A DNA stretch of 61,968 bases, the filler included, from Porpidia crustulata (Eukaryota), in NCBI GenBank assembly GCA_964255105.1. It is 11 parts of 11 records of this genome, joined end to end, with 100 filler letters (N's around TTAATTAATTAA, not from the genome) between each part and the next. Parts side by side here need not be neighbours in the genome. Positions count along the whole stretch, not along the records: positions 16,972 to 22,520 come from CAXUWE010001773.1; 10 more parts are not named here. One strand, given 5' to 3'. Under the pieces are notes generated by a model that saw only the letters and a program-made list of their open reading frames with translations, was not told the origin of the DNA and ran no database searches. This document shows positions 1-61,968 of the stretch, piece after piece. Position 1 is the stretch's first letter, and each line of letters starts with the position of its first letter. Both the position numbers and the translations under genes were made by a program.

Positions 1-822
1 CCTCTAACCCACAAAAAGTAAACCCTCACCCAACCACACAAAACATCCCCCGCAGCATCAAAAAAAACCCCAGCTCCATCAAATACTCACTCAATCTATC
101 CGTTCTATTTCATCGACCTTCTACCCACGCACACAACATCCGATCAAACTTCCAGCAACGCCGACACAGATCTTGACAATCAATGGCGGCGCGGCCAGGG
201 CTCGTCTCTATATGAAACTTCTCGGCTGTCTTGATCAGCGGATATGATATTCGCCTTGGTCATGTTTGAGGGAGAGATGGGGATGTTTGATTGTTCGTAG
301 TGTTGGATGGAGTGGAGGTTAGGGAGATAGGAATATGGTCTCTGAAGAGGGGGAAACCGGTACGGCTTGCTGCGGGGGTTGTCTACGAGGGAGATTTAAG
401 GGCATGGGGGATTCTGTGGACGCAGTGGAGCTGTATCACAACTGGTTTTTTTCTTTTTCTCTTTGGAGAGTTCAGTGGCTGGAGGCCGTCAGCAGGGAAA
501 TGTGAATTGAGCTTTATTTAGCCGGGGAAAAGGCCCATGGGATCAAATTCACATCATATAAAAAAACCGATTCATCTGCTCTGACGTTTCAAGTTTTTCT
601 CATTTGAGCGGCAACGCTGCTATTTTCAAAAGCTTTGAGCCTCAGTAACTTTGGCACTGTAGGCGGAGGGAACATTCATCATCTCCAAAGACACTGACGC
701 GGAGTGAGGATAGGACCCCGGCCTCTCTTCCGTAAAACAAACGCCTCGCTAGCTAATGGGTACAATTCATGAAAGAGCGCTAGGTTGGTTCGGAAACCGA
801 ATCTACGATGAAAAGGATATCC

Positions 823-3795
823 TCATATCTTTGGGTCTTTACTCTCTTGTCCTGATGAGGCGTACTCTTCAATTTTTGGCACCTCAGCCATCGCACTTCC
901 CTCCCTTGCCAGCTCTTTGACGCCCTCGTCTGTGCCAGCGAATGGTCTTATGTGGTGATGTTGTAGTATCGGACTGCTGCTCGCATGTTTCTCGGCTACC
1001 GAGTGCGATTCCGTCTTTTTCCGGCTCATATAGTCTGAAAGGCTGACCTTCTTCTTGACAGGACTGGGCTGGACATGGTTCAAGGTCGAGGCGGAAAACA
1101 GTGGAGGATAACTATTTGACGTGTGAGTGGGAGTCTGCAGCAATGGTGACCGGGAGACGATTGTGCCAGGAGTAGCGGTGATGGAGGATTCTGAATTTTC
1201 GAGAGGAAGCTGTGGTGCTGATGGAAGTTGGACGCGCAGATCGGCGGAGCGGAATCCATTCATAGGAGACGAAACGCCGGCCAATCTCAGATCAACCGGG
1301 ACTGGTGGTAAATCAGGAGGCCGATTGCCTTCCGCTTCTGGGTGAGCTGGCAATACCAATGCATGGTCTGGAGGGCGAGGCTTCTGCACGGGCAGATCCG
1401 TTGGTAGACTGCCTGGATCCAGGGTTACGCCAAGACCAACATCGTGCATATCGACATCCTCTGAAGGTTCCTGGTCAGTACGGGTGACCAGACTGACAGG
1501 CGAGAGATCCTTCATCTTGACATCAGGAGAAGGTGCTTGGGCGCTAGGAGCAACGTTAAAAGAAGCCGCTTTTCCTCGTTGCTCTAATTTTACCCGATCC
1601 CTTTGACAACGCAACAGCAGACGCTTTGTGAGAGAAATGAAGGGCCTCCTTGGTGTGATATGAGTATCTGCGGACTTATACCAATCATCATTCTCTTCCG
1701 TATCGGTCTGCATTGAGGAGTCAACATAATTCTGTCGAATAAGAGGCGAAGCTGTTGAAGGGGTATTCGGTTGCGATGATCGTTTATTGTGTCCGTGGAG
1801 AACATTTGGGGGGCCAGAGGAATGCGAGTTTTGAGCGACAGAAGAACCTGTTGTAGTCTGGGACGCGCCAGCAATCATGTAATGCGGCCCGGAAGAAATG
1901 CTCGGAGTGTTTGGCTGTGAGATTACTATGTGGCCCAACTGTTTGCTGGTGCCAACAGAGGGCGTGTTTAAATTGGAGCCACCACTGTTCCGCTTCTTCT
2001 TTTTCTGGGCTGGCTGATGCTTGTCCTGCTCCAGATTCTCGAAAGTCTTCTCGAGCGCGGCAATCTTCCTCTTCTCGCGCACCGAAAGTTCCTGCCCAAG
2101 TGCAATACCATGAGGAGTTATCTCCCTGCTCCGTGGCTTGCTGCGTACGGAACTAGAGGTAGATCGGTTGTCGTCGCGGTCATCGTCTTCTCGCTGCTTC
2201 ATGCCTTCACTTGCTGCTCTGCTATTCGTGGCCTGGCCAGTGCTAGGGGGCGATGTCTTATTGGCGTGACCGTTATGACCCTTCCTTGATACGCCGTTCG
2301 ATACATGGGGAACGGAGCCAGTGCCCGAAGTCCCATAATGTCGATCGTATCTAGCCAGTGCACATTGACTCGGATCGTCGCATGCGCAGCCACCGAAGTC
2401 TGCCAGGACTTTACCTACCCAGTCAATGGCATAGTCTTCACCCGCGTCGGCAGCGCCCTCACGCTTGACCTCCTCATTATTTCGACTATGGACAAAGTTC
2501 CTCATGTGCTCGTCCAAAACCCAGCCTATTGTCAGTTCAGATCCTGCTTCTAAATCGGTCTTCGTGATGAAGCAAAAGTGGTAATCTCCTTCTTCTAATA
2601 TCGTCTTCATGCTGAGATTGGGACGACAACTTCTTCGCAGATATCGAGAGGTTGTGCCTTCGGACCGAGTATCAATGTAGATCGGTAATTTCGGATGAAA
2701 GAAGACAAAAGGGACAGGATGTCGAAGATAGTCCCATCTATTCAACGGGTCCTCAATGTAATCCTTCATGTGGCCAACCTTGCCTTTCAGCTCACCCACT
2801 ATTGAATCCTGAGGAATGAAAGAGTCAATGGTAAGGAAAATCCACTGAGGCTGTTGGCCATGACGATCTGTGGATGGATGTGGCTTGTGTTGTTTGCGGA
2901 GTTGCGGGAGTGTCATCGAATCGAGAGGTTGTTCGCATCGGTGAAAGACTTCTCCTGGTAGCAATCCGTTGGTTGCTTCACGTAGTGATTGGGTATCATG
3001 AGACCACGACGAAAGGCTCCTGGTAATCGTAATGTCATTAAAAAGGTTCGCTTGGAGAGGGGTATCGCCGGGATCGTCATCATAAAGATGTAAGAATTCG
3101 GAGCTAAATGGTTCACTAGAGTACCCGTTTGGTGAATGGCTCGAGGGCATTTTAGGAGGACTCTGAGCGGGATGCGACGCGCATCCAGAACGTTTGGTGT
3201 ACTGCGTGGAGGGCCCAAGCGGGGTCATTGGAGAATTGACGGAGCTGGAGAGGCGATGACTCGTTTTCGGTCTCTTAGGGTGTGCCAGTTGATCTCGTGG
3301 GCTCCGGCTGGTACGGTCGTGGACAAAGGCAAGATCGTTCTTTTCATAAGGCCAGCCATTCGTGAATGTGACGTGTGAATCTACTACCTTGAGCTTTTTC
3401 TTATGGCTTTTTGTCGTCGTTTTCTTGATCTTCCTCTCGCCTGGATCAGGCTGCTCCATTCTCCGACTCTGTCGCTCGGTTGCGCCCTTCGCATCGAGTG
3501 GCCTGGGCTCACAGTCGGTGCAGAAATGAGTGATCTCTCGAACGTCGAGTACCATTCCATTGGCGTAGTAGTAGCATTCAATGTGCTGCCAAGTCTCGCA
3601 TCGCTCACACAGCACGGTGTTCCCATCATCTTCATTGAAGCGACAGATACATTTGATCGTGTAATCCTCTTCATCTTCCGTGACTGGCACTGCGTGCTTC
3701 GACACATGAGCAGCCTTGGCAAAGGTAGGAAGAGAGCCGTTGCCGTTAACCTCAGGCGCCGTGAGCGTGTTGGAAGATAGAGAGATATCTGTCAT
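823..3795 (-). CDS. SET3: PHD-finger + SET-domain chromatin protein (Set3/Set4-like)
   Basis: 990-aa ORF with PHD finger (IKCIC...CERCETWQHIECY...CTDC) and degenerate SET domain (GELKG...IDTR..G..SRYLRRSCRPN...ELTIGW), followed by a low-complexity tail. Confidence 0.88.
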   Translation of the reverse strand: MTDISLSSNTLTAPEVNGNGSLPTFAKAAHVSKHAVPVTEDEEDYTIKCICRFNEDDGNTVLCERCETWQHIECYYYANGMVLDVREITHFCTDCEPRPLDAKGATERQSRRMEQPDPGERKIKKTTTKSHKKKLKVVDSHVTFTNGWPYEKNDLAFVHDRTSRSPRDQLAHPKRPKTSHRLSSSVNSPMTPLGPSTQYTKRSGCASHPAQSPPKMPSSHSPNGYSSEPFSSEFLHLYDDDPGDTPLQANLFNDITITRSLSSWSHDTQSLREATNGLLPGEVFHRCEQPLDSMTLPQLRKQHKPHPSTDRHGQQPQWIFLTIDSFIPQDSIVGELKGKVGHMKDYIEDPLNRWDYLRHPVPFVFFHPKLPIYIDTRSEGTTSRYLRRSCRPNLSMKTILEEGDYHFCFITKTDLEAGSELTIGWVLDEHMRNFVHSRNNEEVKREGAADAGEDYAIDWVGKVLADFGGCACDDPSQCALARYDRHYGTSGTGSVPHVSNGVSRKGHNGHANKTSPPSTGQATNSRAASEGMKQREDDDRDDNRSTSSSVRSKPRSREITPHGIALGQELSVREKRKIAALEKTFENLEQDKHQPAQKKKKRNSGGSNLNTPSVGTSKQLGHIVISQPNTPSISSGPHYMIAGASQTTTGSSVAQNSHSSGPPNVLHGHNKRSSQPNTPSTASPLIRQNYVDSSMQTDTEENDDWYKSADTHITPRRPFISLTKRLLLRCQRDRVKLEQRGKAASFNVAPSAQAPSPDVKMKDLSPVSLVTRTDQEPSEDVDMHDVGLGVTLDPGSLPTDLPVQKPRPPDHALVLPAHPEAEGNRPPDLPPVPVDLRLAGVSSPMNGFRSADLRVQLPSAPQLPLENSESSITATPGTIVSRSPLLQTPTHTSNSYPPLFSASTLNHVQPSPVKKKVSLSDYMSRKKTESHSVAEKHASSSPILQHHHIRPFAGTDEGVKELAREGSAMAEVPKIEEYASSGQESKDPKI

Positions 3796-5509
3796 ACTAT
3801 GGCAGAAACTTGCTCGCTGGCTTTGTAGGTGCGAGGATCGGGTCGTTCAAAGGCGTCGAGGTCTTTCTCGCATGACGATCACAGGCAGCGCAAAGATGCC
3901 AAAGCTTCTGAAAGGCGGCTATGTTGATTTGGTGGGCTTCGATAACGGCTGGATTTGACGTGCGAGGGTTATCGTGGATGATCGGCCAAGGTTGCTGGAA
4001 GTGATGGAGATCTGAGGAGGGTGGTCGCGATGTCGAGGAAGAGGACTATAGAGCAAGCGCGATATCGAGTGCGGAGGGAGCGTCGCATTAACGATTTACG
4101 GCAGATCAATAGCCTTCACGTTGTTATCGGTCCCCGCGGAAGTAACTGTTGGGTGAACTCGAATCTCTGTTCAGCAAGTTTCGAGAAAGAGCAGTGCCGT
4201 TTTGCGCGTCGTGGGTACGAAGGAAGTTTTCGTGCGAGAAAGACTATCGAGGCGTAATTTGGAAACCAGAGAGATCAGGATTGAGACAATGTTGAATAAA
4301 TCGACGGAATTAGTAGGATTAGGTGGTTTTGTGCGTTGGATCGGTTGTTGTTCTACTGTTGTGTGTTGTGGTTGTTGTGGTGGCAGTCATCTAATGGTAG
4401 AGAATGGGAGAGAGGAAGGTAACCAGGTTGGACGGTTGGACTTGTTGGGTCTGGCAGGCCGGCAGACTGGCACGACTGGCTCCGTACTTTACTTTTTCCC
4501 TCTGCGAGTATTAATTGAGCCAAACGATCGACATGGAAAGAAGCTAAGAAAGATTATTCAGCCGACCAATGGGAATAAGCGATCCCGCTGTCCTCTTCTT
4601 CCCTCTCACCCTCTTTCCTCTTTCCTCTTGCCTCCTCCCTCTTCCTTCGTCCCTCGTCCCTCCAAGTACCTTCTTGCATCTTATGCAAAGCGACTTCCGT
4701 CTTCTCCCCCACATGTGGCCAAATGCCACTCTGCATATCTATCTTCGCTCTGACCTTACCTACCAACCTACCATACCGAAGACTCATCACAGCCTTATAA
4801 AAAGTCTTCGAGGTACCACTCAAAGGGGGAACTGATAGATCTAAAATTGGGATCAAAGTACTGGTGCTTCACTCGGCATTTCATAGTAAAGAGGCAGAGG
4901 AGTGATTGCAAAACGCATGCAGATATGGAGAGCTGGAGGCACAGAACTCTTAGTTATGGCCGTTTGTGTTAGTGTCCTTCTTTTGCTCTATTAGCACAAA
5001 TGCTGTACGGTCACGTTTGGTTGTAACGCAGGAAGGGATACATGTATCGAGTTTTCAATCAAGGCGGCTGTTAACATCCTGGATGACGGGTCCCAGCTAT
5101 AGCGTTGGTAGTTTCATCGTCAAACGCCCAAGGAAAGCATGATCCGACATGACCATGTCTGTAACAGAGGATTTATTGTAGGCACGCAGTGAGCTTGCGA
5201 GAAGGTTTATGCTCGAAAGAGCGCATGTGATAGCGCACACTATATGTCCGAGGTCACAAGAAAAGCGGAAGACTCGAGTCAAGGATAATTTTCTGACTTC
5301 GTGTCTGCGTGAAGGCAATCGTGTATTACTACATTATCACATAGTTTGGCAATACCACTACAATTTACACCGTTGACTCCTCTTCCAAGGTACAGACTAC
5401 CGAGGAACCGCAGAAGATGGCAGTACTGACGCCAAGTACCTATCTCTGTGCAATGTACTCGATTAGGTACCAAAGTAGATGGCTAGCGAACAATGATACA
5501 TGATGTTTA

Positions 5510-5561
5510 CTACGGTATCCGGGCGAAATGTTGTTAGTACACTACACTAAGCTCCCTGCTA
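5510..5561. mobile_element. Terminus of a TA-flanked DNA transposon/MITE, cut by the contig end
   Basis: TA|CTACGGTATCCGGGCGAAATGTTGTTAGTACACT... aligns over ~50 bp with the reverse complement of the right end of the MITE at 40740-41040. Confidence 0.75.
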
Positions 5562-5661
5562 NNNNNNNNNNNNNNNNNNNNNNNNNNNNNNNNNNNNNNN
5601 NNNNNTTAATTAATTAANNNNNNNNNNNNNNNNNNNNNNNNNNNNNNNNNNNNNNNNNNNN
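5562..5661. other. Artificial contig spacer (first of ten)
   Basis: N44-TTAATTAATTAA-N44 (stops in all six frames); identical spacers at 11220, 16872, 22521, 28166, 33810, 39447, 45081, 50715 and 56343. Confidence 0.98.
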
Positions 5662-5666
5662 TAAAG

Positions 5667-5719
5667 TGGGGTGTGCACGGGACCGGAACGTGCACGGGCC
5701 CGGGAATACTCCTATCTAT
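5667..5719. repeat. 53-bp dispersed repeat at contig start (probable transposon end), copy 1
   Basis: TGGGGTGTGCACGGGACCGGAACGTGCACGGGCCCGGGAATACTCCTATCTAT is identical to 11325-11377; contains GTGCACGGG twice. Confidence 0.85.
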
Positions 5720-5849
5720 TCCAGTAGCCTACTCTATTCTAAATAAGACTACTTCCATGCACCAAGCCGCAACAACAAAACACGAAAATAACGACCATGA
5801 TTGTGACAGATCTATACTTCACAGCTCCCAGGAAGCACGAACATATAGC

Positions 5850-7382
5850 TCAAAGGAGCGATGCAGAAAGATTGTGGTCATGAGGGTCTTCAAAGCCTGG
5901 AATCAGTTGTATAACGCCAGGCTTTTCGACAAACCAAACATTACTATCATTCCTGTAAAACCCAATTTCTCGGATCGTATGCTTTCCAAGTATCACGTCA
6001 AAGTTCCGGGACTGGTCTTTGTTCAGGACGGCAAACGTGGTAGTATAGGTCTTCTCTCGCCCCGCTATGTGCCAGTTCAATTGAATTTTGCCTATTGGAT
6101 GGATGGCTGGTCCCAAAGGCAAATACGAAGGACCGTCGTAAGTCTCCGCTGTCATACCGAGCGAGGTTACCACATCTTGGCTGATGAGATCGACGTCTGA
6201 CCCTGTGTCGTTCGTTCCTATTCTCATGTCAAGCCGTCCATCGGCTGCATCTGTATGTATAACCATCTTGAACGATAATTTGAACTCCGACTGCTCGGTA
6301 GAGTTTGAAGAGCTCTGGGGAATTATAGCAGCATCTTCTGATAGCTTGTGGGTCTTGAGCGTTATGCCTTCCTGAAGTTTGGTCTGCTCCATTGAAGGCG
6401 ATGGTGAAGGACCCAAACTCGGGTCTCGCCCAATTCTTGACAATTCCACCTGGCGTTCCTCAAGCTGCCTTGGTAGTTGGAGCGGAGAGCTTTGGACTTC
6501 AGTATCTCCCACAAGTGGATTCCTTGTAACGAGCTGACTGCTCATCCCAGGTGCTGCTTGCAATGTTTTCTGAGGGCTTCGATATCGCTCAATATCTATG
6601 TATGAGGTCAATCTTCAACGTCTCCTAGCGGTATTCATCAATGGATCTAGCTTACAGTGATCACTGTACACTTCAATCTCGTCTGTGTGGGTGGGAGTCG
6701 GCCCATGAGGCTGCTTTGTCGACATACTGGATTCGGAGGATTCGGTAGTATCTTGCGACGATTTCCTTTTGCCCTGCTTTACGATGTGTATCAGCTTGAT
6801 CCCAGATATCACAAAAACCGGGGTTTCAAGCTTACTTTGAATGTTTTGCCCTTCCGAAATGCTTTTCTCAATCTTCCAAACTTCTCCTTGACCTTTTCTG
6901 CCCATAGAGCTTCAGATTTCTTACTTGTGCTAGATTGGAAAACCCCATCTTCTATATTTATGTCAGACAACCTGTCGATGATCTGATTGAGGGAAGGCTT
7001 TATGATGGTATTTAAGTGGGTGGTGTCGCCGCCTGATGTTGACCATGTCTCATCATTAAGGTCACTGAGACTCGATGGCACAATATTGTCTGATGAGACC
7101 GGGGTACCGCGGCTATTTGCGTACATTTACAAGAATTTCTCCCCTGAGCCTATCAGTCATTCTAATTCACGACGTCGCGATGTTACAATTGACCAACGAC
7201 TTTAGGCGAGTGGCCAATCCCACTGTGGAATCCTCGGCCTCCAGAGTGGTAATTTGACGATTGAAGAGGTCGTCTTTGAAATGGTCAGAGATTTGTCGAA
7301 GCCCCTGATCGGCAATTTCTAGTGATAAGGAGGATGTTGAAGAAGGTCGTGCGATCTTTAGAGGGAGCCCTGCGCTAGCCAT
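5850..7382 (-). CDS. Multi-exon protein with C-terminal retropepsin-like aspartic protease domain; 5' structure uncertain, possibly pseudogene
   Basis: DTGSDVDLISQDVVTSLG...PIGKIQLNW...FAVL...FDVILG retropepsin motifs; GTAAGC..AG introns near 6830-6780 and 6655-6596 join the ORFs in frame; unresolved TAA at 7127-7129. Confidence 0.6.
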
Positions 7383-8076
7383 TGGCGGGACTGCTCAAAG
7401 ATTCCATGAACTCCGCAAGAATTCCCAAAGCGGCCAGAAGCGATATTCCGCAGCGAACGAGCCGCCACCATAGAGCCACTTGGGTAGCGGGAAATCCTCG
7501 TCTCGGTATATCTTTTCTAGAGCCAGAGCGTAATGCCATTAGTAGTCGCATGACCGATGACTTACGCCCTTGGCTGCTACCTCGAATGGTGGCAAGATGT
7601 TCGTGGATCCCAGAAGTTTACATGCTTCATCCTTGATCGCCTATTTTATTTGAGAGCCTCATACCCCACGTTATCCCGCGTTACACAATATCTCAGGTTA
7701 CACAAATCGAAAGGCTCCCGTCTCTAATTGGTTCATTGGTCCGTCACGATTTCTTTAAGCGTAGGTTTCCTCCTAAGGTGTAGACATTTGCAGGTCCCCT
7801 ACCATGATAAGTCTTTTAATCGGAGTTTATCGATCAGTAATTTTCTGATCTAGAAGATATATCTCCTTGCCATGCTCAATACAGCATTCCAGTACAATAA
7901 GTGGCTCCAATCCTCCGATAAGCCGAGTCATCGCGGGACAAGTCCGGAATCTACGCCCTAAACAAGGGGTGTAATTGACGGCAGCCTCCTTTGAAATACT
8001 GTTCCCAACTATCTAGAAGTCATTGAAATTCGACAGGACACAATACTATCCTAGATCCTTTCAAAATTCGTGAGCC

Positions 8077-9105
8077 ATGGCAGATTACACAAGGCTTGCG
8101 GCTTTAATTGGGACCTATCCGGAGACGGCGATATTTCGACGATTCACGAACATGAATGCAAAAGCCCTGCTCTATATGCAATCAGAACTCATGCACCTCG
8201 AGGCTGAACTCTCACACATTGAGCTGGAAAACAAAGAATCTGGAGACCATGATAAGGCCTTATTCCAGGTCTCACTGTATGACATGAAGAACTCCTGCGG
8301 TACTAGTAAAGACATGCAGTGGCGGAAAGTGTTAGAGATTCGTGAGAAACTCAAGACATACAGTAGGTCAAAACCTTCAAAATCTTCAAAATCTCTAGAA
8401 GTGCGCGCTGAAGAGTTCAACTATTCCTTATTTCGAAGATGATGCCCTCTTGAACTACGCTCAGATGCAAAAGTTTGAATGTCCTAGCAGAAGGGACCTG
8501 AAGCTCCTTCTAGAGTGGTTAGACCGTCCTGAAGGCGGTAACTTCTTTTTGCGAGGTCGTGAGGCAGAAATATGGCAAGTTGATAAGGATCTAATAGCTC
8601 TGTCCGCCCGACGGGAGGGAATTGACAGTCTTACGGAACTGATCGACACCAAGGTAATCCCGTGGTATCATCGATGGTGGGGCTATCAATTCAAGGTAAT
8701 GTCCACGGTCCTGATTAGGAACATACGACTGAGACTTTTTGTTGACAGCAGGAGCCTGCCTCTGGCGAAAATTGGAACGGCTTATGGCACTATGAACATA
8801 CTAAGCTGGTCTTTGCTGCTAATGCTATCAGTACCGTCCTTTCATCTCTACTACCCACCGCATCGATCCTCGTGCTCTATTTCTTGACAAAGCCTGCGGC
8901 GAGATTAGCAGCAACGATGGTTTTCACAACATTCTTTTCCGTTACGCTGACTTTAGTCACCAAGGCTAGGAGAATCGAGATTTTCGCAGCAACAACAGCG
9001 TGAGTGCTTGCAGAATGGAATAAACATTGACAGCAGCTGAAGCAGAACAGTTTCGCTGCCGTGCAGGTGGTCTTTTTGTCAGGGACAAGTTTCTCTTCAG
9101 CTTGA
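8077..9105 (+). CDS. DUF6594 family membrane protein (4 exons: 8077-8362, 8439-8695, 8752-8999, 9051-9105)
   Basis: DYTRLA..I...PE.AIFRRF..MNA..LLYMQSEL..LE N-terminus and EIFAATTAFAAVQVVF C-terminus; all introns GT-AG and in phase. Confidence 0.88.
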
Positions 9106-10105
9106 TTTTGCTGGAAGTTGATGGAAAACGGGCTTCTTTATTTCTATATGCTACTCGGCATGAGAGCGAGAAACACCGTGATAAATTGAACACATTAATC
9201 ATTTTTTCAACGGTTCTTGGCTGGTAACCCTAGGCCTATTGATATTCACTAGCAAAATGAATGGCACCAAATCGTCCTTATAAGTGATCAGAAGACGTTA
9301 GAAGAATTCATAAACACTTCTATATACCTCATTTACAAAGAGAGATACTTTTCTGCCAAAGCAGATTATCTTTCAAGACCTTACAAAATCTTTGATCCTA
9401 CTATTTGAACTTTTCATTCCCAATAGCAAGATTGCAAAGGGGACAGACATCTCCTCTCAAAACGATTGCTATGCTATCATGTTCAAGTACCATGAACTCG
9501 AGTTAGAAGCTAGCGAGAACGAGGATGTTTGATTCAATCATCTTTAATTCAAGATGATGATCCAAACCCACGTAAATTTTCTATGTGCAATTGTTAAGAT
9601 ACATGATATTACATCCATCTCCTATGAAATGTCCAATCTTTGGACGCCAGCGCTAGTCGTTAATGCCAAACCCTTGTGTGATGCTCTTCCTCTAAATCTC
9701 GATGCATCTATGTAGAAGTTTGATATATGAAAGCAATACAACGTGGATTTTATCTGCAATCGAACATCATACCCAATGTTTGTGCTCAAAGTTTGATTGA
9801 GGAGTGCATTCGACCGAGGGAGTATTGCTGGTACCTCTGAGGTCAAGATTAACCAACAATGAAAATGTAGGCTGTCTTCGAAGCAACAATTGACGACCGT
9901 TGTTATGGAGGACGGGAGAGAAGCGAAGGTCTCGGCCCGTGTTACACTACTCCTGCATTCTGCTCTAGTGTAGCCGATGCTAGCCGACCACCCGACGTGC
10001 CGCCTGGCACCCTGGGTTCTATATAGCTACCATGAAACAATCTGGAGAATCTGAGTACGTTCTGCTTTGCTTGCGAGTGCTAGCGTATATACACGCTCTT
10101 ACACA

Positions 10106-11219
10106 ATGTCTAATCTAATGGTTCCTCGAGCACTCACGAATGCATTGCGACAAGTTGGTCGTTCACGACCCCGCGCCCACATACTGCGAGGAGTCTCGAG
10201 TCGCGCTGCACCTTCCAAGCATCCAAGAGGATTCGTCGCTCCAACCGATGATGACCTGGCAGAATTGAGAGAGCGTGTCCAAGATTTTACTCGTAAGGAA
10301 TACGAGAGAGATGTGCTGGCTACATGATCGAATGGAGCTGATACCTTCTTAGGGAGAGAAATTCCTGAGGAACTTGCCACGAAGACAGATCGAGAGAACG
10401 AGTTTCCGAACGGGATGTGGAAGAAGTTTGGAGATGCGGGGTAGCTTACATATGGACGCCTCGAGATTAGAGAAGTTGACGCATGGTAGGTTTCTGGGCA
10501 TCACGGCAGACGAAGATTATGGGGGGCTGGCTATGGGTTACCAAGCCCACTGTATAGTCATGGAAGAGATCAGTCGCGCCTCAGGTTAGCACTGTCGACT
10601 ATACAATAAACAAAAATATCAATACTTACTGTCTCAGGGAGTATCGGTCTTTCCTACGCTGCTCATTCACAACTCTGCATAAACCAACTTTCCCTGAATG
10701 GCACCAATGCGCAGAAAGAGGGTTTCTTACCCTCTCTTATATCAGGCGAAAGTATTGGTGCTCTAGCCATGTCAGAGCACTCTGCCGGTTCCGACGTGGT
10801 CAGCATGAAGACCACCGCAAAAGCTGTAGATGGCGGCTACCTCCTCAATGGCACAAAAATGTGGATTACAAATGTACAAATCCCACCCCCCATTTCCACT
10901 TCAGTTCCAATGACTGACCTCTTACTGCCGCGAATAGGGCCCAGACGCACACACCGTGATTGTATACGCCAAGACCGAGCCCGATAAAGGCTCCAAAGGC
11001 ATCACTGCCTTTATTGTCCCCTCCTCAACCCAAGGATTCTCCTGCGCGCGCAAACTCGACAAACTCGGCATGCGCGGCTCCAACACCGGCGAACTCATCT
11101 TTGAAAATGTCTTCGTACCACAGGAGAACGTCCTGGGCGCCGTAAACCACGGCGTCAAAGTCCTCATGGAAGGGTTAGACATCGAGCGCCTAGTCCTCAG
11201 CGCCGGACCCCTAGGGTAC
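10106..11219 (+). CDS. ivdA: Isovaleryl-CoA dehydrogenase, mitochondrial (3' truncated by contig end)
   Basis: [85 protein letters not shown] across 5 exons. Confidence 0.93.
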
Positions 11220-11324
11220 NNNNNNNNNNNNNNNNNNNNNNNNNNNNNNNNNNNNNNNNNNNNTTAATTAATTAANNNNNNNNNNNNNNNNNNNNNNNNN
11301 NNNNNNNNNNNNNNNNNNNGGGTT

Positions 11325-11377
11325 TGGGGTGTGCACGGGACCGGAACGTGCACGGGCCCGGGAATACTCCTATCTAT
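11325..11377. repeat. 53-bp dispersed repeat at contig start, copy 2
   Basis: Identical to 5667-5719. Confidence 0.85.
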
Positions 11378-12035
11378 CTAGCATCTGTCGCCGACCATTC
11401 TCGCTATCAAATCTTCAGGAGGATTATTGACCTGGCGCTCCCGCTCCCGCCCTCCAATCGGCTGGGTTACAACTCAAAGGTGCACTAGCATACTCTAAAC
11501 AGTCACAAGTAACATCCACCAAACTTTAGCTGCACCTCGAGGCATCTAATAGAAAAAGGAATTCGAGATCGTCTTGGCCGCTCACAAGAAGAGATGTACA
11601 TCCTATGATATTTGAGGTGAAGAAGCGAGGCCCGACCAATACCGAGCATCTGGACCAATCAGGTAGAGTTGGAGGTCCCAACCCCCTCACCTTATTTCAG
11701 TCATTCACTTCCGATCTCTGCAATGCATCTTTGTAATTCACGGAGCTGCACCCCAAGAGTGAAGCCACCTATCAAAGAAGATGTTCAGAGGGAAGGCATG
11801 ATGTCTGGTGGCATCCGTCCTGCAAGACACAACCATACCGAGCGCACCCCCTCTTGCTTAACGTACTCTCGACGACGGGAACACTACGGTCCATGATTAT
11901 ATGAAGCATTCATGTCCTTCCTCATTTTCTAAAGTCCTTCGTAATCTACAATCTCCTTTCAAGTGAGAGCTAAGACATTCCAATTCAGGATTCAAGCAAT
12001 ACATCCATCAATTAAAGTCTTTGATATCTTCGAAC

Positions 12036-13097
12036 ATGTGTCGTTGGTTTGCATACATCTCACCTGAGGAGCCTTGTCTCCTCTCGGACGTACTCATCAA
12101 CCCTGCCAATGCCGTCTCAAAGCAATGCTCCGAGCACTACCTTCCTCAACTACTTCCTCATGGGGAAGAGCATGAGCTCGACGATTCCCAGGACAAGCTC
12201 CTGAAGATGCGCAACAGCCTGCTGAATATGGACGGGTTGGGGATAGCCTGGTATACGTCCGCTGCGAGGGACTATGTCAAGAGCGTAGACGGTCCAAGAC
12301 CCGCTCTCTACAAATCCCAATCTCCTCCCATCAATGACTTCAATTTTCGGAGTCTCTGCGGTAATACCGAGACTCATTGTCTGTTCGCCCATATCCGTGC
12401 GACCAGTGGCAGTGTAGTCACGCAGGTCAACAGTCACCCCTTCGTCTTTGGCTGTCATGTCTTCATGCACAACGGCGCCATCTCCAATTTCTTGGACGTC
12501 CGCCGCGATATGACCAATCTGATGAGTTACGACGCATATTGCAACGTTCTGGGAAGCACTGATTCCGAGCACGCCGCCGCACTTTACATGACCAATCTTA
12601 CTGCAGGAGGTACAAAAGACGCGTGGGAGAAACAGTATCCCATTTCCGAGATGCTTAACGCGATGATCAAGTCTGTGGTGCAAATTATGGAGCTCCAACG
12701 AAAACACCTTGGTGAGAAAGCCGCGCCCAACAGCCTTAACTTCTGCACAACAGACGGCAAGAAGATGGTCGCCATTCGCTTCCGGAACCATTCAACACAG
12801 CAGCCTCCAAGTCTGTATTGGAGCGAATTCGCCGGGAGGACTCTAAACCAAAAATACCCGGACCACCCGGACGGAGCTCAATTCGAGAACAAGGAGGCTA
12901 CCAAGGACAAAGAAGACAAAATCGGCAAGCATACCATTATTTCGAGCGAACCAACAACCTACGATGAAACGGAGTGGCACTTGATTACTCGTAATTGTGC
13001 CCTTACGGTAGATGAGTTTGGCACTGAGACGGAGGTCCCGATCAAATATGATGAGGCGTTAAACGCAGTTGATCCGAATGCTCCATTAAGGTCATAG
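12036..13097 (+). CDS. Class II (Ntn) glutamine amidotransferase, Dug3/EgtC-like
   Basis: Starts MCRWFAY (N-terminal nucleophile Cys); NMDGLGIAWY, FAHIRAT, NSHPF, FMHNG, GSTDSEH, ISSEP motifs; intronless. Confidence 0.88.
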   Translation: MCRWFAYISPEEPCLLSDVLINPANAVSKQCSEHYLPQLLPHGEEHELDDSQDKLLKMRNSLLNMDGLGIAWYTSAARDYVKSVDGPRPALYKSQSPPINDFNFRSLCGNTETHCLFAHIRATSGSVVTQVNSHPFVFGCHVFMHNGAISNFLDVRRDMTNLMSYDAYCNVLGSTDSEHAAALYMTNLTAGGTKDAWEKQYPISEMLNAMIKSVVQIMELQRKHLGEKAAPNSLNFCTTDGKKMVAIRFRNHSTQQPPSLYWSEFAGRTLNQKYPDHPDGAQFENKEATKDKEDKIGKHTIISSEPTTYDETEWHLITRNCALTVDEFGTETEVPIKYDEALNAVDPNAPLRS

Positions 13098-13742
13098 CCT
13101 GACGTCTGTGACCTTTTCGTAGGAAGAGATTCCTCCTTTTATCAATCCGGGACACGGACGTGCTTTTTTGCAAGTCACTCCTTCAAAAGCTTGCTTACAC
13201 GCATTTCCTGGTATTGGTCTCATCATTACGCTTCTTAAAACTCTTACTGCAATTTAGCAGGCCAGTTGAAGCTTAAAGACCAGCCATGTAAACATGTCTA
13301 CCTTCGTTAGCTATTAATCAATACTGCAAGTGCAATTTCCAGGCTCCCGAGTGCACATGAATGACCCAGAAACACTTCACCCGTTGAAAATAATCCCCAA
13401 GCAGTCTTCACATCACTCCTTACAGCCCAGCGATACCTACGATTGATAGCTACGTAATTTCCCTGAGGCGTACGAGCTTTGCCTATAAGGGTTTTATAGC
13501 TACCTAAGCAGAGCCAAAAACAAGACTAGATCAACCATGTAGGGTGCAAGGTTTTTCGGGGCTACTACGCTATCGTGATATGCTGTAAGTGATGTGTTAA
13601 TGCTGAAAGGGAATTAGTTCGAACAAGATATGGTAGGGGAGGCTGTGGATGGAAAGGTGGAACGCGGTGTATGTGACTATTGACATTCTCTGTCGCTCTG
13701 GCGTAGGGGTTAGGTATTATGAGTCGTAAGTGGTCCTTCAGT

Positions 13743-13825
13743 CCACAGGGGTGCCGGAAGTCATTGTACCGCTTGAATGCATATTCATACTAAAATTTGC
13801 GCAATGACTTCTGGCACCCCTGTGG
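13743..13825. repeat. 83-bp inverted repeat (24-bp arms, 1 mismatch); possible micro-MITE
   Basis: CCACAGGGGTGCCGGAAGTCATTG (13743-13766) pairs with CAATGACTTCTGGCACCCCTGTGG (13802-13825). Confidence 0.8.
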
Positions 13826-14073
13826 TCCGCGAATTCCACGACTAAGTTGCAATCTAATCACCTAGTCCAAAAGCGGTCAATATCGCTTCGAATGAGGTAG
13901 TATGCGAAGACTTCCACTTGACTCAATACCTCTCATTCTCCGGCATGTGATACCAGGCATCTCATTATTTAAATGGATAGAATATCTCTTCTTCACTGAC
14001 CACCTTCGTACTTCCATAGATACAATAATATCATAGATTTTTACCACAAATTTTAAAAACCCTATCCACCACC

Positions 14074-16871
14074 ATGTCGAGACATAAGCTTGTGAAGGCC
14101 ATGAATTGGCACGATGAATTAGATGATTTTGATGGAGGTAATGACCATGATTATGATCTAAGTAATGGAACTGGAGAACGTATGCTAGTAAACATTTCAA
14201 TGCCAATGCAGTCAAGCTGATTTAATACAGAACTCAGCAGCGAGGATCAACGTAATCAGTGATCCCTATGGGAGGAACGTTCAACAGCCTTACTGATCCA
14301 TTATTCAGAACAATTGCAGGAAGGTACTGCCAAAGTACGGAGCGTCCTAGGCTTCGAAGAATCATTTACCGACAAGGACATTCAAGATTCTTTGTGGCAT
14401 TATTATTACGATATAGAAAAGACAGTCAATTATTTGTTGAGTGTGTACCAAGTTACCTCAAATACTACGAATTTCGGCTAACAGCTCTTAGATCAGAATG
14501 ATCCTCAATCAAAAACGTCGAAGAAGAAGAAAAAGCAGCCAGAAGCGATGGAAGTTAACGGTAAGCATTACGCTTTCTTTGAATTTCATCAACATTTCTT
14601 TTCCAGACTGTCGATGCATGATACCAGACCAAGAACTGGGACGTCTTCTGTTGGTATGTCTCAATCACTAGACTTCAAAAATTGATTCTAATTCACGCTG
14701 CGTTTAGATCTACTACAATTCATGAAACCAATCCCACACTGCGCCATGTTCTCAGCTGCGGAATTCTTCAAAGACTCGCCATGGCTACAGATTCCCCAAA
14801 ACCGCCGTGGCGAGATTCTTGTAGAGCCACTCTATCCCAAGGGCGGTCTACTGGGTGGATCTTCCTCCACAAGTGGTCCGAAAGTCTCGAAGCTAGCTGC
14901 CCTAGCTGCTGCGCGCAAGAAAAAGGAGAACAATCATCCTAGTAGTGGTGGATCTCAGAGCTTGACAAGCTCTGTAGCACTTCTTGACAGACTTGGCGGG
15001 AGAACGAGCGCTACGAAGACCAGTGACGAAAGCACATCGAAATCAAAGGTTTCAAGCTCAATTGATGCAAAGCCTGAGCCATCTGCAAAGCTGAGAGATC
15101 GAGAATATCCTACGCGAAGGCGTGACAGCTCAAGCCAGTCAGCCCTAGCGAAGACTACTGTCAGCGATGTTCAGCCTTCTGAGAATATCTCGGTTAAGCC
15201 TGAGGTCTCAATGGTCGACATTACTATACCAACTGCTTCTCCTTCGGATTTTGCCAAAACCATGTTTCGGCCTTCCGAGAAATCCCGTAGCGAATTCTTT
15301 CTTTCCGAGTCATCAACGTTTTCTATACCTTTTGACTATGCGTCGAGTACTGAATCAAATCCTTTTGCAGGCCCAAGCCCAGACGACGTTGTTATCAAAG
15401 CACAGACTTCGAAAGGTTCGACCCGAAAGAATAGGGAGGTCTGATCTCGACAATAGGCGACTAATAGATACCAGGCACTAAGGCTACTCAAGTGCAGGGA
15501 CAATCGACGAACAACAAGGCCCTGCATGAGGTTGAACAAGAGCTCAATAAAGTGAAGATTGATGATACGCCAAAAGCAAAGAGCAAGAAACTGAATGTCA
15601 TTGCTGAATATGAGAAATCCAAGGTGAAGAATGCTGCAAATTTTGTGGTTATTGGTACTATACTGGAGTCTATTTCTTAAACGAGAAAATGTTTACATTC
15701 TCAGGTCACGTCGATGCTGGAAAAAGCACTCTCATGGGCCGTCTACTGTACGACCTCAAAGTTGTTGACCAGAGGACTATGGACGGATACCGAAAGGAAG
15801 CCGAAAGGATTGGTAAATCTTCTTTTGCACTTGCTTGGATCCTTGATGAAGGCACCGAAGAACGAAGCCGGGGCGTGACAATGGACACCGCAATGAACCA
15901 ATTCGAAACCGACACAACAAGCTTCACCATCCTCGACGCTCCTGGCCACAAGGACTTTATCCCCAACATGATCGCTGGCGCCAGTCAGGCCGACTTTGCC
16001 GTTCTCGTCATCGACGCCAGTACCGGAAGCTTCGAATCTGGCCTCAAAGGCCAAACCAAAGAACACGCGCTTCTAGTCCGTAGCATGGGCATTCAACGCA
16101 TCATCATTGCGGTCAATAAATTCGACACCGTCCAATGGTCCGAAGATCGCTTCACGGAAATCTCTCAGCAAGTTTCCTCCTTCCTCACAGCCGCTGGCTT
16201 CCTTCTAAAAAATCTTGTCTTCGTCCCTTGCTCCGGCCTCACGGGTGATAACGTCATACGCCCCATCACCGACTCCTTGGCGTCATGGTACAAAGGCTCT
16301 CCACTAATCAACCATCTCGAATCCTCCGAACTCATCGCCCGCGCCTTCGAGAAACCCCTCCGCCTCACGATTGCCGACATCTTCAGCGACGACTTCCACC
16401 ACCCCCTATCCATCTCCGGCCGCCTCGACGCCGGCAGCGTCCAAATCGGCGACATCGTCCTCGTGATGCCCGCCCGCGAGACCGCGTCCATCCGCGCCCT
16501 CGACGTCGACGACAAACCCAGCGATTGGGCCGTCGCCGGCCAAAACGTGACCCTGCACCTCTCGGACATCGAGTCCAAGCACCTCCACGCCGGCGATGTC
16601 CTCTGTCTCCCCTCGTCCCCCATCGCCACCGCCACCACCCTGACCGTCAAAACCCTCGCCTTCGACCACCTGCTCCCGATGTTCCTCGAAGTCCACCGCG
16701 GGCGCTTGCACGTGCCCGGGCGCATCACGAAGCTGGTGGCCGTGTTAGACAAGGGAAGCGGAGCTGTGATTGGCAATGGGAGGAAGAAAGTCAGGATCGT
16801 GAAGCCGGGGGAGGTGGCTAGGGTGGTGGTTGAGGTGGAGGAGGCGGTGCCGTTGGAGGCGGGGCAGAGGG
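14074..16871 (+). CDS. HBS1: Hbs1/Ski7 translational GTPase (3' truncated)
   Basis: HBS1 N-domain DSLWHYYYDIEKTVNYLL; Ski7-type segment (FFKDSPW, SKLAALAAARKKKE, PSDFA, FAGPSPDDVV); G-domain GHVDAGKSTLMG, ERSRGVT, DAPGHKDF, NKFD. Confidence 0.93.
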
Positions 16872-17178
16872 NNNNNNNNNNNNNNNNNNNNNNNNNNNNN
16901 NNNNNNNNNNNNNNNTTAATTAATTAANNNNNNNNNNNNNNNNNNNNNNNNNNNNNNNNNNNNNNNNNNNNCCCCTCCTTCCACCCTTTCCCGCCTTCAC
17001 TTTGTTCCCACCGTTCCTTCCCGCGATCCTCGGTCCTGTATCTTTGGTAATGCGCGAGAAGGTCGGCAGGTAACAGTAGTACAGGAATAAGAAGGGTAAA
17101 AAGCCAAGACAATTGGCCGCGAAAGCTTTTTGGTTGAGGTGGCATTAAGTCACTTTTCCGAGGGCTAGACGAATGTCA

Positions 17179-18459
17179 TAAGTCCTGATCAAGGTAGAAA
17201 GGGAAACCGATATGATTGCAACAGGATTGCAGAAAACGATTTCTGGCCGGCCTGCGTTTCGCCTATACTATCGCTTACAAAAGCTACAGGACCAGCTCTG
17301 GGACGGCAAACCTCTTGATGTCCGTCGTTCTATGTTCGGCCGCTTGGAAGAAACAATGCGAAGCAAGGAAACCCTTACACAGTCTCAAAGGGCTTTGGAG
17401 TCGATTCCTAGCGCCGATGGGAATACAGATTTATCGTCGAGCGAACGGTTTTGCAGGCGATTTGCATATCTGGCAACAATGAAAAATGTCGCTTCTGCTA
17501 TGGTGCGTCAAGATAGTCAAGCGCAAAACCTTTATTTGGACAGAGAAACCATCAAAGGTCCGTTTTCCGATATAGGACCTCACGCAATCGGCACCTTCGA
17601 GCCCAAGTGCGAGCTTGTCCTCATTGAATTTATAAACTACGGAGAGTCGTGAAATTCTCGTGAGAACGAGCTACCTGAACGCATCAAGGCAATAGCATTC
17701 TTACGCAGTAAGGACGTCTCCGAGTCCATCTTTCCCATTCTGCGATGCCGCGGCTACTACCAAGAGTCCACACGGACTCGATTCGGCATCGTATACCAGC
17801 TACCCACCGAAGCCCAGAACACGTTGCCCATGAGCTTACCAAAGGTGTTAAAGGAGACAAAGTCTAGAACTCTACAACCTTCGCTTACGCGTCGCTACAA
17901 ACTAGCATCCGCCCTAGTCTCCCACGTCTTGAGCTTTCACCGTGGCGGCTGGTTGCACAGAAGCATATCCGCATTCAACATCATTTGTTTTCCGGAGGCT
18001 TTTCCGAGCATCGCAGCCTCTCTTGCTAGACCATATTTTATTGGGTTCAACCGCAGCCGTGTGAACGACAATAACGAATACTCTTCGCAGCCCGAAATGG
18101 AGTACCAGCATCCCGTGTACCAAAGAAACACCCAAGCCTACACGGATGACACGACAAATCCGATTGTGCGTTTTCGTCAGGAATTCGACTACTATAGCGT
18201 CGGCTTGGTGCTCATGGAAGTCGCGTTCTGGAAGCCTTTGAATTCGATGATGGGAACTTCTACAGCATCACCTGAGGAGATGTTAGCGAAGTTTCGAGAC
18301 AAATGTATACCAGTAATGAGGACATACATGGGAGACGCGTATTGTGATGCGGTACATTATTGTCTCACTGCCTATGAGGAGGGACAGCATTCACCCGAGA
18401 ATGTTCGAGATGGTTTTAACGAGAAGGTCGTTCTGCCCATCTCAAGATGTTTAGTGTAG
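17179..18459 (+). pseudogene. Fungal kinase-like domain gene of the type often fused to HeLo/prion-inhibition domains; disrupted
   Basis: ILRCRGYY...RFGIVYQLP...RYKLASALVSHVLSFHRGGWLHRSISAFNII...YQHPVYQ...FRQEFDYYSVGLVLMEVAFWKPL; ORFs 17212 and 17824 share a frame separated by TGA at 17650-17652; further in-frame TAA at 17179. Confidence 0.75.
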
Positions 18460-18672
18460 CTTCGTCGGAGCAATTTGAACTTTCAAATTGGCCTTTAGAA
18501 AGAATGTCAGGGTGCAGAAGTGGGCGAGGGGCGAAATTCATTCCGTCACGCTACATCATGAAGGGGGGACGATCAAAATGCGACTAACGCAATCGACTTT
18601 CAAGTCTACAAAGAGCCCTATAGAAGAGATCCCATGCTCTCCTGTCAAGTCCAGCTTTATTTTTCAGACGAT

Positions 18673-20862
18673 TCAATGAAGGAGCCTTTGCCCGTATAAA
18701 GGCCGATATTTACGCCAACCCAACGCTGAAGCAAGCGTGACGCTAACGAAAATAATTGCCAGCAGAGGAAACTTCCAGAAATCCGACACCAACACCATAT
18801 ATGTGTTTCCACCTCCTGACGATTTTTCAATCTGCACTAAGTTAGAACCAAATATTGTCCGTATCGGCAGTCAGCACCTATTCAGAGACTTATCTGATGA
18901 CAGCCAACTTACAGCAGTTAAAGATGCAGGTGGTAGAGAAGAGCCAAAAAGGTAAGTATCTTAATGAATTTCGAATCATTGCGCATCTCTCTTGTCAAAA
19001 CCGTCGTCAAGTCGCCCGCAGTCGCCGTTTGCTTAGTGAGCTGTCTGATTTGATGGCCATTGTTGCGAATAGCTACATTTGTTGTCAAACTTATCTCTTC
19101 ATGTTGATACTCTAGCATGTGGAATAGCTGGCGTTGGTAAGCTGCGAGCAACCTTGTTCGGCGTGAAACGTGTAAAATACCAGTTTGCTAGTCCCACTCA
19201 GTCTCTCCAGCAGAGAATTCACGATTCTTACATGCATTTCGAGATTAGCAGTATACTGATCGAACGCCTCGCGACTGTTTAGAATCTCACTTTGTTGCAA
19301 GGCTCGAGTAATTTTTTCTATCTGCATGTTCAACGATCTTCCGACATCCGCATTTGATGCTAGAATCAGCGAGGCTTTTAAGAGCTTCCGCCGAACAAGT
19401 TCTAGAACTTGAGCATCACGGAATGTAACAGTATAGTCGAGCCTACAGGCTGTAACGGTTGTTCTAATAAAAACACAAGATATAAACAGAGATAGACTAG
19501 AGTAACGAACTCCTTGCTACTATAGACTGAGGTCTGCAGATAGCTTAGACAATAGAACTGATTGTATTGACTATTACATGAGTTGAGCACGAAGCTCCTA
19601 TCTAAAGGAATGACTCTCATTATATAGACATAGGAGAATCGTGCTAAAAGCCTGTGCTCAATATGCTCAGTGGGGTGAGTCCACTGAGCAACTGGTCTTG
19701 CTCAGTGCGCTCACCTTGGTGAGCAAAGTGAGCTACTCTGCTCAGCACGCTCAGTGCCATGAGCAAGGTGAGCAGTCTTAGGCCTACACCTGTCGGGCGT
19801 AGCCTACATACTGGGCGGGGTTCCCGCCTGGGGCTAACACAGGCGCTTCCGACTCTAGGATTCAACGCCTTCTCATCCTAATGCACCGGTACATTAGCGA
19901 GCTCAAGCGCCTCTAGCTTTCCAAATAATTTATGTACGATCTCCAATTTGCTGCAAAGACCGACACGAATAAGGCGTGCAGATCCAGGTGCTCAGAACGT
20001 GCAAGATCTTTGTTTTCTACACTATGCATAAAGTTCTGAATTTGAGACTCCATGCTTTCTGATGGTTGTATGATGATCCATAAGGAGCTTTGATCGCCCA
20101 AGTCAAAGCTATGATACAGGGCTATTTGTCTTTCTGACCAGATCGCCTTGATACCTGAAGGGTTGTGCTTCTCAAAGTAGCGAATATTATAGCACAATTC
20201 AGATCTCCCGGCGCTACATTTATATTAACAGATGGTCAGCATCTACAACAATATTTCAGAGAGAACTACATGACCCTTGTACTAGAGTCTGACGACAGTT
20301 TGCTCTTCAGGCTAACAATGTTCTCTTCCTTTGACTCGAACTTGATTCCAAACGCACACACGAGGTCCCAGAATGGGGTGAAAATTTGACAAGCTCGCAT
20401 TAGATGTTCGAAAGCTTGATGACTGAGTTAAATGAAGTCCTAAGAGTCCCGTTGACGAAGAACGCTGCATTCATGTAACTTGTTGATCAACAAATTCGTA
20501 GATCCATGTGGCGGCTATGGTGCCCGTAAATAAATGATAATTGTTCTTCGCTTATGATCTATTGTTTCTTGTCAGCTCCGTTTTCCGATTTATGAGCTTT
20601 TAATAGGATCAACCATACAGATAGACCCTCTTCTAACTCCTGTGCATTACTGTACATACTCTTATAGATCCTATTCGTGGTATTCGTAAGCAGTCTTTTT
20701 CAATCTGTACATCTTCCCCAAAATTTACCTTGGCTCTAGCCGCCGGAGCGAGAGTTTCTCGACTAGCATCTTAGTGGGATGGAAGAGCCGCCGCATCTCG
20801 ATATCGCTAGGTACTGACCGACTGTCGGCGTCCAGGAGTCTATTTACAATAAAGCTGGCCAT
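18673..20862 (-). pseudogene. Fungal CorA-like membrane protein, disrupted (start approximate)
   Basis: Exon fragments IFTPFWDLVCAFGIK, CYNIRYFEKH...WSERQIALYH...LWIIIQP...LDLH...NWRSYINYLES, DSKFIKILTFLALLY/PASLTA, TIFGSNLV...FWKFPLLAII; broken by a solo LTR, a 1-bp frameshift near 18930, stops and damaged splice sites. Confidence 0.75.
19451..19839 (-). mobile_element. Solo LTR (389 bp) of an LTR retrotransposon
   Basis: TGTAAC...CTAACA ends; perfect 5-bp target duplication CAGGC (19446-19450, 19840-19844); removal restores host frame NPRVGSAC-RLDYTVTF; TATATAA on minus strand near 19620. Confidence 0.9.
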
Positions 20863-21344
20863 GCTTTGCCGTGCTCGAGCAGGTTTTACAGGCTTACTAG
20901 ATCACAAGGCTACATTCCCTGGTCAGTAGCTACGAGATCGGTTGCCCGGGCAGGAGAGCTGTTCGTGATGCCATGATAACTGCGTCTCGAGGATTATTTC
21001 TGAGTGCCCTGGCCATGCACGAGTAGGCAAAATTCTCTCTATACTGAAGATGGGTTTTCTGAGGTAAGGTTTGAAATTCAGATACGGTGAAGTGGCCTTT
21101 GGCGATAGATAGTGACTCAGCAGCTACAGAATGTGGAGCTTTCAGCGAGGCTGAAAATCCTTAAAAACAACCGCTGCCACGTCGAGATCGCTTTAATCTT
21201 CAGTTTGCACAAGTATTGAAGGATAATTTTATGGGGAATCAATCTTTCCGTCAGAAACAAGCCACTTGTTCTATCTACGAAGTCTCAATAAGACGCCAAA
21301 TCTCCACCAAGCTTCCACAATCGCGACACATCAATGTACATTGC

Positions 21345-21651
21345 TTAGGGTTCCCTCTTAACACTTTGTATCTCCGCCTTGAGCGAAGTCAACGCCGACC
21401 TTAACGAATGAGACTTTAGTGCGAGAAAGAACTTACCTCGGTGAGCTTCCTTGAGATATTACGAAGTGTTACCGTGGGTTCTATGTTGTTCTCTTTAATC
21501 TGCACGACAAGTTAATACGCTAGAGTAGCAGAGGGAGCTGAAGTAATGCTTACCTCCCACTCATAATCAATACCGGAGAACAAAGTCTTCAAAGGTTGTC
21601 CAGCTTTCGTTTGTCAAGGTACCGAATCACGATTGTTTGCACGACCGGCAT
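21345..21651 (-). pseudogene. 3-exon ~64-aa microprotein gene with a 1-bp frameshift
   Basis: Exons 21651-21554, 21499-21437, 21377-21345; donors GTAAGC and GTAAGT; reconstructed MPVVQTIVIRYLDKRKLDNL(L)KTLFSGIDYEWE-IKENNIEPTVTLRNISRKLTE-AEIQSVKREP*. Confidence 0.65.
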
Positions 21652-22469
21652 TGCAAAAGGATGCTTGTCGGTAGCAATGTTGTGTGGTGTCTTATCTCGA
21701 TCTCAAAGAAAATTCTGTAGAGCCTTATTCGAGGGCGACCGGCTTGATATCGACAGAGAGTCCCAACCTGTTAAATTCGGACCCGTAGCACCGTGCAAAC
21801 CTTGTCCCTCTTCAGGCACCAACGAGGATGGCTGAGGACAATGACTGGGAGTTAAGAAGCGACGACTTACGTTGCCCATGCGTAGAGCACATTAATGTAT
21901 AAGTGCTGATGGAATAACTCGAGAGATTGGCATTCTTTGTACTGATGTAACGAGCGAATCCAGTAGGCAGCACCCATATGCAGCACTGCCCACTTACCGC
22001 TCACGTACACGGCACCTACAACGAATCAGATGTCTGAAGTCGTCAAAGTGCAGAAATGTAGAGGCTTGTGAAAAAGTTACACTGGTCAAAAGCCTTGTGA
22101 AGAGTGGATTGGGGAGGCAGCCCGCGATTTGGAAGTTTTATCGAGCTATCTATGCCTGGGCGCTGCGTTGCTACTAGAGTACGCTTTGAGCTTAAGAAGA
22201 TGCCTTGCTCCGATAAACATCAAGGGCAGGAAGCTATCTCCATAGATAGTTCGCGTTCAGGATGCCTTTCTGAAAGCCTTACCTTTGTGTCACATACCTT
22301 AGGCATAGCCTTTTAGCCACATTGATGCCTATTCAGCGGAGCAGAGCTTTTGGGCGAAAGATTCGAGCTCATCCGCGTTAAATTTGGTCTAGGAAGGATT
22401 TGGTTGGTGGAGGTGCATCCACGTACCTTAGTAGAGGATATTGAACCTGTAAGTTAGTCTAATCTACTA

Positions 22470-22520
22470 CTCGTATTCACCCCTAGTTCGATTACACCCC
22501 TAGTTCGAAAACCCTAAGCA
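22470..22520. repeat. Probable transposon terminus at contig end with subterminal tandem repeat
   Basis: CACCCCTAGTTCGA at 22478-22491 and 22495-22508, preceded by TA; contig breaks immediately after. Confidence 0.45.
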
Positions 22521-23355
22521 NNNNNNNNNNNNNNNNNNNNNNNNNNNNNNNNNNNNNNNNNNNNTTAATTAATTAANNNNNNNNNNNNNNNNNNNNNNNN
22601 NNNNNNNNNNNNNNNNNNNNCCCATCCCCCCCGGACGAGTTAAACGAGTGTGATTGTGCTTGGAAAGGGAATACATTGATGAGAAGACGAAGAAATGGCT
22701 AGACCGGTGCATCTGGGGATAACGAGGGGACCGCACCGGGCAATTGAATGTGTTGACAGTCGTACAAGTAAACAGACAGTGTGGATGGGAAGCGAAGGAA
22801 TACTGCCGGACCCTTCTCCAGGCATGTAAAAGGTAGCGGAGCGACTAAACCCCGTCTGTCCTAGTAGTAGTAACGTCGTTGGTCATCCGAAGTGATTTTG
22901 CTAATGAGCCACTCCCAGAACAATAACGGGATTGATTCGTGACGCTTGATTTTGATACTCTAAGCGTGAGCGAATGATACTAAGAGGCTTGTAGAAAGAT
23001 AGGGCGGGCTAGCTAGAGGTTTTTTCTTTTTTTTGGTGACTGAGATTGCCACTCCGAGGATCAATGAGAGGAACATAGCCGCGGCGATGAGAGTCGGTTG
23101 GCGAACCGTTGGGAGTGGTGCTGAGGCGTCGGAGAGAGTGTTATGGTAGGTAGAAAATAGGGACTAATTATTGAATATGAGGCAACGACGGACATGAGAA
23201 TGTCGGATAGGAATAAACGTCAAGTATGGAAGGTGTCAGGCGTCGTGAACTGGGAAGAAACACAATAAGGGGAACTTGGGATCAAACCCGGAGATGAAGT
23301 CGATCGGTGATGGTAGCCTCTAATGCATACTGTGCACAGGATGGCTTCGTCCAGA

Positions 23356-26175
23356 CTAAGCATAGAGCGCTCCTTCTTTCGGAGAAGTAACGTCTTTGTC
23401 CGTGGTAAAGGAGCAGTGTCCGACGCCGTTGTCATCGTATCCCACAATACCCCACTCGACGGGGAAAAGGTGAGCCTCTTTGTCTTCCTCCGGGCGGTGA
23501 CAGGCAGCGCTGATCGCTGCGCTGCAGGTGGAAGCCATGGGTATTCCCTTGGGATATTTCGATATAAGAGCGGTGAGTATAATCGCAACGGTCACGACTC
23601 CACTAAGTGCTTGAGCTTCAAGCCAGGTATGTCCGTTAGCGAGATCACAAAGATGAATCGATATTTCGAGCAAGACCTACAGGCAATGACGGCGATAGGG
23701 CTGAATGCGACGGCTGAGATCGAACTTTCTGTGTCTCTACTTCCGTCCCAGTTGTAGGCTGCGATACGAATTACAAAAATGCTCTGTGATAGCGTCCAGT
23801 GGAGGACTACCATGGAGAGCATAAGTGGTATCCCATACCTTAGGGGAATCGAGACGAAGTAGGTGGATCTTTGTATTCCTTCTGGGGAGGTAACACGAAG
23901 CGTTTTTCTTTTCTTTGCGAATCCAGCCCATTCATTGCCGACAAGGAGATAAGATATAAAGGCATTGGAGGTCAGATAAAGTAACGAAACACCGAATTGC
24001 CATGAGTTGACAAAGATGATGTTGGAGTAAAGTGCTTCCGTTCCCTGATTATTGTTAGCTTTGATGCCATGCGTACCCCGAATGCCATTTAATGCTAACT
24101 GTTGCTTGAGGTAAGAGACCATTAAGTGAAATCCACAATCTATTGTTAAGACGGCCAAATCCCAGACGGATAAGAGATTTAATGTCTGTGTGTAGGTGCA
24201 TCTGCTTGCAAGCCCGGATAGCAAGACAGACAAAAATAGTCAAATCTACGAACGAGATGATGGATCTACTTAATATTAGATTAGAGTATGCCACAATGTC
24301 AAGTGAGAGCCTTGCGATACATACAACAGTAAATTAGATATCCATCTCCTCAAGCTCAGTGTACGAAACCATCGTACCTTTTCTGGTTGCCACATTCGCG
24401 GATGACGATCTTTCCAACATCCAATATCTCTCTTGATCTCTAATTTGGATATAAGACACATCTTTACTGTGGTTGGATCCGGTGTAATCAGGAACGATGC
24501 AATGGCATCGCCAAGCACAGATAGCGGTGGATCGTTATGTCTTTTGTAGTAAAATAGTGTGTAGACAATGCAAAGGAGTTTGACGAAGTTGAAAATGCAA
24601 ACCACTGAGACCGTGTAAGCAGATTTCTACAACAACCACCCTTCGAGTTTATATCGGCGAGGAAGAAATTAACATACTGATCATGATAGTCAGCGAATAC
24701 TCGACGTCGCATAAATCTTCCGTCGATCTATGGGCTTGAAGACAGTAATCTATCTTATAGCCACCGACGTTCCAGTTTCCTATGGCTTGCTTCCGATTTG
24801 TCTCTCTTTCATTGTCGCTGCTGCCCGCAAAATCTGCCAAGTCTAGCGCACTACAGCTGAAATTGTTCGAGGTCCCACACATCCAAGGGAAGGCGTGTTT
24901 GATTATTCGAACATCGTTTACTCCAGCAATGAGAAGTGAACTGTTGCTGCTATTGACTTCTGAAGAAACCATAATAAGATTTGATTGGTTTCCTGATATA
25001 CTCGAGTCTTGCTGCAAGCAAGTAATTTTATCGATCCTGGTAAATTTCGTTCCGTTAATGGCGTCTTCTTGCAGGATCGGTATACCTGACGGTATAGGTA
25101 TTGTGCTTAGTACCCAAGAAAGGTCCTGCCGAACCAATGTCGAGTCTTGATCGTTGAACAAGCCCCAGACCGTTGTGTTTGCAACTGTGGCCAGTGTTGC
25201 CTCAGTGGCGTTTGCACTCCAGTAGCCCCCAGACAGAAACTGAGGAGTAACGACAGCCCAGAGATAGGTATTGAAAGGTAACGATGGAAATACTGCAGCG
25301 TTATACCTGTTAAGATTGGTCTTGTTAACTAGAATAGCTACAGATGCTCATTAGACTGACTTACACAAAGTGTAAGGGCATAGAAGAGAGGCCCAAGATA
25401 AACCAGACCATCAGGCGAGCCTGACTTATGCTTCGGAGATTTCGCACACTGGGTACTCCTATATCAAGCCATCGAAATCTTTCGTGAGCTCTATCGATTT
25501 CCTTGCGGGTCGGTGCTGCAAGAAGTTGCATAAAAAGATTTGAAGAGCTTAGTAGCAAGGTGCTAAGGACGTTGATTAGGAGGTGCACCCATAGGCTAAT
25601 AGTTTGGGTTCTTATACAACTTCCCTGGTAAATGGTTCCAATTCCATCTTTAGAACCGTATCTGGTTTCTAGAGTAATGGTGCCGGCAAGGTTGAAGAGG
25701 AAGACAATTCCCGCGACTATTGAGCAAGCCAAGAGTGTTATGTCTCTTCGCGAGCGCCATGTTCTAAAAGTGCGCGCTTGAGGATGCGTTGGATCTGATT
25801 TGGGGAACCACGAGCGGAGCGACGCCGACGTTGCATAGCGCTCTTTCGTGTCGTCTTGCCGTGATATTTGTGGATCCGTTGATATATTGGTGATCTCTTC
25901 AGTGTCTATTATTTCATCAGGAGCCATAGAGACATCGGAAGTACCATTCGACTGAGCTGCAAAGACTTGCAAATTCGTCGATGGTGATTGACTCCATCTG
26001 CTTTATTCAGTAATCTTATGTCAAGACTCAAACCTGGTGAAGCATACATGGAAGACTGATATATTTCACCATCATTTGTAGTTAGACTGGGTTGCGGATT
26101 CGGGCCATGCACATCGCCCTGCAGCAGAGGTACCGCTGGAGAGCAGTGCTCTTGCTCGTCGCCACGATGTGTCAT
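23356..26175 (-). CDS. DUF6536 family multi-pass membrane protein (multi-exon)
   Basis: VHLLINVLSTLLLSSSNLFMQLLAAPTRKEIDRAH...WLDIGVPSVRNL; PLSVLGDAIASFL; KTLRVTSPEGIQRSTYFVSIPLRYG; STCSAAISAACH; the junctions checked have in-phase GT-AG introns. Confidence 0.85.
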
Positions 26176-27262
26176 GGATATAGAACTTACAGTAAACAAA
26201 GAATGAGAAATGTTCTGATCTTATGGTGAAAAAGATAGACCTTTAGCAAAGATTTGGATGATACCAAAGAAAAGACATCAGGCAGCTCGGGTTTATCTGC
26301 TGCACACCATCATTGCCACCCATCGAGAATAGGGGCGAGCAGCCTTCTCGGGTGTTCGATCGATCCCTGTGAAGGCAGCATGCCGAGATCTGTTCTATAA
26401 GCGTTCCATTGATTTGCTGTCATCACTACATCTACAGGCCTATTTCTGTGTAACTTACATGATACTGTGACCCGGGAGAGCGGCAGCTTGAACATCACGC
26501 CACAACATTTACCAAGGCGTTGCCCTCGATCCACACGACTTCGCTTTGCCTAGGATAATGACGTGGACAATGAAGGTCTCAGTTGAGCACCGGAGCTAAC
26601 AGTCCTCTTGTGGCTATCATCGTCTGACGGATTGTGCCATTCCGCTGACGACGACATACCTGTGACTCGTGGGGTCCATTTTACTCTCCATGCAAGAGAT
26701 TCGAGTGGAGCTTGTTTGCCTGGGCGATATGCTGCTCAATGGTACCTATTTCCTAATTCAGGCTTGTACCCATATGGAGATGATCGCCTATCCCTTATCC
26801 TTGAGATTGCAAGAATTCACTACATTCCGAAGGACCCTCGGAGCAGATACAGCCGCCGCTCTTAATGCAGCAAGAATCGTCGACCTGTCTTATCGAAATT
26901 TGCTGCTCGTTACAACTTGTCCATCGTCACCTATAGCACCTGTTCGACATTTCATCCGAATGGCTGCCTGGCTTTGTGCAACGCTTCATGCTTCGATAGT
27001 GAATTTGGATATTGAATCAAAACTTGGACCCTGGAGAAACAGAAGCAGCATTGTTCGGAAATTTTATGTTTCTTACTACATTAACATTGAGAGAACTTGA
27101 TCATGTAGTAAGACCTGATTACTCGCACTTTCGTCCTAGATTGAGACCAAACTCTGGTAGGGCGTCTATTTATCAGCATTACCTTTGCTGTGATTATAGA
27201 TTCAACGGGGAAAGGGGCTTTATTTTGGGAAAGGGAATGGCGGGGGGGGGTGGATTGGGGGG

Positions 27263-27351
27263 NNNNNNNNNNNNNNNNNNNNNNNNNNNNNNNNNNNNNN
27301 NNNNNNNNNNNNNNNNNNNNNNNNNNNNNNNNNNNNNNNNNNNNNNNNNNN
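27263..27351. other. Within-scaffold gap (89 N, no linker)
   Basis: N-run lacking TTAATTAATTAA, preceded by a G-rich tract. Confidence 0.95.
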
Positions 27352-27356
27352 CGGCT

Positions 27357-27632
27357 CCCCCATTGAATTCTCCACTGCATTCCCTTTCCCTAATGAATCT
27401 CCCTTCCCCGTTGAATCTCTTGCCAAATTTCTCATTAAATTCAATGAGGAAAGAGAATTCAGCGGGAAACCCAATGAGGAAGAGAATTTTACTGAAGGAA
27501 GAGAATTCAATGAGGGAGAAGGACTATCGATAGGGGAAGGAAAGCAGATAAGGGAGTCAATGAGGGAGGGGGATTTACTAGGGGATAGGAATTTAAATGA
27601 GAAAAGAGACTTCAGTAAGGAAAGAGAATCAA
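27357..27632. repeat. Degenerate short-unit repeat array with inverted halves (probable TE relic)
   Basis: Units like CATTGAATTCTCC on the left and GAGAATTCAATGAGGGA on the right, pivoting near CTCATTAAATTCAATGAG at about 27431-27448. Confidence 0.55.
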
Positions 27633-28481
27633 CTTGTCGATAATTCCCGAAGCGGTCCGATAAATAAGGTTTAGTGCCTCGCTCTGAGGAACATCATGAA
27701 ACGTAGCACTCATTAACGCCTTATCTCAGATGTAAATTTAGATTTTCTGTAATAACTTAAAATTTTCTATATTTATGATCTTCACAACATATTCCGACGT
27801 TTTTTCAAAGCTTTGTATGACATTGTACAAACCCATGATCATGGATAAGCACTTAATTTCCGTCCCTATTTTATTGATGAGGCTTTTCAGGACGAAAGCC
27901 TCTGACCCATCATTTTCCCCCTAACCCACGTGAAATGGCACAACAAGCTGGTTCTCGTCGTGATGAAATGAGATGGTGTTATTGCTCATTTGGATGAAGT
28001 CTGTAGAACGTTATAGTATTGAAACTGCAAATGAAAAAGTTTGATCGCGATGATTGCAAAGCCACGTTGCCGACATCATTGTATGTCCACAATCCAGCCA
28101 AAACCCGCATCTCCGAACCCCAACCTCCCTCTCCAACACCCCACAAGCCCCCTACACTCCACCCANNNNNNNNNNNNNNNNNNNNNNNNNNNNNNNNNNN
28201 NNNNNNNNNTTAATTAATTAANNNNNNNNNNNNNNNNNNNNNNNNNNNNNNNNNNNNNNNNNNNNAATCATAACCAAATAACACTGCCCTCGAACTTTCG
28301 TATAATCATTTAAAAAAAAAGTTATGCTCTGATCTGATAATATAAACGAGAATTACAACTTATACATGACTCATAGCAGCGTCGTCGTCGCATCAATGTA
28401 CAATCAAGACAAACCGCCCAGGAACGCCTTGCTGGGAATTGGAAAAAAAGCACAAGGATATCTATACAACCAGCAGAAGGT

Positions 28482-30476
28482 CTAACGCTCCGCCTCGCGT
28501 TCCGGCCCACCAGCTCCGGTCCCCTCGTCTTTACTCGCGCTACGCGACTTCTTGAGACGGAAAAACTCTCCCAGCGTGGCACTGACACTAGGCGATCGTC
28601 CCGGATCCCTCGCCGCGCCAGCCTCGGCGGGATCGTTGGTGGGTTTCAGTGGAGAGGACTCCAACGGTTCATCTCCAGCCGTGGACTCATCTCCCGTTCG
28701 CCGAGATCCCGATGTCCGCAGACTGGACATGTTTGCGCGTCGACGAGGGTTTACGCCTCTTCGGAGCGAGTCTGCTACGACGGCGCTCAGAGAGGACGAA
28801 AGGGGGGACATCAAGGGTGCGGGAGCCATTCGCGACATTGAGGCTCGGGTGAGAGTGGAGGGTCTGCCCGGTCTGGGACCTGAGAGACGTCTCTGACCCT
28901 GGGCGTGCGGGGTTGATGGACCTGAACGCTGGGCTTCGGAAGGTAGGAGGGGTGAGGATATGGCGTTTTCTATTGGCCGAGGGCGCGTAGATGGAGAGAG
29001 GAGGCTACCGGAAGATTGCCAAGGATCGCTTAGTAGTAGTGCTTCTTGGTCCGTATTTTGGCTTGAGAGTGGTCGCGAGTGGGTCGAGGAAGCATAGGAG
29101 AGCAGACGTTGTGGTGTTTGAGGCTGAGAGTCAGAATGCTGTTGTCGGGATGACCGTCGTATTTCTTTCAGAGGCTTGTCAAATGTGACACTAAGCGATG
29201 ACTGCCGCCTCGCTTGGCTTTCCTCGTTACGCCTAGCCTCAATCTCGTCCTGGTATCGTTCTTCGTCAACGAGGCCTATGGCGTTTTCCTCGTCACCAAT
29301 ATCCTCGCTATCGTCGTTGACTCCTTTTGCTCTTCCGCTCGTGATAAGGTACACGCCCAAGAATGTCAATGTACAGCCACCCACGAATTTAGCCACACGA
29401 TCCAGCGTAGCGGACTCGAAATCCCTGTACAGGATGGCACTTCCAATAATTACTGAAATGGTGAAAAGAACAAACTGAGTAGGAATGACTTGTGTGGAAT
29501 CAAATCGTTGTAGAGCCCGGTTGACGTGGCGGATTTGGAGTATTGCTGTAAGAACCAGTACGAAAATCAAAAGATACGTGACAGGAAAGGTAAAAGCACG
29601 CCAAAGGGTGTCCGAGAGTAGTGATGCAACCCCTTTGGTAGAGAGAGCCGTGTATCCACCGAAAAGCCCAACAAGCCCAAGGTCTATGAGAATCGATTTA
29701 TGTCCATATCTGCCGCTTGCCCACATCAGAATGATGGTAAGACTAGCGGTGATCCCTAGATATAGCTCAAATTCCCATCGTGTAATAGCAGCCCATAGTC
29801 TGTGAGGTCCCATCTTCGTTTCAGTGTTTTTCGCACTCAAGACAACAGTGACCGCGCCAGCGACTGCCACTAAAACACCCCAGAAGTCCTTTTGGCGAAA
29901 CCGCTCTTTCAGCAGCAATGGAGCTATAATGCAATTTGACACGAGGGCTACGACGCCAAGAGGTGACACAATCGAGGCTGGGGCGAATCCGTAGGCTAAG
30001 AAGTTTCCGGCTTCACCAATTGTCATGAGTAGTATACCAGCCCACCAGTATGGCGAGCTTAAGTAAGTCTTCTCATATTCAGAGCTTTGTTTTTCGGACT
30101 TCTTGATACTGGTATCAGAGGAACTTCTAGAATGGCGAGACAGGTCTTCCTGAATTGTGCCATTGCTTTTATTTTCTGCACTCTTGGGACCATCCGACGG
30201 GTTATCAAGATTAAGATGTGCTCTTTCTTCGGCAATCTCGTTCTGTTGTGTTCCGTAGCTTCTAACATAGCTTTGGTTCACGGCGCTGTGTATTCTCCCA
30301 TTTTCGTGGTCCTGCTCTCGGTCAAGTCGTATGTGGGCGTATTTTTGTATGTTCAGAGCAAAGGATATGAGGATGTTTCCAACAATTGCTGTTACGATTC
30401 CAATCAGCGAAGACCATTCTCGAATCTTGTCGTTAACATTGCCATCACTGAGAGACTGGAGGAGTCCTTTCGCCAT
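28482..30476 (-). CDS. NIPA/DUF803 family Mg2+ transporter-like protein
   Basis: GNILISFALNIQKYAH, YLSSPYWWAGILLMTIGEAGNFLAYGFAPASIVSPLG, NRALQRFDSTQVIPTQFVLFT; intronless 664 aa. Confidence 0.92.
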   Translation of the reverse strand: MAKGLLQSLSDGNVNDKIREWSSLIGIVTAIVGNILISFALNIQKYAHIRLDREQDHENGRIHSAVNQSYVRSYGTQQNEIAEERAHLNLDNPSDGPKSAENKSNGTIQEDLSRHSRSSSDTSIKKSEKQSSEYEKTYLSSPYWWAGILLMTIGEAGNFLAYGFAPASIVSPLGVVALVSNCIIAPLLLKERFRQKDFWGVLVAVAGAVTVVLSAKNTETKMGPHRLWAAITRWEFELYLGITASLTIILMWASGRYGHKSILIDLGLVGLFGGYTALSTKGVASLLSDTLWRAFTFPVTYLLIFVLVLTAILQIRHVNRALQRFDSTQVIPTQFVLFTISVIIGSAILYRDFESATLDRVAKFVGGCTLTFLGVYLITSGRAKGVNDDSEDIGDEENAIGLVDEERYQDEIEARRNEESQARRQSSLSVTFDKPLKEIRRSSRQQHSDSQPQTPQRLLSYASSTHSRPLSSQNTDQEALLLSDPWQSSGSLLSPSTRPRPIENAISSPLLPSEAQRSGPSTPHAQGQRRLSGPRPGRPSTLTRASMSRMAPAPLMSPLSSSLSAVVADSLRRGVNPRRRANMSSLRTSGSRRTGDESTAGDEPLESSPLKPTNDPAEAGAARDPGRSPSVSATLGEFFRLKKSRSASKDEGTGAGGPEREAER

Positions 30477-32395
30477 CGAGAGTCACAGGTGCTACAGTGT
30501 CCAAATTGTGGGGCAGAGACTGGTAGTTTTAGGTTCTTCAAGTATGGGCTGCGTAGCTACCGAAAGCTGAGGGCGATTGCGATCGGACTGAAAACATACT
30601 GAGAAATCAGCAGGATACTGGAAGGTAGCAAACAGCCGAAGTGATTTTGCTGTTCCTGTCCATCCATTTGGTTGTTGATTCTTGTCGCTCGAACTCGGCG
30701 AAGACGCAACTTTGAAGACCCTAGCGACGACATAGAAATCTAACTGTATTGGACGCTAGTCTGATTAGTCACGATGACTCCACTGCGCAAATGATTGGCC
30801 ACTACTTACAAACCACAATGGTTTGGTTTACTGCTAGAATTCTCAAGTCTGGCGTTTGACTAGGAGAAGCATTAGCATTTCTTTGTTATCTTCCTTATAT
30901 TCTCTATGGTAACTTACTCATCGTGACTTAATTTAGGAGAAGGAGCAGACTGCAGTAAATAGTGATGTTTCTTCTTGCATGAAGAGAGGAAATGTGCAGT
31001 TCACAACAGGAGGAAGCGGGATTGCCCTTCATGAACAAAAAGAGCATAGTGAAGATGTTCACTTCCTACGAATTTGGGCATTATCGTGGAAATAAAGCTT
31101 GTTATCGACATACCACATTATGACCTTTCCAGAGGATGCAAAGCGCAAACGATTCGTCATAACAGTCAGTCATTCAGAATGGACTTGGAGCTGCGGCCGA
31201 AGAAGAAAGGCATCAGTACCGCTTGTGGGTGGACCCATTCCAATTCATTCCGATTTCATGATGAGAGCTTCTGTCATTGTGCGAGGATCCTCCGCTGCAT
31301 AGACAATAGGAGGAGAGGATGAGGTCAGGTCAAGGGCTGGACGTCACGTCGAACATGAATGGATGGAGACCTGACCATCGGCACCGAGGGACGTATATAG
31401 ATATTGAATATGCGTTTCGGGGAGCCATGGAAACGCAGGTAAAATGGCGTATTCGATGGACGCGCAGATCTGAAATTTCCATATGCTACATCCTAGCCAT
31501 CAACAAATACAATTTCAAGATCTGGCTTTTCAAATAATCTTCCACTCACGACATACCCATGACCATTTCCCCCTCTCATGATTAGGTAGCAAATGAAAGT
31601 AAAATGTTGGAAGCTTGGACTCGTAATGTTCTGCTTGAACATCTCGATAATGAGGCAAGCTTCGACTTTCTGTTCGCAAATGATTGTGGATTTAGTGCAT
31701 GGCTCAATTCTACTTGGGGTTTACATTGATGGATGACAAGGTTCACCGATGAGGTCTTTTCTCATCGGTCTCTAGTCTATTCTGAGATTTCATCAGTTGG
31801 AGTGTGATGTGCACAAACAGACTTAACGGTAGGAAGTGTTGACTATGTTGGTTAGAGCTAAAGTAATTTGCATCATGGTCGAAGCTGGTGAGCATAGTGT
31901 ATCTATCTTTCCCTGCAGGAATCCCACGTCTCGGTCTTCTGAACCTTACCAGCATTGGTCATAGTCTTTTCTGCAAGAAGCAGTTGAGGATCCACCGCAT
32001 CTTGCAGATTCAGGACTCCGTAACTCACCCCCTGACAGTGAGCCAGTCGAATCGAATCCAGCGAAGTTGGTGAGATGGCGGGGAATTATGCACTGATACG
32101 ATGCAAGATGGTCGAATCTCGATGAGTAACCGTCGTCAAGAGTCCGTGATAGGCTGCATTAGGAAGGTTGCAGCTCAATCATCGTGCCCTCGTGAGTGAT
32201 TGCAGTGGTGAGTTACATGGTGTTGAAGTGCGGAGACGATGGCTCAAACCATCTTCTTAATTACATTCACAGTGGCTGCAAAAGTATCCGTCATGGACAG
32301 ATCTTTTACTCATAAGAGCTGGCGAGCTTTCCGCCATGCTTGCTTGAGAAATACATCTGCTGTACAATCGCTTTACCTACGGATAGCCATCCATC

Positions 32396-33809
32396 ATGAG
32401 GTTGCTTCTCTCAGTTCTCGCTTTTTGCATCCATTCGGCTTTTGCAATATGGCCCATACCTGTCAGCTACGAACTAGGACCTTCCGTGCTGTGGATATCC
32501 CGTGACGTTGCATTTTCCTATTCTGTTTTGAACAGCTCCGTAGGTTGAGAAACTGAGCTTCCCCTCACCCGGTCACCAGGGACTGACCTTCTCGCTTAGA
32601 CTCGGCCCACATCGCAAGCCAAAACCAATGCGACTGTCAGTCCATTGAAGGCCTCGGACGTCATTCAGCAAGCCATTGAGCGTACGAAACATACCATCTT
32701 CACCGAGAACTTTATTCCATGGAAATTTCATCCTCGAAATTCCGACTTCGAGCCCTCAAACAGCGACCCAAAGACTTACATCAGCACGGTCACCATCACG
32801 CAAAATGCAACGGATCCAGTCAACGTCTTCAAGTCTCTGGCAGGCGGCGTGGACGAGAGCTATATCTTGAGCATTCCCGCAGGTGGTCACGCCACCATCA
32901 CGGCTAGTTCTAGCATTGGTATACTACGTGCATTGGAGACCTTCACTCAGCTCTTCTACCAGCACTCCCAGTCTGGCGCAGGCGTCTACACCCCATATGT
33001 TCCAGTAGCTATCAGCGATTCCCCCAAATTCAGTCACCGAGGCCTGAACTTGGATGTCGCCCGAAACTACTATGCCCCTTCCGATGTCATGCGCACCATT
33101 GATGCCTTGGCCTGGAATAAGTTCAACCGTCTGCATCTTCATGCTACAGACTCACAGTCGTGGCCATTCGAAGTCCCAGCGTTGCCGGAGTTAGCGCAAA
33201 ATGGTGCATACATGAAGGGTCTTTCCTACAGCCCCGAGGACGTGAAGGATATACAAGAATATGGGGCGTATCGAGGTATAGAGGTCTATGTCGAATTTGA
33301 CATGCCAGGTCACACTGCTTCGATTCATTCTGCGTACCCAGATCTCATCACCGCGTTCAACATCCAACCTGAGTGGGCCACCTACGCCAACGAACCGCCG
33401 TCTGGCCAGCTCAAGCTCAATTCCCCAGCAGTCTACGCTTTCCTAGACAAGTTATGGAAAGACGTTCTCCCTCGATTATCGCCTTATAGCTCTTACTTCC
33501 ACACCGGTGGCGATGAGCTCAACTTGAACGCGTACCTCTTCGATGAAACTGTCAAGTCAAACCTAACGTCTGTTATCCAACCCTATCTTCAGAAATTCGT
33601 GGATTACAACCACGCCAACGTCCGCGCGGCAGGCCTCACCCCAGTAGTATGGGAAGAAATGCTCCTCGTCTGGAACCTAACCCTCGGCCCAGACGTCGTA
33701 GTACAGACCTGGCTCAGCGACCAATCCGTCGCCGACACCGTCGCCAAGGGCCACAAAGCCCTCGTCGGCGACTACAACCTCTGGGTAACAATCCCCCACC
33801 CTACATCCC
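32396..33809 (+). CDS. Beta-N-acetylhexosaminidase, GH20 (3' truncated)
   Basis: Signal peptide MRLLLSVLAFCIHSAFAIWPIP; DSPKFSHRGLNLDVARNY, HLHATDSQSWP, EFDMPGH, catalytic FHTGGDE, VVWEEM. Confidence 0.93.
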
Positions 33810-33909
33810 NNNNNNNNNNNNNNNNNNNNNNNNNNNNNNNNNNNNNNNNNNNNTTAATTAATTAANNNNNNNNNNNNNNNNNNNNNNNNNNNNNNNNNNN
33901 NNNNNNNNN

Positions 33910-34140
33910 GACCGCATCATCTTCCTTTGCGCCGAATCAATCCGCATCTGCGGGATCCTGCTGCAGCCGTACATGCCCGCGAAGATGGCCACGTTGCTCG
34001 ACATGATGGGAGTGGACAAGGGCAGGAGGACGTTTGCGGACACGGCGTTCGGAGTGGATCGGGACTACGGGCGGAGTTTTGTGGATTTGGGGAAGGGGCA
34101 TGTTGGGGTGCTGTTTCCGGTCCTGCAATGTTACGATTAA
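33910..34140 (+). CDS. MSM1: C-terminal fragment of mitochondrial methionyl-tRNA synthetase
   Basis: Frame from 33910 reads DRIIFLCAESIRICGILLQPYMPAKMATLLDMMGV...GVLFPVLQCYD*; not in the ORF track because it lacks a start. Confidence 0.75.
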   Translation, partial: DRIIFLCAESIRICGILLQPYMPAKMATLLDMMGVDKGRRTFADTAFGVDRDYGRSFVDLGKGHVGVLFPVLQCYD

Positions 34141-35752
34141 GGGGCCGCGGGAAACAGTAGGATGGAAGGGGAGGTGTGGAATGTACGGAGTGGGCATGTA
34201 CGGCAGTTTGGGAATCGTGCGTAGGAGTTTTGGCTGGATCCTTGATGCGGCGTATCTCCCTGCCTACCTGCAAGCGTGCACACACCACTTTCAATAGCGT
34301 TTTGCGCCTCTGCTGCAACGATCAATGCTTCTCATCCACGAACAACCTCACAATCAATCCCTAGCCCCTGTTTCAAGATATCTAGGAGACTCCATCTTCT
34401 ATTTCTCCCCCATTTCTCTCAAATTCCTGTAATTTGGAAGCCAGCGCCGGTTTATGTTGCAGAGTCTGGACCACTCTTGCTTGCTGGGGATCTATGGTAG
34501 TAACCTTACAGGCATTCATTTTAGTCTATGTTTTGGGATGGACATCTCGACTTGACTGTTATGTTAATTACCTGGGTCGATCATTGAGATTTGATAGGGT
34601 TTCAAGAGGAAGCATCTCAAGGTCTTGGTGGGTCTCGTACCCTAGGTTGTATGGTGGGTTCTTATACAAGGTGAATCGGTGCTCAACGGCTTTCTAGGAG
34701 CCGTCTGATGCCGCTCACTAGTAAGTATCACCGAATGTGTTGGCACGTTGCTCGCTCTCAGGGAAAATAGGGGAATCCCCGCGACGTTTCCGCAAGATCA
34801 ACAAGTAGCATCGCGTGGGAATTTGGAAACAGTGACAATGAGTTTGCTAACAGCAGAGGACTTACTCTGTTCCTTCGCCAAATATTCGGAATTTAGAGAA
34901 CCGATGGAACTGACCTTTCATTGCAAGGCAACCTCCACAGTAAGGAGCAAGGAAATAAAGGTACTCAGGAACTCGAAAGCTTTTCCAGGGTCGACAGGAA
35001 AGCCCTAGAAAATAGGAGGAGCGAAGATATGAGCCAAGAAATATGCCATCTTGACTAGACTACTATATCGATAAAGAAATCATAAACTACCCAAATTATT
35101 TTCTCCCGAAGCAAGACCGGCTGTAATTCTCTATTTAGCCTCGATTATGCAAAATATTCAATACCGAAGGTTCTGCTCCTGTGAAATCCCTTAGTTAAAA
35201 TTCGAGGCTTCCTAAAAATCTCTTCAGCCCGTCAAATAATACTTTGATTGACGGAAGAGCGCCCCAGTAGCAAAAGCATTGAGCAAGAGCGGGCTACAAT
35301 CTGGTAATAATCCGAAAGCGTTCATGATAGAGTATCCCAACTCCAAGAAGTGCAATTGAAGGAGTTCTCCTATCCAAATGGCCGTTCCAGGTCAAGCTTC
35401 CTTGATCTTTCGTGAGCCAACTGACGATGATTTTCGAGACATGTGTGAAATCGAGCTATAAATATTGTGAAGCAGTTCTAGTGCAACGGTACGATTGCAG
35501 ACCGACCATTTGGACCATTTATTGAGACTTTCGGACCATTATCAATATGATAATGATACCTTCAAAATCCACGGCCACCCAACGAGAAGAGAAGTCGTCG
35601 TGACGGGGTGACGGGGGTCCATACTCCACACTATGCCGATTCAAGCATAGCTTAAATCACGCGTAACTGTGTAGAGTTTCTGCCGTGCGATTCAAATAAA
35701 CTCATTCATTATACACCGCCCTGCTCCGTATCCCGAGCTCAGTGATTCATTA

Positions 35753-37162
35753 ATGTACAGCGTGTTCATGTGTGTTGATCTGTCATCTATCACTGCGTCT
35801 AAATGGAGAGTAAAATGGAAGATCACGCTGGCGTTGGGTGTACTGATTTACATGACGGTCGTTTCTATGCTGAGATACCGAAGAGCTATAAGCCTGCAAC
35901 GGAAATACAACCCCACAACAAGAGAGTCCTTTCGTACAATGAGTACGGATGACGCACAAGCTATTTTGAAAGACCTCACAGAGCTTGAGTTTCCCAAATT
36001 CTTCGGATTTTCTATCATCTTTGCACTCTTCAAGGGAGGTAGCCTATTTCCATGATCGTTGGTTATATGCCGAGTGCTCTTGACGATAGCAGCTTACCTT
36101 CAGCACAGACCTACGGTATTCCAAGTGTTTCATCCCTTCTTGTTGCCACTGGGGAACTCGCAAGCCCTGAGACTGCATCAAAGCGCACTGCCGACACTGG
36201 TGTACTCCTACTTGAATTCGCACTCAACAAACCTTCATCTGAAAGGACCCTTGAATCGATAGCACGCATGAATCACTTGCATAGTCGCTATCAGAAGTCT
36301 GGCAAGATCACGAATTCGGATCTTCTATACACGTTGAGCCTTTTCGCTCTGGAGCCTGGTAGATGGGTAGACAAGTATGAGTGGAGAAGTTTGACTGACA
36401 TGGAGCTGTGTGCTTGCGGCACATTCTGGAAGAGTATGGGTGACGCAATGAAAATATCTTACACACAGCTTCGCTCCTTCGGAACAGGATGGCAAGACGG
36501 TCTACATTGGCTTGAAGATATTAGGGAGTGGAGTCTGATATATGAGGAGAAGTACATGGTACCAGCTACAACCAACAAGCAATTAGCAGATTCGCATCTG
36601 AACGTCTTGTTTCTCAATTTGTCACCCACATGGATTAGTATTGGCAAATCCTTTGTCACTGTCCTCCTAGAGGAAAGGCTCAGAGAGGCGATGATGTAAA
36701 TTATGATGAGCGAATTTACTTTGATAAAGATTATGAAAGCTAATAGTGCCCTAAAGGTTCCCCGACCCCCCTTCCCATTATCATAACCTACTCAGCAGCG
36801 CTCTGAGCATTCGCAAGTTAATTCTAAGACACTTTTTCCTTCCTCGCCCGGAATTCATGCGAAAGCAATACATACCTTCTTGTGCCAGCAAAAAAACAGG
36901 GCGTTTTAACTCTCTCGAGTATTTGTCGCACCCTTGGTATGTCGAGCCGTCCCTCGGTAGACGTTGGGGTCCACGTTCGTGGATGGCTTGGTTACTTGGC
37001 CGCAAGCTGCCCGGTGACGACGGGAATAAATACGCGCCGGAGGGTTATCTGTTCACAGAGATCGGTCCTAAAGCCTCCAGGGGTAAAGGTATCAAGGAGA
37101 TGGACGAAACACGGACAAGGTTTATCGGTCAAAGAAGAGGAGGCTGTCCATTTCCAACTTGA
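35753..37162 (+). CDS. MpaB/rubber-oxygenase-like ER-bound oxygenase (3 exons)
   Basis: ELEFP...FALFK/TYGIPSVSSLL..TGEL...SKRTADT, IARMNHLHSRY, ITNSDLLYTLSLFALEP, PWYV.P...RWGP, GGCPF; first splice donor atypical. Confidence 0.82.
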
Positions 37163-37603
37163 AATGATATTAGTCCATGATACTTGGAAAAGGTGGTAAG
37201 AAGGGAGATAAAAAACGGTGATACCATGTTCTGATTCTACTAAATTTAGGACTGGAAGCCGCGCACAGAAGTCTCCGGGCCAGCTGAGCCGCCCGTTCAA
37301 AAGAATTCAGGCCATAACCAACGAAATATCGAGCGACATGCATCGTCCGGTTCCTTACTTAAACTTGAGTGCTGGATCTTTTACAGATGTGTTTGGTTCG
37401 TTTCATCGTAGAGCGCCACAGGCGCTTCCTAGCGCCTAACCGGCGGTCAGGAATTTCTCAGTTTGACCCTTACGCCTTCTCAGCCTTGCACTTGATAAAT
37501 CATAAGTGCCGATGCTCCCTCAGTTTCTCAATGGCAGCTATAGTGGCTACATTATTTACGCGCAAGGAATACAAACCACAGTCCAGTCTTGCGTTCAAGT
37601 CTC

Positions 37604-38878
37604 ATGAATCCATCTTCAACTACGTCTGTCTTCCCTACCTTTACGACCTCATCACAATCCTCTGGCAACTCAATCTCAGGCAAACGTGGCTGGGTGGACC
37701 AACCCGAAGAACGTGGAACTTTCGATATCATATGGAGCTGCGCTGCGACACTGTTCGTGTGCGTGTGGGTCATGTTGCATCTAAACGTTCCAGCAAAGGA
37801 CGATAGTTCTTGGATGCTCTTTCTACGGAAAGCAAGATGGCTTGGTCTAACAATAGTTGTACCAGAGCTTCTCATGCTATTTGCTAGTGGCCAATGGGCC
37901 TCCGCGAAGCGATCTGTCGCCGAGATGAGAGAAATAGGCTACGTCAATTGGTCATTGGTACACGCTTTCTATGCAGACAGTGGAGGATTCCTGCTGTGCG
38001 CTCGGAATAGTACGACGTTCCCAGTCACAGCGAAACAAATCTATTGCCTTGTAAAAATGAAATATTTGCCCATGCCAGCCATTACAAGAGAAGAAATCTG
38101 GGACAAGAGTAAGGCTGATAAGTTTGCAAAGACAATAGCAGGCCTACAGGCAAGCTGGCTTGTTACTTAGGTCATAGCTCGAGCATTACAGCGGCTTCCC
38201 ATCACGCTTCTCGAGCTTTCCACCGTGGCTCTGATCTCGTGTACAGGCGCGACGTTCTTCTTTTGGTTCTACAAGCCACTCAATGTTGACACCCCTACTG
38301 CTATTTACACGGATATGAGTATCGCAGAAATCCTCGTTCTTGCAGGCGACGAAGCTTCCACGACCTTTCGCGACACGCCGCTTGACTTTGTAGAGCCCCA
38401 GCTGTACACGTTAAGCCAAATGCCCCTACATCGCTGGTGGGGCGTCCAGCAACGGCCATTACCGCGTATACCGAATGATCGCGACTCCCGACTTCACAAT
38501 CTACAAGTATTGGTAGTCGTTGCCATACCAACAGCCAGCTTCTCCCTCCTTCACTTGGCCGCATGGAATTTCGAATTCCCTACTCGCTTCGAACAACTGT
38601 TATGGCGTTGGACTTGTATCTCGATGGGTACAATCCTAGGCATAGGGTGTTCGCTAGAAGCGGGATCTATCATCAAGGATAACTTTACAACGACTGGACT
38701 CACAAACCTGAACGGATACAAGTTGAAATGGCCAACAAATTTATTATTCTTCATACCCGGTGCGCTTTACATTTCTGCGCGTCTCATTGTCATTATAGAG
38801 ATTCTTATAAGCCTCCGTCTCCTCTCAAGCGGTTGTTTTCAAAATGTTCAGTGGATGAACGCCTTCCCGCACTTTTAG
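37604..38878 (+). pseudogene. Uncharacterised fungal multi-pass membrane protein with one nonsense codon
   Basis: GWVDQPEERGTFDIIWSC..TLFVCVW..LHLNVP, HAFYADSGGF, EIWDKSKADKFAK, SWLVT*VIARALQRLPITLLEL, HLAAWNFEFPTRFEQLLWR; in-frame TAG at 38168-38170. Confidence 0.78.
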
Positions 38879-38999
38879 TATCCCTGTATGTCCTTTTGCG
38901 ACGCCCTAGACGGATTTTATATAGCCCAGTCGAGCATCGATCACGCGTCATTTGTGATCAATCTACTCCATCTCTTAGCTGAGAAGTTTCTATCTCCCC

Positions 39000-39446
39000 T
39001 TACGTCAGCATGCGTGTTACTCTCTTTGAAGCCTCGACTGTTCGAATTTCCAACCCTCTTGAAGCTGTGGCCTGACAGCCAAGCCAGGCCGAGAGCAGAG
39101 CCTGGCGCCGCGAAATATCCTCAGATTCCGAGCCTGGGCATCCCGAGGAGGCTATGTGTACAATGAGTAGCATTTTCAATGAATTGCTTTGTTGAGCTCT
39201 CCGCTTGACTTTGGGTATCAGGCCGGCCAGAAAAAAGTTCCACACAATTCCGTGATCGCTTACCCAGGTCGACTGGGTGTAGTTGATATTCCCTAAAATA
39301 ATCCGGGATCAACAACCTCACGCAGCCCGCGTCGATTTCTCCCTCTTCCAAATCTTTCTCCACTGCCTTTTCAGATCAAGCATATCACTCTATCTCTCTT
39401 ACTCATCCCTAATCCCTCGACATAAATTCTCCAGGTCCCCCAAACC
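39000..39446 (-). CDS. 3' part of an unidentified spliced gene (5' truncated)
   Basis: Exon VRLLIPDYFREYQLHPVDL ends at a GTAAGC donor and continues in phase with ASSGCPG...RRQALLSAWLG; family not recognised. Confidence 0.4.
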
Positions 39447-39546
39447 NNNNNNNNNNNNNNNNNNNNNNNNNNNNNNNNNNNNNNNNNNNNTTAATTAATT
39501 AANNNNNNNNNNNNNNNNNNNNNNNNNNNNNNNNNNNNNNNNNNNN

Positions 39547-40497
39547 GGGTGGAGTAGGGTTGGCATAAGGGCGGGGAGCCGAGGCAAGGTCGGCGCGACG
39601 GTGGATGGCGTTGTTTGCGACCATTTTTTCTATGCCACGCTCTTCGCGTAGGGACCGGATCATATCTTGCATTTCGTCTGCACTCAACAGCGGTTGTGAG
39701 CAGAATGTACATGGTCCAATGCCTTCTTTTATACACACGATTTTCCCACAGTTGAGGCAGTTAGGAGCGGCGGCGAGAAGTGGGTGGCGTGTGGCTAGGC
39801 AGTCACAACGGCGGGAGGCAGGGTTTGTGGTTGATAGAGAGGGATTGGTCTGGAGTTCGAGTGTTCGAATGGCGGAGTCAAGGTCCGCAAGGGTTGTGGA
39901 CGGGGCGTGCATTGAGGGGCCACCTGACAGGTTTACTTTAGTCTTCGGCGCGGGAGAGGCAGTCCTAGAAGAGGGAAGGGAGCGGGTGCTGGTATGGACA
40001 TTGGGGAGATCAGATATTAAGGGACCAGATGCTGAAGGGGGAGGCTTTGTGGCTTTCGTGGTTGAGGGGCGTTGGCGCACCTCTGGCTTTTCGGACAGGG
40101 CAAGGGTATTTGTAAGAGGAAGTTCTTTATACGAGTGATGAGACCCAGCCATGTAGTCTTGTTCATCTTTCTTGTTGTATGCACCAGCAGTGTTGCCATA
40201 GTCTTCTGGCTTCCGGGGAGGAGGAAGTTTATTAAGAGGTGCTTTCTTTTTCCGCGGCCTGCGTGACGTTCCCGCGGCTTCTGAGGTTGGTATAGAAGGT
40301 TCTTGGGCAGTGCGGCGGGAATTGAAGGAGGTGATGAATTCTAGAGCTTTTGGAGAATCGCCAAGCAGGTCCTTGAGATGCTGAGCAGCGGCATCTTTAG
40401 GTAGAGAGGTGGTATAGTCGATGATTTGTTTGAGAGATTCCTCATCAAGAGGGAGAAGTTGGGCTATCTGGGACATTGCCCTTGTCGACGAAGTCAT
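39547..40497 (-). CDS. RQT4: zf-C2HC5 protein, Rqt4/TRIP4 (ASC-1) homologue (3' truncated)
   Basis: CDCLATRHPLLAAAPNCLNCGKIVCIKEGIGPCTFCSQPLL zinc finger; LLPLDEESLKQII N-terminus. Confidence 0.85.
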
Positions 40498-40739
40498 GGT
40501 GAACTCGGTGGATATCAGACCGATCTAGGTAGACGAAAGATTCGAACGTCAGTCCGGAAGATCTCCCAGTCCGCTAGACTGCCTACGGGTTGGTGCTACT
40601 CTTTCCACCCCCCAACGGTCCGCCCAATTAAAACTGGTCGATATAACCCTAACCCTAGGTGAGATGGACCGTTGGTGGGTGCGGACTGTCCGGGGTGGGA
40701 ACTAGCACGCTTATGTAGGCTTGCCGTCTCCCTTGTTTA

Positions 40740-41040
40740 CTACGATATCCGGGGGAATAATTGTTAGTAGGTGGCTTTTGACTATACTCGATTTGACATC
40801 GTTTACGGCCAGTATATCTATCCTAATATCTAGTATGTTCTCCTTTTGAATCAATAACGGCCTGGCAACGAGCATGTATAGTGTCAGGTGCTTGAGCAGA
40901 TGCTTGAGCAGATAATTGAATGATTGATCGAACAGGTGAAATTTTGCTGAATTAAGGGCCGGATATTCTGACATTGAAAATCACACCCTAGCAGAGGGGC
41001 TTAGCGAGTGTACTAACAATTATTCCTCCGGATACCGTAG
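40740..41040. mobile_element. MITE, 301 bp, Tc1/mariner-type
   Basis: 30-bp TIRs (40740-40769 and 41011-41040, 28/30 identical); TA on both sides (40738-39, 41041-42); no recognisable transposase. Confidence 0.88.
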
Positions 41041-43363
41041 TACAATTGCAATACGTTAGTAAAGCCTGTCACGACAAGCGTTTAGAGAGTTCCTGTCGAC
41101 TTCACACAATAGACTCTTCAAGTTCATTGACTGCTTCGTAAGTCTTCCTAGGATTCGGTTTTTGATAGAGAATATTGTCCAGCATAAGCAGTCGTGCAAG
41201 GATAATAAGATTGAAATATGATGGAAAATCACGAAGACTCAAGCACATGTCCGGATTTTGCAGTCAGGACCATGTTCTTCCTACCTATCGTTGTATGATA
41301 TGCCGCTTGACGGCTACTAGCATTCTTATCTCGGTTGCTCAGTTTCATATGGATCTCCGTCTTCATGTTGTACCTAATCGTGCATCGCGGGACGATGAAA
41401 TCTATGGTGGGATAATGTCGACTAAGCCATCATCGAGAAACGTGTCAAAGTACTGTAGGATGTTCATGGGAAGGACTTGTTACATTAGCTTGACGTTGGG
41501 ACATATATGAAGAGCATACTATTTCTATAAAGAAACAACCTCATGAATGGACTGATCGTCAACGCGCATGTCGGATCAATCTGAATGATAATCGTCGGTG
41601 GATTGCGGCGAAGCCATCTACATATACCCAAAGTACATTTCAATTGCGATACACGGTGGGGGAAGGCAGTCCATGACCGATGCTATACGGAAGAATTTAA
41701 TTCGTGTGAACAACGGCATGAGGCAAAGAGCTGAGGCTGTAGGTTGCGCCGCAGGGTTTCAACTCCTTTCTTATCAACCATTGCGGCAGGATTCGCACCA
41801 GAAGCCACTCCCGTCGATCAGTGCATGATTTGCAGGCTAAGTATGGTATGGAATTTTGACAAACGGCGTGCGTCTGCGAAGCGCTGATATTATGCCTCCA
41901 TGGTAAGGATTCATAGTACCTTCACTACCGCATTCAGCAGCTTTTTCCTACCTATTTACCTAGCTCAATCATAGCTCAATCACGACTTTTCGAGGTGCTC
42001 AAGCTCCCTTTTCCCATTTAGTATTGCAAGTGATTATATGACGCATTATCGACAGATTTAGCTAAGACCTTGGTTCTTGGCCAGGAACTTGGAAGGTAAT
42101 CTAATTGTGCGCGGTACAATTGGGAACATTGAAGGCATTTGGGTCAGGTGCCGAAGATGCAAGTAACACACAGTAGACGTCATAGTCAGTGCATCTATTG
42201 TATATGACGAAGTCTGTTGGACATACTCTTCGCCGCCGCATCCGGGCTTCCTCGCTGCTCTCACGAGAACTGATGTGGAGAGGTTGAGCCCTTGAACGGG
42301 AGTCCTGAGCAAAAGCTTGGCACGGGATTGCACCAGAAGTAGACTAGTGTGATCACGAGCCTAGAGTGCAAATATCACAGTGCGGCGCGTAAATGCGACA
42401 CCAAGGCATCTCGAATATCTCATTCGTCCGCGAAACTGAAGCTGAACCCTGCTGCTGTGCATATCTCCTGCTTCTGTCACGGCCCGCAGTGCTCCCAGCT
42501 AGCGAATCATGTCCCTCCTACTGCAAAGCCTAGACGAGCCGACCGTCCCGAGTCTGGTGGCCTTCTGCTTGATTCGACTGTGAGTCTGTACCCCCGCAAG
42601 ATACAGACAACCATGGACTGGCATTTATACTCTATGCAGTATGGCAAGTACTACTACTGCTGCCAAGAGCAGTGGTGGGTGCAGATTCGAGAATCCTGAT
42701 GGAGGGAACAGTTACGATTGCGCGCAGGCTCGAGTCATCATCCCAATCGACATGCCACGAGCGGTATGGTCTACGTTGCTACCAAAGACCTTAGTTCCAG
42801 GCACAATTAACCATCACATGTGGCAAGCGCCAATAGCGATCTGAAGCGTGGGCGGTTGGCCCAAAGACGTGGACTTCTCCGCTTTGCGACGCAAGGAGCA
42901 TATACCCATCGATAACCCCGGAGAATTTGCTGATAACAACGTTTTGCGCAATATCTGTTGAACAGAGAAAAGAGACCTCCCGACGGCCCTCTTCGCCCCA
43001 CGATCGTTGCTCTCTCTCTGGCCAGGATCTGGAATCCTTAATGTGTCACTCTGGGTCAATTGGCATAGCATGGTGTTCTCGATAATTCAAAAGAAATAGA
43101 AGAAATTGGTGCAGGAATTGGTTACTCTGGCATATTTATTGGGACCAAAGAGCGATTGGCGCATGCTATAAGAGTCCTCGACTTCATCAAGAGAATCTGA
43201 GCCCCACTCACCATAGGACCATTCACCAGCGTTTACGACGACCGTGCCATTCGATCGGACGATACCAACCTCTTCTAAATAGCAAATACCTGTCGGCGCT
43301 CATGAACGCATGCGCATAGTCCTAGTCTTCAATTTGGGCCCGGCGAGGTCCTAGGTCGCCACA

Positions 43364-45080
43364 ATGCCTTACCTACCTATAGATGACTCGGTATTTCTGA
43401 AGGGCAACCACCTAGTTGAGCGAATAAAGATACCGATGAATACCAGTAGCCCGCCTGGGCTGATTGCAGCCAGTAAACAGGATCCGTGGTCTCAATCTGG
43501 GAATTACGCACTCGGCTGGGTGTACTTTTCGGTTATCTTACTAGTGATAACATGCTGTATCCATTGGTATCATTGGGGGACGGATAGAATACGAAGGGCA
43601 ACACACAAGGAAGAGGTGGCCAAATCATCGAAAGATTCATCGCCTGATAGCGATTATGAAATGGCAAATCTGCCCACGGCGAGCTCAACCCGAAAGTTCT
43701 TTCCAGGAAGCGGTGAACTACCTAAAGAGTCGGCGGAGGATGCATCGGTCATGTCCTTTTCGCCATTGAACAAGGCAGTAGCTGCTATGCGATTTATTAC
43801 CTACCGACCTCTGCCAGTCCTACGGTTCTGGAAGCTATCCGTTGCTTTTCCTTCCGTGGGAGTCGTGGCAATTGTTTCTGCGGCCGTCGTCTTTGTGACG
43901 CTTTATTGTTTCATTCCACAGCCGTTGTACTACGCCAGTATCGCCTTTGGATCTCCACCAGTAGCGATCCGAGCCGGGATGCTTGCTGTTGCCTTGATGC
44001 CATGGATTGTTGCCCTGAGTATGAAAGCGAACCTGGTGACTATGCTTACAGGAATCGGGCACGAGCGGCTCAACGTTCTACATAGATGGGGTGGCTATCT
44101 ATGCCTTTCCTTGAGTTTGATACATACGATACCGTTCTATATCACTCCAACCTGGGACCAAGGGGGCCTTGCGGTATTCAAAAGCTTCTTCACAGGTCAA
44201 TACTATATATACGGCACCGGCATTGCCGCTCTGGTACCGCTGATCTTCCTCTGCATACATTCTCTACCATTTCTGCGATCCTGGATGTACGAGCTCTTCG
44301 TCGCAGTGCATGTCCCAGTTTCGATCATTTTTCTCGGGATGATGTTCTGGCATTGCCATAATTACCTAACCTCATGGAATTATCTCTTCGCTACTGCAGC
44401 GATATGGTTCCTGTCTTATTGTGTTCGGTTGTTCTACCTCAATTGGACTAACCCGAGGCGATTCTCATGGCTCATCGGCGAGGAGTCGGCAGTCACCATT
44501 CTTCCGGAGAATGCCATCAAGGTCACCATCCCAACTCAAGTCAAGTGGAGGCCTGGGCAATATGTGTACTTGAGGATGCCAGGAATCTCCGTATTCGAAA
44601 ATCATCCGTTTACTATAGCATCTCTATGCAGCGACGATTTTCCGTCTGAATATAGTGAACAGTACCGAGATATGACTTTGGTCTTTCGACCATTTGGTGG
44701 CTTCACCAAGAAAGTACTCAATGCTGCCATCGACGACGGTCCGATGAAGACCTACCGAGCCTTCATTGACGGTCCCTACGGCGGTATGCAGCGCGACCTT
44801 GCATCCTTTGACACCGTCATCCTATTTGCCGGCGGCAGTGGTATTACCGCCATCGTCTCGCAGCTCCTCGACCTCATTAAGAAGATGCGCGACGGCAAGG
44901 CCGTCACCAAGCAAGTCCACGTCGTTTGGGCTCTCAAACGCCCCGAAACCATGGAATGGTTCAAAGAAGAACTTCGCATCTGCCGCGAGTTCGCCCCCTT
45001 GGAGACAGTTCACTGCCAATTCTTCATCACCGCCGCCAAACGTACCCTCCCTGGCGCCAACCACCCCCCTCCGTCTCCCT
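43364..45080 (+). CDS. Ferric/cupric reductase transmembrane component, FRE family (3' truncated)
   Basis: GHERLNVLHRWGG and further haem His residues; WRPGQYVYL, ENHPFTIAS (FAD); IDGPYGG, LFAGGSGIT (NADPH). Confidence 0.92.
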
Positions 45081-45788
45081 NNNNNNNNNNNNNNNNNNNN
45101 NNNNNNNNNNNNNNNNNNNNNNNNTTAATTAATTAANNNNNNNNNNNNNNNNNNNNNNNNNNNNNNNNNNNNNNNNNNNNCTGCTGCGGGGGTGAGGAAG
45201 ATACTTGTGCAAGGCATGAGGGATTACGAGGATGCGGATTGAGACGTTCCTTGCAGAGATATTTGTTGGGAGACGCTCGTGGACGTACTGAGCTTATTCC
45301 GGCTTCTACACCAATTAGGAGACGTAACGTCTCCGGGAAAATGTCGAGGAACAGAATCGGTGCAGACACCTCTGAGGCAGGAACTTTACACCATTTTGAA
45401 CCGAGAAGATGATGCTCAAGGGCCAATGCGGGAGTTGTGATACTTGGGGCTGAAGAGACGGTGGTGGGGAGGGTGACGTGTAAAGGAGGTAGAGACATGA
45501 TGCCGAGTCCACGGGTGTCTATACTAGAATAGATCAATAGGGAAACGCAAAGCCGACCAAAGTCACGTAGAAGACCCAGTCGACACAAAGAACCTAATTC
45601 GTATTGCATTTCACGAGTCTGTCTAAAGCACTTCGAATGTGTGTCCACCTTTCAAATGATATCCTCCTTGCAAATAACAATCCCAAAGAAAACCCCACGA
45701 TCTTGAATAGCGACTTTTGCTGCCCGGAGGAGAGACGACATAGGAGAGCACAAACTAGGAGAGACGTCACGGCTGGATCTGCGCCAGC

Positions 45789-47691
45789 TCACTGCGACAT
45801 ATAGGTCTCCGGTTTCACGCCCTCCGCTGGATATTCGGGTAAAGACGTTTCAAAGCGTTCCTCGATTCGTTTCAAGGCTTCCTCGTCTTCTGGGCTGCTG
45901 ACGAAGCTGATACTGACTCCACGAGTGCCGAAGCGCCCTGCACGGCCAACGCGATGGAGATAAGAGTCGGCATCGCTTGGCAGGTCGTAATTGATGGCCA
46001 GATTGATACGCTCGATATCGATACCGCGGCCGAAGACATCAGTGGCGACGCAGATACGCTTGGCAAAATCTCGGAACTCGGAATAGCGTTTGATACTAAA
46101 TCTTATCAGCTAGGCTCCTCTCAAGGTAATCGAAGGGCCTACCGCTCTTCCTGGCTAACACCTGAATGGACTGCGATACTAGGGAAATTGCATTCCCGAA
46201 GAATTTTGTCAAGTTCTGTTGCTCGGAGAGTGCTCTTCACAAAGATGATGACTTGATTGAATCCGATCGAGTCCAGTAGCTCGTTTAGCTTTCGGTTCTT
46301 CTCCGATTCGCTAAGCTTGATGTAGAACTGATGTAGACCATGTAGAGTGAGTTTTGCCTCGGCGCTATCGATGTAGATTTCCAGGGGATTCTGCATGAAC
46401 TTTTTGCAAATTGGACGAATCTCCGGAGAGAGCGTAGCGCTGAACATCATGACTTGCTTTTGAGTGGGCGTAGCTCGGAAAATGTCCTGAACATCGCGTC
46501 GCATGTCTGCAACGGCTCAGCTTTGTTGCCACGGGGGAGGAATAGTTGGGTGTTTTACCTATCTGATCCAACATCTTGTCGCATTCGTCGAGTACGAACA
46601 TCTTGACGTTACCTAGACGAAGCTTTTTCTCTCGCACAAGAGCATTCAATCGACCCGGCGTTGCCACTATGATGTGGGGATGCGTCTCCTTATTCGCTAA
46701 CATTTCGACGTCCTTCTGAATTGGCGTTCCACCATAGAATACCGCCGTCTTCACATCCTTCAAATACCTGCTGAACCGAGCATACTCGTTTTTGATCTGG
46801 TATGCGAGTTCTCGGGTATGACACATAATAAGGACCGAGCATTCGCCTTGCACAGGCTCGATTAATTGGAGTGTTGTGAGGACGAAGACGGCGGTCTTTC
46901 CCATGCCGGATTTGGCCTGGCAGAGGACATCGGTACCGAGGATTGCTTGAGGAATGCAGGCTTGCTGGACTGTAGTGAAACGATGCCGATGTTAGATTTG
47001 TTTCGCCAAAAAATGTAGTGAAGTGCCCAGTCCATGTCACATCCGTCCATCTCGCGTTTTGAAAGTGCTGAAGAAAAGTTTCTGAAATCTTCACCGCAGC
47101 GGAGCAAACAATTCGCAAAGCTTCAAAATGATATGCAAGGGATCTTAAGCATACGCCGAATGCACATCACAGGCGGCCTCGGAAGTCTCTGGTATTGCAT
47201 CCTTTGGAGAACCCCAATTCTTGTCATCATTGGAAACGATGACAAAACAGGCAAGATCTCCTCAATCCATCATTACTCCGATCAAATAACATGCAGGCGG
47301 AATACAGTGTAATGAGATCCGTAGAGACTTCCTTGGACCGCCTGTAGCCCTGATAACATAGCGGAGCAATTTTATTCTGCGAAGATGGACGGATGGATGG
47401 ACACAGTAGGCACTAGGAGGAGCTTGGGAGGAGAAGTGGTGACTGACCATCCGATGGATGCTCGAACGCACAGTCCACGATGGCCCGCAGGAGCTCTGGC
47501 TTCAACAAGAAATCTCGGAACCCGGTCAAGTGGACACCGACATAGCTTCCCTTTGTATTGCCTCCAGATACTAATAGGTCGCCCTTTTTTGTAACCCCGT
47601 TGGTGGCTGTTGCTGGTTGTTCTGTTGCCGCAGCGTCGTTGGTTTGGAGCTCTTCATCCGAGTAATCGATAAGATCTTCCTCAGCCGACAT
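45789..47691 (-). CDS. SUB2: DECD-box RNA helicase Sub2/UAP56 (introns 47447-46970, 46558-46507, 46142-46096)
   Basis: [77 protein letters not shown]. Confidence 0.96.
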
Positions 47692-48102
47692 TTTGTTGAT
47701 AGAGTAGAATTGGAGCTGTGATTAAAGGGAGTATTCAAGGAGAGATGATTCGAGGAGGATGTCCTGTAGGAAGAAAATCCGGCAAGGCGGCAGTATTTTC
47801 GCGGCTGTAAGACTCAGGCCCCGCTTGCAGATGTTGACGACTAAGCCTCAGTATACAGGAACTGATAGTCGTGAGGTCGAATAGAACAGATCAAAACAAG
47901 GGAACGATATGGCCGCTCGAAGGTTATGCTATGTTGTCGTTGATGTGAGCTATGTGTTGAACAAGCGCAAGAATCGAAAACAGCGAAAAGAGATGGCGCT
48001 AGTCCTATCGCGGCATCACTAGCGTTCGACTCACCCCTCATTCGACAGCTTCTTCACCAAACCCACCAGCATGGACGTAATCGGACCCAAGGGAGTTTCA
48101 CA

Positions 48103-48624
48103 ATGATCAAAGCCAAGGCGACTGGTTTGAAAGACACAGCGAATGCTTCCAAGAAGCATCTCCAGGCTAGGATATCTTTCCTGCACCAAGCTGCTACATG
48201 TATGACCCAGATCGCAGTGACACAAAAGAAACCCAAACTCGAGTCTATGGGCATATCGGAGGATATCCAAACGTGTGAAGCCCGCGCCCCCTTAGAAGAC
48301 ACAGATGTCGCCATAGCCGATAAGCCGGAAGGCGATCCCCACTCCAACGCTTTTGGAATGCCTTGCCACCTGCTGTCTCATCTTCGAACTATCTCGAGGA
48401 AGAGTCAGATACGACTTTCTCCTGCGACGAAAAATGCAATTTGCAAGCGCTGCGGTGTTTTGAAAATCCCAGGCTCTACATCAACGTCGAGAACGGAGAA
48501 CAAAAGCCGGGGTGGGAAGAAGCCATGGGCTGATGTAGTTGTGGTGACCTGCAATATTTGCGGTACCGCCAAGCGCTTTCCTGTGGGCGCGAAACGACAG
48601 TCAAGACGATCTGAGAGATCTTAA
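48103..48624 (+). CDS. RPR2: RNase P subunit Rpr2/Rpp21
   Basis: LQARISFLHQAA, ISRKSQIRLS...K..ICKRC, PWADVVVVTCNICGTAKRFP zinc ribbon. Confidence 0.85.
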   Translation: MIKAKATGLKDTANASKKHLQARISFLHQAATCMTQIAVTQKKPKLESMGISEDIQTCEARAPLEDTDVAIADKPEGDPHSNAFGMPCHLLSHLRTISRKSQIRLSPATKNAICKRCGVLKIPGSTSTSRTENKSRGGKKPWADVVVVTCNICGTAKRFPVGAKRQSRRSERS

Positions 48625-49202
48625 GAACCTGGAAAAAGAATCATGCAAGATAAGGTTGTCAATCTTGCTAATTCTGCTCATACTCGATTTGAAGATAGAC
48701 CACTATAGAGCATGTTCATCGCTCGATTGTCCAACGTTTCATGCTTGTCCATGGCTACCTAAATCTCAGCTGGCAGATTCATCACGCTTTGACCCTTTAC
48801 ATTCACATTAACACTGAATCCAGACGACTATGCACATCACGCAGTCTATAAGTTGTCCAAGCGTGCACAGGCACTGATCGTCTGCCTGGCGATTTTGGAT
48901 TTAATCTGGATCCGACTCGAAGTCCCATGTTGTCCTGGTCGGTTGCAGCTTCTGTCTAACATAGTAATATCTAGCAAGTATGGTTCCCCAACAAAAACCT
49001 ATCCTTACGGCTTCCTTAGAGATGAGTAGACTGAAAAGCTTCAGACAAAGGAACACTCGAATCACAGATCTCTCAATATATCTCCATTCGACGATCCCGA
49101 GCATCTACCTAATAGTCTCGCTAAGATGTCCATTCGATAGTTCCGAATTACTCAGAGCGTTACCATCCCCTCCACTTCTTCCATGAAGCTACAAGAAGAC
49201 AC

Positions 49203-49921
49203 TCATTTCCCCTTCTCCGGCCTCACCATAACATAATGAAGATGAATCCCTTCGCCTCCAAACCTCGAAGCATCCATATCCAACGTCTCAAGATCCTCAA
49301 ACCCCATACTCTGATAAAGCCGATGCCCCTGCGGAGACCCCTCCAAATAACACGGTAATCCCATTCCATCCGCAAGTTCGGTCCCGTGCTGCACCAGCAC
49401 CCTCCCCGCTCCTCGACGCTGGTGCTCCGGGTTCGTCATCAACAAGTTCAGCACTACACATCAACGCATTAGATCAACATCCCTCGAGCCCCCACACCAC
49501 AACCCTATCATCCTGGAAAGAAAAAATCCTCACAGCAGTGCGCCTTCCCACCCATAATCCTCTGCCGCTTTTCACACACCGCCGTCAAAAACGCATCCCC
49601 AGCCTCCATATTGGTCCCGGCATCCCACTCCCTCTTCTCCTCCTTCTTCCACTCGCTTTCGGGCCTCTCGGTTTTATAAACGTACCACTTGGCAAACGCG
49701 ACGATTTCCTGGATCTCGGTGTCGGTCACCTTCATCACCATAACCGACGCGTTCGTACGCATATCTTTCTCCCAGCGCTCGATCGATGGTTTTCGATCGG
49801 ACGCGCTCGGGATCGTAGGGAACACGATTCGATACCAGGGGTCGGAGGCCATGGTGATGTAGTTGACCTGGATCAAGCGCTCGATATCCGCCTCACTGGC
49901 TTTTTCCAAAACCAAAACCAT
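49203..49921 (-). CDS. GNAT family N-acetyltransferase (intron 49533-49454)
   Basis: IVAFAKW; LMTNPEHQRRGAG acetyl-CoA motif; YLEGSPQGHRLYQSMGF. Confidence 0.9.
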
Positions 49922-50814
49922 TGTTTATATCGCGTTGTTAATGAATTTTTTTGGTGTATCTCAAGCCTAATCGCTGTCTAGTAGTCGTGCCAAGTACAGT
50001 GTCATAAAACGATCTCAACCCAGACAAAAAAATTTCATCGCGCCTATTTGAACGCAGAGGTACCGGTGTGACTCATCAAAATATTTTCATCCACCAGGGA
50101 TGGTCGAAAGTCTTTTGAACCAGAAGTCAAGACTAAAAAGGAAGGTCGGAACAAAAATCCTTCAATTCCGACTTTTACATGCATCCAAGGTCAGTATCGC
50201 CAAATTGGATCACTATTGTATCCAGTGTCATGTTGAAGCTGCTTTCGAATGCCATATTTATCTCATCCTTGTTCTTGATTGTCTTATTCATCGCCGGTGA
50301 TTTTGAAATTGCTTTTTCTTTCTTTCTTTCTTCTCTTTTTCCTTTTCTTGCTTTTTCGCTTCCTTTGTTTTTACTTTCGATCTGAAGCACCATTTTTCAT
50401 CTTTGTCGATCGCTTGTCTTCTGCATTTACATAAATTTTCATCTTCCGAAACCCGCATGTCGATCTTCTAATTCCTCGTCCTCTCTCTTCTCTCTTCTAA
50501 TAACCCACTCAAAAGACATCAATCCTCTCATCACCTTTTCTCTCGTCCTTTTCTTTCCGTTTCCCACCTTTCCATTCTCAGGGTTCTTTATCTTCTCTTT
50601 TTATTGTCTTTTCTTCATTCTTTTCTTCTTCATTTTCAATTTCTTCTCTCTCCTCTTTCCTTCCCCCTTCCCCCTTCCCCCGTTCTTTGCGTCTCAATCC
50701 GTCCGGTTCGATTTNNNNNNNNNNNNNNNNNNNNNNNNNNNNNNNNNNNNNNNNNNNNTTAATTAATTAANNNNNNNNNNNNNNNNNNNNNNNNNNNNNN
50801 NNNNNNNNNNNNNN

Positions 50815-51202
50815 GTTTGTTAGCATGTAGCCGCCGAAGAGCGAGTGCTTTGACGTTGGTGGCGACATTCGGAGATTGTTCGGTAGACAGTGCGTCATTA
50901 GCCAGAGCGAGTCGCTGGGTCACGAGATGATGGTTCACAAGAGCAAAAGCACCGGTAGGGAAGAGGTTCACAGAAACATCGAGATATCCGGCATCTCGAG
51001 CGCCGTGAACGAGGGCAGTGTTGGTGAAGCCATGACGTGGGACATGATGGAGAGCGGCGGAGAGGATAGCGTTCTCGGTAGTGGTGAAAGGGGGAGGAGT
51101 ATGATGCTCATACGAGTAGTACGTGCGAGTGCATATTGATGGTCGATGGACTGCAGACAGTGTAGAAGATCTCAGGGAGCGGAGAATGTTCGGCGTGGCC
51201 AT
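50815..51202 (-). CDS. COQ9: Ubiquinone biosynthesis protein Coq9 (3' truncated)
   Basis: Arg/Ser-rich presequence then ILSAALHHVPRHGFTNTAL..GARDAGYLDVSVNLFP.GAFALV. Confidence 0.85.
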
Positions 51203-52898
51203 TAATCGGTCTGTACGTAGGAAGCTCACCGAACTTCGCCAATGAGTCTCAAGCTGCGGCTAGTTCCGATCCCGCACCCCAAGCTGTGTGATTCGAGTGC
51301 GTAGGCAGCTCAGGTATCTGGTACATCGTCAAGGCCTAACACCGTACCTTTTGTCTGCAGTAGTCTACCTCATCACAAGGTCCCGAGGCGTTTGGCCGCC
51401 GCGGGAACCTACCCTACACCTGGACGGGATCCATCCTTCCATTGCACACACTTCTTAATACTAAAACAACGTCAGGAGAGTCTTTCTAGGTGGAGACTTT
51501 TTGATTCGTTGTCAATTTGGCCCTTGTGGATCTCTACGCAAAGCTAACCCGAGAAGATTGCGAATGTGTAATCCCGTTTCTATCAGGCTATCATACTTAA
51601 CCCCTCAGTCTATTCTTCCTTACGCCCATGCCTGTATCTCAGCCCTGACGGGATAAAGCTACGCTGAGATCCTATTGGCGAGTCTTACAAATTAGCAATA
51701 TCGATCGTAACCAGGATTGTTGGAATGCTCTGCATAGCGAATGACTCGCATCGAATGACCGACGTGCAAGGCCTTATCTTTGAAGCCCTCGAAAGTCTGG
51801 AGCGCCGATAGATGGGCACCTCCAATGCCCTGTGCAGCAGAGTGACTGAATGTCCCTGTGATCACAATGGTTCTCGTCAATAGGCTGGGTGATATGTAGA
51901 CTTTGATAGATGGTGTTAACAGCGCCTGGTCGGTTGGGAACGCTAGGCAACTCTAGCACCTGTCAACCCCCGGGTGGAGCCTCATGCCGTTTAATCTTCT
52001 TGTCGAATATCCTGGTCAAGGAGATGGTGGAGATTTAGGGAGGACCGATCAGCGAGGTATTCGTTCCTGACGATCGAAAACGACGTTTCCGATATTCTAT
52101 CACGCCCATGGAGCAGACCACTAACAATCAATTCAAGTCACTGTGAACCCAAGTTGTAGACTTGCAGTAGTGAGCTGCTACTTCATTTCTCCATTCGATT
52201 GGATTAATCGATGATCGCACCCAGGCAGAATCAAGCCACAAGTTTTGACATGGGTAATGGCCTTGAGGAACGGACTTTGTAGAGAGTGCTCGTGCGTATC
52301 AGACGTACTGATTGGCGATCTGATACCTCAGATGGCAACTGCCTGTTGTTTTAATCTCCACTGCTCGGAGATTTGGTCAGAATGAGTTGCAGAATGCCTC
52401 ATTGCCCTCTAACACGGAAGATGATACATATGGCAGATTGGACTCTCAAGCAAAAGGGTAATTGCCCTTAGCAGACTATCGAGTATGTGGAAAGGCATGT
52501 CGATTCATTCGGCGGTGGTGAAGAGTTGAAAGGTGTTCCATTCGTTACCTTAGTTACCTTAGCGCCTTGATATCCCGTATGGTACTGCGGATCGCTTCCA
52601 TTAGCGCACTTGGAGAAAAGCCTTATGAGGGATGTACAACGTTCATGTACCTGCTACCACTCTCTCTCTTTGATCCCACACCCTTTCAATTAACTTCTTT
52701 CGCCATACAAATTTGTATTTCAGGCATTTCGCCATCCTGGTAGGTCAGTGCATTGCCGCTTGTGCTCCCACTCAGGTCGATCGATTGGTTATTCGAGCCT
52801 GTACGGCCACTGCGCCTAAGCCCGTCGTTCTCCAGGCCTTCTTCACCGACCACCTGTTAGATTATTGAGGTATGTTTCATTCCCTTGGGGTGGGAAAT

Positions 52899-52961
52899 GC
52901 GGTGATGAGAGTTGGGCTGCTGCATCCTTGGTCTGTTGCGCACGAGCATTGAGGCTGATCG
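52899..52961 (+). ncRNA. Candidate intronic box C/D snoRNA
   Basis: GTGATGA (52902-52908) and CTGA (52955-52958) with a 3-bp closing stem, downstream of a GTATGT donor at about 52870; target not identified. Confidence 0.3.
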
Positions 52962-53328
52962 GGGAACCGCGATTTTTACTAGGGGATTAAAAGAAAGCAA
53001 AAATTACTCGCAACGGCATTGCAAGGCAAAACTAGGCAACTTGGAGCTGCAGCCCCACACCCCACACCTCATCAATCTATCCTTCTTGCCAAAACCCTTC
53101 TGCGACAGACAGCCAGTCATTCGAATATTTGAGTGGTCCGGTACTCAGTCCTCGCGCTCCCGAAGCACTCTCCGGAGTCGATTAGTGCTAGATATCGTTG
53201 ACCGTTCCGAGTAAACCCCTGTCCGCGCCTGGCTGCCCAGCTACACATTTCTCGTGCACCCATCACAGTCACAGTGCCTCGAACAAAGAAATCCCTCGGC
53301 AATCGTACTTTTCTGCTACACTACTATC

Positions 53329-55777
53329 ATGGGTCGGTCTTCTCTCCCCCCATCCTTATGTACTAAGCTAGCATCTTGACGGTCTTCGGCGAAACGTTGT
53401 CCCTCTCTTCTTGCCAGACTTGAAACGCGCCTGTTTTGTCATCCGCCTGGATTGTGATTCTTATAAATGTGAGAGACGACGCTCACCATTTTGATAATAG
53501 ATTCCGCCGACACCTATCGTCCCCACGCAGTAAGTTGTAGAATTTTCATGAGTAACGTATTGTTTCTTGTTCCGAAGTGTTTGGTGGCTTGGCTTATTAA
53601 TGATGGTATTCGCGGGCGAAAACTTCACACCCGGTCCCTTGAGAATTCACTTTTTTTATGATTACCACCCAACACACAAATCGCAAAAATCTCCCGTATA
53701 TTCTCTTCAGTTTGGCGGTTCCGTGTCTCCCAAGGAATATATGCCGCAATGTTACATTCGATCAAGGACGAGGCTTCAGGAATGTTGGACATGCACTACA
53801 ATACTAACGTTTTGAAGCGGGAGAGATCACGATCCCCCAGACGTCGCTCACGTAGTCCTCGTCGTAGTCGCCGTTCCTACTCTCCTCGTAGCCGGTCCCG
53901 CAGCCGCGACGACTATCGCAGAAGCGAGCGCCGTTCCCGGTCGCCGATGAGTGGTGGTGCTGGAAGCTACGGTCGTGGCGCAGCACTACCAGCTAGAAGC
54001 TTAGAAGAACGTGCTCAGGCGAAGGAACAAATGATGGCTTCAGTCCGGGAATCCTCACAGCAAGAACGTCGAGTCTACGTCGGCAACCTCTCGTACGACG
54101 TCAAGTGGCACCATCTCAAAGATTTTATGAGGCAAGGTAGGCGTTTAAATACTTCCAGCTCGACTCTCGCTCGCCACCGAATAGCTGATAGCTGATCGTC
54201 TCTACTTTAGCGGGGGAGGTTCTCTTTGCAGACGTGTTGTTACTTCCGAATGGAATGTCGAAGGTGGGCGCCAATACGTAGACGTGGCTGGTCTTCTTGG
54301 TTTTGTTTTGGTTGTTGGACGTTGGATTGACGGATGGGACTTTGTCCGCGGGTTATGTAGGGATGCGGGTGAGTTGTTCCCAACGACGTGTTGTTGACCG
54401 TAGCTAACGGTTTCCAGTATTGTGGAATATGCGACGAGGGAACAAGCCCAGCAAGCGGTAAACACCCTTAGCAACCAGAATCTTATGGGTCGACTCGTCT
54501 ACGTTCGAGAGGTACGTAAAACTTTTTAATCTCAGCAATTTCGATTTCACCTGAAGCGCTCCTCGTTCTGGCCCACGGAAGTCTGACTGTCGTTGCTCGT
54601 TAGGATCGCGAAGCGGAACCACGGTTCACTGGACCACCTGCGGCTCGTGGTGGCTACGAAGGGGCTCCTCCTCGCGGCGGTGGCTTCGGGTACGGCGGGG
54701 CAGCGCCTTCACCTTCCGGCGGCGGTCGTCAGATATTCATCAATAACGTGAGTTTCGTCCATGCGCGCTCTCGTTCTCCCTGAGAGCGTTTCTAACCATA
54801 CCGAATACAGCTGCCTTATACCGTTGGCTGGCAAGATCTCAAGGATTTGTTTCGTCAAGCTGGTACGTACAACCTGGAAAGCTAACAGCACCCAGTATTC
54901 TTCCTGCATAGGAAAGTATTGATCGTTCTCTATTAGCCCAGCAAGGTGCCGTCATCCGTGCGGATGTTCATTTAGGTCATGACGGCCGTCCAAAGGGCTC
55001 GGGAGTTGTTGCGTTCGAGAGCCCCGACGATGCCCGCAATGCCATTTCTCAATTCAATGGCTATGAATGGCAAGGCCGTACATTGGAGGTACGTGAAGAT
55101 CGTTTCGCAGGACCTCCTGGCGGCGGTTTTGGAAGCCGTGGTGGCTTTGGAGGTGGCATGGGTGGTGGACGTGGAGGTTTCAGTAGTCGGGGCGGCTACG
55201 GTGGTCGTGGATCCTTTGCTGGTGGTTATGGGGGTCGTGGCGGTGGCTATGGAGGTGGTTATGGTGGCCCTCCCTCTGGAAGCTTTGAGGCCGCTGGTGC
55301 TCCAGGTGCCGTCGCTCCACCAAACCCTTTCACCGACTTTGCTTCTTCGGGAGGTGAACGGAACGAGGTCATCTATGTCCGAAATGTAAGCACCTGTTCG
55401 TATCATACTTTCTATTGGTCACTAATGAATTCAGCTGCCTTGGTCTACAAGCAACGAAGATCTGGTTGAATTATTCTCAACTATCGGCAAGGTGGATCGT
55501 GCTGAGATTCAGTATGAGCCAAACGGTCGCTCGCGTGGCACTGGTGTGGTTCAGTTCGACACTGCTGAGAATGCCGAGACTGCGATTTGTAAGTCACCTT
55601 TGCGCCATACACAGCAGTCACCGCAATGCTGACCCTGTGCCAGCCAAATTCACTGGATACCAGTATGGTGGACGCCCCCTCGGGCTGACCTTTGTCAAAT
55701 ACATGAACCCCGATAACGGCGATCCCATGGAGGGTAACGATGGAGCCCTGGGGATGACGCAAGATCAGATCATGTAA
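53329..55777 (+). CDS. GBP2: SR/RGG RNA-binding protein with three RRMs (Gbp2/Hrb1-like), many short exons
   Basis: RS-repeat N-terminus; [47 protein letters not shown] tract; [19 protein letters not shown]. Confidence 0.88.
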
Positions 55778-56734
55778 CACCTCGAAAAAGTACCTGTCTA
55801 CACCACGTTACTGCAGATATCGATCATTTATCTGTTTAAAAGATTGTTTTTATCCGACCCGAATCTCGTACGCACGATCCAAATCTCACACATCAACCAA
55901 GATATCTGCTATGGAGGGTCGAAAGAATAATTCCGCTCTTTATCTGGCTGATGTGCGAGGGGAAAAGGAACTTTTACCAATTTGTACCATCATCACTTTT
56001 CCTTTCCTTTCCTTTATTAGCTTTTTCCTTCAAATATGCTCTCTCTCTCGTTGGGATTTCCAGAGCTTTCTGAGTAGTTAAAACCGGAAAAGGAAAATTT
56101 TTGTCCAAGATTCGGTGGTGGTTTGAAATGGTTTCTTTCTTTTCGCTAGCCAGTCATATGAATAGAATATCTGATGTTAGATTCGCTTCATGTTGCTGCC
56201 TTCGCGACTGAGTTCACACCCGATTTCAAGTTTGGCGGTGGGTAAAGTGCTATATACGGTACCGCGGATCATCCCTCCTTCTCATATATGACCTTTCCAT
56301 CCAGTCCAACCCAACCCGACCCAACCCAGCCTACATACATGGNNNNNNNNNNNNNNNNNNNNNNNNNNNNNNNNNNNNNNNNNNNNTTAATTAATTAANN
56401 NNNNNNNNNNNNNNNNNNNNNNNNNNNNNNNNNNNNNNNNNNGTGTGCTCGGAGTCTGGTTTCGATGCATAAGGTGTTTGGTCTCTCAATGTATCACGAG
56501 CAATGCGATCATATAGAGCTCTATTGACTTCCAACGGCCTAGACAGCAAGTAAGTATATCTACTATTACTGTCCAATTGCTTGTACATGCATGAACCGCT
56601 GTGAAACTATTGGATCCTGCTAGGCTACCTATCTCAAGGTCTAGTGACAACGATTGTAGACGTATATTGATACATTCCGAGTTTGGAACACACCCACGAA
56701 GCCATGCTAGAGGCTGGACGGCCACCGTTCAGAA

Positions 56735-57892
56735 TTAAGACCCAGAAGACCAAGAGACTACACGAACACGGCCGTCGCTATCGCAGATAAAAGTATCAAG
56801 ATTGGTCGCATTACGCGCAATTGCTGATACCCTTGCTTCGGACTGCTCAGGCGTTGCGATCAGGTCCCAATTTCCATTGCTGCTGCTCCAATCACTGTCG
56901 GCACCCCAAGCGGTGTGGGAGAGCTTCTTATCTGCGCTGGAGGCAAATACCTCAATGTTGGAAATTGAGAGAGATAACGCTGCCACTTGCGTGTTGGCAG
57001 AGAATTTTTCCGTCCCTGGCACGGTACCCCATGTATCATTGGCACCACTCCAATTACCAGAGGTGTACCAGTATGAGTGGTAAACGGAGCCATCACTGCC
57101 GGCAATGAACACGTCCAGGTTATCGGGTGAGCGTGATACCACCGAAATCTCCTTCCCTGGCGCGAATAGGGCTGTCTTCTCATCGCCAGAAGAAAATGCA
57201 CCGCCGATGGAGCCCCAGCCATTGAGCCCCGACCAGCTATTGTCTTGAGTCCACCAAGCATGGTAAATCCTACCGTCACTACCGACGACAAAGAGATCAA
57301 GATGCTCTGGATTTCTGGCGACTGCGGCGACTTTTGCATTGGCCGGAACAGAATCTGCAGGGTAGACAGGACCGATGCTATTCCATTTGGACCAGTCCGC
57401 TGTTTCTGCCCACCACTTGTTGTAAACATTTCCATCAGCTCCAACTGCAAACAAGTCCAGTGTAGTTTCATACCGAGCCACTACTGCGACTTCGGCTCCT
57501 GGAGGAAAGGCCTGGCCGGGATTGCCAAGATTGCTCCAGTCTTGGTCGACAGCCGACCATCCATAGTCCGGGCTCCACCAGCAGCCTCGAACGTCGCCGT
57601 TACTATCTACCACGAAGACGTCTAGATGGTCCCCATGACGTGAGACTGCAGAGACCTTGGCTCCAGGGGAAAAGGAGCCCCCGATTGAGCCCCACTTGTC
57701 ACCAATGCCGGACCAATCGTTTCCGGTGGCCCACCATGAGCTGTACACTTTCCCGTCATCGCCAATCACAAAAGCATCAATGTGTTCAGGATTGCGAGAG
57801 ACTGAAGTAACGGGTGCACCCTTTGGAAAAATTCCACCTATTTCTTGCTGATTCCAGCCGCTAGCCGTTCGCTGATCGCCTATGGTTGCCAT
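56735..57892 (-). CDS. Seven-repeat Trp-rich beta-propeller, fucose-lectin (AAL/PLL)-like
   Basis: Seven ~50-aa repeats of V.AVSR...LDVFV.G.DG.VYH.WW....W; no signal peptide; coding region intronless. Confidence 0.8.
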   Translation of the reverse strand: MATIGDQRTASGWNQQEIGGIFPKGAPVTSVSRNPEHIDAFVIGDDGKVYSSWWATGNDWSGIGDKWGSIGGSFSPGAKVSAVSRHGDHLDVFVVDSNGDVRGCWWSPDYGWSAVDQDWSNLGNPGQAFPPGAEVAVVARYETTLDLFAVGADGNVYNKWWAETADWSKWNSIGPVYPADSVPANAKVAAVARNPEHLDLFVVGSDGRIYHAWWTQDNSWSGLNGWGSIGGAFSSGDEKTALFAPGKEISVVSRSPDNLDVFIAGSDGSVYHSYWYTSGNWSGANDTWGTVPGTEKFSANTQVAALSLSISNIEVFASSADKKLSHTAWGADSDWSSSNGNWDLIATPEQSEARVSAIARNATNLDTFICDSDGRVRVVSWSSGS

Positions 57893-59431
57893 TGCTATCT
57901 ATGTAAATAAGGTAATCGTGAAACGAACTTGACCTTTGACTTGATCTTGTTAGCACCCCAAAGCTTTGATACTGGGATTGAGGAAAGCGTACAATTTGTT
58001 TCTTGTTGAGCTTGATAGATAGCCGAAACACCCGCAGAAAATGAATTAGAGAAGGCAACCTACTTATGCTCGATTTCACTTGACTGCGAGTTACAAGCCA
58101 TTGGGAGAACCGAGATCCTCCAGGCGAGTCTATGCATGCTCCGCAACGCTGTGTGCCACCTCTTGTATTCTAGAGGTCTTGTGACACCAGCGATGTAGGT
58201 ATAATCCTGGGGCTATGATGAGCAGTGCTTGGAATGATGGCAACTCAGCTGGCGTAATTGCTTTTTCGGATAAGTGGGACGATACTTGTTCATGTAGTAG
58301 ATGCTCCTCCGAGTGGGCCCGGGGAGCCAAGTCGTTCCATACCGATCCTGATGAATTGGGAATTCAGATATCCGCCTCGCTCAGCTATGTAGATCATTGG
58401 ATGGAGCAAAATAGGGGGTGCCCTAAGTACCACGCTGGCTCCAAACGAGCGACTTAAAGTGAAGAGACCTCCACCACCAAACAGAGAAGGACCCAAGCAT
58501 GCGGTATTTTGACGACTTGTACAGCAAATCAGTCCCAAAGGACGAATTAGAAATTCTTCATCTACCACTAGCCAACGGATATTGTGGAGTATTGGTCGAG
58601 TTGTTCGGCCACATCGCCACGAGCATCTCCGAAAACCTAAACTTGAGGGGTAAGCATGGTATTGCTATGACTGTGCATATTTACAATTGTGGCCGTGACA
58701 ATGAGATCCGAACAGATGCGGCTTCATGGCGAGGAGTAGAAGTTAGTAAGCATTGAAGTAATTCGCTTTGTGTGAGTGGAGGTGACACTAGAAGGTTATA
58801 AATTCACGATGCCCGATATCAGAGCTGTTTGCTGGAGCAAATGAAAACATAAGAAATGGAGCACAACATGGACTGATGTGCGACTGAACCAAAAAACATC
58901 AGCTGAATTTGATAGCAAATATACTGCGAGAACTCACTGCGACATGGCATCCCAGTTCTTCTCATCCCCACTCTGAAGTAGGCACTCATGCTCAATCCGC
59001 CATGCGCATAGATCAGGAAGGAAGATGACGTGATCGGAATCTAGGAACTTACTTCGGGTAATAAGTGCATGAACAAGTAGATCTTGAACCCGTTACCTCA
59101 TATCGAAATGCAGTAGCTTGCATAGGACCTCGGACCATGCGTTTCGATTCTAGGGACGGCACATGCACATTCTTTCTTCTTCGAACCCTCACATAGCTTT
59201 GGGGCATGGTTACTCGACTTGGCAAGGCAGAAAGAAAAAGAACGTAGACAATTCTCGAATAAAGACCCATGGGACAGGCGGCGAGATGAGGTATTGAAGG
59301 CTTCAGTTTTTTCTACTGAAGTAGTACGTCCAGACTGAATAATGCTCTGATAAATTATGCAAGCTTAACATCTATCCAACTTGACGCATGCAGGCACGCA
59401 GATTCATCGAAGTATCCCGATACATTTTCAG

Positions 59432-59734
59432 TCACATCACTACACAATGACAGTCGATACCGACATCTGATCTGCTTGGTCCAGTCCCCCATTTAAAACC
59501 AGAGGCAATGCTTGAGACCATTCGAATTCTGTCACCGTCATAATCATTTTTCTTATCACATTCCGGGCACAAGTCTTTTTCCGCCCATCTGTATTTCAAA
59601 CCGTCTGGGTTTCGGGTCCTTCCATCCTCAAATGAATCGCAGTTGCTGAAGTTCTTGCCTTCCCTGCAAGGATTCTTCAGTTCGACCCAAAGATGATTAC
59701 ACGAAGGGCTTCTCCAAAATTGGGCAGTGCACAT
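59432..59734 (-). CDS. 100-aa Cys-rich protein with C-terminal CaaX motif
   Basis: MC...C.H.W...C...C...CPEC pattern, ends CHCVVM*; CAAAATG start context and an apparent 5'UTR intron. Confidence 0.7.
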   Translation of the reverse strand: MCTAQFWRSPSCNHLWVELKNPCREGKNFSNCDSFEDGRTRNPDGLKYRWAEKDLCPECDKKNDYDGDRIRMVSSIASGFKWGTGPSRSDVGIDCHCVVM

Positions 59735-60253
59735 TTTGATAGTGGGTACTATAAGGCTGTAGAATCTTGTCAATTTCAAAAGAGAAATACGCACTGACAT
59801 TGGTACCTGTACAACGCCGTCCGTTGTCCGCCAATTTCCACGACGAAGATGTCCGGCTCCTGCGATATCGGCAACGCAAATAAAATCTTGAGCTATAAAG
59901 GGCGCCTGAAGAGGGCCTCGAATCGCGGTAGTGAGCGCTATCGACGGTACATTTGATACTGGTACATATAGCCTTATGTGAAAGCCTGCATGTGGTTCGA
60001 GAAGCCAGGAATTTTTGGAGTTCTGTGCAAAAAATTGTAGAGAAGCAGAAATAAAAATGTTATGTGGACTATGAAAGCATCAGCTCCAGTAAATGCGAGA
60101 ACTACTGAAGCTGGGGAGTCAAGTTTTTGGATGAATTACCCATGACACATTGTCGTCCGCGCCCCTTTCAATCACGGGCTCGGGGAAGGCCATTCACAAC
60201 GTCGAATGAAGCACCGAGTGCAGACGCCGATGGCTGGTCTCAACGTAGGTGCC

Positions 60254-60766
60254 TCAAGAGCTTTCGTCGCTCCCATCGTGTTTCTGCTTCTGGATCGCCT
60301 GCATGAGTTCATACAATTGCCCCAGCTGCTGGTCTGAATATGCCCTTCAAGTCAGCACTCTTTAAAAGTGTCGAGCATCGTCAATACACACCGCTCATTT
60401 TGTCAATTTTGCCGCTGTCTATCTTTTCGCCTTGCCATAATTCTCCTTCGATCTGCTGGGCGTACATCTGCCACTCCGTCAAGAATCCAATCTATCATGG
60501 TCACAGGTCAGCATGAAAATTCAATGCCCGTTTCCAAAGTGACTCACAATATGCATAGGATTTTCGACGTTCCTGTGTGCGCGAAACTCGCTTTTGATAT
60601 ACTCATCCCCAAGCACTCGCATCTTCTTTTGCAAAAATTTCCTATGGGTTCGCAATAATCTCCTGTAGAGGGGGATAGGGGGCAATAAAGCCATTGGGGC
60701 TGGTCTAAGGCTATTCGTGGACCCAACCGCTGTGGGCGTTGCCAACATTCGCAGAGAGATTCTCAT
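60254..60766 (-). CDS. SDH7: Succinate dehydrogenase assembly factor 3 (Sdh7/Acn9, LYR family), 3 exons
   Basis: LLPPIPLYRRLLRTHRKFL...RVLGDEYIKSEFRAHRNVENPMHI / IGFLTEWQMYAQ / QLGQLYELMQAI. Confidence 0.9.
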
Positions 60767-60990
60767 AGTTATGTACTGAAGCCCAACTGATGGCAGAGGT
60801 AGAGTAAACTTGCAACGGCAAGTTAGGTACACTACGATCTTCCACAATATTTTCATCTTCAATGCTGACATCATTTGTCGCGGTTATCTAGATTGTGGAA
60901 CCTCGGCAAACCCCACTCCGCATGGCCCCTGCGTTCAATACTAGCGTAGAATCTATCGTCCATCCATAAGACTGCACTTCATTCAGCGAG

Positions 60991-61770
60991 ATGCTGCCAA
61001 CGCCATCTACCTCTCATGTAGACGTAGACCGCGTCTACGAGCCAGCTGAAGACTCGTTCCTATTACTCGATACGCTTTCTTCTGCATCTGAAACCGAGTT
61101 CCTGAAGCACCGTTTCTCTGCTCATACGAATGAGCAACCATCACCAGCGCCCCTTGTGTTTGAAGTCGGCACCGGCTCCGGCGTCGTTCTTGCATTCGTT
61201 ACAGCTAACGCGGAAGCTATCTTTGGGAGAACAGATCTATTGAATTTGGGGATAGACATCAATCGAACTGCGTGCGAAGCCACGAATCAAACTGTGGTGC
61301 GAGCGTGCAAAGACACTCACGTTGGGAAGCCGTTGGGTTCTGCTGTGTTCTTAGCATCGCTGAACGCAAATTTGGGGACTTCAATTCGCCCCGGGACGGT
61401 TGACATGCTCATCTTCAATCCGCCTTATGTGCCGACGCCTGAGCTTCCCATTCCCAACATCGGGGGCGAAGGGCAGGAACGTAACGTCAAAGTTAGTGGG
61501 TTTGACAGCGATTCTCATCTCCTCTCTTTTTCATATTCAGGCGGGGTTGATGGGATGGAAGTCACAGACAAGCTGTTGCTTCAACTGCCGAGCCTTTTGA
61601 GCTCGGATAGAGGTGTGGCGTACATCGTGCTATGCAAGCAGAACAAGCCTGCACAGGTCATACGCCGGCTCCGGGATTGGGGCTCGGCTTGGTCAGTAGA
61701 AGTTGTCAACCATTCGGGTAAAACAGGAGGTTGGGAGAAATTGCAGATTATTAGACTTTGCCGCACTTGA
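60991..61770 (+). CDS. MTQ2: eRF1 glutamine methyltransferase catalytic subunit (Mtq2/N6AMT1)
   Basis: VYEPAEDSFLLLD, EVGTGSG, IDIN, FNPPYVPT, GGVDGMEV, GWEKL. Confidence 0.92.
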   Translation: MLPTPSTSHVDVDRVYEPAEDSFLLLDTLSSASETEFLKHRFSAHTNEQPSPAPLVFEVGTGSGVVLAFVTANAEAIFGRTDLLNLGIDINRTACEATNQTVVRACKDTHVGKPLGSAVFLASLNANLGTSIRPGTVDMLIFNPPYVPTPELPIPNIGGEGQERNVKVSGFDSDSHLLSFSYSGGVDGMEVTDKLLLQLPSLLSSDRGVAYIVLCKQNKPAQVIRRLRDWGSAWSVEVVNHSGKTGGWEKLQIIRLCRT

Positions 61771-61968
61771 TTGGTATTGCTTATATAAAGACAATAAAAT
61801 GCGGTTTCAGGCCTAATTATTTTCGCGTAGCCCCTGGGCCCCTTGGGTTCGGATACGTCTTGAGCAGACTGCTGATGCCCAACGAGACCAATCCAACACC
61901 TTAAGTCATTCCTTCTCTCATCTATGCTTTTGGCTTGGAATAACATCCTTGTGAGACAAACCCATAAC

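What the first reader, a model, noticed from the sequence alone, without database searches (positions are those of the whole stretch)
17179..21651. Decayed three-gene module: microprotein + CorA-like membrane protein + HeLo-type kinase-like gene
Seen: one contig holds a kinase-like gene (+) convergent with a CorA-like gene (-), with a tiny 3-exon gene ~480 bp upstream of the CorA-like gene on the same strand. All three carry independent lesions (stops, 1-bp frameshifts, an LTR insertion). Known: CorA-like and HeLo domains act as membrane effectors in microbial cell-death and defence systems, and fungal allorecognition genes often sit in small clusters that are gained and lost. Inference: joint decay suggests one functional unit (sensor kinase / pore-type effector / small regulator). 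This is the best candidate here for an undescribed fungal system.
Basis: partly seen in the sequence, partly recalled or inferred. Interest (0 to 1): 0.78.

Follow-up and report, generated by a model that had tools for sequence, protein, structure and literature searches.

The report
Broken fungal kinase-channel defence gene cluster
These three broken genes are the remains of a gene cluster kept together in many fungi (a signalling kinase, a 60-residue protein and a channel-like membrane protein, often beside a sensor-type kinase) that looks like an undescribed cell-death or defence circuit, though its function is untested.

Summary
Contig 16972-22521 carries three pseudogenes: the 3' part of a kinase/HeLo-like/pseudokinase gene, a CorA-like (PF26616) gene split by a solo LTR, and a 3-exon 63-residue gene. 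All were under purifying selection (dN/dS 0.14-0.28 against an unbroken orthologue with the same layout).

The linkage is real. Among non-redundant metagenome loci, 14 of 14 well-flanked loci with this kinase architecture carry both partners, in several gene orders. None of 10 control loci does; 7 of these encode N-terminal HeLo-pseudokinases. This genome's only two microprotein loci are its two module loci.

It was not found in this assembly. The CorA-like proteins lack the GMN motif (0 of 20).

Best reading (about 0.6): a kinase-triggered cell-death or non-self module ending in a CorA-fold channel; the mechanism is inferred. I found no paper describing the cluster. This scan noted the three-gene cluster and the sensor-kinase pair separately on other genomes; this work joins them.

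The parts
17078..17168 (.). Dispersed repeat fragment just upstream of the point where homology to the kinase gene begins
   Evidence: 10 other matches in G000 at 80-85% identity over query positions ~106-197
17179..18459 (+). Pseudogene: 3' part of a kinase / HeLo-like / pseudokinase gene (second half of the HeLo-like domain plus the pseudokinase); TAA at 17179, TGA at 17650; the 5' ~55% is absent from the contig
   Evidence: dN/dS 0.20 against L039
18673..19450 (-). CorA-like (PF26616) pseudogene, 3' part: rest of exon 6, exon 7 with the first membrane helix (1-bp deletion ~18932), exon 8 with FGSN at the GMN position and the second membrane helix (acceptor lost ~18860)
19451..19839 (.). Solo LTR, 389 bp, TG..CA, flanked by the 5-bp target duplication CAGGC (19446-19450 and 19840-19844)
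   Evidence: 36 matches in G000 including itself; two other full copies at 93-94% with their own 5-bp duplications
19845..20862 (-). CorA-like pseudogene, 5' part: exons 1-5 and start of exon 6; stops at 20442 and 20430, donor lost at 20529, ~33-nt deletion at the exon-5 donor
   Evidence: 74% identity of exon 5 to EPUS_09491; whole gene dN/dS 0.28
21345..21651 (-). Microprotein pseudogene, exons 21651-21554, 21499-21437, 21377-21345; 1-bp deletion ~21593; the orthologue encodes 63 aa
   Evidence: dN/dS 0.14; family of 365 representatives at E<=0.001
22011..22111 (.). Conserved non-coding stretch upstream of the microprotein gene; in L039 it lies between the microprotein gene and the divergent repeat-kinase gene
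   Evidence: 72-76% nucleotide identity to L039/L040
22468..22520 (.). Start of a repeat at the contig end, on the side where the fourth gene lies in L039
   Evidence: 13 contigs with loose ends at 22468 and high depth in the last bin

Best explanation
The locus is a recently pseudogenised copy of a gene module found across Pezizomycotina (shown; about 0.95). The core is a ~970-aa protein with an N-terminal domain, an active kinase, an internal HeLo-like bundle and a pseudokinase (K), a ~60-aa beta-alpha-beta-beta-alpha protein (m), and a GMN-less CorA-fold membrane protein (C). A second kinase with TPR or ankyrin repeats (S) often joins them (shown). Most likely working, all inferred: S detects a non-self or damage signal with its repeats and phosphorylates the pseudokinase switch of K, as RIPK3 does MLKL. 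In K the HeLo bundle sits behind a kinase and matches the Pfam model only from about position 28, so it probably does not attack the membrane itself. K's own kinase instead acts on C, or on m bound to C, and opens a poorly selective cation pore that kills or silences the hyphal compartment. m is most likely an accessory subunit or brake of C, because it stays beside C when K is displaced.
For: Synteny: the best 80 of 238 confirmed loci collapse to 57 clusters at 90% identity; 35 have the K architecture, of which 23 show C, 30 show m, 22 both; with >=4 kb upstream and >=3 kb downstream, 14 of 14 have both; 0 of 10 clusters without the N-terminal kinase (>=3 kb upstream) have either. Six gene orders. 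In G000 the two m loci, the two PF26616-type loci and the two best K loci coincide on C1773 and C388. m lies within 1.83 kb of C at 22 of 22 loci but up to 6.8 kb from K. S occurs at 9 of the 14 well-flanked loci and 16 of 35 overall; its tail is TPR_10/12 or ankyrin, repeat types named as fungal NLR sensor domains in PMC10197012 (passages). The K middle domain passes the HeLo cut-off in L039 (25.7 against 23.2 bits, profile positions 28-130); 11 of 31 members hit HeLo at E<=0.1. Seven of 10 control loci have a near-full HeLo from profile positions 1-12, and 5 of the 10 have S. Pseudokinase: HRD in 1 of 25, DFG in 0 of 25; N-terminal kinase DFG in 35 of 35. GMN absent in 20 of 20 called motifs. 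A divergent CorA acts as an immune effector in bacteria (PMC10600005, passages).
Against: No functional, expression or population data. S is missing at 5 of 14 well-flanked loci, including 3 of 9 with >=9 kb/7 kb flanks, and was not found in G000 with two L039 queries. Loci were sampled through K; the reverse direction (C to K) was tested only in G000. In Endocarpon pusillum the best K hit and best C hit lie on different contigs (231,527 and 6,158 bp). K-type clusters L103 and L080 (about 2 kb upstream, 10 kb downstream) show no C, and control L091 may be a K-type gene without partners. K is open and stop-free in 33 of 35 clusters and under purifying selection, which also fits ordinary signalling. 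The structural likeness of the middle domain to MLKL and HET-S is tied with unrelated helical bundles (Z 5.8-6.8). Loci are related by descent, so the Fisher p of 3e-6 overstates independence.
Confidence: 0.6

Rival explanations
1. The module is a kinase-regulated ion-homeostasis or stress unit: C carries a cation other than Mg2+ (or exports one), m is its regulatory subunit, and K and S tune it without killing the cell.
For: C has the CorA fold (Atlas model, TM 0.59-0.61 to PF01544 clusters). CorA-family genes are expanded in E. pusillum and were read as Mg2+ supply to the alga (PMC3897900, passages). The m model weakly resembles ACT-, PII- and metallochaperone-like folds (Z<=5.0). Purifying selection.
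Against: GMN is absent and GMN-bearing CorA genes exist elsewhere in G000. A HeLo-like domain plus pseudokinase and a TPR/ankyrin kinase are not expected in a transport unit. Both G000 copies are damaged.
Confidence: 0.2
2. K itself is the MLKL-like executioner, activated by S or by its own kinase; C and m are modulators or a parallel output.
For: HeLo-like plus pseudokinase is the MLKL layout; reviews note fungal HeLo-like domains fused to kinases or pseudokinases (PMC12881547, passage). MLKL chains appear among sequence hits of the pseudokinase (E 0.001-0.003) and fold hits of the middle domain. S also accompanies N-terminal HeLo-pseudokinases.
Against: The HeLo-like domain is internal and matches the model only from position 28 or 34. 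C and m follow exactly this architecture and not the N-terminal HeLo one. LIMK and IRAK4 score better than MLKL.
Confidence: 0.13
3. The genes are unrelated passengers that stayed linked by descent or inside a mobile island and decayed together by chance.
For: The contig is flanked by repeats. Kinase and CorA-like identities correlate across 21 loci (Spearman 0.56), as plain co-inheritance predicts.
Against: Linkage survives at mean identities of about 30-33%, through six rearranged orders, and in both paralogous loci of G000. Flanking ORFs shared across many loci belonged to the S gene or the microprotein; others joined only 2 loci.
Confidence: 0.05

Closest known systems
RIPK3-MLKL necroptosis, plant MLKLs and fungal HeLo/HeLo-like kinase fusions (PMC12881547, passages)
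   Same: Helical bundle of the HeLo/4HB type followed by a pseudokinase; a separate active kinase nearby.
   Different: The bundle is internal, behind an active kinase; no amyloid motif was looked for; a CorA-fold protein and a microprotein are constant neighbours; function untested.
Fungal clustered cell-death modules: NLR with HET-S-type effector, gasdermin with repeat-bearing protease (PMC12881547, PMC10197012, passages)
   Same: Sensor with TPR or ankyrin repeats encoded beside a putative membrane effector; variable gene order; copies decay.
   Different: No NACHT/NB-ARC or protease among the shared genes; the signal would pass through kinases; the effector would be CorA-fold.
CorA/Mrs2/Alr1 magnesium channels (PF01544) and the fungal CorA-like family PF26616
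   Same: Same fold, two C-terminal membrane helices, LYxPA motif in the first helix; C is a PF26616 member by precomputed Pfam and Atlas.
   Different: GMN replaced by SSN and similar; fixed linkage to kinase and microprotein genes; no paper holds 'PF26616' in the library.
CRISPR-associated CorA effector of Bacteroides fragilis (PMC10600005, passages)
   Same: Divergent CorA-family protein used as an immune membrane effector.
   Different: Bacterial, gated by SAM-AMP; no PADLOC match for C; no homology beyond the family fold was tested.
mimpvic32 of Morchella importuna (PMC8940278, section 15 read)
   Same: CorA-like gene proposed as a vegetative incompatibility candidate by bulk segregant mapping.
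   Different: About 770 aa, PF01544, candidate only; the word 'kinase' does not occur in the paper's main text; not compared by sequence here; its supplementary table of neighbouring genes was not read.

Membership tests
CorA/Mrs2/Alr1 Mg2+ channels | CorA fold with two C-terminal membrane helices | tested here: met
   Atlas model of P0026: TM 0.83 to PF26616 and about 0.6 to PF01544 clusters; two hydrophobic helices in locus exons
CorA/Mrs2/Alr1 Mg2+ channels | GMN selectivity motif after the first membrane helix (motif recalled; seen in G000 genes) | tested here: not met
   0 of 20 called motifs among 22 loci; SSN 11, SSS 3, STG 2, others 1 each; the 2 uncalled read FSSN and FSSS by eye; window has FGSN
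CorA/Mrs2/Alr1 Mg2+ channels | Pentamer and Mg2+ transport | not testable with these tools
   needs experiment; five copies exceed the complex tool's size limit
PF26616 CorA-like | Profile match | tested here: met
   precomputed PF26616 on P0026, 74% identical to window exon 5; Atlas feature score 0.98; the local Pfam copy gave no hit
HeLo domain (PF14479) | Profile match over the curated cut-off | tested here: met
   L039 middle domain 25.7 bits against 23.2; 11 of 31 members at E<=0.1; the window fragment alone gave no hit
HeLo domain (PF14479) | Free N-terminal membrane-targeting helix | tested here: not met
   domain is internal; matches start at profile position 28 or 34, against 1-12 in 7 of 10 control loci
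HeLo / MLKL 4HB fold | Structural match | tested here: inconclusive
   model pLDDT 79.9; MLKL 6UX8 Z 6.4, rmsd 3.6, 103 aligned; HET-S 2WVO Z 5.8, rmsd 4.8, 134 aligned; tied with unrelated bundles
MLKL-type executioner | C-terminal pseudokinase | tested here: met
   kinase fold by PDB hits; HRD 1 of 25, DFG 0 of 25, Glu/Asp at the position I assign to the beta-3 lysine in 25 of 25
MLKL-type executioner | Bundle at the N-terminus, no active kinase in the same chain | tested here: not met
   full-length homologues carry ~470 residues with a Pkinase domain in front
MLKL-type executioner | Phosphorylation-triggered membrane permeabilisation | not testable with these tools
   needs experiment
Fungal allorecognition (het/vic) loci | Divergent alleles under balancing selection and incompatibility phenotype | not testable with these tools
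   only one run holds this DNA; no population sample
Fungal NLR | NACHT or NB-ARC domain | tested here: inconclusive
   no such Pfam hit in the S-gene ORFs scanned or in P0185; not every exon of S was scanned
Microprotein: any known family | Pfam, PADLOC, PDB sequence or fold match | tested here: inconclusive
   no consistent Pfam hit for exon 1, none in PADLOC or PDB sequences (best E 2.6); best Z 5.0; Atlas neighbours are unnamed Ascomycota clusters at 0.77-0.85

The most novel reading that the evidence does not exclude
Filamentous ascomycetes have an NLR-independent immune pathway in which a TPR/ankyrin sensor kinase activates a kinase/HeLo/pseudokinase relay that opens a GMN-less CorA-fold pore held in check by a 60-residue subunit. 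It would be a derived branch of a simpler sensor-kinase plus MLKL-like pair, in which the killing step moved from the HeLo domain to a CorA channel. That would be the first eukaryotic CorA-family death effector.
Probability: 0.4. Interest if true: 0.88.

Novelty: new variant of a known kind. Interest (0 to 1): 0.74.

Why it matters
Fungal regulated cell death is known through NLR-amyloid-HeLo, HET, gasdermin and patatin routes; a kinase-driven route like RIPK3-MLKL has been suggested only from domain likeness. This module names a full candidate chain (sensor, relay, effector, small regulator) of four small-to-medium genes that can be rebuilt in yeast from unbroken copies. It also gives a role to test for the PF26616 family, now annotated as magnesium transporters, and for a widespread microprotein that gene callers mostly miss. 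The copy in this window is dead; its value is as a pointer and as a case of loss of the module.

Tried and rejected
Complex prediction of P0026 (1-335) with microprotein P0067 gave no answer (0.01, 0.08; mark 0.34; alignments not used; partners not from one organism); not used either way. Foldseek on PDB found nothing at E<=0.001 for the microprotein or the middle domain. The idea that the microprotein is a split-off piece of the CorA-like protein: no profile match to the aligned part (probability 0.15%). RIP as the cause of decay: TpA/ApT 0.77-0.83 in the two long genes equals the unbroken orthologue, 0.74-0.76. Long neutral decay: window branch shows 41 against 32/32 private changes (kinase, 319 columns) and 37 against 40/33 (CorA-like, 324 columns), so decay is recent. 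The missing 5' part of the kinase was not found in G000 with P0009 or P0185, nor gene S with two queries; the assembly is 22.9 Mb in 2,447 contigs, so absence is not shown. No RNA holder listed. PADLOC hits of P0185 are generic kinase hits. P0132 (Lasiosphaeria miniovina), a model with microprotein exon 1 joined to a K kinase, is read as a merged gene call, showing adjacency rather than a true fusion. The protein search with P0026 scored only 8,000 candidates and gave 3 hits, so it says little on family size. Literature: nine searches, listings only except where a paper is cited; none described the cluster. Word searches in PMC12881547 (one hit, 'corals'), PMC10197012 and 10.1101/2022.03.16.484565 found no CorA. 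The library lacks most subscription papers, and no supplements were read.
Full report
Setting. The window is a string of ~5.6-kb contigs joined by linkers, so only 16972-22521 (G000:C1773) is true neighbourhood. G000 is a 22.9-Mb fungal assembly in 2,447 contigs. The closest named proteins are from the lichen fungus Endocarpon pusillum.

The three genes. The + strand ORF pair 17182-18459 is 65% identical to residues 207-641 of P0001. Full-length relatives have about 972 aa: N-terminal domain, Pkinase (E 1e-26), HeLo-like bundle, pseudokinase. The window keeps the last ~430 residues, with TGA at 17650 and TAA at 17179; a repeat fragment lies just upstream. The - strand gene 20862-18673 is a PF26616 CorA-like gene with two stops, one frameshift, three splice-site lesions and a 389-bp solo LTR with a CAGGC duplication. 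The 3-exon gene 21651-21345 has a 1-bp deletion. Metagenome loci L039/L040 hold the same three genes in the same layout at 71-76% nucleotide identity; in L039 all three frames are open: 472 aa, 63 aa and the kinase. dN/dS is 0.28, 0.20 and 0.14, so each gene, the tiny one included, was a selected protein gene. The window branch is not clearly longer than its sisters, so decay is recent.

Synteny. A scan with the kinase alignment confirmed 238 loci and returned the best 80. tblastn found CorA-like genes in 36 of 80. A spliced-gene enumeration searched with the L039 microprotein alone found 26 loci at E<=0.05, none of them a control locus; later profiles were built from these loci, which is mildly circular. 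After clustering at 90% identity (57 clusters; a cluster counts as positive if any member is): of 35 with kinase plus pseudokinase, 23 show C, 30 show m, 22 both; 14 of 14 with >=4 kb upstream and >=3 kb downstream show both; 0 of 10 without the N-terminal kinase show either. Layouts: <C m> K> 15, K> m> C> 2, K> <m C> 2, and three others once each; the window's K> <C <m is one of these. G000 has a second module on C388, C> <m K>; there the kinase has a different, unannotated tail with a frame break and stops, and the microprotein seems to have lost a donor site. The exon-1 profile hits 365 protein representatives; 13 of the 150 listed are complete 54-67-aa proteins, with named ones from Hyaloscypha, Hypoxylon and Orbilia. 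With Endocarpon, Xylographa and Lasiosphaeria hits for the other genes, the parts span five classes of Pezizomycotina (class names recalled); synteny was not checked in those named genomes. Against: the best E. pusillum K and C hits are on different contigs, and L080, L103 and possibly L091 lack C in the DNA held.

A fourth gene. All-against-all comparison of flanking ORFs in 31 loci gave one further shared family, in 15: a second kinase followed by TPR_10/12 or ankyrin repeats. It is present at 9 of 14 well-flanked module loci, 16 of 35 overall, and 5 of 10 control loci. Of the 20 S genes with a downstream ORF, plus L076, scanned gave TPR, 7 ankyrin and 1 (181 aa) nothing. In L039 it is divergent from the microprotein gene and itself has a frame break and a stop; in the window the contig ends in a repeat on that side, and S was not found in G000. 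Seven of the 10 control loci encode a near-complete N-terminal HeLo before the pseudokinase. So two related arrangements exist: S with an MLKL-like protein and no C or m; and S (often) with an internal-HeLo kinase plus C and m.

Protein anatomy. N-terminal kinase: DFG in 35 of 35, a strict HxD pattern in 21 of 35, frame open in 33 of 35. Pseudokinase: HRD 1 of 25, DFG 0 of 25. Middle domain: HeLo over cut-off in L039, from profile position 28; fold hits include MLKL, HET-S and plant CC domains but only at Z 5.2-6.8. C: GMN in 0 of 20, while four G000 genes among 10 PF01544 matches show FGMN or YGMN. m: confident beta-alpha-beta-beta-alpha model (pLDDT 86.8) with no distinct structural match (best Z 5.0); within 1.83 kb of C at 22 of 22 loci.

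Mechanism. Shown: gene content, linkage, domain layout, motif loss, decay. Inferred: S senses; S activates K through its pseudokinase; K's kinase gates C; m is a subunit or brake of C; the outcome is cell death or dormancy. I put this at 0.6, a non-lethal ion or stress unit at 0.2, K as the executioner at 0.13, chance linkage at 0.05.

What is known. PMC12881547 (passages) notes HeLo-like domains fused to kinases or pseudokinases. PMC10197012 (passages) names ANK, TPR and WD40 repeats as fungal NLR sensors. PMC10600005 (passages) shows a bacterial CorA immune effector. PMC8940278 (section 15) maps a different CorA-like gene as an incompatibility candidate. PMC3897900 (passages) reads CorA expansion in E. 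pusillum as magnesium supply. Nine searches found no description of the cluster. Two earlier notes of this scan describe the K-m-C cluster and the HeLo-pseudokinase/TPR-kinase pair on other genomes; they are not independent support, and I saw the second only after finding S. The link between the two is what this work adds.

Verdict. Real feature, dead copy, undescribed conserved module. New variant of a known kind (clustered fungal cell-death or immune modules), interest 0.74.

Noticed in passing
L028:4157-9277 (G000:C388): Second module in this genome; the kinase has a different tail without Pfam hit (looks WD40-like by eye) with a frame break and in-frame stops; the microprotein's first donor site seems lost; the 3' exons of the CorA-like gene look open.
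   Followed up: partly
L039:10612-13411: The repeat kinase S of the closest orthologous locus has a frame break and a stop in its TPR array, although K, m and C are open.
   Followed up: partly
L085, L093, L098, L106 (also L087, L062): S-type kinases sit 2-5 kb from pseudokinase genes without the N-terminal kinase; L085, L093 and L098 have a Pfam HeLo domain; tails are ankyrin or TPR where called.
   Followed up: partly
window 19451-19839 and L002, L003: Solo-LTR family with at least 36 matches; full copies 93-94% alike, each with its own 5-bp duplication; TpA/ApT 1.45 here, a hint of RIP.
   Followed up: partly
window ~14692-16871 (+): Hbs1-like translation GTPase gene (name recalled from motifs), cut by the contig end; on another contig than the finding.
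   Followed up: no
window 12036-13097 (+): Open frame of about 354 aa resembling a class II glutamine amidotransferase (recalled, not searched).
   Followed up: no
window ~23317-26002 (-): Multi-exon membrane protein gene resembling the DUF6536 type (recalled, not searched).
   Followed up: no
window 44471-44632 (+): Weak match (E 8.5e-4) to the TPR array of the L039 repeat kinase; on another contig.
   Followed up: no
L030, L031, L032 (G000:C1488, C779, C1139): Three more genes with the same pseudokinase-type domain in this genome, without CorA-like or microprotein neighbours in the DNA fetched; L030 also has kinase-like matches on the opposite strand at about 1600-3400.
   Followed up: partly
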